Shown: in pieces, positions 1-49,744 of the stretch
How the letters are laid out: the number at the start of each line of letters is the position of its first letter
Position numbering within the stretch: position 1 is the first letter of the stretch
Notes under the pieces: model-generated
What the model saw: only the letters and a program-made list of their open reading frames with translations
Told to the model about the DNA's origin: nothing
The model's database searches: none
DNA from: a virus
Lineage: Duplodnaviria > Caudoviricetes
DNA length: 49,744 nucleotides
Direction: 5' to 3' (one strand)
IMG/VR virus record: IMGVR_UViG_3300032212_000019
Coordinates: 1 to 49,744 of that record
Translations under genes and position numbers: made by a program

Positions 1-127
1 TAAATTTTCCGCAAAATCAATCGTGCCATTCTCGTAATAACATTCAATCATTACTGATGAAGGTGCTTTCTTGCCTTGCCCATCAACAGGGAACTGGACA
101 AATCCGTGAGTATTACTCATATTTAAC
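1..127. repeat. Terminal direct repeat (circular assembly overlap), copy 1
   Basis: Bases 1-127 are identical to 49618-49744; 127 is a common assembler k-mer length; the repeat lies inside the start of ORF 47821..49737. Confidence 0.95.
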
Positions 128-395
128 CTCTATCTACTGCTGCTGGGCTAGGATTGTAACTTACACGGAACTCCTGAAAACAAGTATCCATATCCATATT
201 AGCTTTTTCTAATGCTGTGATACGGGTATCTCGGTCAATGATAGCAAGGCGTAATTCCTTAACAAGGTTCTCAGCTGCAACTGCCCTGCTTTCTGCTGCT
301 ATCTGTAGGTTTTGACATTCGCCAAGTGCTGCTGCTAATTCTGCTGATTCGTCCATTCTAATTCTCCTAAGCTGGGTCGTATTCGTTTCTGTCAA
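123..395 (-). CDS. Small coiled-coil hypothetical protein (true start probably the downstream MDESAE ATG)
   Basis: Heptad-like helix; sits between the 524-aa gene and the 638-aa gene across the junction; AGGAG precedes the MDES ATG. Confidence 0.6.
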   Translation of the reverse strand: MTETNTTQLRRIRMDESAELAAALGECQNLQIAAESRAVAAENLVKELRLAIIDRDTRITALEKANMDMDTCFQEFRVSYNPSPAAVDRG

Positions 396-1941
396 TTCGT
401 TGTGCTATAGATATATCTGCGTTTTGAGATGGTACTGTTTGATTCCTTCTGTCAATTATTTCATATCCCGCCGATACTATTTTGTAGTAGTACCCTGTTG
501 TAGCAGGTGCAGACCATGTAAAACTTCTGTCGTCTGCTGTACCTGCTGTAGCAACCTCTATTCCGTCAATGATGCTATTATCCGAAGTTTTGTAAATACG
601 AACCTCGGTATTGTCCTTTAGACCAGAAAATGTGACTGACACATCGGCTGATACAGTAACCGTACAACCAGCAGTCCTCACATGGCTATCTGCTGTAACT
701 CCGCTACCGCCAGATATATTTATGGTCATAGAGCCAGTGGCAATATTAACATAAATAGCTTTATCTGCATCAGTAGTCAGGGAATATCCAGTAAAGTCTA
801 TATCAGTTAAGGTGATATTTGCAGCAGTACCGCCTATCTCTAAGCCATTACCTGTGCCATCACTTGTGAAAGAGCTTCCAGATATATTTGCCGCCTCAGC
901 AGGACTCGCTGCTAGAACTGGAGAAGTACAGTTATCAAATGATGTGCCTGTCACTGTACTGCCTGCAACGGCAATCTGCCCGCAAGTTAGGAATGTACAA
1001 CCTGCTACAGTCGTGTTTGAGTCAAATGTAAAATCACCCCATCCAATGAAACTGGTTGTTGTTAGATTTACAGTGGCATTATCTGTTGTTACCCAAGTAC
1101 CGGGGCTTTTAGTTCCTAATGCTTTCCATGATATGTTGGTCATGTCTACGGTAGAAGATGCGTTTTGAATCTCAACCGTATTAAATGGCGCAGTTACGGC
1201 AGGATGGTCGCGCCAGAATAGAGTCTTATTAGAGTCTGTGAAGTTTACAACATTGGTGCTGCTACCTAATTGGTGTAATCCAGATAAGAAGTACGAGCCA
1301 TTAACAAGCTGAATAAGCCCCCACCTGTCTGTTACGTCGCCTCGATTGGTTACTGCAAGGTCGAAAGATGCGTCAGCGTCACCGCCTGTGCCTAGCTCGT
1401 AGATCATATCGCAACGCCCTACGCGAATAGCATCCAGCGCGTTAGGTGCGCCTTTAGTCGGGCCGCCTGATGGCAGGTCAAACATAACACCTACATGATC
1501 TTCTACTGCGGATGGGCTACCAGTATCTGCTTCATCGGTAGATTCTGACGGATTGACCGCCGCAAATACCCATCCCATAAACTCAATAGAATCTGAGCCG
1601 CCCACATACCAATGCTTGTACGCATTAGTGCCTGAGCCAATCACCATGTCGATGCCGCCATTAGCCTGTATGTCCAGCGAATTAGGCGTGGCATGGGTAC
1701 ACCACATAACAAATGCACCATCTGTACCGACCAATGATGCTCTGTCAGATATACAATCGTAGATTATTCCCTTCTTGGCAGAGGCAAAGGCATTTTTACT
1801 AATCATGCCCGTACCTTGAATAAAGTAATCAGTCTCGTCATTTAAGCCTGACGCACCACCACCCAAAGCAGCGGCATTGGCTTTATCGCCAGCCCCTACC
1901 ATAAGATCGGTCATGTTCGTACTATAGGTACTAGCCGCCAT
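367..1941 (-). CDS. Putative virion appendage protein with beta-helix-like central region
   Basis: G/T/S/D-rich; repeated 'xFxxC/xFTx' beta-helix-like rungs; lies in the structural operon. Confidence 0.6.
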   Translation of the reverse strand: MAASTYSTNMTDLMVGAGDKANAAALGGGASGLNDETDYFIQGTGMISKNAFASAKKGIIYDCISDRASLVGTDGAFVMWCTHATPNSLDIQANGGIDMVIGSGTNAYKHWYVGGSDSIEFMGWVFAAVNPSESTDEADTGSPSAVEDHVGVMFDLPSGGPTKGAPNALDAIRVGRCDMIYELGTGGDADASFDLAVTNRGDVTDRWGLIQLVNGSYFLSGLHQLGSSTNVVNFTDSNKTLFWRDHPAVTAPFNTVEIQNASSTVDMTNISWKALGTKSPGTWVTTDNATVNLTTTSFIGWGDFTFDSNTTVAGCTFLTCGQIAVAGSTVTGTSFDNCTSPVLAASPAEAANISGSSFTSDGTGNGLEIGGTAANITLTDIDFTGYSLTTDADKAIYVNIATGSMTINISGGSGVTADSHVRTAGCTVTVSADVSVTFSGLKDNTEVRIYKTSDNSIIDGIEVATAGTADDRSFTWSAPATTGYYYKIVSAGYEIIDRRNQTVPSQNADISIAQRIDRNEYDPA

Positions 1942-2110
1942 TTAAACTATCAATTTCCTGTTGATTTAAGTTGGTGAAATTTCCTTCCGCTCCACTTTCC
2001 AGCAGCCGAGTCCCACCACAGATGCAGATTACGCTCTGGTCAGGTTCATCATTATCCCCAAACCAGAGCAAATCTAAACACTCTGCACACTTAGTATGCA
2101 GCCGAGCCAT
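1931..2110 (-). CDS. 59-aa Cys-rich protein (CxxC...CxC), not in ORF track
   Basis: MARLHTKCAECLDLLWFG...VICICGG; TAATG coupling to the 818-aa gene; fills the gap to the next gene. Confidence 0.7.
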   Translation of the reverse strand: MARLHTKCAECLDLLWFGDNDEPDQSVICICGGTRLLESGAEGNFTNLNQQEIDSLNGG

Positions 2111-4566
2111 TAAGCAAGGTCAACCGCGTTACGCTCTACAGCAGCAGTAATTGAGAATGAAAGCGATGTAGATTCTGTGATCTGCAATCCTTTCACTACC
2201 GCTGTTTGTGCATCCTCAAACCCTGACGCAATTAGCACTACGTCTGCCGCTGATGCAGTAGTTCGACCTTCCTGAGCGTTACCGTTCCAGTCAAAGTCGA
2301 AACCGATAGGCGTGGACGTTACGTTGCCAACAATAGGCGAGCCGCTGTTATCGTTCACAATAGTTGCTTGTGGCGATGGGTATGGATGCTCGTCAACTGT
2401 AGGGCTTTGTGAAGTTTCTGCCGTACCAACTGCCGTGCCATCAACCTTACGCACGGTGTAATCAGAGCCAGAAGTATTAACCGCTTCAACAACAAACAGT
2501 CCGTTATTCGCTGATTCGGCAAATGAGCCAATACGCAAATAATCACCAACCGCATAAACGTCCAGAGGTGTACCTTCTAGGTCATAAGTAGAGCCAGTAT
2601 TGCCGACTGTACTAATATCACTTGAACCTGTTACCCGTGATGTGCGGTCAAAGTATAACCAGTATTCACCAGCAGCATCATCGACAAGTGTTTGCGAGAA
2701 GTTTAAGTTACCAGCAGATACAAATGGGTATTGACGCTCTGTACCACCGTTATCAACCGCACGGTAGTTAGGACGCTCTGCCGCTGAGAAACCTTCGACA
2801 ATTACACCAGTATCAGTAGGACTGTTTGGGTTAGCAGGTGTGAACGCACCAGATTTGAAGGTTGGGCCAACGAAGCTGGTAAGTCTATCGCCAATGTTAC
2901 CTACAACCACATTTGCCGTTTCATCAATATCTGATGCTTGGCGAAGTTGGTACTGAGCTTTTTCGTGAATCTCAGCGAGTGTAGCGGTCTTAGGTGTCGC
3001 TCTGTCCATTGTGAATGACAGGCTTGTTTCTGAGTTAGTCAAGGCACTTGTAAGCACAATGGTTAGCGTACCAGCAGCATCAGTAGGTGTACCAGAAATA
3101 GTATGAGTATCCCTATCGCCACCAGTAGCATCGTGAATTGTTAAAGTACCGCCAGCGTAATCGGCTAACGCTTCACCAGAACCTAGATTTAAACTGGCTG
3201 ACGTAAAGGTAGTTGTGCCATTAGATACGCCATTAGCTTGTGAATAAGTACCCACATCAATAACAATACCGAAGTCACGTAGCGTTGTTGATTCTACTTC
3301 ACGGTTATAAGTTTCCGACAAGTAACGAACTCGTACTTCATCCCACGGATCGCCAGTAACAGGATCAGCTTTTGTAATATCAAGGTCGGTGCTATTAGAT
3401 AGCGGGAACTTAATAATTTTAGACGTGATGGCTGTTTCACCAGCAGATACTAGGTTAGCCTGATCGTACAATTTACCTTGTTCTCGCAAGAACAGCGTTA
3501 CTGCATTGGCGTTACTGTATGCAGCGGTCATTGTTGTATCAGCCGCGTTGTTAGTCCACGGTGTACCAGTGGTTGTAATAACGGTAGCCGATAAAGTATC
3601 AATGACAATCTCGCCGCTTGTAGCGAAGTTATTGCCTGCATCTTCTGCGTTGCTAATCTCAATAGTACCGCCGACCACATAGCCTTCTGTAATCCAACTG
3701 CCACCATCGTTACGAGTCAGGGTGTTGTTGGTAGTAAACGCAAAACCTGAGCCAGCATCAGCAGCAGTCACGTTGTCTGAGTACAATACAGCTTCGTTCA
3801 CCTTATCAGGGTAAATAAAGTTTGTACCCGCGCTGGTATCGGTAGCATCTGAACCGAAACGTAAGTACGCTTGGTCAGCCGCGTTATCGAAGTCACCCAA
3901 AGTTGTTGCGTTAAAATATTTCTTCTGAGTTACACCGCTTGAGTCAATTTCATCCCAGCCCGCGTTTCGGATTAAACGGCGAGTGTTCAGGTTATAAGTA
4001 GCATCATCTTCCGCTGGCTTCCAGCCTGAGCTATTACCAGAAGGATCTTGCCCGAAAATCCACTGACCAGCCGCGAATGAGATACCAACCATTGGGAACT
4101 CAGCAGAGTCCAATAGGTATTGGTCATCATTCCAACGCGCCTTCATGTGTGAGTGAAGTGCTAACTGTGTGATACCATCAGCAGATAAGTTGCCTTGCTC
4201 GATCAGGTAAAATGTTTTTGTGAAAACATCATAGTGAACTGACTTCTCTGTAGTTAGTCCGGTAGAGCCAAACACTGATGTTGATTCTGCTGCTAAGTTT
4301 ACTGGGTCAGTACCTACCACTTTCTCACAAGTAATGGCAGAAGTAGTTGGCGAACCGCCTGTCTCAATATACAGTCCGTTATTACCTGTAGTAGATGAGT
4401 CTCGAATCTCGAACACTTCGCCTGCTGCGATTGCTGGTAAGGTTGCCGAACCAGTCAAGACGGTGCGGTTACTTGCACCTGTGCCTGATAAGGTAAACGC
4501 TAGATCAGCTACCACATTTTCTTCGCCTTGATTTAGGTCATCAGGCCCGTCTGTAATTAATGCCAT
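2110..4566 (-). CDS. Large putative virion structural/appendage protein (818 aa)
   Basis: T/G/S/D-rich beta protein with three repeated 'G..I.I.....N(N)G' units; GGAG RBS. Confidence 0.65.
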   Translation of the reverse strand: MALITDGPDDLNQGEENVVADLAFTLSGTGASNRTVLTGSATLPAIAAGEVFEIRDSSTTGNNGLYIETGGSPTTSAITCEKVVGTDPVNLAAESTSVFGSTGLTTEKSVHYDVFTKTFYLIEQGNLSADGITQLALHSHMKARWNDDQYLLDSAEFPMVGISFAAGQWIFGQDPSGNSSGWKPAEDDATYNLNTRRLIRNAGWDEIDSSGVTQKKYFNATTLGDFDNAADQAYLRFGSDATDTSAGTNFIYPDKVNEAVLYSDNVTAADAGSGFAFTTNNTLTRNDGGSWITEGYVVGGTIEISNAEDAGNNFATSGEIVIDTLSATVITTTGTPWTNNAADTTMTAAYSNANAVTLFLREQGKLYDQANLVSAGETAITSKIIKFPLSNSTDLDITKADPVTGDPWDEVRVRYLSETYNREVESTTLRDFGIVIDVGTYSQANGVSNGTTTFTSASLNLGSGEALADYAGGTLTIHDATGGDRDTHTISGTPTDAAGTLTIVLTSALTNSETSLSFTMDRATPKTATLAEIHEKAQYQLRQASDIDETANVVVGNIGDRLTSFVGPTFKSGAFTPANPNSPTDTGVIVEGFSAAERPNYRAVDNGGTERQYPFVSAGNLNFSQTLVDDAAGEYWLYFDRTSRVTGSSDISTVGNTGSTYDLEGTPLDVYAVGDYLRIGSFAESANNGLFVVEAVNTSGSDYTVRKVDGTAVGTAETSQSPTVDEHPYPSPQATIVNDNSGSPIVGNVTSTPIGFDFDWNGNAQEGRTTASAADVVLIASGFEDAQTAVVKGLQITESTSLSFSITAAVERNAVDLA

Positions 4567-4569
4567 TGT

Positions 4570-5046
4570 TTATTCTCCTAAATTAGCAATGTAAGATTTT
4601 AGTTTACTTTCTTTTGATTTGATAGCTTCACTTCGCTCTTTCAAATCAACTTCAAGTCTATCTAAGGACTCTTCTTTGCTATTTAAAGATGCTTGAGTAC
4701 GGGCTTGTATGCTTCCTACCTTACCTAACTCTGCTTCTAGTGCCTTCAAGTCAGCACTTTTCTCTGCTAAACTTGTTTGTTTATCACTTAATTCCTGTGA
4801 CTTGGCTTCATTTGATTTACGTATAGATTCAAGTTTAGCAAGAGCAGGTGCATATTCTCGCTTCTCTGCTTCAAAAGCCTCCCGTTCACTTGAACAAATA
4901 CCCTGTTGTGTTGCTACTAATTGCAAGGCTGCTTTTGCTTTATCACGAGCGTCTGTCAGTTCTTGCAATCTTGCTTCGTACTTATCACGGTCATTAAGGA
5001 AGTTAATGAAGGCGATAAATGATTCTTCCTGTTTCATATCATTCAC
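4570..5046 (-). CDS. Coiled-coil hypothetical protein
   Basis: E/K/L/A heptads over most of its length; GTGA overlap with the upstream gene. Confidence 0.7.
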   Translation of the reverse strand: MNDMKQEESFIAFINFLNDRDKYEARLQELTDARDKAKAALQLVATQQGICSSEREAFEAEKREYAPALAKLESIRKSNEAKSQELSDKQTSLAEKSADLKALEAELGKVGSIQARTQASLNSKEESLDRLEVDLKERSEAIKSKESKLKSYIANLGE

Positions 5047-5243
5047 CCGTAAGTGTAAGTTGTTCGATCATCCCAAATACCGCCCTTCTTATCTTTAGCG
5101 TTTATAGGTGATTCGATGTCCGTGTCGTCACCGGAAGTTGTGATACGTAGTATTTGCCATACAGCATCTGACGTATTACTTCCTCCTGATGTTGACCCGA
5201 TATAGGTTAGAGTAGTAGATACCTTGTCAATTTTAACTGGCAT
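5043..5243 (-). CDS. Small putative structural protein
   Basis: 'YIG.......WQI.RI...WDDR..Y.Y' pattern seen in phage virion small proteins; TAATG coupling. Confidence 0.65.
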   Translation of the reverse strand: MPVKIDKVSTTLTYIGSTSGGSNTSDAVWQILRITTSGDDTDIESPINAKDKKGGIWDDRTTYTYG

Positions 5244-5866
5244 TAGTTAGCCTGAGTAATCTCAACAATTGCTTCTGCACCGTTCGTGTAAGAGTTGCTA
5301 ATAATCCGTACAGACTTCATAGGCCAGTCGCTTAATGAGCCATGTGCGTCTGCTGTGACAGCTGCAAGTGTATCATCATCAACCCAGCCTAGACTTTCTT
5401 GGTCTGAGGTTATAGTGAATGGATTATCGTTAGCAAGTTGCACATCTAAACTACAGGTACCAGTAACATTCAACGACACCATTGGTGCAGTCTCCCGATA
5501 CCAGTCCATTACTTTAGTACACGTAGCAAACTCATCTACCCAACCAATGTCAAATGTATCTGCACCGATTGTTGCTGATGGGGTTATACTCGTTAATGTC
5601 TTAAAGTACTTAGTTGATTGAACGGTAGCTGATCCTGCTGGACCTGCAATAGTCTCTATTTGTACACGGTCATCTGCATCTGTACCCACTAAGTCAATAG
5701 TCTTTAGTGAGTGGTCAGTTGCTGTGTCGTTTAATACAGAGACTTTATGTGCTAATGAATCACCAACAATAGTATTTGTTAGTGTAAATGTAGCACCCGT
5801 TACGTTAGATGCGAAGCCAGTTAGGTTAGCGTCTGCTGGGTCTATAGCTATAAGTATTGGTCGCAT
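5243..5866 (-). CDS. Putative virion structural protein
   Basis: Beta-rich 207 aa directly downstream of the capsid genes; AGGAG RBS. Confidence 0.65.
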   Translation of the reverse strand: MRPILIAIDPADANLTGFASNVTGATFTLTNTIVGDSLAHKVSVLNDTATDHSLKTIDLVGTDADDRVQIETIAGPAGSATVQSTKYFKTLTSITPSATIGADTFDIGWVDEFATCTKVMDWYRETAPMVSLNVTGTCSLDVQLANDNPFTITSDQESLGWVDDDTLAAVTADAHGSLSDWPMKSVRIISNSYTNGAEAIVEITQAN

Positions 5867-5891
5867 TATATTCTCCTATAATCTATCGTTA

Positions 5892-6185
5892 TTAAGAGGC
5901 AATAATACCGTGTGTGCGGAGTTTAGCTAAAAGGGAATTAACCTTCGCTGTTAAATCAGCTACGGATTGACCTAGTTCGGCTACAGTAGGAACATCACCG
6001 TCTGCAATAGTGGCTGAATCACCAGCTGTTGGTTCGTTAGCTGTCCAAGTAATTGCGTAGTCAGCTTCGGCAGCTGCCTGTGAACCGATTGCTTGAACAC
6101 CATTGATTTTTAATGTAGCAGTATCAAGACCGCTAAAATGTGTATCTGCCATGTTATTTACTCCTAGCCCGACAAAGGCTGTCAA
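5892..6185 (-). CDS. Putative head fibre/decoration protein (true start likely MADTHFSG)
   Basis: C-terminal 'L.AKVN.LLAKLR..GII' typical of head-fibre proteins; follows MCP. Confidence 0.55.
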   Translation of the reverse strand: MTAFVGLGVNNMADTHFSGLDTATLKINGVQAIGSQAAAEADYAITWTANEPTAGDSATIADGDVPTVAELGQSVADLTAKVNSLLAKLRTHGIIAS

Positions 6186-6212
6186 CTCTCCCGTGTGGGG
6201 AGATATATAGTT

Positions 6213-6245
6213 AAGAAAAGCTCCACCCCCTTACGGGGGCTTCGC
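6213..6245 (-). terminator. Putative rho-independent terminator after MCP
   Basis: Minus-strand CCCCC-GTAA-GGGGG hairpin with extended AGC/GCT pairing, followed by TTTTCTT. Confidence 0.55.
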
Positions 6246-6254
6246 TAAAATGGT

Positions 6255-7157
6255 CTAAGCTGGGCTTGAACCAAAGATACCACGAGGATCAGTCCAACCG
6301 AAGCTGTAACGACCTGTAGCTTTGTACTTAAGGTTATCTGAATCAAACTCGTTATCATCAGAGAAAGAATCACCCTTACGTTCAAAATGCTTCATACCAT
6401 CAGGGCAATTAGTTCGGATGAACCAGTTGTTTGCATCTGAAAGGTAGTGGTTCATCTTGACACCTTGTGGGAATTTACCATTCAACACAGCCTTATCATT
6501 ATCAGCAGTCCCCGGACGCATAGTACTGTTCAGGATACGATCAGCATTGAACTGCTGCTCTACTGGGATAACTAAACACTGTGGTTGAATAGCAATCTTC
6601 AAACCGCGGTCATTCTCAAGTTTACCAATGTCAATCAAAGCCTGTTCTAAAGAGGCTTCTGAAAGGTCAGCAGCAGTTGTTAAACGGTTACTGTAAGTAC
6701 CACCAGATACATTTGCATGTGATGTGCTTAACATAGTTGAACCATCACCGCCAACATAACCAGCTGTTTCAGCACGGTTGTATACATTTGCTGCAACAAT
6801 TTCCTTTGTTTGACGCATTGAGAAGGCTAGTGCTTGAGCACGTTTCTTACCAATAACATCGTACAAGTCATCTTCAATCATTTCATCAGTAATGACAAAG
6901 CCAAGACCATATGAAACGTGTTGGTAACGAGTAAGGAAACCTTGTTTAGCATCATCATATGCTACAGCACCACCTTCCGGTTTAACTGCGGCAAGACCAA
7001 ACATACTTGTACCCATGTCTTCTTCAAAAGCCTTACGAGAAGAGCTTGTATCAAAAAGACCCGTGTACTCCTCAGCATGTTTGTTGTATGCTTCACCGTA
7101 CCATGAGTTGACACCAACCTGTAGTGCCTTTGCGAAATTACTACTATTAATAGGCAT
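6255..7157 (-). CDS. Major capsid protein
   Basis: 300 aa; 'K.EG....YD', 'LGF.IT.EMIEDDLY', 'RYSFGWTDPRG' motifs of Mu gpT-like/HK97-fold capsids; position after scaffold. Confidence 0.88.
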   Translation of the reverse strand: MPINSSNFAKALQVGVNSWYGEAYNKHAEEYTGLFDTSSSRKAFEEDMGTSMFGLAAVKPEGGAVAYDDAKQGFLTRYQHVSYGLGFVITDEMIEDDLYDVIGKKRAQALAFSMRQTKEIVAANVYNRAETAGYVGGDGSTMLSTSHANVSGGTYSNRLTTAADLSEASLEQALIDIGKLENDRGLKIAIQPQCLVIPVEQQFNADRILNSTMRPGTADNDKAVLNGKFPQGVKMNHYLSDANNWFIRTNCPDGMKHFERKGDSFSDDNEFDSDNLKYKATGRYSFGWTDPRGIFGSSPA

Positions 7158-7169
7158 TATCTATTCTCC

Positions 7170-7730
7170 TTAGTCAAATGCTGTTTCTGTTTGAGTTACT
7201 TGTACCCAGTAACGAGTATTAGCTAAAGAGCTATCGTTATCTACGTAGTCAGGAATCTCAACAACAACGAAGTCAGAGTTTGTATTAGAACCAACTTCTT
7301 GAAGTGAAAGACCAGTTGTAGCTGAACCAGCTGTGGCAACTAAGTCACATGGGTCGCCAACAACTAGGTCAAGGTCAGCATCAGATTGAACTTCAAACAC
7401 TGTATCACGAGCAGGTACGTAGAAAACTACGTAGTCTGTATGTACAGATGCAGAGTCATCGTAATAGATTTTGTTAAGGTTTTCAGGATCGACTGCTGAA
7501 CCGATAGAACCAGTCATTTCATCAATCTTACCGAAACCAACAGCAACACCTAAAATAGCAGCGTCGTTTGTAGCAGCAACAGCCGCAAGTCCTGACTCAA
7601 GGTTTAGCAAGTCACCAACAAAGATGTCGGCTCCGTCAGCTACACCGATTGCTCGGACTTGGCCTGTTACAGAAGCACCAGAAGTGTGCTTAATTGGCGT
7701 GAAACCGCGAGGGCGATCTGGATTTGCCAT
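7170..7730 (-). CDS. Putative capsid decoration/cement protein
   Basis: 'MAN.D.P.GF.P', 'IFVGDL', 'ILGV.VG', 'FEVQ.D' motifs; directly upstream of MCP. Confidence 0.6.
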   Translation of the reverse strand: MANPDRPRGFTPIKHTSGASVTGQVRAIGVADGADIFVGDLLNLESGLAAVAATNDAAILGVAVGFGKIDEMTGSIGSAVDPENLNKIYYDDSASVHTDYVVFYVPARDTVFEVQSDADLDLVVGDPCDLVATAGSATTGLSLQEVGSNTNSDFVVVEIPDYVDNDSSLANTRYWVQVTQTETAFD

Positions 7731-7782
7731 ATTTATATCTCCAATATAAGTTTAATTAACCTTAGTAGTGGAGATACTATTA

Positions 7783-8190
7783 TCATGAGATTTTAACTTC
7801 ACCATAAGTACCATCGTTACCACTATTAAGAGTTCGTTTCATATCAGACTCACTCTCATCAATAGCTCGATTTGCAGCAGCACGATCCTCATTGTAGAGC
7901 TCCTTAGAGATTCTCATAAGGTAAGCAGTTGTTCCACTTCCAACACCCTTGGATACCATTGAAGATATATCACTAGAGCTGTCGATGGAAATATCACCAA
8001 CTGCTAAATCGTCTTGTACAAACTCGTAACCACCAGCGAGAAATTGGTCGATACGTCCTTGCGTGTCATTTACCCAACGATAAACAAACGCATTATCTTT
8101 ATCAGCAACAGTCATCACATCGCGTCGGCCACTTACTGGGACTCTATTAGGACGATTGTTACCACGATTTTTAGCTTTACTATTCGCCAT
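7783..8190 (-). CDS. Conserved phage head-region protein
   Basis: 'YRWVND..GRI......GYEFV...YLMRI' motif; between scaffold and capsid genes. Confidence 0.65.
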   Translation of the reverse strand: MANSKAKNRGNNRPNRVPVSGRRDVMTVADKDNAFVYRWVNDTQGRIDQFLAGGYEFVQDDLAVGDISIDSSSDISSMVSKGVGSGTTAYLMRISKELYNEDRAAANRAIDESESDMKRTLNSGNDGTYGEVKIS

Positions 8191-8243
8191 TTCTACTTTC
8201 CTCTTTAATTGTGTCTGTCTTTACAGATGATACTTCTACTAAG

Positions 8244-9074
8244 TTATTTGCCATTACGGTCAAAATAATCCTTTACGAACTCTTCCTCAGTGATCTTACT
8301 CGTACGAAGAATAGTCTTCATTACTGATCGTGCTTCTGAGGGTAAGTCCTTTGCAGTAAATTTAGTCTTACTCTTAGCTTGCCTTGGAGCGGCCCCACCT
8401 TCTACAGCAGCTGGCTTCTTACGGCTAGTATTAGTAAACTTATCTGAATAACTGCGTTTAATATGTTTAGAAACTGCTGCGTATACTTCTTCTCGGCTCT
8501 TCTCTGGGTGTTTAGTCCAGTAGATTTCACCATAGATGTCTGCATCATCGCGTAGTTCCTGATCGTCATTATACCAAGAGTTATCTGCTATCCATGTCTC
8601 GAAATCTTCATTAGATTGCTTCTCTTGTTTAATCTCTTCCTTGGCCTTTTCTCGTTCATCGGCCAGTTGTTCCTCGATCTCAACAACTTTATGATTATCG
8701 CCATCATCCATTGCTTCGACTTTCTGTCGTTTTAAATCTTCTATAACTTTCTTCCGTTCATCTGCTCTTATATCTTCTTGGTATTTATTGATGTTTTCAA
8801 TATCACCTTGAAGACGTTTATTCTGTCGCTTAAGAGAATGAATATCATCGTAAAGTCCTTGTCGGTCTAGGAACTCCTCGGCACTTAAGTTTTTCTTACC
8901 TTCGACACCCTCTGGTGACCAACCCTTATCGATAGCACTTAGTTCTTCTTCCGTGTATTCAGGGGCTTCTTCTACTACTTCTACTGCTTCAACATCACCT
9001 TTATCTTCGGCTAGTGCTGCTTCAAAGTCTTCTTTAGTAGGTACTGCTACTTCTTCTTCGGCTGCTTCGGCCAT
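8244..9074 (-). CDS. Putative capsid scaffolding protein
   Basis: Acidic coiled-coil, 'GW.P', 'W...N.WY' motifs, basic C-terminus; between portal and MCP. Confidence 0.7.
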   Translation of the reverse strand: MAEAAEEEVAVPTKEDFEAALAEDKGDVEAVEVVEEAPEYTEEELSAIDKGWSPEGVEGKKNLSAEEFLDRQGLYDDIHSLKRQNKRLQGDIENINKYQEDIRADERKKVIEDLKRQKVEAMDDGDNHKVVEIEEQLADEREKAKEEIKQEKQSNEDFETWIADNSWYNDDQELRDDADIYGEIYWTKHPEKSREEVYAAVSKHIKRSYSDKFTNTSRKKPAAVEGGAAPRQAKSKTKFTAKDLPSEARSVMKTILRTSKITEEEFVKDYFDRNGK

Positions 9075-9397
9075 TATACTTTCTCCTTAGTATGCACTAT
9101 TGCAATTACATCTTCATCATTACAAACGATATATGAGTCATCACCATCTTCGACAACTTTACCAGAGTACTTAGCATAGTAAACGGTATCGCCAACTTGA
9201 GCCCAAGGATTACCTTCATCAAATCCTAGCCAAGCATTAGGGCCTACACCCTCAATAACACCGATAACTGTTGCTGCTCTATCTCGTTTCCAATCATCAC
9301 CAACGTCTAACTTAAAACCTTTTAAGGCCCCATCTTCTACTTCTTCTTCAAAGTGTTGTGGCCTAATCAGGACTCTATGTCCTACTACTTCAATCAT
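9074..9397 (-). CDS. groES: GroES/Cpn10-like co-chaperonin
   Basis: 'GHRVLIRP', 'G.I..VGP', 'VGDTVYYAKYSG', 'NDEDVIA' match the Cpn10 signature. Confidence 0.85.
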   Translation of the reverse strand: MIEVVGHRVLIRPQHFEEEVEDGALKGFKLDVGDDWKRDRAATVIGVIEGVGPNAWLGFDEGNPWAQVGDTVYYAKYSGKVVEDGDDSYIVCNDEDVIAIVHTKEKV

Positions 9398-9623
9398 ATA
9401 AATCTCCCTCTTGCGGGTCTTCGTACTCGGTATCTAACAGGTCATCTATCCCTTCAATCATTCCTTCGCATCGCATTGCCATATTAAACTCTGAGGCTCT
9501 TACGTACCCTCTAAGGGCATCAATGTAATCTTGTTTACGTTGCTCTAGGTTTTTAAAGATAAACTCTGTTACGTTGTTACTTCTCCACTGTTGGTATTCT
9601 TCCCTTGTTATTTCCACTCGCAC
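9390..9623 (-). CDS. Hypothetical protein downstream of portal
   Basis: Helical ~75 aa, 'QQWRSN.VT'; overlaps the portal end and the groES start. Confidence 0.6.
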   Translation of the reverse strand: MRVEITREEYQQWRSNNVTEFIFKNLEQRKQDYIDALRGYVRASEFNMAMRCEGMIEGIDDLLDTEYEDPQEGDLYD

Positions 9624-11496
9624 TCTCCTCTTTGGATTGTCTTAACTCATCGAACGCTCTATTAGCACCATCTATAGCACTAAATTCTTTCACTTCGGCT
9701 AACTTAGCCTCAATCTCTAGTTTAGCCCAACCCCGTTCACTTTCATCTTGAGCTACCATCTGTTCTAGCTGGAACTGCTCATTAGGACCTTGCGGTGGCA
9801 TGGTCATAAGCTCTGGGATATTAGGTTGGTCTTGTGCTTCAAGTATACGCTTAGTAACTACCTGTGGGTTTACTGTACCCATTTGCAATACTTCCATCAA
9901 CGCCTGTGCTTTCATAAGTCGCTGTGACTCTGAGGCTACATTAGGGTCAGCTGATGGTTGTACATTTGTTGTATCCAAACTATAATCAGCTTGGAAGATT
10001 TCCATAGCACCTTCTTCACCGATGTCTAGTACTTGGAAGTACGACTCAGGTGGGAGGTAGATGCGGTTAAGTCGGTATAACTTCTTAAACTCTTTCTTAA
10101 GGCTACGGTGCATACGCTTATAGATTGAACTAAATACCTTAAGACCTTGTTCAATTACAGCCATCGTAGTCGTAGCTGGCTGATTCTGTCCCGGGTTCTC
10201 CCCGGTTAAGATGTCTGTTACAGAGCCTAGTTTATTCGCGCTGTTCACCATCATGTCAAGTAGAGTGAATAATACTTGGCTTGGATCCTTAGTTGGTAGA
10301 GGTACGATGCCCTTACGTAAGTCCTCAGAGGTAGAGTTAACTGTCTTCCACTCTCCTAGGCCAAATGCTTTCTTACCACCCTTAATACGGATACCACGAG
10401 AGATGAAGCCAGCGTTTAAGTTATTAAGCGTACCGCTGTCAACAAGTTGGTTAATAAGGGTATTGACAGTGTTGTTAATCGGACCAAGTAAAGTACCGAA
10501 TCCAATATCATAGAAACCTCCGTCTGGGTTAGGTACAAATGAGAACTTAGTGAAGTACTCGACAGGCTTAATCTGAATAACGGTACCATCTTCTTTCAAA
10601 GATACGCCTTCATCGTCCCAACGTCTAACAATACGCACTACATTGCCTGTGTCAAGATTTACAGTAACTACGTAAGGCTCTGCATAACCATCATCATCTA
10701 GGTCAAGGAAACGATGCTGTTCAAGGAACACATAGGGATTAGAGTCATCGCCATATGAAGGGGCATCTACACCACTTCTATTATCTTCACTGTCGTCTAT
10801 CGTATCAGTAGAGGTACCTACGTCAACATCAAGGTACATATCCATTGCTACACGTTCATACACGTCGTTCTCAGATAACTCAAGTACGTGCGTCTTACGT
10901 GGAGCAGATTCTAGGTCCTTAGTCCAGTAATTAACTACAAGGTCTTTAGGGTAGATAAGCTCACTGACGTTATGGCCAAGGCTAGGGTTAAAGTAAGTCT
11001 TCTTAAATACAGAACCAACAATAGGGAGGATAACACATAGCTTATCCATCTCTTCTTCCCAGTTCTCCATTTCTTCAAGAACTTGGTAAGACATATGCTT
11101 ACCTACACGGATAGCAGATTCACGCTTCTGTCCTGTTGGATCAAAACCACTTACTTTAGCCTTAACTACTTGAGTACCCGATACCAGTGCTGGGTACGCT
11201 CTACTTGAGAATTGTAGGGCAGCAGTTGTAAGGATAGGATACTTAACATTTGAAGCACCATCCCAAGGAAAGGACTTCTTCTCAACTGTCTGCATAGCCA
11301 AATCCATTGACTCATCGAAACGGTCTTCCCATTCTGCCCGGGAATCCATGTCTTCGTCATAGGCTTCTACAACAGTTGCGCCAATGTGATGGAGGGTTTG
11401 CTCATCGAGCTCCTCAGCGATATTATCAAAATCCGCTAAGTCCTCAAAAGAATATCCAGTTTCATACATAAAGTTTAGTATCCGGTAATAATACAA
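9577..11496 (-). CDS. Portal protein
   Basis: ~630 aa after TerL; 'PWDGASNV..P', 'NQLVDSGTL.N', 'TTMAVIEQG.KVFS.IYKR' are portal motifs. Confidence 0.85.
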   Translation of the reverse strand: MYYYRILNFMYETGYSFEDLADFDNIAEELDEQTLHHIGATVVEAYDEDMDSRAEWEDRFDESMDLAMQTVEKKSFPWDGASNVKYPILTTAALQFSSRAYPALVSGTQVVKAKVSGFDPTGQKRESAIRVGKHMSYQVLEEMENWEEEMDKLCVILPIVGSVFKKTYFNPSLGHNVSELIYPKDLVVNYWTKDLESAPRKTHVLELSENDVYERVAMDMYLDVDVGTSTDTIDDSEDNRSGVDAPSYGDDSNPYVFLEQHRFLDLDDDGYAEPYVVTVNLDTGNVVRIVRRWDDEGVSLKEDGTVIQIKPVEYFTKFSFVPNPDGGFYDIGFGTLLGPINNTVNTLINQLVDSGTLNNLNAGFISRGIRIKGGKKAFGLGEWKTVNSTSEDLRKGIVPLPTKDPSQVLFTLLDMMVNSANKLGSVTDILTGENPGQNQPATTTMAVIEQGLKVFSSIYKRMHRSLKKEFKKLYRLNRIYLPPESYFQVLDIGEEGAMEIFQADYSLDTTNVQPSADPNVASESQRLMKAQALMEVLQMGTVNPQVVTKRILEAQDQPNIPELMTMPPQGPNEQFQLEQMVAQDESERGWAKLEIEAKLAEVKEFSAIDGANRAFDELRQSKEESASGNNKGRIPTVEK

Positions 11497-12914
11497 CGAC
11501 CAGTAGAATCGTCATCATCTTCGTATTCATCTTCCCAGTCCTCGTCTAGTTTCTCTTCGTGGGTTAAGCCCTCTATGTACTTATCGAGAGCTAGTCCAAC
11601 CCATGCTAGGGAATCTACTTGGTCATCATGCTTAGACCTAGGGAACTGTATCATTTCTTGTTCTAAATCTGCGTACCACGATGCTTCTTTGTTAAAGTAG
11701 ACACCACCAGCTCTCATTCGTGCCTGTATAGAACGTGCCCTACTTGTCTTATCTTTGATAGGTACCATCTCATTAAGTGAGATAAAGATACCCCTATTCT
11801 GCATCTCTTTACGTAGGAAAGGGCCAATAGCTTTCTGGATAGCCCCTGCTTCTACTGTGAATATCTCCGGTTTGTACCGTTTATATACACTGAATATCTC
11901 ATCGATGATCTCAAGGGAATCCCAACGGCCCCTCCGTACATCGATAACGTACATGTTATTTTCACTATCTACACCAACAGTACTAATAACAGTGTAGTCA
12001 GCCCGGTCAGCATCTGAGATAGCAAAGTCAACAGCTGAGTAGTAGTAAAGGTGCTTATCAGCTATATCATCATCATCATACGTTAAGAAGTCTTCTTTCT
12101 TAAAGTAAGCACTTGCTTCATCAATCGGATAGTTAAGGTACTCTTGACTATAACCTTCTGGCATACCTTGTTGGATATACCCGCGTCGGATCCGTTGTAG
12201 ACGCTCTTTGTTAAACTTCTCTGGCCACAGAATCTCCGAGAAGTCTTCATTGTGTGCCCGGTACCGCTTAGATGTCCACTCAGGGTCGTTTAAGAGCCTC
12301 TCTAAGAGCGAATCTAAGTGTAGGATAGTACCTACTATACGTACCTTACAATCGTCTGCTCCAGCGGGTAAGAGGGCCTTAAAGAACCAGTTACGGAACT
12401 TCTCGCGACGGTCCTTATTCATTACCATCTCATCATTCTCAAGGTCATCCCCAAGAATCATATCAGGTCGTCTATTACGCCACTTCATACCACGAACTTT
12501 CTGTTCAGAACCCTTAACTTCTATTCTGAACTGGTAACCATCTTCCATTTCAACGATTACTTTGGTTTGTGCATCGGTAGTAAACTTCATCTTACCGAAT
12601 AAACCGACTAATTCTTCATTTTCTTCCAGTTCTATCTTAATATCACCTAAGAACTGTATGGCCTGCCCTTCTGTATCCGATACAATAACGATATACTTCG
12701 CTTCTCGGAATAATGCTGCACTTAAGGCAAAGCTAAGGGTTACGCTGGTACTCTTAGCGTGGCCACGAGGGGCGGCTAGTGCTACCCAAGGGTCATCTAA
12801 ACAACACATCTCCCATAACTCTGAATGAAAATCAGGTATTGGGGTTGGTTTATCAAACCTACTAGCAAGAACTGACCCAGTAAATCCTTTTACTCCGTGA
12901 GCCGTTAACTTCAA
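11475..12914 (-). CDS. terL: Terminase large subunit
   Basis: Walker A 'APRGHAKS', Walker B 'ILGDDLE', motif III 'VGT', nuclease 'AVDFA', 'HDDQVD'. Confidence 0.95.
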   Translation of the reverse strand: MKLTAHGVKGFTGSVLASRFDKPTPIPDFHSELWEMCCLDDPWVALAAPRGHAKSTSVTLSFALSAALFREAKYIVIVSDTEGQAIQFLGDIKIELEENEELVGLFGKMKFTTDAQTKVIVEMEDGYQFRIEVKGSEQKVRGMKWRNRRPDMILGDDLENDEMVMNKDRREKFRNWFFKALLPAGADDCKVRIVGTILHLDSLLERLLNDPEWTSKRYRAHNEDFSEILWPEKFNKERLQRIRRGYIQQGMPEGYSQEYLNYPIDEASAYFKKEDFLTYDDDDIADKHLYYYSAVDFAISDADRADYTVISTVGVDSENNMYVIDVRRGRWDSLEIIDEIFSVYKRYKPEIFTVEAGAIQKAIGPFLRKEMQNRGIFISLNEMVPIKDKTSRARSIQARMRAGGVYFNKEASWYADLEQEMIQFPRSKHDDQVDSLAWVGLALDKYIEGLTHEEKLDEDWEDEYEDDDDSTGRCIITGY

Positions 12915-13352
12915 TTACTCGCCTTTATGCTTCGTATTGTACTTTTTACCTTTCCAAGTAAAGATTTTTTTACCAGCTGCACGAGCCGCCTTAAATGCTG
13001 AACCAAATGAAGGTGTCTTCTTAGCTGGGGCCTTCTTAGTAGCTGCTTTCTTCGCTGCTGCTGCCTTCTTGCGGTCAGCTGGACCACCTGTACGTACGAT
13101 AGTGGTCTTAGTACTACCACCCTTACCGCCTGTCGTAGACGGTGTACGTTTCAAGGTAATACGGCTACCTTCGCCTTTCTTATGTGCTGTCTTGAAAGGG
13201 TCTTTCTTATTAGTACGTGTCAGAGCCTTGACGATTGTATCACCACCTGACTTCTTACCGCCCTTAACAGGGCCCGGGTTACGTACACGTTTCTTAGCTG
13301 TAGTAGTTGTAGGTTTACGTGGTGCTCTACGTCTTGATGCTCGTGTGGCCAT
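12915..13352 (-). CDS. Highly basic histone H1-like protein
   Basis: K/R/A/T-rich with KKAAAAKKAATKKAPAKK; ends 'F..AF..AR..G.K.F.W.GK.Y.T'. Confidence 0.7.
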   Translation of the reverse strand: MATRASRRRAPRKPTTTTAKKRVRNPGPVKGGKKSGGDTIVKALTRTNKKDPFKTAHKKGEGSRITLKRTPSTTGGKGGSTKTTIVRTGGPADRKKAAAAKKAATKKAPAKKTPSFGSAFKAARAAGKKIFTWKGKKYNTKHKGE

Positions 13353-13879
13353 TACTTATCTTCCTTTGTGACTAACGATACTACAGAGCCACCAGCAACC
13401 TTCTCAAACTTCTCTTGGAGAGTCTCTAAACGGTCTTCTAAGGTAGACTTAGTATCTACATTAATATTCTCACCCCGTACAAGGGCACGTTTGTCGTACA
13501 TGATACCTGCAATAACAGCTGAATCTCTAGCTGAAACAGGTTTATAATCTACCTCAGAACCATTCTTGAATGGGTCACCCTTAATCAAGCGGTCAGCTGT
13601 ATTCTGTAAGGCAAGGTCTAGGATACTGGATAACTTGCGGTCAGCTGCTTGACCCGCTACAGAACGAGCAGCATGGCATACTTCTGTAAACCACTCAGTA
13701 CGTTTCCAAGCAGCACAGGTACCGTAGGTTAGTTCAGCTATTTCAGCTGATTTACGCATAGAGTTACCGCTAACGTAAGCAATAAAGAAATTAGCTACTT
13801 TAGCTGAATCTGTATGTGAACCCTTAAGGTTCTCAATTATCTGTACTAGGTGACTATAATCTAGTTTAAATGAAGGCAT
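13352..13879 (-). CDS. Putative terminase small subunit
   Basis: N-terminal HTH-like segment 'MRKSAEIAELTYGTCAAWK...W'; 'D...IAGI.YDKR.L..G'; upstream of TerL. Confidence 0.65.
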   Translation of the reverse strand: MPSFKLDYSHLVQIIENLKGSHTDSAKVANFFIAYVSGNSMRKSAEIAELTYGTCAAWKRTEWFTEVCHAARSVAGQAADRKLSSILDLALQNTADRLIKGDPFKNGSEVDYKPVSARDSAVIAGIMYDKRALVRGENINVDTKSTLEDRLETLQEKFEKVAGGSVVSLVTKEDK

Positions 13880-14161
13880 CTATTTACCCTTTCGTTTGGT
13901 AGCGGTCTTCTTTCTACCCGCTGTCTTAGTTCTAGCAAAAGAACGATTACCTTTCTTAGATTGAACCTTGAGATTACTCTTACTATTATTCTTGGTATTA
14001 TTATCTTTATGGGCTACATCTTTACCAGCTATCTTCTTACCCGCTTTCTTAGCAATTAACCGGGCTCTGTTATTAGCTGCACGTTTAGGCTTCTCACCTC
14101 TAGCATCGCTAGTACGCTTTTCTTGCTTGTAGTTACGCTTGTAGTTAGGAGATGAAGGCAC
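13880..14161 (-). CDS. Basic HNH-like endonuclease
   Basis: 'RNYK.E', 'DVAHKDNN..NN..SNL.V.....NR' HNH-like core; GTG start at 14161 coupled to the upstream stop. Confidence 0.6.
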   Translation of the reverse strand: MPSSPNYKRNYKQEKRTSDARGEKPKRAANNRARLIAKKAGKKIAGKDVAHKDNNTKNNSKSNLKVQSKKGNRSFARTKTAGRKKTATKRKGK

Positions 14162-14319
14162 TAAGCTGCTCCACCAACACACTTACCATTGACCATCTTA
14201 CCACCAACAGCTTTACAATTACGGATAGCTGCCTTAGAACCAGAGCCCTTAGTGTACCCCTTCTTACTGGAAGGAGGTATAGAACCCATGGCTAATTTTT
14301 GACTCATCTTCTTTTGCAT
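14161..14319 (-). CDS. 52-aa basic protein (not in ORF track)
   Basis: MQKKMSQKLAMGSIPPSSKKG...CKAVGGKMVNGKCVGGAA; GGAG RBS; fills the gap. Confidence 0.55.
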   Translation of the reverse strand: MQKKMSQKLAMGSIPPSSKKGYTKGSGSKAAIRNCKAVGGKMVNGKCVGGAA

Positions 14320-14321
14320 TT

Positions 14322-14561
14322 CTAAATCTCCACCTTAGCTACTTCTTCAATACGGTCTACACAACCAACAGGGTATTCATTTACATCTGCCCATTTCTTA
14401 TTAATCTTATCGTAGGTAGACCCTATTCTGTAGACACCATTTGTCTTATTCACATAGAAACCAGCTGACTTAAGAACTGGAAGGGCTTTAGTAGGTTCAT
14501 CCTGCCACCCTGATGTACACTCAATATCTTTCCAATGTACTATTACCAATCGTTTCTTCAT
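14322..14561 (-). CDS. Conserved small phage protein, first gene of the late arm
   Basis: 'V.V.W.D....GW', 'S.GF', 'P.GCV..I' motif common upstream of terminases. Confidence 0.7.
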   Translation of the reverse strand: MKKRLVIVHWKDIECTSGWQDEPTKALPVLKSAGFYVNKTNGVYRIGSTYDKINKKWADVNEYPVGCVDRIEEVAKVEI

Positions 14562-14853
14562 TTAGCTGATACCTGAATTAGGGGGTTCCAAGTTTTTGTC
14601 AGCTGAGTTGGAACCGTAAAAGGAACTCAGGTTGAGCTGAGAAATCAATCTAGCTTCAATTCTTGTTACTGGGACAGGGCGGGTGGGTACCACCGGGTAT
14701 ATTAGCTATACCTATGTAATATAAGTAAGCTAAGCTGAATAAAGAATCTCCTAAGTCATTCAGAGTAGAATACCCTAGGAGTTTTACAAGGTGTGTGAAG
14801 TGTATATAACCTTGTAAGCTAAGACAGTATAAATTTCCTTAGTCTATACTAAT

Positions 14854-14882
14854 ATTATACCATATATACTAACAAAAGTCAA
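14854..14882 (-). promoter_or_regulatory. sigma70 promoter for the structural arm
   Basis: TTGACT-17-TATAAT with extended -10 TGG on the minus strand. Confidence 0.8.
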
Positions 14883-15094
14883 GCACTTTCTTCATCTAAT
14901 TTAGTGATGTGAGGTATAACAAGGACTTACAGGGAAGGGCTCTTTAGAAAATATATAAATTGTGACAAGGGGGGTATCCTCCCCATCTGGCAAGGGGGCG
15001 GTCTTTGTCCCCCCGTACCCCTCGGCTTGAACTGGATTAATTCTAAGGATAACCCCACGTATACTGGGTCAATTGGTACACCTCAGGCAGGCTG

Positions 15095-15111
15095 GTATAC
15101 CTCGGGTATAA
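15095..15111. repeat. 17-bp palindrome copy (GTATACC-TCG-GGTATAA)
   Basis: 1 mismatch to TTATACC-N3-GGTATAA. Confidence 0.7.
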
Positions 15112-15331
15112 CTCAGTTAGCTGGATACAATTGGCTAACCCCATCGAGCCTATGTTGTCCCTTTGTCCTGAGGACGTTGGATTGTAAGGGGAGACCCCCC
15201 CCCATATAAACCAAGTACTTACCAGTCAATCACCATATACCCCCCAGACCGCCGGAGAGCCCTTGTAAGCGACTATCTATAAACCCTTACCATAGCACTA
15301 CTACGTTCAGGTTATAGCCTTAGACGTACAG

Positions 15332-15369
15332 CGCACCAACACAGTGCAAGAGTGCACCAGGATAGTGCA
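15332..15369. promoter_or_regulatory. Two tandem NtrC-like boxes
   Basis: CGCACCAACACAGTGCA (15332-15348) and TGCACCAGGATAGTGCA (15353-15369); GCAC-N7-GTGC; centres 21 bp apart. Confidence 0.65.
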
Positions 15370-15385
15370 ATATAATACATAACCT

Positions 15386-15398
15386 TATCAATACCTTA
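15386..15398 (+). promoter_or_regulatory. IHF consensus site 1
   Basis: TATCAATACCTTA matches WATCAANNNNTTR. Confidence 0.55.
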
Positions 15399-15402
15399 TG
15401 GC

Positions 15403-15422
15403 CTAGATGATAATCATTATCA
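15403..15422. promoter_or_regulatory. Fur box
   Basis: Perfect 7-1-7 TGATAAT-C-ATTATCA at 15408-15422; 15/19 match to GATAATGATAATCATTATC. Confidence 0.75.
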
Positions 15423-15428
15423 ATAACA

Positions 15429-15445
15429 CGCACTATTATGGTGCA
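15429..15445. promoter_or_regulatory. Third NtrC-like box
   Basis: CGCACTATTATGGTGCA. Confidence 0.7.
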
Positions 15446-15479
15446 AATCAGGGTATACTTATATACTAAACTGTAATAA

Positions 15480-15492
15480 AATCAATGACTTA
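15480..15492 (+). promoter_or_regulatory. IHF consensus site 2
   Basis: AATCAATGACTTA matches WATCAANNNNTTR, directly upstream of the -24 element. Confidence 0.65.
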
Positions 15493-15496
15493 AAAC

Positions 15497-15513
15497 TTGG
15501 CACGGTAACTGCA
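15497..15513 (+). promoter_or_regulatory. sigma54 (-24/-12) promoter
   Basis: TTGGCACG-GTAA-CTGCA; GG-N10-GC spacing; ~60 bp upstream of the first early ATG. Confidence 0.75.
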
Positions 15514-15551
15514 TTATATTACAGTAACTTTAACAGGCCATTTGGCCACAC

Positions 15552-15568
15552 TTATATCAGGGGTATAA
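15552..15568. repeat. 17-bp palindrome copy containing the RBS
   Basis: TTATATC-AGG-GGTATAA, 3 nt before ATG 15572. Confidence 0.75.
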
Positions 15569-15571
15569 AAC

Positions 15572-15781
15572 ATGACTAAACTAAACATAGGCGACACACT
15601 TCCAAACGGGGCTTTACTACTAGCCGAGCATAACAACGTGGTATTAGCCAAGGCACGAGGCGTAGAGCCTTATGTAACGTGGGAACATAACGGCGACTAT
15701 GGCACTTACTGGGGTCACTACTTCCGTAATGAAGCCGATGCAATGCGCGACTACTTAAACCGTTCTAACGTGGGGGCATAG
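15572..15781 (+). CDS. First early gene, hypothetical
   Basis: 'YVTW....G..YWGHYF' motif; downstream of the sigma54 promoter. Confidence 0.7.
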   Translation: MTKLNIGDTLPNGALLLAEHNNVVLAKARGVEPYVTWEHNGDYGTYWGHYFRNEADAMRDYLNRSNVGA

Positions 15782-15868
15782 GTTAATGATAGACTTCAAA
15801 TACTACTGGGGCTTATACGTATATTGTGGCGTTATGTTTTTACTAACACTTATCGAGAGGGTTTACGC

Positions 15869-16072
15869 ATGAACTATTACACTACAATCAACGGGAATAT
15901 TAAAGGCGTACATGACAACATAGCCGATGCACGTCGGCAGTTATTAAAGGCTGTACTGGTACGCTCAAAGGACTACTTTCACGCGCTCACTAATGACTAT
16001 ATGGGTATTGATGGGTTAATGAGTGTACACGTTAACGGCGACGATATTAAAATCGAGAGGGTAGCGGGATGA
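15869..16072 (+). CDS. Early hypothetical protein
   Basis: MNYY start with GAGAGG RBS inside ORF 15824..16072. Confidence 0.6.
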   Translation: MNYYTTINGNIKGVHDNIADARRQLLKAVLVRSKDYFHALTNDYMGIDGLMSVHVNGDDIKIERVAG

Positions 16073-16236
16073 TTGACAAAGACGATGAAAATTACAAGGC
16101 GGGTTATCAGGCACACTGGGAATATATCACATTTGGTATAGAGCCAGAGTACACACCAATTCAAGACGGCTCGCCACAAGATGAAGCATATATGGCGGGA
16201 TGGAGTGCATCGGAAAGAGTTAAACGCTGGAATTAA
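16069..16236 (+). CDS. 55-aa RMF-like small protein (not in ORF track)
   Basis: MIDKDDENYKAGYQAHW...P...EAYMAGWSA; ATGA overlap with the upstream stop. Confidence 0.55.
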   Translation: MIDKDDENYKAGYQAHWEYITFGIEPEYTPIQDGSPQDEAYMAGWSASERVKRWN

Positions 16237-16265
16237 TTGACAGGGTATAGAGTATATGAGATTAT
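16237..16265 (+). promoter_or_regulatory. sigma70 promoter
   Basis: TTGACA-17-GATTAT with TG extended -10. Confidence 0.55.
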
Positions 16266-16319
16266 GTACTCTATGCCGTATCAATTGGATACGATATACA
16301 ACCAAAAGAGGGTAAGACA

Positions 16320-16919
16320 ATGGAATTAGTACAAAATGACACAACCGAGCAAGCTATCGATTTTCAACTAGTTGAGCAATACGAGAAGGACTTGACCAAG
16401 GCCGCTACTGATATGCTTACAGGTGAAACTGGATACAAGGCGCAAGTGTACAAGCTACTTGGCAGTGAGCACCACCTAGACGAAGGTATGCTGGCAATGG
16501 TGCGTATGTTCAGTGCTATTGAGCATAGCTATACTAAAGAGCAGGGAAAGGAAAAGAACCAAACACTATCTAAGCTACGCAAGGCTATAGCTAGATTTTG
16601 TGAAGATACTGATACTGAAAAGCTCACAGTTAAGGTGCGTAAAGTATCAGATGTAAGTGATAGCTTAATGCATACCGACCACGGCGAGGGAACCGTTATG
16701 GCTCTCGTACCCGCTAAAGCTCAGGCCAAGAAACAAGGTGGCGAGGGCTCAGAGGGTGAAGGTGAGCAAGAGTCAGATGGTGATGCGCTTATGGCTACAC
16801 TAGATAGTGAGTATCAGGTCGCGGTCAATGCTTTTCGCAAAGACCCTTGCCTCAATAACAAGCTAATACTTGACGGTATCATGGAGCAGATGATAACAGT
16901 GAGTGTATTAGCGGCTTAG
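16320..16919 (+). CDS. Early hypothetical acidic protein
   Basis: 199-aa ORF with GAGG RBS; no recognised motif. Confidence 0.75.
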   Translation: MELVQNDTTEQAIDFQLVEQYEKDLTKAATDMLTGETGYKAQVYKLLGSEHHLDEGMLAMVRMFSAIEHSYTKEQGKEKNQTLSKLRKAIARFCEDTDTEKLTVKVRKVSDVSDSLMHTDHGEGTVMALVPAKAQAKKQGGEGSEGEGEQESDGDALMATLDSEYQVAVNAFRKDPCLNNKLILDGIMEQMITVSVLAA

Positions 16920-16920
16920 G

Positions 16921-16961
16921 TTTATCAGATACCCTTGTATTATGCAGGGGTATCGAATAAA
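16921..16961 (+). other. Intergenic RNA hairpin
   Basis: GATACCCTTGTAT pairs with ATGCAGGGGTATC (two G-U pairs), flanked by TTTAT/ATAAA. Confidence 0.6.
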
Positions 16962-16962
16962 C

Positions 16963-16979
16963 TTATACCAAGGGTATAA
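16963..16979. repeat. 17-bp palindrome copy
   Basis: TTATACC-AAG-GGTATAA. Confidence 0.85.
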
Positions 16980-17010
16980 CTTACTACATTCACGAAAAGG
17001 AGAAGGACAA

Positions 17011-17166
17011 ATGAATAACTACACATACGAGCAAAAGGTAGAAATGTATAAGGCAGGCACATACAAATTTGAAGTACCACCTGTATGCACTGTACCTTGG
17101 GACGTGGATAGTTGGATAAGGTTTATTGATGCCTGTGATGGGTGGCCTAAACTAGAGCCGATATGA
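17011..17166 (+). CDS. Early hypothetical protein
   Basis: MNNY start after AGGAG/AAGGA RBS. Confidence 0.65.
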   Translation: MNNYTYEQKVEMYKAGTYKFEVPPVCTVPWDVDSWIRFIDACDGWPKLEPI

Positions 17167-17168
17167 GC

Positions 17169-17197
17169 TTGACAGGGGTATAGGCATAGGGTAGCAT
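17169..17197 (+). promoter_or_regulatory. sigma70 promoter
   Basis: TTGACA-17-TAGCAT. Confidence 0.5.
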
Positions 17198-17257
17198 AGG
17201 GTATATGGAGAAAGTCGCTTAGAGAGCTTCTAAGGAGCTTACAAAGGACATTTAGAT

Positions 17258-17683
17258 ATGAACATAGATAACTTACTACATACAATCGAGACTAATGCCC
17301 CTAAGCGGTTCAGGGTGTCACTTGATGCACCTAACACATACCCTGAACTTATATCTCGGTATAACTCGGATGGGATATTGACAGTGTATAGCGGTGCTAG
17401 TGATAAGTGCTTATATCCTGAGCGGTATAATCATCTGTTTAGGGCTTGGCATGATATGGTACACATTGATAATGGCTTGACGTTTAGCTTTGATGATGAG
17501 CTTGAGGTAGCTCGGATACAGTGCAGTAAGTGTAAGGACTTGTTATCTAAGGACTTATTATGGCTTGACATAGCAGGCCAAGTATGGTACTATGAAACTC
17601 ATAAGAAATATGTTGACAACCAAGCTGAGTTCGTGTATGGTTTATATGAATCTGGCTTACGATATGGAGATTTACCAAACTAA
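17258..17683 (+). CDS. Conserved phage protein, possible metal-dependent enzyme
   Basis: 'N.LFRAWHD..H' and 'F...E' motif. Confidence 0.65.
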   Translation: MNIDNLLHTIETNAPKRFRVSLDAPNTYPELISRYNSDGILTVYSGASDKCLYPERYNHLFRAWHDMVHIDNGLTFSFDDELEVARIQCSKCKDLLSKDLLWLDIAGQVWYYETHKKYVDNQAEFVYGLYESGLRYGDLPN

Positions 17684-17685
17684 AC

Positions 17686-17702
17686 TTATACCACAGGTAT
17701 AA
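17686..17702. repeat. 17-bp palindrome copy
   Basis: TTATACC-ACA-GGTATAA, intergenic. Confidence 0.85.
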
Positions 17703-17720
17703 CTAATAGGAGAAAGAATA

Positions 17721-17903
17721 ATGGTACTAACAAAAGAAGATATAGGAAAACAGTTCAAGGTGATAGATAATACATGCTGCCATGACTTTTACATCGGTGA
17801 AATTGTAGCCTTTAAGGGTTTCGATGGCGATGGACACGCGATGTTTAATAACTCAGAAGATTTCTGGTGGTTAGATGAAGACTATGAAGTGGAGAGAGTA
17901 TAA
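17721..17903 (+). CDS. Small SH3-like hypothetical protein
   Basis: AGGAG RBS; 'IGK.FKV......H.F.IG.IV'. Confidence 0.65.
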   Translation: MVLTKEDIGKQFKVIDNTCCHDFYIGEIVAFKGFDGDGHAMFNNSEDFWWLDEDYEVERV

Positions 17904-18061
17904 TGACTACTTTCACGAAACACGAGCTATTTATGAACCAAGCACCGTCATTTAACTTTGAGCTGGATGCAGACGAGTTACTGGCTAAGGCTCTCGAGCT
18001 TGGCTTTGTAACACCAGTCGATGGTGAAGATGACCTATACGTTATGAATGAGGATTATTGA
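17903..18061 (+). CDS. 52-aa acidic protein (not in ORF track)
   Basis: MTTFTKHELFMNQAPSFNFELDADELL...; TAATG coupling. Confidence 0.65.
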   Translation: MTTFTKHELFMNQAPSFNFELDADELLAKALELGFVTPVDGEDDLYVMNEDY

Positions 18062-18062
18062 G

Positions 18063-18458
18063 ATGAAAATTAAACACGAACAGCCATTCATCCTCTTTAG
18101 CTCGGATGTATCAGGGCACAATACCTTAGCTGATATTATAAATGTATCGTCTATTGTATCTGACCTACAGAGAAAAGAGATACTATTCAAACAGTTACTG
18201 GGTAAGTGGCGCGGTAATCTTGAGGGTGCATTCCTTGTCAATGCCTCTCATCGTGATGAAGTACTTGAACTGGCTGATAAGTATAACCAGACCCACGTAC
18301 TTTATGTGGATGACAGGCGTTCAGCGTATCTTATTACTGTGGCCGATGGTAGGCAAGAGTTTATTGGTACGTTTACAAGGGTTGACAAGGACTTTGCTTT
18401 GTGCCAAGATACCTATACATATGACCCACAGCATGACCAATATTGGTGTGTTAAATAA
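18063..18458 (+). CDS. S-adenosylmethionine lyase (T3 SAMase-like)
   Basis: 'ILFSS', 'G.W.G..E.AFLV', 'LA.KYNQ..VL', 'G.F..V', 'YTYD....W.V' follow the T3 SAMase motif order and size; early region. Confidence 0.65.
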   Translation: MKIKHEQPFILFSSDVSGHNTLADIINVSSIVSDLQRKEILFKQLLGKWRGNLEGAFLVNASHRDEVLELADKYNQTHVLYVDDRRSAYLITVADGRQEFIGTFTRVDKDFALCQDTYTYDPQHDQYWCVK

Positions 18459-18460
18459 AT

Positions 18461-18477
18461 TTATACCGGAGGTATAA
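18461..18477. repeat. 17-bp palindrome copy containing the RBS
   Basis: TTATACC-GGA-GGTATAA (contains GGAGGT), 2 nt before ATG 18480. Confidence 0.85.
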
Positions 18478-18479
18478 CT

Positions 18480-18680
18480 ATGAACACGCAAGACAAGGCT
18501 ATTAAAGATTATAAGGACAAGATAAAGAACCCCATGACAGCGATACGGGCATTCTGTGTCTCTTGTATGGGTGGGTATGTAGGTGAGGTTGGAAGCTGTA
18601 CGGCTAAGGACTGCGCCCTGTACCCGTTCAGGATGGGTAAGAACCCCCATCACACTAGAAAACCTAAACCAGGGCAATAA
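18480..18680 (+). CDS. Conserved zinc-binding phage protein
   Basis: 'AIRAFC..CMG.......C....CALYPFR'. Confidence 0.75.
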   Translation: MNTQDKAIKDYKDKIKNPMTAIRAFCVSCMGGYVGEVGSCTAKDCALYPFRMGKNPHHTRKPKPGQ

Positions 18681-18705
18681 TATGCCTTATTAAGGAGGAT
18701 TTATC

Positions 18706-18870
18706 ATGGCTATGTACTACTGTAAACAATGCGGGACATTGACAGATGATGACTATGACCCAATGAATGAAGATGAGTTATGTACTGACTGTGCATGTGA
18801 AACATATGACTTATCTTATGATGAACAGAAACATGACTACTTGGAGGGACTTGGCCTTGATAGAGACTAA
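18706..18870 (+). CDS. 54-aa zinc-ribbon protein (not in ORF track)
   Basis: MAMYYCKQC...CTDC...DYLEGLGLD; AAGGAGG RBS. Confidence 0.7.
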   Translation: MAMYYCKQCGTLTDDDYDPMNEDELCTDCACETYDLSYDEQKHDYLEGLGLDRD

Positions 18871-19030
18871 ACCAACCCTGACCCACTACGTGGATACTGT
18901 GCTGGCTTATATCGCTGGTATAACATTAATTGGCCTGATGATATGGGCTACCGTATACAGTGAGCACTTTGACAATACATTCCTTGTGGGTGGATTACCA
19001 AGTGAAGCTGTACAAGTTGATTGTGAATAG
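18767..19030 (+). CDS. Small membrane protein (true start likely downstream)
   Basis: One hydrophobic segment VLAYIAGITLIGLMIWATV. Confidence 0.5.
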   Translation: MKMSYVLTVHVKHMTYLMMNRNMTTWRDLALIETKPTLTHYVDTVLAYIAGITLIGLMIWATVYSEHFDNTFLVGGLPSEAVQVDCE

Positions 19031-19039
19031 GAGAAAGCT

Positions 19040-19447
19040 ATGAGCCTAGTCGAAGATAAACCTAAAACCTCTTGGCGTGTATATGAGGGGAAACATTACA
19101 GTATTGAGGTTGTGTGTTGGGTGAAGTGGGTTGACCGTGACAAGAATGAACCTGTATATGGTTGGAATGTGTACCTTTATATCATGTCAGAGCATAACCT
19201 ATATGATAAAGATTCATTCTTAAAAGACCAATTGCCTTGGCATTGTGGGTGTACATATGACTCGAAGGTTATTGAGCAACCATTTGAGTTGAAGTATGAT
19301 TTTCAAAGGGTAACTGAGTATAAGAAGATAGGCTCAGATTATAGCCACCTGTATGACGATGCTTATGAAACATTTAGTCCTAGTGATGGTATACCTGCTA
19401 GTATTCACTGTGACGTATTGGAGTTAATTAAAACATTAGAGGATTAA
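19040..19447 (+). CDS. Conserved phage protein
   Basis: 'WHCGCTY', 'IGSDY.H..D' motif; AGGAG RBS. Confidence 0.75.
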   Translation: MSLVEDKPKTSWRVYEGKHYSIEVVCWVKWVDRDKNEPVYGWNVYLYIMSEHNLYDKDSFLKDQLPWHCGCTYDSKVIEQPFELKYDFQRVTEYKKIGSDYSHLYDDAYETFSPSDGIPASIHCDVLELIKTLED

Positions 19448-19451
19448 AGCT

Positions 19452-19817
19452 ATGAAACCACAAACTATATTTAACCGAGCAGTAAGGCACTTGAATAAAC
19501 AGGGTAGTAGATGCCTCAATGACAACGGGGCGTGTGCTTATCGAGGTAACGAGGGTGCTATGTGTGCTGTAGGGGCGTTAATACCTGACTCGCTGTACGA
19601 GGAGACTATGGACGAGAGTGGTGGTAAAACCGTTACAACGGTGATGAAGGAGTACCCTGCTGTGGTTAGGTATTTGGGTGCAGATAATATCGACCTCTTA
19701 AGGCACTTACAGTCAATACATGATTCTGTATCAGTTGAGAGGTGGCGCATGAAGCTCCTCGCCCTTGCGGCAGAGATGGGACTCAAAACCACAGTAATGA
19801 AGGAGTGGACACTATGA
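19452..19817 (+). CDS. Conserved phage protein
   Basis: 'HL.KQG', 'C.YR...G..CAVG.LI', 'LQ.IHD'. Confidence 0.75.
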   Translation: MKPQTIFNRAVRHLNKQGSRCLNDNGACAYRGNEGAMCAVGALIPDSLYEETMDESGGKTVTTVMKEYPAVVRYLGADNIDLLRHLQSIHDSVSVERWRMKLLALAAEMGLKTTVMKEWTL

Positions 19818-20092
19818 ATACACTAGATAAAATTAAGGTAATGCGGGCGTATGTTGATGGAGCTGATGTTCAATACAAGCGCATCGATGGTACTTGGGAC
19901 AAGGCATCTACACCCTGTTGGAATTGGAGGGATAGAGAATACCGCATCAAGTCTAAGCCAGTCAAGCAATGGGTTAATGTTTATGAGGGGGGTGCGCTTG
20001 GTGCTAACTACGACACCAAAGAAGATGCTGAACAGGCTGCTAATGGTGAACAACTTAGAACTATACTCATGCGTGAGGTTGAGGGTGAGTAA
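19814..20092 (+). CDS. Conserved phage protein
   Basis: MNTL start overlapping the upstream stop; 'G..VQ.....W....P.WNW...YRIK'. Confidence 0.7.
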   Translation: MNTLDKIKVMRAYVDGADVQYKRIDGTWDKASTPCWNWRDREYRIKSKPVKQWVNVYEGGALGANYDTKEDAEQAANGEQLRTILMREVEGE

Positions 20093-20252
20093 GTATACTG
20101 ATGAAGAACTAAGTGTTATGGCTAAGAGGTTCCTAGGTGACTTGGGTAGTCTAGAAACTGAGTTTATACTTCATGTGCTCTGTCAATCCTGTGGATATAC
20201 AAAGCAAGCAGCCATTAATAAAATTAGACGGATGGTTATACCGGAGGTATAA
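20085..20252 (+). CDS. Small helical protein
   Basis: GTG start (MSKYTDEEL); stop codon lies inside a palindrome copy. Confidence 0.55.
   Translation: MSKYTDEELSVMAKRFLGDLGSLETEFILHVLCQSCGYTKQAAINKIRRMVIPEV
20236..20252. repeat. 17-bp palindrome copy containing the RBS
   Basis: TTATACC-GGA-GGTATAA, 1 nt before ATG 20254. Confidence 0.85.
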
Positions 20253-20253
20253 G

Positions 20254-20448
20254 ATGGAAGGTAAGAAACTTATCGTAATAGATGGGCTACCGTACACTGT
20301 ACCCTACTATTATAGTTGGATTGGCTCAGATGTATTCATTATCTTCGATGAAACACTACGTTCACGAAACGAAGACCTTGTACTTACAGCTGAGCAGACA
20401 GCTTTTGTAACATCTGAAATAGCAAAGGAGTTAAGAAATGAGATGTAA
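20254..20448 (+). CDS. Hypothetical protein
   Basis: MEGKK start after GGAGGT. Confidence 0.65.
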   Translation: MEGKKLIVIDGLPYTVPYYYSWIGSDVFIIFDETLRSRNEDLVLTAEQTAFVTSEIAKELRNEM

Positions 20449-20620
20449 ATTATGTGATACACCTCTACTACCTCACGAGGTTGTATGGGATGAGGAACGT
20501 GGAGAACACGAGGAGTTCTGTAAGGTATGCCAGAAGGTTGAGCTGCAAGATGATACAACTGATTACCTTGAGTCACTTGGTATAGATGTAGGTGACAGCG
20601 GGATTGTCGATTACGATTAG
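20438..20620 (+). CDS. Zinc-ribbon protein
   Basis: MRCKLCD...CKVC...DYLESLGID; AAGGAG RBS. Confidence 0.7.
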   Translation: MRCKLCDTPLLPHEVVWDEERGEHEEFCKVCQKVELQDDTTDYLESLGIDVGDSGIVDYD

Positions 20621-20625
20621 CTGGG

Positions 20626-20654
20626 TTGACGGATACCTAAATCCGTGCTATAAT
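20626..20654 (+). promoter_or_regulatory. sigma70 promoter
   Basis: TTGACG-17-TATAAT with TG extended -10. Confidence 0.8.
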
Positions 20655-20705
20655 ATTAAGTATAGTTTAGGTAATATTTATTAGTTATTAACAGGAGAGA
20701 TAGAA

Positions 20706-21017
20706 ATGACAAGTTTAAGAAAAGAACACCAAGTTGGAGATGTGTTTGAGGTTGTTAACACAGTAGTATTCTGTAATAAGATTTGTATTGGTGATATAGC
20801 TGTTATGACAGACAATAATTGGTTTGAGCTGATAACTGGCGAGTATGCGGGGCATGGACAGATTGATAGTACGTACCAATCTGTTAAACGTATCTACCCA
20901 CCGCTACCAGAAGAACCAGCGGAACCAGTAGAGACTATTACTCTCATGGGCAAAGAGTATGACAAAGCCGAGATTGAACAGGCATTGGCTGATGTATTAC
21001 CAATGGAGGATAAGTAG
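20706..21017 (+). CDS. Hypothetical protein
   Basis: AGGAG RBS; C-terminal 'I...GK.Y...E...AL'. Confidence 0.7.
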   Translation: MTSLRKEHQVGDVFEVVNTVVFCNKICIGDIAVMTDNNWFELITGEYAGHGQIDSTYQSVKRIYPPLPEEPAEPVETITLMGKEYDKAEIEQALADVLPMEDK

Positions 21018-21281
21018 ATGGAAGAATGTAAAGACAATTGTACAGAGAAAGCAAAGCCTGACTACAGTAAGTTTAAGGCAGGTAAGACATTTAGGTTTAA
21101 TAGACATGGTTCTTCATACGATGGTCGTGTGTACATTGTTGTCGAAACTAAACCTTTAGGGCTAGAGCATAAAGTTCTGGCATCACTTCATAAGGGTGAG
21201 CTATGGTCGGACGATACAGTCTGCTCGCCAGAGTATATTGACAAATTTACTGAAATTAACTGTTGCTTTAAAGAAGTATGA
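21018..21281 (+). CDS. Hypothetical protein
   Basis: GGAGG RBS; overlaps the primase start. Confidence 0.65.
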   Translation: MEECKDNCTEKAKPDYSKFKAGKTFRFNRHGSSYDGRVYIVVETKPLGLEHKVLASLHKGELWSDDTVCSPEYIDKFTEINCCFKEV

Positions 21282-22906
21282 GTAAAATAGTAGGAGATGA
21301 ACCTTGCCCTTCATGTAGAGCGAAGGGTGGGGATGCTACGGGTAACCACCTCATGCGCTTTGAAGATGGGGGTGGTTATTGTAATCGATGTGGCTACACT
21401 GAGAAATCAGGAGAGCCTACTTTCACGGAGAAGGCTACAGATACTATGGCAGAGTTCAACGAAGTAAAGGCACTCCCTATCATGGCCTTGAAGGACAGGG
21501 GTATTGATAAGGATGTATGTGAGCACTACGGTATTCACACAGAGTTTAATACAGAGACTGGTAAGCCAAGTGCGTATTACTACCCATTCACCGTAGGTGG
21601 GACGGTTAAGGCATATAAGAAACGTACCTTACCAAAGACATTCACTAGCGTAGGAGAGAGCTTAAAGGGACAGACACTACAGTTCATAGGCCAAGCGTAT
21701 TGTGGTACAAATAAGAAATTACTAATAACCGAAGGCCAAGACGATATGTTAGCTGCCTTCCAGATGTTATGGAGGTCTTACCCTAAGTTAAAACCAAGTG
21801 TAGTGAGCCTACCCAACGGGGCTAATGTAAAAGCATTCACTGATAACAAACAGTTCTTAGAGCAATTCTCAGAGATAATATTCTGTGGGGATGATGATGA
21901 AGCAGGTAAGAAGGTAGCGAAGGATATTGCTAACTTATACCCAGATATAAAGTTCATGGCTTTATCCGAGAAAGATGCTAATGAGATGTTACTCAAAGGT
22001 AAGGCCAAGGAGTTTATCAATGCTTTCTTTAAGGCTGAGACTCATATCCCTGACAGTCTAATTACTGTTGATGATGTATACGATGAAGCTATTGAGATGC
22101 CTACTTGGGGTAGACTATGGCCTTGGCCTAAGCTAAATGAATATACTTATGGCAGACATAATGGCCAAGGTATCTACGTAGGGGCAGCTGTTAAGGCTGG
22201 TAAGACAGCTTGGAAAGACCAAATGGCTGAGCACATAATCGTAGCCGAGGGGTCTAAGGTATTCACCTGTTCATTTGAACAGTCAGGTGCTAACCTTGTT
22301 AAGGCTGTAGCAGGTAAGCTGGCTCATAAGCAATTCCATAAGCCAGATGGTGACTTTACTCAGGAGGAATTAACTGAGGCTGTAAACCAAGTAAGAGGTA
22401 AGATACTAATGTTCGATGCCTCTTACGCTGACATATCAGCTGGCAATATGTGGGATAGACTTAAGCCAGCTATAAGACATGCTGTTGTAGTGGAGGGCGT
22501 TAAGGATGTGATGATTGACCCTATTACTCAGCTGACAGATGGCATGACACCAAGTGAGACAGAGACAGAACTAAGACGGTTTAGTAATGAGTTGGCTGGT
22601 ATGGCCAAGGAGCTAGACTTCTTCTACTATTGTTTCTGTCACCTTAAGGCACCACTGCAAGGTAAGACACATGAGGAGGGTGGTAAGGTTAAGGTAGCAC
22701 AGTTCCGTGGCTCTCGGGCTATGGCTGAGAAGACTAAGCTGATGCTAGGCATTGGTCGTGACCAGTACGCAGAGGACGAGATTGAACGTAACACATCTCA
22801 TCATCACCTATTACTTAATAGTGGGTTTGGTAAGACAGGCACGTTTGATGTATTTTATGATGATAACACGGGGACGTACTTAGAGCCTCCGAAGGAGTTT
22901 GAGTGA
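21278..22906 (+). CDS. T7 gp4-like DNA primase-helicase
   Basis: N-terminal CxxC/CxxC zinc finger, TOPRIM 'ITEGQDD', 'DDDEAG', 'KDANE'; helicase 'AAVKAGKT', 'IDPI', 'HL', 'FRGS'. Confidence 0.92.
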   Translation: MSKIVGDEPCPSCRAKGGDATGNHLMRFEDGGGYCNRCGYTEKSGEPTFTEKATDTMAEFNEVKALPIMALKDRGIDKDVCEHYGIHTEFNTETGKPSAYYYPFTVGGTVKAYKKRTLPKTFTSVGESLKGQTLQFIGQAYCGTNKKLLITEGQDDMLAAFQMLWRSYPKLKPSVVSLPNGANVKAFTDNKQFLEQFSEIIFCGDDDEAGKKVAKDIANLYPDIKFMALSEKDANEMLLKGKAKEFINAFFKAETHIPDSLITVDDVYDEAIEMPTWGRLWPWPKLNEYTYGRHNGQGIYVGAAVKAGKTAWKDQMAEHIIVAEGSKVFTCSFEQSGANLVKAVAGKLAHKQFHKPDGDFTQEELTEAVNQVRGKILMFDASYADISAGNMWDRLKPAIRHAVVVEGVKDVMIDPITQLTDGMTPSETETELRRFSNELAGMAKELDFFYYCFCHLKAPLQGKTHEEGGKVKVAQFRGSRAMAEKTKLMLGIGRDQYAEDEIERNTSHHHLLLNSGFGKTGTFDVFYDDNTGTYLEPPKEFE

Positions 22907-23181
22907 TGAGGACTATTATACACGTTAACCAGCACCACATTAAGCACAATAGGAAATACCCAGATAAGGCCAAACCAGTATTGACCGTCAAGGTTGGCAA
23001 GGATAATTTCTACTGTAATGAGGTTGAGTTTGGGGATGGGTCTAGGGTTGTCTACCGTCCTGATAACCCGCTACCTTGCGGGGCTCATGTCTGGATTGAA
23101 GTGGCAGATGATATTAGGCAGGGGGCTACCTTCCCCGATGGGTATATGACGTATACTGAGACTAAGGGGGTTAAGGGGTGA
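22903..23181 (+). CDS. Conserved phage protein
   Basis: 'IIHVNQH.I..N', 'Y.PD.PL.CGA.VWIE'. Confidence 0.75.
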   Translation: MMRTIIHVNQHHIKHNRKYPDKAKPVLTVKVGKDNFYCNEVEFGDGSRVVYRPDNPLPCGAHVWIEVADDIRQGATFPDGYMTYTETKGVKG

Positions 23182-23696
23182 CTATCTACTTCTGTGACAT
23201 CGAGGGTAATGGCTTGCTAGTGGAGAAAGATGGTAACCCACCTATCTCTAAACTACACTGTATGTCTGTGAAGGCACTTGGCTGGGAACCAGTAACCTAT
23301 ACAGATATTGATACTCTACGTGGTTGGTTAGGGGTACTACGGGACAACACTACACTTGTACTACATAATGGTTTTGGGTACGACATGGATGCCCTAGTTA
23401 AACTTGGAGTTATATCTGGGTATAACTTGACTACCTTCACGCTTCCAGATGGTACCATAAAGAATGTACAGATTATAGATACACTAGCCCTTAGCAGGGA
23501 ATGGTGGCCAGATAATCCACGAGGGCATGGCTTAGAGGCTTGGGCTAAGTATCTTGGGACACACAAGCCAGAGATTGAGGACTGGCACAACCTACCAATT
23601 GAGGAGTACATTGACCGCTGTGAGAACGATGTTATAACAACTGAGAAAGTATTTGAGTTTCTTATTGATAAACTAGGAGTAACTTATGCCAGTTAA
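23178..23696 (+). CDS. DNA polymerase 3'-5' exonuclease subunit (split PolA)
   Basis: ExoI 'CDIEGNG', ExoII 'HNGFGYD', 'IDTL.LSR', ExoIII 'RCENDV'. Confidence 0.88.
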   Translation: MTIYFCDIEGNGLLVEKDGNPPISKLHCMSVKALGWEPVTYTDIDTLRGWLGVLRDNTTLVLHNGFGYDMDALVKLGVISGYNLTTFTLPDGTIKNVQIIDTLALSREWWPDNPRGHGLEAWAKYLGTHKPEIEDWHNLPIEEYIDRCENDVITTEKVFEFLIDKLGVTYAS

Positions 23697-23934
23697 GAAT
23701 ATTTGTTGTGAAGAAAAGAAGTGTACTAGTGATTGGCCTTATCCTTGCCTAATTAAGAACTGTATTACAGATAGGGTTTATCTCGTCTGGGATAAATATT
23801 TAGGTACAGTTGTCCAAGGCGATGGCATTGGAGAGGCTTCTAAGAAGACGGATAAGGCAAAGTCTTGGCATAGTGAACCCCATTGCTGGAAGATGTATGA
23901 AGGTACAGTTACCCTGTGCAATTCTAATAATTGA
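23686..23934 (+). CDS. Hypothetical protein
   Basis: AGGAG RBS; 'YP.L', 'GTVV', 'YEGTVTL.N'. Confidence 0.65.
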   Translation: MPVKNICCEEKKCTSDWPYPCLIKNCITDRVYLVWDKYLGTVVQGDGIGEASKKTDKAKSWHSEPHCWKMYEGTVTLCNSNN

Positions 23935-23945
23935 GGAGTAGAGGT

Positions 23946-24194
23946 ATGAGTGACTTTGCATGGGCTTTACAGATGATGCAGCAAGGCAAGAGTGTAAAAC
24001 GAAAAGGGTGGCAAGATGGTGTGTGTGCTTATTTTCATGACCCTAAAAAGAGTGAAAATCATCGGGGTAAGTACGCAAAGGAGTCCCTTAAAATGCCATA
24101 CCTAGCAACTTGCCACGTAGCCGCTTGTGAGTTAGCTGGAGTTAGGCTTGTGTCTGACTTCTTAGCCGTTGATTGGGAGTTAATGTATGAGTGA
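23946..24194 (+). CDS. Tad2/DUF2829-like protein (candidate anti-defence nucleotide sponge)
   Basis: 'F..AL..M..GK.V.RKGW', 'MPYL', 'SD.LA.DW' match the DUF2829 pattern. Confidence 0.65.
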   Translation: MSDFAWALQMMQQGKSVKRKGWQDGVCAYFHDPKKSENHRGKYAKESLKMPYLATCHVAACELAGVRLVSDFLAVDWELMYE

Positions 24195-24381
24195 TGATAT
24201 TGAAGTAGAATCTTTCAACACAACGGTTAGGGATTTTGAGGCCATCACAAGTATGCTTCATAATGCTGAGGTAGAGGGGTTACTAGTGGAAGTTGTATGG
24301 TCTTTCCACCAAGCAGCATCGGCTGGCGATAACATACCGCAAGCTACGGGCTTTGCTTTAAGTGAATGGGATATTATATGA
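24187..24381 (+). CDS. Small acidic protein
   Basis: 'GLLVEVVWSF', 'AL.EWDI'; coupled on both sides. Confidence 0.65.
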   Translation: MSDDIEVESFNTTVRDFEAITSMLHNAEVEGLLVEVVWSFHQAASAGDNIPQATGFALSEWDII

Positions 24382-25832
24382 TTAACCTTCCATTCAACGT
24401 AGAACTAGCCAACGCCACCTACTACCTCATGCAAAAGCAAGAGCGACAAGGTGTGTGCTTTGATGTAGAGGCCGCTAAGGAGCTCGTTAAGTACATTGAT
24501 AACCGTATGCAAGAGATTAAGGATGAGGTAGAACCTAAATTACCTCAACGTCCCTTGAATAAGGGAGAGCAAAGGGATTGGACACCACCTAAGATACAGT
24601 TTAAGAAGGATGGGACTCCCTCTGCTAATTGTCTTAAGTGGTTTGAATTGGTTATGTTGGACGACGAGGATAAGTGGGTTGGCCTTAAGAATAAAGGGTC
24701 TTATAGATTACCCCATAACGAGCCCATTATCAACTCACTACCAATGGAGCTTAAGCACCAACAGTACCTAAAGAATTGGTTTATGTCTCTTGGATGGAAA
24801 CCTACACTATGGAACTTCCAGAAGAAGAACGGTTCCTTTGTACGTGAGAATGGCCAGTTGGTTAAGACCTCCCCTAAGTTCCATGATAAGGGTCGTCTAT
24901 GCCCTAACTTAGAGTCACTTGGGGATAAGGTATCTCTATGTAAGCCAATTGTAGAGTGGCTGTCCTTACGTAACAGGCGTTCTGTACTACTCAATGAGGA
25001 GAAAGGCTCTGGCTGGCTATCTAACCCCAGGTTAGCTGTTGATGGTCGATTAGGAGCTGCCTCGAGTGGCCTGACTAATACTAAGAGGCAGAAGCACACT
25101 GTAGTAGCTAACGTACCTAGCTCTGATGCCTTACTTGGCCATGAGTTCCGTTCTTTATTCAGAGCCCGTAAGGGTATGACAATGGTAGGAGCTGATGCAA
25201 GTGGCCTAGAGGCACGTATTAAGGGTCACTATACGTTTAAGTATGATGGTGGTGAGTACGCACGTAAGTTACTTGACCCTGACTTTGATGAACACCAAGA
25301 GAATGCTGAGCTGTGGGGATGTGCCCGGAACGATGCTAAATCTCCCGGGTATGCACTTCAATATAACTGCCAGCCCCCTAAGTTTGCTGAGACACTTGGA
25401 GTATCCTTGGCTGAGGGTCTACCCCATTACGATGCGTACTGGAGACAGAACTGGGCTGTTAAGGATGCTATTACTGAGACTGAGCAAGAGTTTGAACGTA
25501 ACTTTAAGAAGTACATCACAACTATTGACGGGTCTAAGATTGTTACACGAGCTAAGCATTCTGTATTTAATGCTAAGTGTCAAAGTACAGGAGCAAAGTG
25601 TATGGACTTAGCTGGGTGGATAGCCGATGAGATGTTGACGGAGGCAGGTATTGAGGCTTACCGTACCATCTATTATCACGATGAGTTACAGTACGAGTGT
25701 TACCCAGATGATGCGGAACGGGTAGGGGAGATTCTCGTGGAGGCAATTAGAGAAGCTGGTAAACGGTTTAATCTAAACGTCCCATTGGATGGTGAATATA
25801 AGATTGGTAAGTCATGGGCAGATACCCATTGA
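24366..25832 (+). CDS. Family A DNA polymerase, polymerase subunit
   Basis: Motif A 'GADASGLEAR', motif B 'RNDAKSPGY' (Tyr at the 762-equivalent), motif C 'HDELQ', 'IGKSWADTH'. Confidence 0.92.
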   Translation: MGYYMINLPFNVELANATYYLMQKQERQGVCFDVEAAKELVKYIDNRMQEIKDEVEPKLPQRPLNKGEQRDWTPPKIQFKKDGTPSANCLKWFELVMLDDEDKWVGLKNKGSYRLPHNEPIINSLPMELKHQQYLKNWFMSLGWKPTLWNFQKKNGSFVRENGQLVKTSPKFHDKGRLCPNLESLGDKVSLCKPIVEWLSLRNRRSVLLNEEKGSGWLSNPRLAVDGRLGAASSGLTNTKRQKHTVVANVPSSDALLGHEFRSLFRARKGMTMVGADASGLEARIKGHYTFKYDGGEYARKLLDPDFDEHQENAELWGCARNDAKSPGYALQYNCQPPKFAETLGVSLAEGLPHYDAYWRQNWAVKDAITETEQEFERNFKKYITTIDGSKIVTRAKHSVFNAKCQSTGAKCMDLAGWIADEMLTEAGIEAYRTIYYHDELQYECYPDDAERVGEILVEAIREAGKRFNLNVPLDGEYKIGKSWADTH

Positions 25833-25857
25833 CACCAACTTATACCCATGGTATAAT
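25829..25857 (+). promoter_or_regulatory. Consensus sigma70 promoter overlapped by a palindrome copy
   Basis: TTGACA-17-TATAAT; TTATACC-CAT-GGTATAA at 25840-25856. Confidence 0.88.
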
Positions 25858-25877
25858 ATAAGTATAGCGAGGTTGAT

Positions 25878-26084
25878 ATGAATACATTATTAATATTGTT
25901 AGCATTAGCAGCACCTGTAAACCCAGAGGTTATACATACTGAACTACTTTCATGCGAAGGACTATCAGCGGGTGATGTAGTGTTGGTTGTGAATAACGGG
26001 CAACCGTATAAGGTGAAGATATTAGATGTACATGGGGATTGTCATGTTAATTTAGTGGTACTTGAGGTAATTGACAATGAGTGA
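25878..26084 (+). CDS. Small protein with signal-peptide-like N-terminus
   Basis: MNTLLILLALAAP; GAGGT RBS. Confidence 0.6.
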   Translation: MNTLLILLALAAPVNPEVIHTELLSCEGLSAGDVVLVVNNGQPYKVKILDVHGDCHVNLVVLEVIDNE

Positions 26085-26280
26085 ACAATTGAAGCCGTGT
26101 CCGTTTTGTGGAGGTGAGGCAACCATCTCAATAATGAGTTATGGAAATGTAGTTTTATGTGAAAATTACTCGCTCGCTCGATGCCCACAAAAAGTAGTTT
26201 ACGAAGATATGGGAGTAACCCCAGCAATCAAAGCATGGAACACCCGCACAAGCAACGATAAGGGAAAGCAAAATGACTGA
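26071..26280 (+). CDS. Lar-family restriction alleviation protein
   Basis: 'LKPCPFCGG', 'C......C', 'AI.AWN.R'. Confidence 0.8.
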   Translation: MTMSEQLKPCPFCGGEATISIMSYGNVVLCENYSLARCPQKVVYEDMGVTPAIKAWNTRTSNDKGKQND

Positions 26281-26515
26281 GGAAGAAGCTAAAACTAAAT
26301 GGTGTCCTATGGTGCGGGAGTCAATAAGCCCTGTTGATGACACAAGTATTAATAGGGATGTGGGAGACTGTCACTATAACTGCATCGCCAGTGATTGTGC
26401 GATGTGGGTTAAGGATCTCGACCTTATAAATCCTGAGTGTAGGGGCAATATATTAATTGAATGTCGGTATAAAGAATCTGACACCGAAGGTCACTGCGGC
26501 CTTATTAACAAATAA
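26273..26515 (+). CDS. Cys-rich conserved phage protein
   Basis: 'A..KWCP..R', 'CIAS.C..W', 'GHCGL'. Confidence 0.7.
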   Translation: MTEEEAKTKWCPMVRESISPVDDTSINRDVGDCHYNCIASDCAMWVKDLDLINPECRGNILIECRYKESDTEGHCGLINK

Positions 26516-26556
26516 AGGTAAGGGGTGATTAACCATCGAATATAGGAGATAGGTTA

Positions 26557-26724
26557 GTGAGAATATTAAAACAACTTTTTTGCTTTCACCTTAATTGGAT
26601 GCCTTATCGCGGCCTTGCTTACCAACCAGCTAAAAGGTTTGGGAAAGATATTTATGAGTGTGAGAGCTGCGGGAAAATTAGAGGGTTTGATAAATTGAAT
26701 CCTCCCATAAATTATAGGAGATAG
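26557..26724 (+). CDS. 55-aa zinc-binding protein (not in ORF track)
   Basis: GTG start, 'LFC.H...Y.C..CGK'; flanked by a 17-bp direct repeat. Confidence 0.6.
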   Translation: MRILKQLFCFHLNWMPYRGLAYQPAKRFGKDIYECESCGKIRGFDKLNPPINYRR

Positions 26725-26733
26725 GTTAGAGGC

Positions 26734-27048
26734 ATGAACATCACACCGACACAGACGATGAAGATTGCTGAGAAACTAGGTAAAAATATAGCGGAAGATT
26801 TTAATTTTATTCCCGAAAGAGGTTCTGTATATATCGGACGATGTGATATACAGGATACAGCTCAATGTATAAGATTCAACCCAACCGACCCCGCAATAGT
26901 GCTGGAGATGATTGATTACTTACGCAAACAAAGCACTGTAGTAATAGAAACAATTGAAGGGGAGTGCAGAGTTAATTATGAATATGGTAGTGAATCCCTA
27001 GCCTCCTGCGTTATTGAAGCCATGCTTAAACAGATAGAGGATAAGTGA
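26734..27048 (+). CDS. Hypothetical protein
   Basis: AGGAG RBS; 'FNP' motif. Confidence 0.65.
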   Translation: MNITPTQTMKIAEKLGKNIAEDFNFIPERGSVYIGRCDIQDTAQCIRFNPTDPAIVLEMIDYLRKQSTVVIETIEGECRVNYEYGSESLASCVIEAMLKQIEDK

Positions 27049-27326
27049 TGAGTCCAGATGAATTCAAAGCTATTTGTATTGAGTTTTCAAATGCACCAGA
27101 TGATGCGGAATGGGGAGAAGAACATCCAATTTTTAGGATGGCTCAAGACGTAGACAATCTAAATAAACAACTAGCAGAAAAAGATAAAGAGATTGAACGG
27201 TTGCGGGGTGCTTTGGAAGAATACAAAGAGGGTTGGACTGTTATGCTAGACGAAAATTATAACCATGTATGTGTTCACAATAGCGAGTTCGTTGGTGGTA
27301 ATGCACTACAAGGTAAATCGGAATAA
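27045..27326 (+). CDS. Hypothetical protein with coiled coil
   Basis: 'LAEKDKEIERLR.ALE'. Confidence 0.65.
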   Translation: MMSPDEFKAICIEFSNAPDDAEWGEEHPIFRMAQDVDNLNKQLAEKDKEIERLRGALEEYKEGWTVMLDENYNHVCVHNSEFVGGNALQGKSE

Positions 27327-27330
27327 ATAG

Positions 27331-27359
27331 TTGCACTCTTACTTTACCTATGGTATAAT
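27331..27359 (+). promoter_or_regulatory. sigma70 promoter with a degenerate palindrome copy
   Basis: TTGCAC-17-TATAAT; CTTTACC-TAT-GGTATAA at 27342-27358. Confidence 0.75.
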
Positions 27360-27390
27360 ATAGGTATAGGTTAAATAAAAAGGGAAGTAA

Positions 27391-27558
27391 ATGACTTCTA
27401 CAGATATAAACAGAGAGGCTAAGTTACTACTTTCACAGGCAATCAAGCTAAGGATACAAGTACCAGAAGGAGATTTACCTAAACGAGCAGATAAAGATAT
27501 ATTTAAGGCAATTCAATTATTAGTTAAACTACGGGGTTTCCCCAAGAAGGAGAAGTAA
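27391..27558 (+). CDS. 55-aa basic protein (not in ORF track)
   Basis: MTSTDINREAKLLL...PKKEK; purine-rich RBS; fills the promoter-SSB gap. Confidence 0.55.
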   Translation: MTSTDINREAKLLLSQAIKLRIQVPEGDLPKRADKDIFKAIQLLVKLRGFPKKEK

Positions 27559-27560
27559 AT

Positions 27561-28178
27561 ATGGCTATTGATGTAACAACTGGTGGTGGTGGTTCTAAGA
27601 TTCCTCGTATCGATGATGGTATGTACCCTGCACGATTATACTCAGTTATTGAACTTGGTACACAGAAACGTGACCCATTTGAAGGTACTCCGAAGGATGA
27701 CTGTAAACAGGTAATCTTTACTTTTGAGTTCCCCACTAAGCAAGTAGAAATTGATGGGGCTATGAAGCCACGTATTCTTGGTAAGACATACAACATCTTT
27801 ACCTCTGAGAATGCAGCTCTGCCTAAGTTAATTGCAGCACTTGACCCAAGCGGTTCTTTATCAGGTGGTGGTGCAGATGCAGGTAAGTTGGTAGGTGTAG
27901 CTTGTATGATTCAGGTTGGTTCTACGTCAGGGGGTAAGGCTAAGATTACTAATGTCTCACCTCTTATGGAAGGACTTGAAGTAGCTGATGGTGAGCTGGA
28001 GCAATTGGTATTTGACTATGACTACCCTGATATTGAGGTCTTCAATAAGTTACCTCAGTGGATTCAGGAAAAGCTAACAAGCTCTGTTGGGTACAAGACA
28101 AGTGCGTTAGCTCCCTTAGTAGCAAGTAAGCCAACTGAGGCTCCCGAAGTACCACCAGAGGATGATGTTCCTTACTAA
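27561..28178 (+). CDS. Putative single-stranded DNA-binding protein
   Basis: 'G.Y.AR...I.LGTQ', acidic C-terminal 'EDDVPY' SSB-type tail; replication cluster. Confidence 0.7.
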   Translation: MAIDVTTGGGGSKIPRIDDGMYPARLYSVIELGTQKRDPFEGTPKDDCKQVIFTFEFPTKQVEIDGAMKPRILGKTYNIFTSENAALPKLIAALDPSGSLSGGGADAGKLVGVACMIQVGSTSGGKAKITNVSPLMEGLEVADGELEQLVFDYDYPDIEVFNKLPQWIQEKLTSSVGYKTSALAPLVASKPTEAPEVPPEDDVPY

Positions 28179-28221
28179 GTAGGTTTTCCCTGAGCAACGG
28201 AATAAAAAGGCTCACCTTTAT

Positions 28222-28238
28222 TTATACCAAGGATATAA
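28222..28238. repeat. 17-bp palindrome copy containing the RBS
   Basis: TTATACC-AAG-GATATAA, 3 nt before ATG 28242. Confidence 0.75.
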
Positions 28239-28241
28239 GTT

Positions 28242-29144
28242 ATGGCAATTGACCTATCAGTACCAGACGTAAAGAAGACCGATTTCGGTCCTAACCATTG
28301 CCTTATTGATGGAGATATTATTCACTATCAAGCTGCCTCAGTTGGTGATGCAGTAAGCTACCACTGGGAGGGGCATGAACCTACTAAGTATAAAAAGGAT
28401 GCCTTGGCCTATGGTGCTATTCATAGCCTAGACCCAGATAAACTTATCAAGGTTATTACTCCAGAGCCAATAGCTAATGTACTTCACACGGTTAAGGTAA
28501 TGATACACTCTATCATGGAGGCTTGCGAAGCAGGTGAGGCTACAATCTACCTTACTGGCAAGGGTAACTACCGAGAACAGATTGATTCAATAGCACCTTA
28601 CAAGGGGCATAGACCGACTGAGAAGCCTACTCACTTTGCTGCTGTAAAGGAGTACTTGCTTAAGCGGTTTGATGCTGTGTTAGTTGAAGGTAAGGAAGCT
28701 GATGATGCTATGGGAATTGCTCAAATGTCTGAGTATCGCGCTACCCTAGCTTCTATGAAGTTCGATTTAGCTACAGATATTAAAACTACAAGAACTGTTA
28801 TCTGTTCCACTGATAAAGACCTTAAGATGATTCCCGGCTGGCACTATAATTTCCAGAAGCAAGAGAAGTTCTGGGTAGCCCGAGATGAAGCTGACCACTG
28901 GTTCTACCAGCAACTACTTATGGGGGACTCAACAGATAACATCAAGGGCATTAGCGGTATTGGCCCTAAAGGTGCTGCTAAGTTACTTGAGGGTTGTACG
29001 GATAACCTAGAGCGATATACAGTGTGTAGGACTAGGTACACTAAGGCTGGTCAAGATGATTATGACCTATTAGAGAATGCTAATCTTTTATGGATACAAC
29101 GTGAGGAGAATAAATATTGGACACCACCAACGAACGCAAGTTAG
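28242..29144 (+). CDS. 5'-3' exonuclease (T7 gp6-like)
   Basis: 'LIDGD', 'YKG.R', 'EADD', 'DKDL', 'GD.TDNI.GI.GIG'. Confidence 0.9.
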   Translation: MAIDLSVPDVKKTDFGPNHCLIDGDIIHYQAASVGDAVSYHWEGHEPTKYKKDALAYGAIHSLDPDKLIKVITPEPIANVLHTVKVMIHSIMEACEAGEATIYLTGKGNYREQIDSIAPYKGHRPTEKPTHFAAVKEYLLKRFDAVLVEGKEADDAMGIAQMSEYRATLASMKFDLATDIKTTRTVICSTDKDLKMIPGWHYNFQKQEKFWVARDEADHWFYQQLLMGDSTDNIKGISGIGPKGAAKLLEGCTDNLERYTVCRTRYTKAGQDDYDLLENANLLWIQREENKYWTPPTNAS

Positions 29145-29341
29145 AGTCAGTTACAATTACACTTACTAATGGAGATGATGAAACGGTCGAATGTACAGCG
29201 GCTGAGGTATTTGGTGCATTCATGTACTTCTTTGACGATGGTGGCACCGCCCCCATTAGGTTAATGACAGCAGATATAATCGTGGAGGTTGAGTATAATT
29301 ATGCCGTACAAGAGGCAGCGTCAGTACACCCGCTCCAGTAA
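29117..29341 (+). CDS. Small acidic hypothetical protein
   Basis: TTG start with GAGGAG RBS; bridges the exonuclease and endonuclease genes. Confidence 0.55.
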   Translation: MDTTNERKLESVTITLTNGDDETVECTAAEVFGAFMYFFDDGGTAPIRLMTADIIVEVEYNYAVQEAASVHPLQ

Positions 29342-29723
29342 ACGTGGTAAGCAACCTAAGCCCTATCGGTCATGGTTAGAGTATGACTTACACCAAGGAG
29401 TTCTTAAAGATATTCCTTTTGAACCTTTCAGTATCCCTTATCAAATCGAGGCAAAGTATAATCCAGACTTTGTGAACGAAGATAAGAAGATTCTATTTGA
29501 GGCTAAGGGACGGTTTGCAGATTCTAAGGAGGCGGCTAAGTATGTTCACTTTCGGAGATGTAATCCAAGTTGGGAACTCATTTTTATATTTGAAAGCCCC
29601 ACACTGGCTTTCCCACATGCTAAGAAACGTAAAGATGGTACACGTAAAACACACGCAGAGTGGGCTACCAAGAACGGATTTCAGTGGTGTTGTCCTAAAA
29701 CAATTAAAGAGGAATGGCTATGA
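29289..29723 (+). CDS. Endonuclease I / Holliday junction resolvase (T7 gp3-like)
   Basis: 'YRS.LE', 'YNPDF', 'EAKGRF', 'WA.KNGF'. Confidence 0.88.
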   Translation: MSIIMPYKRQRQYTRSSKRGKQPKPYRSWLEYDLHQGVLKDIPFEPFSIPYQIEAKYNPDFVNEDKKILFEAKGRFADSKEAAKYVHFRRCNPSWELIFIFESPTLAFPHAKKRKDGTRKTHAEWATKNGFQWCCPKTIKEEWL

Positions 29724-30490
29724 AGTTACTACACTTAGACATCGAAACTAAACCCATGGTTGCATACGCATGGGGTCTTTGGAAACAGAACATTGCTATC
29801 AACCAAATCGTAGAGAGTGGTGCTACTATCTGTTGGGCAGCTATGTGGGACTCTGATAGGAAGATGAAGTTCGATTCTGTTCATAAGTCTTCTCACAAGG
29901 ATATGTTGAAAGGCATATGGAACTTACTTGACGAAGCTGATGCGGTGGTGCATTACAACGGGACTAAGTTCGATATACCTACACTTAACCTTGAGTTCGC
30001 TAAGCACGATATGTTACCACCAAGTCCTTTCCATCAAGTAGACCTGTACTCAGTAGTACGTAATCGGTTCCGTAGTCCCTCTAATAAGATGGATTATATC
30101 TCTCAAGAGTTTAAGCTAGGGTCTAAGACAAAGCATATGGGTATGCAGCTCTGGACTGACTGTATGGCTGGTGATAAGAAAGCATGGAAGTTAATGGAGA
30201 AGTACAACCGACAAGACGTTCTTCTACTCCAGAAGTTATACAAGAAGTTATTACCTTGGATTAAGAACCACCCTAATCATGCGCTATTCAGTGAAGACCC
30301 ACGCCCTATGTGTCCTAACTGTGGTAGCCACCACGTTGTTAAGAGGGGTAAGGAGACTACGCAAGTAGGTATTTATCAACGGTACTCTTGTACAAGTTGT
30401 GGTACACCAATACGTGGACGTACCTCTGTTATTTCTGGTAAAGAATATAAGGAGAAGCGTAAGGGTATCCTTACTGCAAGTAAATTATGA
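29714..30490 (+). CDS. DnaQ/RNase H-like exonuclease with C-terminal zinc ribbon
   Basis: 'LDIET.P', 'HYNG.KFD', 'YN.QDV', 'CPNCGS...C..CG'. Confidence 0.8.
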   Translation: MAMKLLHLDIETKPMVAYAWGLWKQNIAINQIVESGATICWAAMWDSDRKMKFDSVHKSSHKDMLKGIWNLLDEADAVVHYNGTKFDIPTLNLEFAKHDMLPPSPFHQVDLYSVVRNRFRSPSNKMDYISQEFKLGSKTKHMGMQLWTDCMAGDKKAWKLMEKYNRQDVLLLQKLYKKLLPWIKNHPNHALFSEDPRPMCPNCGSHHVVKRGKETTQVGIYQRYSCTSCGTPIRGRTSVISGKEYKEKRKGILTASKL

Positions 30491-30660
30491 GTCTAACAAC
30501 AACAGAAAAGATAGAACTTGTATCAGCTAGATATGACCCAGATGACATCGTAGATGCCTTGGAGTTAACAACTGAACAGGTACTGGAAGCATTCCCAGAA
30601 GTCCTAGAGGATAAGTGGGATAAGTTTACTGATATTGAAGATGAACTTGGGAGGTATTAG
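30487..30660 (+). CDS. 57-aa acidic protein (not in ORF track)
   Basis: MSLTTTEKIELVSARYDPDDIVDALEL...; ATGA overlap. Confidence 0.65.
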   Translation: MSLTTTEKIELVSARYDPDDIVDALELTTEQVLEAFPEVLEDKWDKFTDIEDELGRY

Positions 30661-30906
30661 ATGAGTGATGGAATGACAGAAGCCCTAGGTAGCCACAATC
30701 CAGTTAAGCACCCTCAGCACTATATGTTATTTGAAGGGATGGAGGCTATCGAGGCTATCCGTGAGCTCTTAACTGAGGAGGAGTACAGGGGTTACCTTAA
30801 GGGAAACATACTTAAGTATCGGTTTAGAGCTGGTAAGAAAGATAGGGTTGAACAGGACATAGCTAAGGCTATGCAGTATGATAGATTTTTAGGAGAAGTA
30901 ACTTGA
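30661..30906 (+). CDS. DUF3310-family protein (T7 gp1.7-like)
   Basis: 'V.HP.HY', 'G..KGN..KY..R...K...DI.KA..Y'. Confidence 0.85.
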   Translation: MSDGMTEALGSHNPVKHPQHYMLFEGMEAIEAIRELLTEEEYRGYLKGNILKYRFRAGKKDRVEQDIAKAMQYDRFLGEVT

Positions 30907-32609
30907 CAGAAGAATACGGACCAACACTACCAATCTCAATTGAAATAGACACAATGAAGTACCGACAAGAGGGGGAGTCTCACCGTGAAAAATGTAGTCG
31001 CATCGGGAACACCCTTGCAGATGACCCTGTTCACTTCGTTAAGTGGAGGGAGATTCTTTTACCACAGCGATTCCTTCCAGCTGGACGAGTACAGTCTTCT
31101 ATTGGAAGCCCTCGAAAGACCACCGCTTTTAACTGCTTCGTGTCCCAAACAATACCGGACTCAGCTAATGGCATCATGGACACTGCGAAGGATGCGTTCA
31201 ATACCATGCGACTTGGAGGAGGCATTGGTTATGATTTCTCAACACTGCGTCCCAAAGGAGACCTTATTGTAAGTCTAGATTCTAAGTCATCTGGTCCTCT
31301 ATCGTTCATGCACATCTTTGATTCTATCTGTGCCACTGTTAGCTCAGCTGGCCACAGACGAGGAGCCCAAATGGGTGTCATGCGTGTAGACCACCCTGAC
31401 ATTGAGGAGTTCATTGAGGCTAAGGCAAACAAGACAGACTATACACGATTCAATCTATCTGTAGCCGTTACCGATGAGTTTATGAATGCTGTCGTAAAGG
31501 GGACAGACTTTGAATTAAAGTTCAATGACCGTGTATACAAACGAGTAGATGCCCAGTACCTCTGGGATAAGATTATGAGGGCTACGTGGGACTGGGCTGA
31601 GCCGGGTATCCTATTCATTGACCGTATTAATGAGATGAATAATCTATACTATTGTGAGACTATTGCAGCTACTAACCCTTGCGGTGAGCAGCCATTACCA
31701 CCATACGGGGCATGTCTACTAGGTTCCTTTAACCTTGTTAAGTACCTATTCGTTGACCGAGGTGGTAACTACAGGTTCGATTGGGATAAGTTTAAAGAGG
31801 ACATCCCTGTTGTAGTGAGAGCTATGGATAATGTGGTAGACAATACCACCTACCCCTTACAGGAGCAGGAAGACGAAGCTAAGTCTAAGCGTAGGATGGG
31901 ACTGGGATATACTGGCCTAGCTAACGCAGGTGAAGCACAAGGGCTTGTGTACGGTTCTAAGGAGTTTATTAGCTTTACTACTAAGGTAGGGCGGGTACTG
32001 GCTAACGAGGCTTACAGAGCCTCTGCGGAGCTCTCAAAGGAAAAGGGTTCATTCCCACTATACGATAGGGATAAGTTCTGTGAGTCTAAGTTTATTAAGA
32101 AATTGGATAAGGACGTACAAGAGCTCATTTATGAGCATGGGTGTCGTAACAGTCACCTTACTTCTATCGCACCGACAGGTACTATATCCTTATCTGCAAA
32201 TAATATCTCTAGCGGTAATGAGCCTGTCTTCATGGTAGAGTTTGACCGTACAGTGCAGACTGAGGATGGACCTATCATTGAGACTGTCACTGACTACGGG
32301 TACCGTGAACTGGGGGTTACACCTAAGATAGCTAATGACCTTACGCCTGATGAGCACTTAGGGGTACTAATAGCTGGTACTAAGTGGGTTGATTCTGCTG
32401 TATCTAAGACTCTTAATATCGGTGATGATGTTACTTGGGATGAGTTTAAGGACATCTACATCAAGGCTTGGAAGGGTGGCTGTAAGGGGTGTACTACCTT
32501 TAGGGCAGCTGGTAAGCGTCATGGTATCCTTAATGCTAAGAAGGATGAGGATACTGGTGGAGAGGCTTGTTATATTGACCCAACTACTGGCAAGAAAACT
32601 TGTGAGTAA
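30903..32609 (+). CDS. nrdJ: Class II (adenosylcobalamin-dependent) ribonucleotide reductase
   Basis: 'LPAGR', 'FNC', 'GGGIG', 'RRGA', 'TNPCGEQPL', 'IAPTGTIS', C-terminal 'C........CE'; no beta-subunit gene in the genome. Confidence 0.85.
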   Translation: MTEEYGPTLPISIEIDTMKYRQEGESHREKCSRIGNTLADDPVHFVKWREILLPQRFLPAGRVQSSIGSPRKTTAFNCFVSQTIPDSANGIMDTAKDAFNTMRLGGGIGYDFSTLRPKGDLIVSLDSKSSGPLSFMHIFDSICATVSSAGHRRGAQMGVMRVDHPDIEEFIEAKANKTDYTRFNLSVAVTDEFMNAVVKGTDFELKFNDRVYKRVDAQYLWDKIMRATWDWAEPGILFIDRINEMNNLYYCETIAATNPCGEQPLPPYGACLLGSFNLVKYLFVDRGGNYRFDWDKFKEDIPVVVRAMDNVVDNTTYPLQEQEDEAKSKRRMGLGYTGLANAGEAQGLVYGSKEFISFTTKVGRVLANEAYRASAELSKEKGSFPLYDRDKFCESKFIKKLDKDVQELIYEHGCRNSHLTSIAPTGTISLSANNISSGNEPVFMVEFDRTVQTEDGPIIETVTDYGYRELGVTPKIANDLTPDEHLGVLIAGTKWVDSAVSKTLNIGDDVTWDEFKDIYIKAWKGGCKGCTTFRAAGKRHGILNAKKDEDTGGEACYIDPTTGKKTCE

Positions 32610-32611
32610 AG

Positions 32612-32628
32612 TTATACCAAGGGTATAA
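32612..32628. repeat. 17-bp palindrome copy
   Basis: TTATACC-AAG-GGTATAA, identical to 16963-16979. Confidence 0.85.
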
Positions 32629-32643
32629 GTAAGGAGTAAGTGT

Positions 32644-32847
32644 ATGCTAGGTGATTCAGTTGATAATGTTCTACACAATGTAGCTGATTGTATTGGCCGA
32701 TTAAAGGCTATCTCTGAGAATAAGTCTCAGGATGTTCTTATTAAAACTGCCAAAGCTGATAAGCTATTAGAGAAAGCTGAGGTGGATAATCGGGAAGCTG
32801 AAAGGGCTACGGCTTTAGCCCGTAAATTTGAGGAGTTTATACAGTAA
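32644..32847 (+). CDS. Coiled-coil hypothetical protein
   Basis: TAAGGAG RBS; helical. Confidence 0.65.
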   Translation: MLGDSVDNVLHNVADCIGRLKAISENKSQDVLIKTAKADKLLEKAEVDNREAERATALARKFEEFIQ

Positions 32848-33023
32848 TGCCTATCTACGAATACAAGTGTAAGCAATGCGGGGAGATTGAGGAGGCTATG
32901 CAGAGGCACTCTGACCCTCCGTTGGAGGTATGTAAGAAGTGTCATGGTCACCTAAAGAAGGTTGTTAGTTCTGGTGGATTTAATCTTAAAGGTAAGGGAT
33001 TTTATAAGGGAGGAATGAACTGA
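32847..33023 (+). CDS. FmdB-family zinc ribbon protein (not in ORF track)
   Basis: MPIYEYKCKQCG...CKKC...LKKVVS..GF.LKG.GFY. Confidence 0.85.
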   Translation: MPIYEYKCKQCGEIEEAMQRHSDPPLEVCKKCHGHLKKVVSSGGFNLKGKGFYKGGMN

Positions 33024-33191
33024 CTAAGCAGTATGACATTGAACCCCGTACGTGACTATCCTTAGTCCTGCGGGGTTTTCTTTTATGTGAAGTATAGCCC
33101 ATTGTTGGAGGGGTTCTTCCATGCAAGCATAGACAGTCATTGTGTCAGGGGTACCTAGTAATACATAGCTTATAAAAAGTGCCTTGAACAT
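33024..33191 (-). CDS. 55-aa protein with hydrophobic N-terminus, last gene of the late arm (not in ORF track)
   Basis: MFKALFISYVLLGTP...; TAAGGGGT RBS; stop abuts the FmdB stop. Confidence 0.45.
   Translation of the reverse strand: MFKALFISYVLLGTPDTMTVYACMEEPLQQWAILHIKENPAGLRIVTYGVQCHTA
33042..33084 (+). terminator. Rho-independent terminator at arm convergence
   Basis: AACCCCGTA...GACTA-TCCT-TAGTC..TGCGGGGTT followed by TTCTTTT. Confidence 0.75.
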
Positions 33192-33226
33192 ACGGTGATA
33201 CCCCTTACTACTTTCACGAAACCTAT

Positions 33227-36073
33227 CTAGTCATTATCCCTCAACCAAGGTCCTACGATTGGTAGAGCCTCGCCAATCCCTGTAACATCCCCTTCCGTAA
33301 GTAGCTTAAATGCTTTCTCTGGGATAATTCCCGGAGGAGATACAGCACCAATAACACCGCTCAATGGGTCGCTTGAGATGTCATCTATCATGTATTTATT
33401 TGCACCAATGAATGATAGAAGGTTATCGATATAGTCAGACTCAATATCGAACTCAACATTTGGTCCTTCCCGAGCTATATCCTTAAACGCATCAATACCT
33501 GTATCAGCTGCTGAGAATAATATAGCCGCATGAGCTAATCGCTTAGTAGCTGTAGCCTTATCAGGTGCTTCGGTAATAGCCCTTCTCATGTAATCCAGAC
33601 GTTTAATAGTAAATGACTTAAGCATGTATAACATACGGCCATTAGGGTTCTGAGCATACTTAAGAGGCATTTCCGATATAGCAATCGGCTGTACATCACT
33701 TAGTTCATGCCACAAGACTTCCTTAACCTTGTCAGGTATCCTACCTTCCTTCATATCTTTCTTAGTAAGTAACTTCAAGTCACGAGTCACTTCAAGTAAC
33801 TCATCCTTAGTAAAGTAACCATTCCACTTATCATTAAACTCCTTAAAGTCACCTTCACGTTTCTTCTTAGACTTACCTGTAGTAGTTACAAGGTCTTTGT
33901 AATACTTTAGGGCAGCATTCATGTTAGTTTCTTTACCGAGCTTATCAACAGCCTTAAACCCAGACCATTTCAATGACCAATCAAGTGCCCTAGACGTAGC
34001 TGAGGGTGTAGCCACTAAATCTGTAGCAGCTGTAAGAATACCCATCATGTTGTTATCAACGTACTTAGGGCCAAAGATAGCCTTAGCTGTATTGAGATAA
34101 CCAAACTTATGAGCAGCAAAGGCTAAATCACCGAACTGCGTAGCAGCTGCAAGTGGGTTACCAAGCAAGGACATATTAGTTACGTTACGGAACCGTTGCC
34201 ACCCTTTGTGCATAGTGGCAGTTCCGGGTCCAAACCTAGCTGATAGTATTTCAATAACTTTCTGCTGGTCCTCAAAAGGAAGACCCTGTAAGTGTTTACC
34301 CACAATCGACTCAGCAGAGGATTCTAAGTCAGTGCCATCTACCTTGGGCTTACCTTTATGCCCCATGTCCTTAAACATCTTACGCATCTCTATATCATCG
34401 ATAGTAGAACGTAAGTTTTGTAGGAGAGCTTCTTGAGGGCTGGCATAGAACTGACGTACCTCGTCGTCTAGCTCACCACGGATAGTACGTTTATGTACAC
34501 CAGAACCTGTCTTGGCCTTAGCTTTACGAGCACGGCTACCATTGAAAGGTATACCGTCCAGAAGTGTCTCAATCTGTCTAGGGGTTAGTGGAACACCACC
34601 ATTATCTTTCTTAGCTTTATTAAGGATATTCTTAAAGTTAATATCCTCAAGTTTAGCTAAACCATCAAGGTCAGATACAACACGAGGGAAGTAGGCTTTA
34701 GACCGCTTAAGGTCATAACCAGCAGTCTTTAACTCTTTATAATGGCCATCCAATATCTCCTTAACAGCCTTGTAGTCCTTAACAAGAGTCTCACCACCAG
34801 CTTGTTTAAGAGCTTCACGTACCTTCTTAGGGGACTCTGAGCTAAGTGCTCTATCAACAACCTTAAACATCTCAGGCTGAGTCTTCTGTAGTTGGTTTAG
34901 GGTATCTACAAAAGGGTGAACTGCACGGATAGCAGCCCCATACTTCTCGTGAGAGGTACGGTCAAAGTTTTTAACAGCCTTGTAGACAGGTGGAGCTATA
35001 CGTTTAAGAGTGCTAGACATAGGCTCAAGGTATTCATTAAACCCCTTCCCAGCTTTAGCCATAGCCTCAGACGTAGACATCTTGAGGTCCTTGTACTTAG
35101 CAATATAACTAGCTGTCATATTACTTTCAAGGTCTTCCACATTTTGTCTAGCTGCCTTAACACTCTTAACATCTGGTTTACGTCCTGACTTAAGGATAGC
35201 CTTGGCTATACTCTCCTCAGTAGCACCCATTTGTTTATAAGCTAAGTCAATGGCACGAGCTTTGTTACCTTTACCAGTACCAAGGTCAGCCCAATGTTGA
35301 CTGATTAATCGGTTAGCATTATCAATAGTAGAGTTAGCAGCCCTAGACTCAGCAGCACTTGAGTAAGCCTTGGTAGCCTTCATAGTACCTACTAAGGTAC
35401 CAGATAGAGCTCCACCAAATAGGCCACCGTACATAGCATTAGTAAGCCTAGTCTGACCATTCTCCTCATCGACATAGCCAGTACCGCCATAAGCAGCACC
35501 TAGGGCAGCACCAGCCTTAATAGGATTGGCCTTAATAGCCTTCTCAGAGGCCGATGCTGCCTTTACAAGAGAGTTTAGCTTAGTTGCTTTAGCAAGGGCT
35601 AAGGGAGCTGCTACGGCTGTAATAGGGTCTGCTACAGCACCTACAATAGCACCACCAAGAGCATTACCACCGTACTCCTCAGAGGCATACAGTTGGTTCA
35701 TTACATCTTGGTTAAACTTTTCTTCCTCTACATCTATACCAAGCATTTGCTTAGCACCACGGTAAGTATCAGACATCATGTGTCCCATACCTACGAAGAA
35801 GGCAGCAGTATCTTTATCTACTTCAATCTGAGCAGGACCAATACCTACGGTAGTAGGGAGGTTTTGAGCTACTTTAGTGTCTGCGGGCTTAGCGGTCTGT
35901 TCTTTAGGTTCAGCTGTAGAGTAATCGTTAGCTAACTCCTGCGCCATGTCCTTAGTATTAGTAGACGTACCTAGATACTCGGACGCTAGTTCATCAGCTA
36001 TCCCCGTACTATCAATAGAAGGTGTACCCTCTGCAAGGTATTCCTCTGCCAATTCGTCAGCCATACTTCCCAT
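33227..36073 (-). CDS. Large internal virion (ejection) protein
   Basis: 948 aa helical; Gly/Ala hydrophobic segments; last large gene of the structural arm. Confidence 0.65.
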   Translation of the reverse strand: MGSMADELAEEYLAEGTPSIDSTGIADELASEYLGTSTNTKDMAQELANDYSTAEPKEQTAKPADTKVAQNLPTTVGIGPAQIEVDKDTAAFFVGMGHMMSDTYRGAKQMLGIDVEEEKFNQDVMNQLYASEEYGGNALGGAIVGAVADPITAVAAPLALAKATKLNSLVKAASASEKAIKANPIKAGAALGAAYGGTGYVDEENGQTRLTNAMYGGLFGGALSGTLVGTMKATKAYSSAAESRAANSTIDNANRLISQHWADLGTGKGNKARAIDLAYKQMGATEESIAKAILKSGRKPDVKSVKAARQNVEDLESNMTASYIAKYKDLKMSTSEAMAKAGKGFNEYLEPMSSTLKRIAPPVYKAVKNFDRTSHEKYGAAIRAVHPFVDTLNQLQKTQPEMFKVVDRALSSESPKKVREALKQAGGETLVKDYKAVKEILDGHYKELKTAGYDLKRSKAYFPRVVSDLDGLAKLEDINFKNILNKAKKDNGGVPLTPRQIETLLDGIPFNGSRARKAKAKTGSGVHKRTIRGELDDEVRQFYASPQEALLQNLRSTIDDIEMRKMFKDMGHKGKPKVDGTDLESSAESIVGKHLQGLPFEDQQKVIEILSARFGPGTATMHKGWQRFRNVTNMSLLGNPLAAATQFGDLAFAAHKFGYLNTAKAIFGPKYVDNNMMGILTAATDLVATPSATSRALDWSLKWSGFKAVDKLGKETNMNAALKYYKDLVTTTGKSKKKREGDFKEFNDKWNGYFTKDELLEVTRDLKLLTKKDMKEGRIPDKVKEVLWHELSDVQPIAISEMPLKYAQNPNGRMLYMLKSFTIKRLDYMRRAITEAPDKATATKRLAHAAILFSAADTGIDAFKDIAREGPNVEFDIESDYIDNLLSFIGANKYMIDDISSDPLSGVIGAVSPPGIIPEKAFKLLTEGDVTGIGEALPIVGPWLRDND

Positions 36074-36075
36074 TG

Positions 36076-37140
36076 TTATTTTGACCCACTGTATGTGTAC
36101 TTATTGGTACTAAGCCAGTCAGTATTCTCTTTGAGCTCACGTCCCACACGTTCAAAGGCCATCTCTAGAGCTGTAGAGTGGTCTAAGACTTCGCCCTTCT
36201 TGGCTACAGCTTCCATAAGCTGTTTAGCTACAGAGATTACGTCTGTCTTGTACTCAGCAGTGTCATCAGCAGATAATTCTCCAAGATTTCCACTACCCTC
36301 AATACGGGGGTCCTTAGACATCAGGACTTCCATTTTAGTCTCGACTTCATCGGCTGTAAGAAGTTTAGGGGATAACTTACCCTTACCCTTGGCTTTAGCT
36401 TTGGCAGAGCTCTCCCATACCTTACGAGCTGCATCTTGGTAAGCAGGAAACATCTTCTCCACCTCGGAAAGGGCATTAACTAACTGAGCACCCTTCATCT
36501 TACTTAAGCGGTCAAACTCATCATCACCCGCATCAGAGGCCAAGTCTTTAAGACCACCTAACTGTTCATTCAAAGCTTTAGATAAGGCAGCTGGGTCATT
36601 CCCATACTTACCAAGCATGATAGAAACCAGACCCATCGCTTCATCGTCCTTACGCGCTTGTTCTTCTAGTTCAGTTTCGGAGTTGAACTTAGAAGTTTCC
36701 GCTTTAAGCTTCTCAACCGTAGCTTGGTCTTTCATTATAGTTGCGACTTGAGCTTGTTGAGCTTGATACTCTGACTCAAACCCACTACTACGTGCTATCT
36801 CTGCTCTTTCGGTGTCTGTAGCTCCTCTCCATGCAGGGTCAGCCTGTTGAGCTGTCCATTGAGAAGCCTTCTCTTGGGAGGCTAATAAACTCTCGGCTTC
36901 ATTCTCCTTAGCTTGGAGAGTCTTATCCCTAACATCCTTCTCCGCTAGGTACTCAGCAGCCTTATTCTGCTCAGACTGAATCTGGAGGTCTCTAAGGCTC
37001 TGTTGTTGACCCATACCTGTGAGGGTAGCTTCTTCTAAACGACGCTTACGCGCCTCCTCTGGACGTTCTATGAACCCTTTACGAGCATTCTCGTAGAATC
37101 GCTCACCAGATGATGCTATTAGTTGATTTAAGTTAGGCAT
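36076..37140 (-). CDS. Internal virion protein
   Basis: Helical Q/E/K/A-rich; between other ejection proteins. Confidence 0.6.
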   Translation of the reverse strand: MPNLNQLIASSGERFYENARKGFIERPEEARKRRLEEATLTGMGQQQSLRDLQIQSEQNKAAEYLAEKDVRDKTLQAKENEAESLLASQEKASQWTAQQADPAWRGATDTERAEIARSSGFESEYQAQQAQVATIMKDQATVEKLKAETSKFNSETELEEQARKDDEAMGLVSIMLGKYGNDPAALSKALNEQLGGLKDLASDAGDDEFDRLSKMKGAQLVNALSEVEKMFPAYQDAARKVWESSAKAKAKGKGKLSPKLLTADEVETKMEVLMSKDPRIEGSGNLGELSADDTAEYKTDVISVAKQLMEAVAKKGEVLDHSTALEMAFERVGRELKENTDWLSTNKYTYSGSK

Positions 37141-37142
37141 AA

Positions 37143-38009
37143 TTATTGACCCCTATTCCAGTCATAAGACGAGGCAGGTTTAGCATATTGAGACAAAGGG
37201 CTTGGTCCTCGGTTAGAAGGGGGTAACTGGCCAAGGCCACTGTACTGTCTACCAATATCACCAACAGCAGATGAGATAGCCCCAAACTGACCAAGTGTAC
37301 CAGCAGCTTGAGCCTGTCCAGTAGCACCAATAGCACTGGTAATACCACTTGTAGCATTCTCACGAGCTTGTATTTGTTGACCCGAAGCCTCAAGACCAAT
37401 ACTGCCTAAGTTAGCTTGACGATTGAGTACATCTTCATACTGACGACCATACTGGCCAAGTGAGCGGTCATAAGCAGACTGTTCAAGACCCACTTGATTA
37501 GTATAGTCAGAAGCAGCACGACCCCTTGCAGCAGCAAACTCTTGTGAGCCTAAGCGTTGTCCATAGTCTTGAAGACCTGCAAACCTTTCACCAGAGATAC
37601 GTTTACCTAGACCAGCAAAGTTACGGTTAAGAGCACGTTCACCTTCACTCCGTCTAAACTCATATCCCGGGTCTTTGTACTGTTCAAACTCCTCAGCACC
37701 AAACTTAAACTGGTCTGGGAGATTAGATTGGATAAGACCCTCATAGTCACCTTGTCGATTAACAAGGTCCTGATAAGACTCAAACCCCTCAAGGCCAGCT
37801 TCACGGAAGGGGGCTAAGTCTTTACGAGTTTCATCAAACTGCCTGCGCTCCTCCCGTATCTTATCTCGCTCTGCGTCAGCAGCTTGGTCTGAGGCTTTCT
37901 TAGCACCAAAGGCACCAATAACACCACTGACAAGACCACCTAAAAAGTACTTAGGCTTAAGTGGAGCTGTTGCTAGGTTAATTATAAATTCATATGGTGT
38001 AGTGTACAT
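37143..38009 (-). CDS. DNA transfer/ejection protein (P22 gp7-like)
   Basis: Gly/Ala N-terminal segment, 'QF.......PF..AG', 'DPGY.FR...G', 'GQAQAAG'. Confidence 0.7.
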   Translation of the reverse strand: MYTTPYEFIINLATAPLKPKYFLGGLVSGVIGAFGAKKASDQAADAERDKIREERRQFDETRKDLAPFREAGLEGFESYQDLVNRQGDYEGLIQSNLPDQFKFGAEEFEQYKDPGYEFRRSEGERALNRNFAGLGKRISGERFAGLQDYGQRLGSQEFAAARGRAASDYTNQVGLEQSAYDRSLGQYGRQYEDVLNRQANLGSIGLEASGQQIQARENATSGITSAIGATGQAQAAGTLGQFGAISSAVGDIGRQYSGLGQLPPSNRGPSPLSQYAKPASSYDWNRGQ

Positions 38010-38011
38010 AT

Positions 38012-38332
38012 CTAACCCTTCTGTTCAAGGTACGTAGTTGCTATAGGAAGGTTACTAATACTTTGCATAACCTTCCCTAGGTCTTGATTATCGGACTTCA
38101 TTTCATTACGGAAGGACTCTATAGCACTTCCTGTTCTTATTTGCTTACCTGTATTCTCAATAATTAACTTAGGTAAGATAGCCATGGCACAATAGGATTG
38201 GTTAATATCCTTATCAGTCTGCGGGTCCTTACCCGCTATCTCGGTGTACCAAGCACATCTTAGGATTTTACCATCCTGAATATCCTCACACTTTGAGCCA
38301 AGTGGACAAGTAATTTCTGTTTCAATACTCAT
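38012..38332 (-). CDS. Cys-containing tail-fibre-associated protein
   Basis: 'CPL...C', 'CAW....G.DPQT', 'CA', 'ESFRNEM'; follows a fibre gene. Confidence 0.7.
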   Translation of the reverse strand: MSIETEITCPLGSKCEDIQDGKILRCAWYTEIAGKDPQTDKDINQSYCAMAILPKLIIENTGKQIRTGSAIESFRNEMKSDNQDLGKVMQSISNLPIATTYLEQKG

Positions 38333-39156
38333 TAATCTTTAGTCGCTATAATCATTTGAGCATACTTAACCTGTAGGTCAATGTTATGTGTGTGGCCATC
38401 TCCACTACCAGCAGAACCAGAGTCCTCAGAACCCTGTGTTCGACCCGAGCCAGTATCCAAGGTGCTACCACCACTTAAGTAGGTAGTGTATGTATGAGTA
38501 TGCGCTGGCATTTCAGCAATGGTTAGTACATGTGAGTCAGTGGCTGTTCTACCATAGATTGTACTAAAATCTACTGAACCACCTGTAGAACCGCCATTAG
38601 CACTTGTCTCTGTAACAATCTCAATAGCGTGACTGGCAAGAGCATCACTACCTGTCCAGCCTGTAGGTGCAGCAGCTTGATAGAATACCATGGCTGTCCC
38701 AGCTGGGAAGTTATCAATAACGTCATCTGTACTAGCGAAAGACTTACCTTCAAGGCCACCGAGAGAACGAGTGATGTAGTTCCACTTACCACCAGTAGAA
38801 TCAGTCTGGATAGTAGCTGTGCTGTACTGTGGGATAGTAAAGGATGTAGCACCATCCTCCATTGTATCAGAACCACCACAAGTAACTGTTACAAGACCTG
38901 CTCCAATGTTCTTAAGCACAACAAGGAAGTCAGAGATTTGAGAATCGTTATTACCATCTAAGGTTGAGATAGCAGTAAGAGTTACAGCAATTGGTGATAC
39001 ATTACTATACTCAATAGTCTTATTCTCATCGGTGTGGTCAATCGTATGAGAAGTACCTGTAACGGACTCATTGATACCATTCAAGGTATCCCAGTTGGTA
39101 TCACCTTGAGCTTGTGTTAATAGTGCGCCTGCACCTTGTCTTGTTACTAAAGCCAT
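38332..39156 (-). CDS. Short tail fibre with collar-like C-terminus
   Basis: 'F.Q..APTGW', 'LTIAEMPAHTH', 'GHTH'. Confidence 0.8.
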   Translation of the reverse strand: MALVTRQGAGALLTQAQGDTNWDTLNGINESVTGTSHTIDHTDENKTIEYSNVSPIAVTLTAISTLDGNNDSQISDFLVVLKNIGAGLVTVTCGGSDTMEDGATSFTIPQYSTATIQTDSTGGKWNYITRSLGGLEGKSFASTDDVIDNFPAGTAMVFYQAAAPTGWTGSDALASHAIEIVTETSANGGSTGGSVDFSTIYGRTATDSHVLTIAEMPAHTHTYTTYLSGGSTLDTGSGRTQGSEDSGSAGSGDGHTHNIDLQVKYAQMIIATKD

Positions 39157-39159
39157 TTC

Positions 39160-39414
39160 TTATGAGCCTCCATTAAGCTGAGTAAGTTCAGCAAGGTAAT
39201 CTTCTTTAGCTAGGGATATGATTGAGACACCATTTTCTGGAAAGGTATCGTTTGCCTTACCATATACCCACTCGGTTTCTTCCAACTTAGAATCATCATA
39301 TGAATGTTCATATGCTTCTACCATTATTTCTTGAGCATTGTACCCTTCTGGGTATGTAAACTTTATACCACCACCAGCTATTGATTTAGTTACTGATACT
39401 TTTAAGTACTTCAT
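39160..39414 (-). CDS. Small tail-region protein
   Basis: ATGA coupling; AAGGA RBS. Confidence 0.6.
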   Translation of the reverse strand: MKYLKVSVTKSIAGGGIKFTYPEGYNAQEIMVEAYEHSYDDSKLEETEWVYGKANDTFPENGVSIISLAKEDYLAELTQLNGGS

Positions 39415-40094
39415 ATTGGTTCCTTACTAGCAGCTAATCCGTAGCCACCATTAGTTGGAGATGTTAATGTAAATAGTAGGGTATTAGAAACCCCGTCAAA
39501 GTGGTAAATCTTTCCATCTATGGTGGAGGCTACAAATAGGTCTTTCTTATTGAAGGTTATACCGGAACTACCACCTCCACTTGTTATGGTAAAGTCATTT
39601 AAAATCGTATTTGTAAACCCATCATGCCTTCTTATACGATTAGTAGTCTGATATGTCAATATATCATCATTATTATCCGAGGCTATATCTTCTATATTGT
39701 ACGTCGTATTCAAGTTAGAATCTAAAGTGCCTGATAGACCTACAAACTTCCTGATTCTCCTAGGCTCTCCAGTGATTTGTCGAATCTGAGTAATATGTAA
39801 GTTCCCATCAATAACTGTTACTCCCCGCGGGGTGGTGCTTGTAAAAGTGGTAACATAGAAATCAATAGTACTTGTTTCTCCGATGAAGAAGTAGGTACGA
39901 GGGTCATTACGAAACTCCATGGCTCCTAAACCACCTTCACTCCTACAGAGTTTTCTAATAGTTGTTCTAACGGTTGGGGTAAAGGAACTGGCAATCGTAT
40001 CTGTGAAGCCCTGATGTATACTTACCTTATCTGATAACCCTAACGAGATAAGATGCCCCAATCCACCAGCCATTGCATGGTACAGTGGAAACAT
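39411..40094 (-). CDS. Putative beta-propeller tail/receptor-binding protein
   Basis: Repeated 'I..(H/F).G...T' blades with 'GIT/GVT' strands. Confidence 0.5.
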   Translation of the reverse strand: MFPLYHAMAGGLGHLISLGLSDKVSIHQGFTDTIASSFTPTVRTTIRKLCRSEGGLGAMEFRNDPRTYFFIGETSTIDFYVTTFTSTTPRGVTVIDGNLHITQIRQITGEPRRIRKFVGLSGTLDSNLNTTYNIEDIASDNNDDILTYQTTNRIRRHDGFTNTILNDFTITSGGGSSGITFNKKDLFVASTIDGKIYHFDGVSNTLLFTLTSPTNGGYGLAASKEPI

Positions 40095-40951
40095 TAAACT
40101 AAGTCACCAAACAAAGCCCAAGCATTAGGAGAGCCAGCGGTAGTCTTAAGTATAGCACCAGATGAACCCTGTACACTTAAACTCAGTAAACTATTAGCAG
40201 ATAATATAGTATCTGAACCTTCCTTAGCTACTGTAACTTGCCCAGCACCCTTATTAATAATAACACACTGGAAACCTTCGGCTATTGTCTCAGTACTTGT
40301 CTGAGGTAACGTAAGGGTTATAGCAGAAGCATTATCTAGTGTAACAACCTTACCGTTATCTGTACCTACTAATGTGTATGTTGTACCAGTCTGGGCATTA
40401 ATATTAGAACCATGTCCAGATAGGTTATCATCATCATCAATAAGGACACCTGAATCTTGAGGTAAGTCGCCAGTAGTTCCATCCCAACGCATTACTGCGT
40501 TATCTGTAGATGAACTTATCTTCTTAACCTGAGCATCGTTAGTTACGTTATCTAAGTCATCAGGTGATAGTGCAGGCTCTACAACTAAGTGCCATGTAGT
40601 ACCATCACAAAATAACTGCGCTGCATCATAGTTATCATCAAGAGTTATTGATGCTGCCCCATCAATATTATCAGATGAAGCAATAGTGACTGTGCCAGCA
40701 GCTGTTACTCGCTTGATGTAGTAAGATATATCCTCACTTACATCAGCACTTGGTAGCGTTACTGTTACATTGCTTGTGACTATGATGATAGCTTCTTTAT
40801 CTGCCGTAGTATCAGCCGACACCTCAATATGAGATAGATGCTTATTTAAGTCATTTGACTCCTGCATGGTACTAAACCATGTCTTCCAAGCAGGATTATT
40901 AACATCATCTACTGTAGAAGGTGGAGGACTGACCTTAGAATTAGAAGCCAC
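40094..40951 (-). CDS. Tail needle/fibre-like protein
   Basis: Two 'TLTLP' domains, 'WDGTTG..QDS'; follows the gp10-like gene. Confidence 0.6.
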   Translation of the reverse strand: MASNSKVSPPPSTVDDVNNPAWKTWFSTMQESNDLNKHLSHIEVSADTTADKEAIIIVTSNVTVTLPSADVSEDISYYIKRVTAAGTVTIASSDNIDGAASITLDDNYDAAQLFCDGTTWHLVVEPALSPDDLDNVTNDAQVKKISSSTDNAVMRWDGTTGDLPQDSGVLIDDDDNLSGHGSNINAQTGTTYTLVGTDNGKVVTLDNASAITLTLPQTSTETIAEGFQCVIINKGAGQVTVAKEGSDTILSANSLLSLSVQGSSGAILKTTAGSPNAWALFGDLV

Positions 40952-42516
40952 TAATGGTCACCTACCGTAACATCAATCTCAATATCATCAACATACAACT
41001 GGTCTGCACCAGAGTAATCGATTTGGTAATTACGTTTAGTAAACTTGCCCCCACGCCTAGCTATATTTCGTCTACTTGTATCCATAGTACGGCCATCAGT
41101 GAAGGTACCATCTTGTTCAGCACCAGTAGACCACTTCAATGTCATTGTCTGTGACGTAGGTGTTTCATCAATAGTTGGCTTAGCTGTATGTTGGAACTTA
41201 AGTTTATTAGTATCCCCATCCCAATCACCTGTCCTAATACCTAGGTCAATTGCAGATGAGTTATCAGGGGATGTTAAACTAAAGTAACCTTCTTCAAAGA
41301 CATCATCTTCAAAGTAACCTGTGAAACCCAAGATGGTATCGAGAGGTATCATATTATCACCGAGGGTAATTACATCACCATTCGCCATAATACCCTCACC
41401 AATACGAGCACTAGCTGTTGCACTAGAACCACCTGTACGCTTAGTCCATGCCATCAGGGGGAATACTGTATTACCGTTAACAGCAGTTGTCCATACACCC
41501 CAGAGCTTAGTCATAGTATCAAATACAAGAGTCTTCTCAGGTGCAATAGCTGGAGTAGCCTCTGTAGATAAACTGTAAACAGTTAGGATATAGAACAAGT
41601 GACCTTGGGCATTAAAACCAGTACCAACAATACGCAGTTCTTCTTTGGTTACGTTATGGTTAATGTAAGAACCAATTGTATCTGTAGATACTTTCTCTAG
41701 TCCATAGTTCTCTAACTTATACACACCCAGTGAGCCACTTGGGTCAGAACCTACAAAGTAAACTAAGTCCCCGTTCTCCCAGACAGATAGGCCATCACCA
41801 CAACCTGTATTATGGAATATATCTTGTCGTCTGTTTAGGGGTGAGCCAACCTTATTAGCAGCATCATAAAAGAACTCTACAGTACGAGTACCGAAAGCTA
41901 CAATACCATCTTTGTGCCTACCTAAGTAAACACCTTTATCTGCATTACGTTCTGCTGTGATGAAACCAGTAGCAGGAAATGAATCTACATTGTCTAGGGC
42001 ACTGTTGTAGATAATACCAGTCTCATCCATTACGAACCAGTAGCCATCTAGTACTGCCCCGCCATGTACAAGTGTAGATGGGAAGTTAGTAGGGGCATGT
42101 GCAGATAACGAATGACTTGTATTAATCTTCTTAGCATTATTATTCTCAGCATCCACCAACATCAGTACAGGGTTACCACCACTGTCTTTGGACTCATGGA
42201 AAGATATACGCTCTGTACCAGCTGAGATAGTACCTACTGTAGTACTGTAGTTATTACGGTATACTGTATCATTCTCTACAAAGTAAAGAGTAGTATTCTC
42301 TTCCCAGTAGTAGACACCACGACCCCTATCGTCAAGACCGCCAGCCGCTACAGCATCCTCGAATATATCGATAGATGGTCTTTGTGTTACTTGAACCTTA
42401 TCACCAAGTTTCTGTACTACACCATTGGTAAGTCCAGAGACATACTCAGTGATACCCGCACCACTGAATGCCTTGATAATGAAGTCAACAACAACAGGTA
42501 CTTTTGTAATAGGCAT
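40951..42516 (-). CDS. Tail tubular B / P22 gp10-like DNA stabilisation protein
   Basis: Beta-propeller-like; 'DGYWF', 'AE..AD', 'FG..T.E', 'GH.FY.L', 'T.VFD..T..W'. Confidence 0.7.
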   Translation of the reverse strand: MPITKVPVVVDFIIKAFSGAGITEYVSGLTNGVVQKLGDKVQVTQRPSIDIFEDAVAAGGLDDRGRGVYYWEENTTLYFVENDTVYRNNYSTTVGTISAGTERISFHESKDSGGNPVLMLVDAENNNAKKINTSHSLSAHAPTNFPSTLVHGGAVLDGYWFVMDETGIIYNSALDNVDSFPATGFITAERNADKGVYLGRHKDGIVAFGTRTVEFFYDAANKVGSPLNRRQDIFHNTGCGDGLSVWENGDLVYFVGSDPSGSLGVYKLENYGLEKVSTDTIGSYINHNVTKEELRIVGTGFNAQGHLFYILTVYSLSTEATPAIAPEKTLVFDTMTKLWGVWTTAVNGNTVFPLMAWTKRTGGSSATASARIGEGIMANGDVITLGDNMIPLDTILGFTGYFEDDVFEEGYFSLTSPDNSSAIDLGIRTGDWDGDTNKLKFQHTAKPTIDETPTSQTMTLKWSTGAEQDGTFTDGRTMDTSRRNIARRGGKFTKRNYQIDYSGADQLYVDDIEIDVTVGDH

Positions 42517-43238
42517 TAACGACAGTCCGGTGCTAAGTAAATAGAAGAATCCTCTTGGTCCCAGTCCAGAACCTTATCCTTAACAAAGGTAGCTTCTTCA
42601 TGTAGTAATTGTCTTTCAAGACGAGGCAGACCATATTCAGGGGCTAAACGTGTAGCTAATCCATACTTAATAGCCTCATACCACTCAGAAGGAAACTCAA
42701 AGGAATCAGTACTTGATACATCCATATCATCATAAGGCTTATGGTATAGAATCTCTAAAGTATTATCAGCTGCAAAGGTAGCATCTGGAGCTGGCCATAC
42801 GTTAAGTACACCATCATCCAATTGAAGGTCATAGTAATAGTTTACAGGTGTACCTTCACTGTCCTTATCAGATAGAGTCCAGTATTCCTCACGACTCATC
42901 TTAATCAAGACAACATCCGTAGCAGTCGCTGTAGTACGTCGGTACATATCGATGATACGCATTGGACGAGAACCTACTACATCACCAGATGGATTAGTAA
43001 CACCCAAGCTATACTGATACTGACTCTCGACAGGAGTAAGGCTCTTTGTACGTACTTGCCAGAGCTGTAGACCATCTGCTTGCCAAGCCTTAAGCATGAT
43101 GTTAAGGGTTATAACTGCTTGGTCTATTTCAGCTTGTGTTGGGTCTTCATCAATTGAACCGACACCAATCAAGCGGAGAGATGCCTTAACAAGGTCATCA
43201 CGTTTTATCTCGTAATCTGTTGAAGCTGTTAGTGCCAT
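42516..43238 (-). CDS. Head-tail adaptor / tail tubular protein A
   Basis: 'LN.ML..WQ..G..LW', 'G.P..YY', 'VWP.PD', 'FP.EW..A..YGLA..LA'. Confidence 0.78.
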   Translation of the reverse strand: MALTASTDYEIKRDDLVKASLRLIGVGSIDEDPTQAEIDQAVITLNIMLKAWQADGLQLWQVRTKSLTPVESQYQYSLGVTNPSGDVVGSRPMRIIDMYRRTTATATDVVLIKMSREEYWTLSDKDSEGTPVNYYYDLQLDDGVLNVWPAPDATFAADNTLEILYHKPYDDMDVSSTDSFEFPSEWYEAIKYGLATRLAPEYGLPRLERQLLHEEATFVKDKVLDWDQEDSSIYLAPDCR

Positions 43239-43247
43239 TTATAACTC

Positions 43248-43586
43248 CTAGTATTCTACAAGGATTGGTCGATAGTGTACGTGTATATGGTCACCCTCAA
43301 CAAGCACGTAATATTCTTCTCCTAGAGCTTCCTCTAGTTTGGTACGGATATTATCCTTAGTGACAATAGACATCTGGGTACCAGTTCGGTCAGCCCAAGT
43401 TCTAAGGTCAATAGCCCTACCCCCTGCGTGTTCAGACTTCCTCTTGTGTTTACCTTCAATACCAGATGTAACACAGAATACGTGTCCGAACCCAAGGTTT
43501 GACCAGATGTCATTAGCTACAGCTACGATTAACATAGCTTGAGGGATTACCCCGTGCAGCCTAACACCTTTCTTTATCTTAATCAT
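43248..43586 (-). CDS. Putative endolysin, peptidase M15/Hedgehog-type zinc peptidase
   Basis: 'TSG.EG.H...S.H..G.A.DLR' and 'DHIHV'. Confidence 0.7.
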   Translation of the reverse strand: MIKIKKGVRLHGVIPQAMLIVAVANDIWSNLGFGHVFCVTSGIEGKHKRKSEHAGGRAIDLRTWADRTGTQMSIVTKDNIRTKLEEALGEEYYVLVEGDHIHVHYRPILVEY

Positions 43587-43879
43587 TACTTAAGTAATCC
43601 CTTCTCAACATAATCTACGAGGGGTTTACGACGAGCTTGTTCGTTATGTACTTTATCTATGACAATCTTAAGGTCGGATAATATATCTTTGACTTCATCC
43701 ATCGTCTTACCTAGCTCACTCGTTCGTAGTTCTAATACTCGTACCCGTTCAACAATCGGCGGGTCTGTATCAAGGGTCCTGACTACGTACCAAGCCTGTC
43801 CTAGACTTACTGTTAGGTTAACCCCTAGGGCTACCATAACACCAATCATAACTCTCTCACTCATATGCCAACTCATCAT
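43586..43879 (-). CDS. Putative holin-like membrane protein
   Basis: N-terminal TM segment plus coiled coil; coupled to the peptidase. Confidence 0.45.
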   Translation of the reverse strand: MMSWHMSERVMIGVMVALGVNLTVSLGQAWYVVRTLDTDPPIVERVRVLELRTSELGKTMDEVKDILSDLKIVIDKVHNEQARRKPLVDYVEKGLLK

Positions 43880-43897
43880 TAACCCTTTATTTATTGT

Positions 43898-44236
43898 TTA
43901 GTTATTAGATAGTATTTTAATCTTTACAATACGAGGGGCTGTGCCTGATGTAGGCCCACCAATAGCAACACAACCGTCTACGCGGATATTCACAGTGTTA
44001 CCATTTGAGAATGATAGGTAAGCAAGTTCCATTAAGGTAGAGCCATTATCACCAGTCACCATACCTCGGTCTGATAGAGTACATCCTTGGTCAGGTACAG
44101 GGCTATTGAATATTAAGGTATGGGCACCAGTATCACGTATTGAGATTTGTTCTACCTTAATGCCATTCAAATTAGCAGGTAAGGCATATACAAGTGTAGT
44201 AACAAATAAAGTTAACGAGGCTAATAATGTTTTCAT
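43898..44236 (-). CDS. Secreted small protein with Cys pair
   Basis: Signal peptide MKTLLASLTLFVTTLVYA; 'GC', 'LAY....G..V.I...GC'. Confidence 0.65.
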   Translation of the reverse strand: MKTLLASLTLFVTTLVYALPANLNGIKVEQISIRDTGAHTLIFNSPVPDQGCTLSDRGMVTGDNGSTLMELAYLSFSNGNTVNIRVDGCVAIGGPTSGTAPRIVKIKILSNN

Positions 44237-44249
44237 GTTATATCTCCGG

Positions 44250-44618
44250 TTATCGTTTGTTCTTTAGTTTAGATTTAAGTTTACCCTTAGCACCTTCTTT
44301 GACTTGCTCAGGGCTTGCTGGTATAGCGGTCTGTATAGTGAACTCCTCAATGAGAGCCTCAATAACAGGTGAGTTAAGCATAGCATCTGCGTACGCATCG
44401 TCGATAGCATCTAGGGCTTCTGTTGTAAAATCAGCCGTAGGGTCTGGGTCACCAGCTTGAGGTTTATAACGGTCATTACCTTCCTCATCCTGAACAGGCA
44501 CAGTATACTTAAAAGAATCAGGAATACTTCTTACAGACGCACCTTCATACAAGTGTGATACCATCTGCTCATCTTTATGTGTGGCGATTATAATACCACC
44601 TTTAATTATCAACTGCAT
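44250..44618 (-). CDS. Putative tail-spike chaperone/accessory protein
   Basis: Directly downstream of the tail spike; AAGGA RBS. Confidence 0.5.
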   Translation of the reverse strand: MQLIIKGGIIIATHKDEQMVSHLYEGASVRSIPDSFKYTVPVQDEEGNDRYKPQAGDPDPTADFTTEALDAIDDAYADAMLNSPVIEALIEEFTIQTAIPASPEQVKEGAKGKLKSKLKNKR

Positions 44619-44627
44619 GATTTTTCC

Positions 44628-46397
44628 TTATGACTTGATATAAGACTCATCATTACCAACCGTATTAATCGCTGGTGATGCGTCAGTAGTATTACCAGAG
44701 AAGGTTGTCGAAGCTATACTTATGTACCCGCCGTATAGTGCGTAAGCCCCTGTGGTGCAGTTTGATACCTTCGCTCCTGTGCCACAATGGAACTTACCAA
44801 GTTGAGAATAAATCCCTGTTGTACAACCGGATACTCTGATTGCTGCACCTGACTTGAATACTGCACCTTCAAGTACACTAAATCCCGTTGTGCAGCCCGA
44901 CACTCTTGAAGTGTTACACTGTACGGATGTACCATTACTAACAGAAATGCCTGTAGCGCAGCCCGATACACATAAGCCCGTGCCCTTTGCCGTTGAGCCA
45001 GAATTTGTCCATAGACCAGTATTAGCGTTTGCTATCCCAACTGTATTATTCTCGAACGTAACGTGAGAGCCGTTGCTCTCCAGTCTTACGGCTGCATTTG
45101 CCCCCGCCCCGTTTCCTACAATAGCCATCTTCCCTATTTGACCTAGTTTACGACCATGCTCAATCCTGAATATCCCGAAGAAATGCTCGGTTGCTTGCAA
45201 CACTGTCTTTAGAACATTGATTGTTCCTGTAATTGCGCCAGATGGGGCAGTGGCTGTTTTACTTGGGACAGTAAGAGTTATTTGTGTTCCACTAGGCACA
45301 GCTGTAATTTCAAAACAACCCGCCATATCATCAGTATTAGTACCGCCCGATGGACTCGCAAATCTCACAAAGTCACCTATCGCAGCGTTTGTTGAGTCTG
45401 CTACATTACACACAACAGACCATGCACCAGCAGACCCAGAGGATGAAGCTACACTAGACATTGTTAAATCATGTGTATTAGTACCCATAATATGAATACG
45501 GTCACTATTGGGGTGCGTGATATATTTTTCTGATGCCACATTAAACGTCCCATCTTCAAGTAAAATAGTGACGGTAGCTGAGCTGCTTATTTCCACTCCA
45601 TCTAGAGAGTCCAGCGCATCAGATACATTTGTATAGTCACCTCCTGATGCCATAACATCAATTGTAGTGTCCGTATCGATGGTGGGGTTACTAATACGTT
45701 TCCATACGGCTGCGCCAGTAGATATATCTAAGCAAACATAAGCATTGTCATTAGTCACATCAATCCACTCAGAACCTACAGAATAGCCTTCGGTGGTGTC
45801 ATTAGTTTCATCTGGAGCTGCTGTAGCTACTAGGTTATCCTTAACAGCCTCATAAGTCCCCGCTCCAGTTCTACGTAACCGCCCTGTCTGAGAACCAGAG
45901 AAGTCGCTGTCCATTACAGCATTTGCAGCTTCTACATTAGTAGCATCTGTTACATCAGCTAGTGCTTCGATACCGTCCACTTTTGTCTGTAAGGCAGAAC
46001 CAGCTAATCCAGCAGGGGTGATAGTTCGCCCTGTATCTGTACCAGTATCTACCTCAGCAATAGTAGCCAGTTCTACTATACCTGCTACAGTATCAGAAGC
46101 CGCAGCTTCATCTCCTGTGTTAGTTCCAGTTATAGCATCTAGCTTAGTTTCATCAGCCGTTGTAAAAGATGCTGTAGTTGCATCAAGAACTGCACTGTGA
46201 GCTTGTACATCTGTGTTAATCTCTAACCCTAAGTTAGCCCGTGATGTACTCGCACTAGCTACATCGGAAAGGTTATTAGCAGACTCTAAATCACCAGCCT
46301 GTGCAGCTGAGATTTGGTCCTCTAAGTCGGTGAAGTTAGCATCTAACTCATCCTGTGTTAGAGGAGCACCCTTTGTACTTCGTTTAGTAATTGCCAT
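44628..46397 (-). CDS. Tail spike/fibre with right-handed beta-helix (possible depolymerase)
   Basis: 'NNLSDV', 'AGIVELAT..E..TG', 'GYSVGS.W' shaft motifs; C-terminal 'VSGCTTG' repeats. Confidence 0.8.
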   Translation of the reverse strand: MAITKRSTKGAPLTQDELDANFTDLEDQISAAQAGDLESANNLSDVASASTSRANLGLEINTDVQAHSAVLDATTASFTTADETKLDAITGTNTGDEAAASDTVAGIVELATIAEVDTGTDTGRTITPAGLAGSALQTKVDGIEALADVTDATNVEAANAVMDSDFSGSQTGRLRRTGAGTYEAVKDNLVATAAPDETNDTTEGYSVGSEWIDVTNDNAYVCLDISTGAAVWKRISNPTIDTDTTIDVMASGGDYTNVSDALDSLDGVEISSSATVTILLEDGTFNVASEKYITHPNSDRIHIMGTNTHDLTMSSVASSSGSAGAWSVVCNVADSTNAAIGDFVRFASPSGGTNTDDMAGCFEITAVPSGTQITLTVPSKTATAPSGAITGTINVLKTVLQATEHFFGIFRIEHGRKLGQIGKMAIVGNGAGANAAVRLESNGSHVTFENNTVGIANANTGLWTNSGSTAKGTGLCVSGCATGISVSNGTSVQCNTSRVSGCTTGFSVLEGAVFKSGAAIRVSGCTTGIYSQLGKFHCGTGAKVSNCTTGAYALYGGYISIASTTFSGNTTDASPAINTVGNDESYIKS

Positions 46398-46687
46398 TAT
46401 TCAAGTCCTACGTAGTCTGCTTCAACATATAAACCAGCACCTAATTCACCACCCTCATCTATAACATAAGGGCTAAGGGTAGCTGCATCATCATCGTATC
46501 GTACCCAAGGTACAGTTGTATCTTCTTTAGGCATACGGAACAGGTCAGATGGATGTCGCTTCTCATAATCCTTCTTACATACGTACAAGCCATCCCATCT
46601 CTTTTGGAGTTTAGATGACTTGAACTCAAATCCGCACACATCACAAACGGCATTCCATTCTTTACGTACACCTCTAGTTCTCTTCAT
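46397..46687 (-). CDS. Conserved zinc-binding virion-region protein
   Basis: 'CDVCGF..K...L..RWDGL.VC..D.E.RHP'. Confidence 0.75.
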   Translation of the reverse strand: MKRTRGVRKEWNAVCDVCGFEFKSSKLQKRWDGLYVCKKDYEKRHPSDLFRMPKEDTTVPWVRYDDDAATLSPYVIDEGGELGAGLYVEADYVGLE

Positions 46688-47259
46688 AAGAAGTCTTCAT
46701 CCCATTCGTCCCAAGCCCTACGAGTATTGATTGCAATAAACTCACACCACTCAGGAGACTTAAATACGGTTGAGTGTCCACTTATACTGGGCAACCCAAC
46801 TGTGTACTTTTCAGAGTAATTAGTAACAGTCTGGTCTTCTCCAGTATACCCTGTATTACCTTGGGCACCCCAGTTATGGAAAGGGATCCACTTAGCTGTT
46901 TCTGTAGCGGAGTCATCCTCATTGTAGTACACATGGGTCCAGTCACTAAGGGGGCCTGTGTCACTATCTAGGGCTGGGTTTATAAATACAAGGCCAGCAA
47001 ACTCACAATCTATAGAAGCCCGGTATAAGATGTCGCACCCATTAGAGTGACCAACACCTATATCACCTTCCTGTACAATGTCAGCTATCTTGTTAGCTGT
47101 CCATTGGTTTAAGAAGCGAACACCAAGGAAGAACCTCCAGCCATAATCATGTTCAATTATATCAAACCCATGTTTCTCTAGGTGAGGGATTAACCTATCG
47201 ATAGTTTCCTTACCATCATCAAAGACATTAAAACCATGTACGATATGAGCAGTAGGCAT
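46684..47259 (-). CDS. Alpha/beta hydrolase
   Basis: Oxyanion 'VHGFN', nucleophile elbow 'GHSNG', 'INPA', distal 'GHS' His. Confidence 0.8.
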   Translation of the reverse strand: MPTAHIVHGFNVFDDGKETIDRLIPHLEKHGFDIIEHDYGWRFFLGVRFLNQWTANKIADIVQEGDIGVGHSNGCDILYRASIDCEFAGLVFINPALDSDTGPLSDWTHVYYNEDDSATETAKWIPFHNWGAQGNTGYTGEDQTVTNYSEKYTVGLPSISGHSTVFKSPEWCEFIAINTRRAWDEWDEDFL

Positions 47260-47260
47260 A

Positions 47261-47821
47261 TTAAACCTTTAAGTCTTTAGTTGCTAGGAATAGGGGAAGT
47301 GTCAGAGCACTTGAGTCAGTCCATACCTCTGCTGGGATTTCATCAAAGTCTGTTGATAGTGCTTCTTTAACAGCAGCAGCTATCTGTATGGCACTAGGGA
47401 TATTTAGATCACCTAGATCGGCCTGAATCTGCGTAACAATAGATGCAACCTTGACAGGGAAGAACGGCTCAAATGTTTCTGGTACAGCGTAGGCTGTTTC
47501 ATAGTCATCTGAGAATAACGCACCTGTAATAGCAGTCTGTCTAGGATCAACAATCAACCGCCAACCGTTTTGAAGGAAATAAATATCACCAGCAAATTCA
47601 GAGTCTACTGTAGGATCGCCACCGATAGTTCGGATAGCAACATCACCAAGACCTGCATTAGTATTAAGGTTAAACCATTCCTTGTAGTCGGAATAAACGT
47701 CAGACTTAATATTTAACTCAGTAACGTCAGTACCAACAATAAGGTGCTTATTTATAGGGTCAACCCTAATTTTATGGTTAAGTAACCAATATTCCCAGAA
47801 TGATTCCGCAGCATGAAACAT
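47261..47821 (-). CDS. Conserved virion-module protein
   Basis: 'K.DVYS.YKEW', 'RTIGGDP', 'YFLQNGW'. Confidence 0.7.
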   Translation of the reverse strand: MFHAAESFWEYWLLNHKIRVDPINKHLIVGTDVTELNIKSDVYSDYKEWFNLNTNAGLGDVAIRTIGGDPTVDSEFAGDIYFLQNGWRLIVDPRQTAITGALFSDDYETAYAVPETFEPFFPVKVASIVTQIQADLGDLNIPSAIQIAAAVKEALSTDFDEIPAEVWTDSSALTLPLFLATKDLKV

Positions 47822-49737
47822 TAGCTATCAATCTCAGCCACATTAATTGAGCCGAAGAAGAATGATTTTGTACCAGCCTGTAGCGTTACACCTGCTGTTG
47901 CTGTTTCAGATGTAAATGATGTAGTGCTGCCATCAATTTCCTCTACTGTGAGAATAGTCGAAGTCACATTGGTAATAATGTAGTAACCATCATTCTGATT
48001 TGTGTCGCTGTTTCGTACATACATCATTTGACCAGCTACAAAACCTTCTGTATCAAAGTCTGTTCCTGCTGTTTTTGTAATGGTGTTACCTGCTGCCGCA
48101 AAGGTACAAGTCCAATCTGTTGCATCAGAACCGCCAATAATAGTTTCCATGTTCCAGCAGGTAAAGGAATAGCCATGAGTGCTTTGAGTAACACCATCAG
48201 CATCTAAATGGATATGCTCTTTGCGATAATCAAATACATCGGTAATATCTATATTCTCTGTGCTGTTAGGCGGGATAGCCCACATGCCTGTTTGAGTGCC
48301 TCGATTATCCATATCTAAGAACGCATCTTCGGTGTACTCAAGACTAGATTCTGTGTGGAAAGAACTCCAAGTAGGTGAGCCAATAAACTTAGCGTCACGT
48401 CTTGCTTGAACCCACATCGTGCTTGAGCCTTCGTTACTCATAGATAATCGAGTAGGAATAGCCACTTGCCTATTGGTGACACCGTTAACAGTTAGTGCTG
48501 GACGTAGTGCGAATAAAACACGCCCCGGATGCCAATTCATAATAGCTTTCTTGTACTTACCGCCATCTTGCTTTTCATTTGCGCGAATATGTCTAAAGTG
48601 AACCGACTCATTAGGCTGGAACTTACCCTCAGTCGATACCACAGAACACCAAACACGCATTTCAGATGTTGATCCAGTAGCTGCTGTATTCACAATCCCA
48701 TAATGGACGGGTAAAGAGCCAGTACGCATATAAGGTGCTGTATTAACATTGGCATTATTGAACTCATGGCAAGTATAACGAGTGCCATTCATTATTACGC
48801 CAAACCGAACGCGACCTGCGCCTAACCATTGCAAGTCAATCCAGTAGATGTTGTTTTTAGATACGTCTAATGTGAGGCCAGTAGGGTTAAACTCTCCCGC
48901 TTCCCCATTCATGCGGTCAATATTCCAGTCATCCTGATCAACAACAAGGTCACTAATAGTGGTGCTGCGAATCATAACTTGTAGCGTGGTATCTTGTAGC
49001 CTAAAGAAAAGACCATCAGTAGAATCGCCATAACCCCATACACGTGTAACGTCTGCTTTACCTGTATCACCAATAGCCAATGATTGTTGCAATAATTGTG
49101 ATTGCCCTAATTCATACTTATGGTACAAATGGGTAGTCATAGCGGCTCTGTCGCCATCTGCTGTTGTAGTGGCAAGTAAATTTGCGCCATGCGCTGGAAT
49201 ATGGGTTATAGTTGCCGCTCCATCTTCTTCTATATCCCACTCAAGAGGGCTTACCGCATACTTGCTCAGGTATTCGCCTAAGAAGGTAGCCTCTGATATT
49301 TGTTGCCTACCGAACGCATCAAAGCCCGGGCTACCACCAGCAAAAGTAACTTTAGCCGCGTTTTCATCCGTGATTTCTAGCGTATTAGTCATATTACTAC
49401 CACCAGCTATGACGTTCTGGGGGAAGTAATAAACAGACCTTGTTGTAGAGGAAACCGTTGCGTAAGTCTGGGCATCAATAATTATATTCTCGCCATTCAC
49501 TAAAGCTGGAGTTGCGGGAACAGGCTCATTGATACGAATATGTAACTCACCGGAAGCAGTAGTCCCGTCTACCTCTACAATAGTGCCTGTCCATGTAGAT
49601 GTAGAAAATGAAACGGCTAAATTTTCCGCAAAATCAATCGTGCCATTCTCGTAATAACATTCAATCATTACTGATGAAGGTGCTTTCTTGCCTTGCCCAT
49701 CAACAGGGAACTGGACAAATCCGTGAGTATTACTCAT
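47821..49737 (-). CDS. Large virion protein with lectin-like central domain
   Basis: 'DAFGR...S', 'Q..WN.D', 'IDLQWLGAGRVRFG', 'SLP'; C-terminal repeat shared with the 818-aa protein. Confidence 0.7.
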   Translation of the reverse strand: MSNTHGFVQFPVDGQGKKAPSSVMIECYYENGTIDFAENLAVSFSTSTWTGTIVEVDGTTASGELHIRINEPVPATPALVNGENIIIDAQTYATVSSTTRSVYYFPQNVIAGGSNMTNTLEITDENAAKVTFAGGSPGFDAFGRQQISEATFLGEYLSKYAVSPLEWDIEEDGAATITHIPAHGANLLATTTADGDRAAMTTHLYHKYELGQSQLLQQSLAIGDTGKADVTRVWGYGDSTDGLFFRLQDTTLQVMIRSTTISDLVVDQDDWNIDRMNGEAGEFNPTGLTLDVSKNNIYWIDLQWLGAGRVRFGVIMNGTRYTCHEFNNANVNTAPYMRTGSLPVHYGIVNTAATGSTSEMRVWCSVVSTEGKFQPNESVHFRHIRANEKQDGGKYKKAIMNWHPGRVLFALRPALTVNGVTNRQVAIPTRLSMSNEGSSTMWVQARRDAKFIGSPTWSSFHTESSLEYTEDAFLDMDNRGTQTGMWAIPPNSTENIDITDVFDYRKEHIHLDADGVTQSTHGYSFTCWNMETIIGGSDATDWTCTFAAAGNTITKTAGTDFDTEGFVAGQMMYVRNSDTNQNDGYYIITNVTSTILTVEEIDGSTTSFTSETATAGVTLQAGTKSFFFGSINVAEIDS

Positions 49738-49744
49738 ATTTAAC
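49618..49744. repeat. Terminal direct repeat (circular assembly overlap), copy 2
   Basis: Exact match to 1-127. Confidence 0.95.

Follow-up and report, generated by a model that had tools for sequence, protein, structure and literature searches.

The 1-kb gap between the early and terminase gene blocks of this phage contains a compact series of sites that resemble those bound by bacterial NtrC, IHF, Fur and sigma54. What would such a series do directly in front of the first early gene? We analysed the whole window, a complete virus record of 49,744 bp with terminal repeats, and considered whether the series (hereafter the cassette) is a working promoter and which genes it would then serve.

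Early and replication genes run rightward from 15572, and the terminase and structural genes run leftward from 14561. A family search of the 76 ORFs identified a primase/helicase, a split family A DNA polymerase, a B12-dependent ribonucleotide reductase, ejection-type virion proteins, a portal and a terminase. The DNA polymerase region (23178-25832) consists of separate exonuclease and polymerase genes, between which lie three small ORFs. A GroES-like gene (9074-9397) lies between the portal and the scaffold region and is also found in the relative L147. Counter-defence genes comprise a SAM lyase family member, a Tad2-like domain and a Lar-like protein (18048-18458, 23931-24194, 26071-26280). 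The original prediction took the phage to have neither RNA polymerase nor integrase; in agreement, neither family was matched among the 76 ORFs, about half of which have no family at all. The same set of ORFs yielded no repressor family, and the window contains no tRNA and no Rfam family. The region has no DNA similarity to cultured phages, the short matches being IHF-like words in Stx phages and chance hits, and no public RNA sequencing run was listed as carrying it. Since the motif types in the cassette point there, the host is presumably a proteobacterium. The sole contig match (L168, 50 kb, 51% TerL), within a Saccharibacteria MAG, was not used as host evidence, because it is probably a binned phage.

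Site architecture of the gap

Offsets are given from the first G of the GG doublet of the sigma54 element. In this numbering, the cassette consists of NtrC (-166), NtrC (-145), IHF (-113), Fur (-91), NtrC (-69) and IHF (-19) sites, followed by the sigma54 core and by the ATG at +73. The three NtrC-type boxes are GCAC-N7-GTGC cores (15333, 15354 and 15430) within unstranded 17-mers at 15332-15348, 15353-15369 and 15429-15445. The second box follows the first by 21 bp, or two helical turns, and the centres of the first and third lie at about -184 and -87 from the predicted transcription start. All three fit the 17-mer consensus TGCACCAnnnTGGTGCA given in the available text of PMC8743547. The two IHF sites, at 15386-15398 and 15480-15492 on the forward strand, both read WATCAANNNNTTR and fit the consensus in the accessible part of PMC2709558.

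The unstranded Fur-type box (15408-15422) is a perfect 7-1-7 palindrome, TGATAAT-C-ATTATCA, matching at 15 of 15 positions. It lies 6 bp from the third NtrC box and about 76 bp from the sigma54 core. We named the Fur and DnaA boxes from what we take to be their consensus sequences. A DnaA box is absent from the cassette, the one match lying about 1050 bp away within a gene. The forward-strand sigma54 -24/-12 element, TGGCACG-N4-CTGCA at 15498-15513, has its GG at 15499-15500 and its GC at 15511-15512, with a single departure from TTGC. By the -24/-12 convention, transcription would start near 15524. The cassette sites are single and ordered, unlike the repeated arrays of other phages described below.

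The element counts were scored against 5000 dinucleotide shuffles of 14562-15571, a check akin to one proposed with the original prediction, and exceeded the shuffle means throughout. The NtrC core, counted on two strands, occurred 6 times against a mean of 0.011, the exact IHF match twice against 0.051 and the sigma54 pattern once against 0.0026; the mean for the Fur box was 0.0. Nowhere else in the 49.7 kb is there such a Fur box, an exact IHF match or a TGGCAC-N6-TGC match, and three of the four NtrC-core sites also fall within the cassette (the fourth, at 7675, is inside a gene). IHF sites are not rare on the genome scale (shuffle mean 2.8), but their clustering is. All predicted boxes, including the GG-N10-GC spacing, are where they had been placed and far above chance.

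The NtrC- and IHF-dependent sigma54 promoter is a textbook type in bacteria. Like E. coli glnK, glnHp2 and glnAp2, the cassette has several upstream NtrC boxes and a GG-N10-GC core, and it combines the proximal NtrC offset of glnK (-69 in both) with the IHF offset of glnHp2 (first base at -20, against -19 for the proximal site of the cassette). In the E. coli K-12 record, the NtrC boxes are at -90 and -122 for glnA and at -90, -103 and -116 for glnH, whose IHF site is at -20. IHF is needed at glnHp2, according to the accessible part of PMC2709558. In contrast to these promoters, the cassette sits on a lytic-type phage and heads small genes without a family, includes, within its enhancer region, a Fur box and an additional IHF site, and has its distal NtrC pair (-145/-166) further out than the E. 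coli range of -90 to -122. The claim that an NtrC-activated sigma54 layout heads the first early gene gains weight from these offsets, from their retention in the distant phage L296 and from their recurrence elsewhere.

The first early gene (15572-15781, forward strand, 69 aa) has its ATG 73 bp after the GG and a Shine-Dalgarno-like AGGGG at 15559-15563. Its product is predicted to form a five-stranded sheet and a helix. It has one homolog (66%) and falls in viral clusters; weak leads to DarA_C/LPD24 gave no named family, and in a fold search the predicted structure matched only uncharacterised viral proteins. Three further forward ORFs would lie on the sigma54 transcript: a hydrophobic ORF of 28 aa (15786-15872), one of 67 aa (15869-16072) and one of 55 aa (16069-16236). 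Family and sequence searches gave no family for these four small genes or for 16320-16919. The 55-aa ORF has a GYQA...GW pattern resembling ribosome modulation factor (atlas row 0.82, 11% RMF share). The likeness is a weak lead that could not be confirmed: no Pfam PF04957, PDB sequence or fold match was obtained, and the model had a pLDDT of 58.

A long inverted repeat follows on the forward strand at 16235-16286 (RNA -27.3 kcal/mol, z -5.1). It likely marks the end or a processing point of the predicted sigma54 transcript, and it could act as a terminator, processing site, cruciform or operator. The repeat overlaps the first strong sigma70-type promoter (16237-16265), one of four 10/12 matches (16237, 17169, 17565 and 17613) further downstream on which the original prediction was silent; a fifth 10/12 match, at 17446, is inside a gene. 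From 16237 onward, sigma70-type promoters head most early genes, including the anti-restriction and replication genes. As they resume 0.7 kb downstream, only about four small genes would come under the cassette. Upstream of 15572, the sigma70-like matches directed at the gene are limited to two weak ones (9/12), one (15385-15414) overlapping the Fur box and the other (15497-15525) the sigma54 box, which agrees with the earlier view that no strong sigma70 promoter precedes it.

On the other side of the gap, a strong sigma70-type promoter (11/12, extended -10) at 14854-14882 on the reverse strand faces the terminase and late genes and is found likewise in the closest relative, L001. An unstranded A/T motif with a C-tract at 14940-15021 is common to the TerL relatives. 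We infer that the virion terminus lies in its neighbourhood, about 490 bp before the sigma54 box. The annotated 184-bp terminal repeat of LUZ24 starts with a C-tract. The Bruynogheviruses LUZ24 and PaP3 also resemble the present phage in lacking an RNA polymerase, in their split DNA polymerase region and in a terminase small subunit and early genes that diverge from a gene-free end region with a C-tract. They differ in having sigma70 promoters, and no cassette boxes, in their end regions; their primase/helicase is only 36% alike.

Spacing in distant phages and near relatives

A search for the Fur-NtrC pattern returned 10 loci, among them L296, a 42-kb podovirus with a TerL only 26% alike and a different first gene. 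L296 carries an imperfect NtrC box at -165, a half site near -143, IHF at -112, Fur at -90, NtrC at -69 and the sigma54 core. The distal NtrC, IHF, Fur, proximal NtrC and sigma54 elements are all within 1 bp of the cassette offsets. Its proximal IHF site is inverted, with the first base still at -19, and its Fur box is identical to that of the cassette at 14 of 15 positions. The five boxes share 53 of 73 bases between the two phages, the inner spacers 31 of 91. Constant spacing with drifting spacers is what would be expected of a looped protein-DNA complex. The base-exact NtrC-IHF-Fur-NtrC-sigma54 match in a distant phage is new here.

The same skeleton recurs in L021, L218, L319 and the L311 group, where a DnaA, IHF or further NtrC box takes the place of the Fur box, and NtrC pairs 20-21 bp apart also occur in L021 and in L311/L313/L318. 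In L296, a GC-rich leader of about 200 bp (1738-1930) extends from the sigma54 box to the first gene and is a possible structured RNA; a short hairpin-like leader downstream of the sigma54 box of L311 may be another.

The geometry was examined more widely in IMG/VR, where the IHF-sigma54, reversed-control and tandem-NtrC scans are samples and their figures refer to the matches listed. With -63 to -71 allowed, all 17 loci, from about 15 lineages, had the proximal NtrC box between -68 and -71; six of these loci had been seen beforehand, one is probably a chance match, and the range, which ends at -71, was chosen after earlier loci had been seen. Among the IHF-sigma54 matches listed, the gap between a direct IHF site and the sigma54 box was 4-7 bp in 88 of 101 clusters (3-9 allowed), and for an inverted site it was 16-20 bp in 60 of 86 and 27-28 bp in 14 of 86 (8-28 allowed). 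In both orientations the first consensus base, which the available text of PMC2709558 takes as the centre, falls at about -18 to -22 or one turn further. In the reversed IHF-sigma54 control, by contrast, spacing was flat and the three unsearched consensus bases were present in 15 of 76 clusters, against 62 of 101 in the forward set (matches listed). The reversed pattern is not rare in the raw count (about 170 stretches against about 290, matches listed), so only spacing and unsearched bases were used as evidence. This orientation-independent position of the IHF bend, set against a reversed control, is also new here.

Other distances behave as expected of promoters only in part. The first ATG with a Shine-Dalgarno sequence lay 53-83 bp after the GG in 26 of 94 clusters and in 2 of 69 controls (matches listed), the cassette value being 73. 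Nine unsearched proximal NtrC offsets followed a period of about 10.3 bp (R 0.93, 0 of 5000 permutations) in a test that left out three offsets beyond 130 bp and included three lineages already seen. Looser phasing over 159 clusters was weak (R 0.38), and its downstream control was just as strong (0.35 at 10 bp and 0.43 at 13 bp). An NtrC-like box was present within 300 bp upstream in 10 of the 86 inverted-IHF modules listed, and five such boxes accompanied the 101 direct-IHF clusters listed. Given so few NtrC-like boxes, most phage sigma54 modules probably use another activator or none. The IHF-sigma54 module with fixed geometry occurs in at least 100 viral lineages of IMG/VR, a minority of them with NtrC boxes, and the same Fur box accompanies it twice, in the cassette and in L296.

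The picture in near relatives is different. TerL searches gave relatives at 41-78% identity, and the equivalent gap was identified in six lineages. None of the six gaps contains the full forward cassette or NtrC boxes together with a forward sigma54 box, and four contain some host-protein boxes. In the closest relative (L001/G001, TerL 77%), the terminus side aligns, the gap has none of the boxes and weak sigma70-like sites precede the first gene; no strict sigma54 box was found in the whole L001 genome. The L002 gap contains IHF sites only, and that of L003 contains IHF sites and a degenerate sigma54-like box facing the terminus. In L147 the gap has an IHF-Fur-IHF series, an inverted sigma54 box (toward the terminus) and a DnaA box, and that of L158 combines Fur boxes and a DnaA box with a sigma54-like box inverted toward the terminus. 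A Fur-type box of L158, 4537 bases upstream of TerL, abuts the start codon of the first early gene. The gap of Alcaligenes phage QDWS535 has none of the boxes. Conservation of the boxes in relatives, which had been put forward as a test of the prediction, therefore fails in the near relatives (0 of 6) and holds in distant phages. The absence in near relatives is likewise new here.

The literature searched, which included few subscription papers, yielded no account of a phage early promoter under NtrC or Fur control. The only phage precedents found there were a sigma54-like promoter of YuA and the DnaA boxes of T5. Pseudomonas phage YuA, which has no polymerase of its own, is reported to use both sigma70 and sigma54 promoters, including the sigma54-like P015 (10.1101/2023.10.13.562163). 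The available part of that account names no NtrC, IHF or Fur sites, and the YuA genome has no exact match to a pattern fitting the cassette sigma54 box. Two other reports (PMC7693777 and 10.64898/2026.10.06.757011) were set aside because, in their accessible text, they concern phage proteins resembling sigma54 or activators and not promoters.

A candidate starvation-responsive promoter and its alternatives

We propose that the cassette is a working host-type sigma54 promoter that provides an auxiliary, lineage-specific starvation input to four small genes, switched on by phosphorylated NtrC and damped by Fur. We put the probability of this reading, drawn from site order and spacing, at roughly 55%. 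The sigma54 holoenzyme would wait as a closed complex at 15498-15513, with IHF at 15480 bending the DNA. In a nitrogen-limited host, phosphorylated NtrC at -87 and at the -163/-184 pair would loop over and open the complex near 15524. Iron-loaded Fur at -109, between the proximal NtrC site and the distal IHF and NtrC sites, would likely hinder the loop when iron is plentiful, so that output would be expected under joint nitrogen and iron shortage. The transcript would cover the four small ORFs and run to the hairpin at 16235-16286, and the bulk of the early genes would be served by their own sigma70-type promoters. We regard the input as auxiliary rather than as a gate because these sigma70-type promoters exist and near relatives lack the cassette. 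The Fur step is the least supported part of the model, resting on position and on one other phage.

Could the sites instead be a docking platform, the alternative raised with the original prediction? Abundant host proteins (the sigma54 closed complex, NtrC, Fur and IHF, and DnaA in other phages) would then coat the leading end as a shield, anchor or ratchet, or a closed complex would repress the weak overlapping sigma70 sites. Part of the case for this comes from tandem NtrC boxes, which occur at no fewer than 119 loci in IMG/VR. Among the matches listed, sigma54, Fur, IHF and DnaA boxes, none of them searched for, occurred beside tandem NtrC boxes 39, 7, 13 and 20 times in 49 clusters, against shuffle means of 3.3, 0.0, 2.3 and 2.3. 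At least one such box was present in 25 of the 49 clusters listed (7.4 in shuffles), and the enrichment also held against distal flanks. Many of these arrays are jumbled or inverted, have up to ten repeats or lack a sigma54 box, and the sigma54 boxes listed point toward early genes 26 times and toward late genes 16 times in 49 loci (8 against 5 clusters). LexA and CRP patterns gave 4 and 2 near matches in the 119 tandem-NtrC loci listed. Searches from the terS-like protein of L020 and the TerL of L075 found no close cultured relatives with arrays. A cluster of 17 loci with tandem NtrC-like matches was judged unrelated because it lies inside a replication-initiation gene, and the L023 match is probably due to chance.

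Several individual loci illustrate this variety. Nine near-identical prophage-like loci (L297-L305, about 1970-2045) have a Fur-NtrC-Fur series between HNH and terS, adjoining a G-tract that is a likely marker of cos; the two loci scanned for a sigma54 box contain none. In the cultured, T5-like Vibrio phage KIT04 (L295, 1469-1777), gene-free DNA toward the left end contains a Fur box, two perfect sigma54 boxes that face each other and three DnaA boxes. In aquatic podoviruses (L057, L064, L081, L092, L116 and others), dense DnaA and NtrC arrays follow a C-tract upstream of terS. The arrays of L008, L011, L015 and L018 contain a further repeated palindrome, with the core GTGAGCGCTCAC, among their NtrC and sigma54 boxes.

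The Fur-NtrC-Fur loci, KIT04 and the sigma54-like boxes that face the terminus in the TerL relatives L147, L003 and L158 are all in keeping with docking. So is the in silico model of the T5 injection-stop region, a DnaA box array in gene-free DNA close to the end that enters first, as proposed in the available text of 10.1101/866236, and repressive RpoN promoters are known from the accessible part of PMC8743547. The T5 region and the cassette both place host-protein sites near the first-injected end, the terminus being an inferred one in the present phage. Unlike the T5 region, the cassette has a promoter-like order and no DnaA boxes, and genes for two-step injection were not recognised. Moreover, base-exact spacing, a single IHF bend position common to both orientations, orientation-specific pairing of IHF with sigma54 and a start codon at promoter distance are features that a coat could do without, and the cassette sites are single, ordered and free of DnaA boxes. 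These observations suggest that docking suits the jumbled arrays of other phages, and thus part of the class, better than it suits the cassette, for which we consider it doubtful.

A second possibility is that sigma54 transcription from the leading end acts as an entry motor, pulling the genome into starved cells, in which sigma70 transcription is low, in the manner of T7 A1-A3. According to the available text of PMC11863960, host polymerase takes over in T7 once about 850 bp have been ejected. Measured from the inferred terminus of the present phage, the sigma54 box is reached after about 490 bp and the earliest strong sigma70-type promoter after about 1230 bp. Strong forward sigma70 matches are absent before 16237, and the comparison with T7 depends on the position of that terminus. 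Ejection-type virion proteins are present and an RNA polymerase match is absent. Among the tandem-NtrC matches listed, the sites were in the terminase/early gap in all 24 marker-bearing clusters of 57, often directly after a C-tract. However, 33 of the 57 have no marker and some markers come from the same loci, several being confirmed by PHROGs. As in the T7 system described in PMC11863960, so far as its available text goes, a host-polymerase promoter lies in the non-coding leading region of a podovirus; in contrast to it, a single activator-dependent sigma54 site takes the place of the three strong sigma70 promoters. Both the terminus and the injection polarity are inferred, the T7 numbers need not apply, and L001 manages with weak sigma70-like sites at the same place. 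We consider an entry motor unlikely.

The original prediction favoured a go/no-go or pseudolysogeny switch, in which the first genes are not expressed, and the lytic cycle halts, unless signals of nitrogen and iron starvation arrive. Sigma54 promoters require an activator, only weak sigma70-like matches precede 15572, and the search found no integrase or repressor family, all of which would accord with such a switch. Against it, the cassette is absent from all six identifiable TerL-related gaps, including that of the 77% relative, strong sigma70-type promoters 0.7 kb downstream head the anti-restriction and replication genes, and the four small genes lack close homologs by which they could be recognised as essential. 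The gate does not survive this comparison well, and we hold it to be very improbable.

Still less probable is a real sigma54 promoter without the nitrogen-and-iron logic, served by another activator with a similar palindrome, or one at which Fur is neutral or activating. Most of the phage IHF-sigma54 modules listed have no NtrC boxes, and the Fur position holds DnaA or IHF-like sites in L021, L319 and L311, so that this slot may need any bulky binder. Nevertheless, the three boxes fit the 17-mer in the accessible part of PMC8743547 and resemble the glnK and glnA sites, and the Fur box is kept at the same offset in L296. Finally, chance or an assembly artefact has next to nothing in its favour beyond the A/T richness of the region (66%), and can practically be dismissed, since the shuffle background is far below the observed counts, the same boxes recur in other phages, and a contig of a public microbial mat metagenome run, which may be the source sample and hence not independent, covers 12000-20000 without a difference.

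Implications for early phage transcription

A broader version of the starvation-input promoter can be stated tentatively, although we find it doubtful. Many unrelated lytic proteobacterial phages may have converged on a leading-end module that reads nitrogen (NtrC-sigma54) and iron (Fur) in the first seconds of infection, expressing a starvation kit and helping to pull the genome into starved cells. If this convergence is true, it would provide a sequence-readable mechanism for the nutrient-dependent outcome of infection in aquatic phages.

To our knowledge, phage early promoters have been assumed to be constitutive sigma70 sites. A nutrient-wired, activator-dependent promoter would instead tune the first phage genes to host starvation without an encoded sensor. 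The effect of nutrient limitation on lytic infection thereby becomes testable at a defined piece of DNA of about 200 bp.
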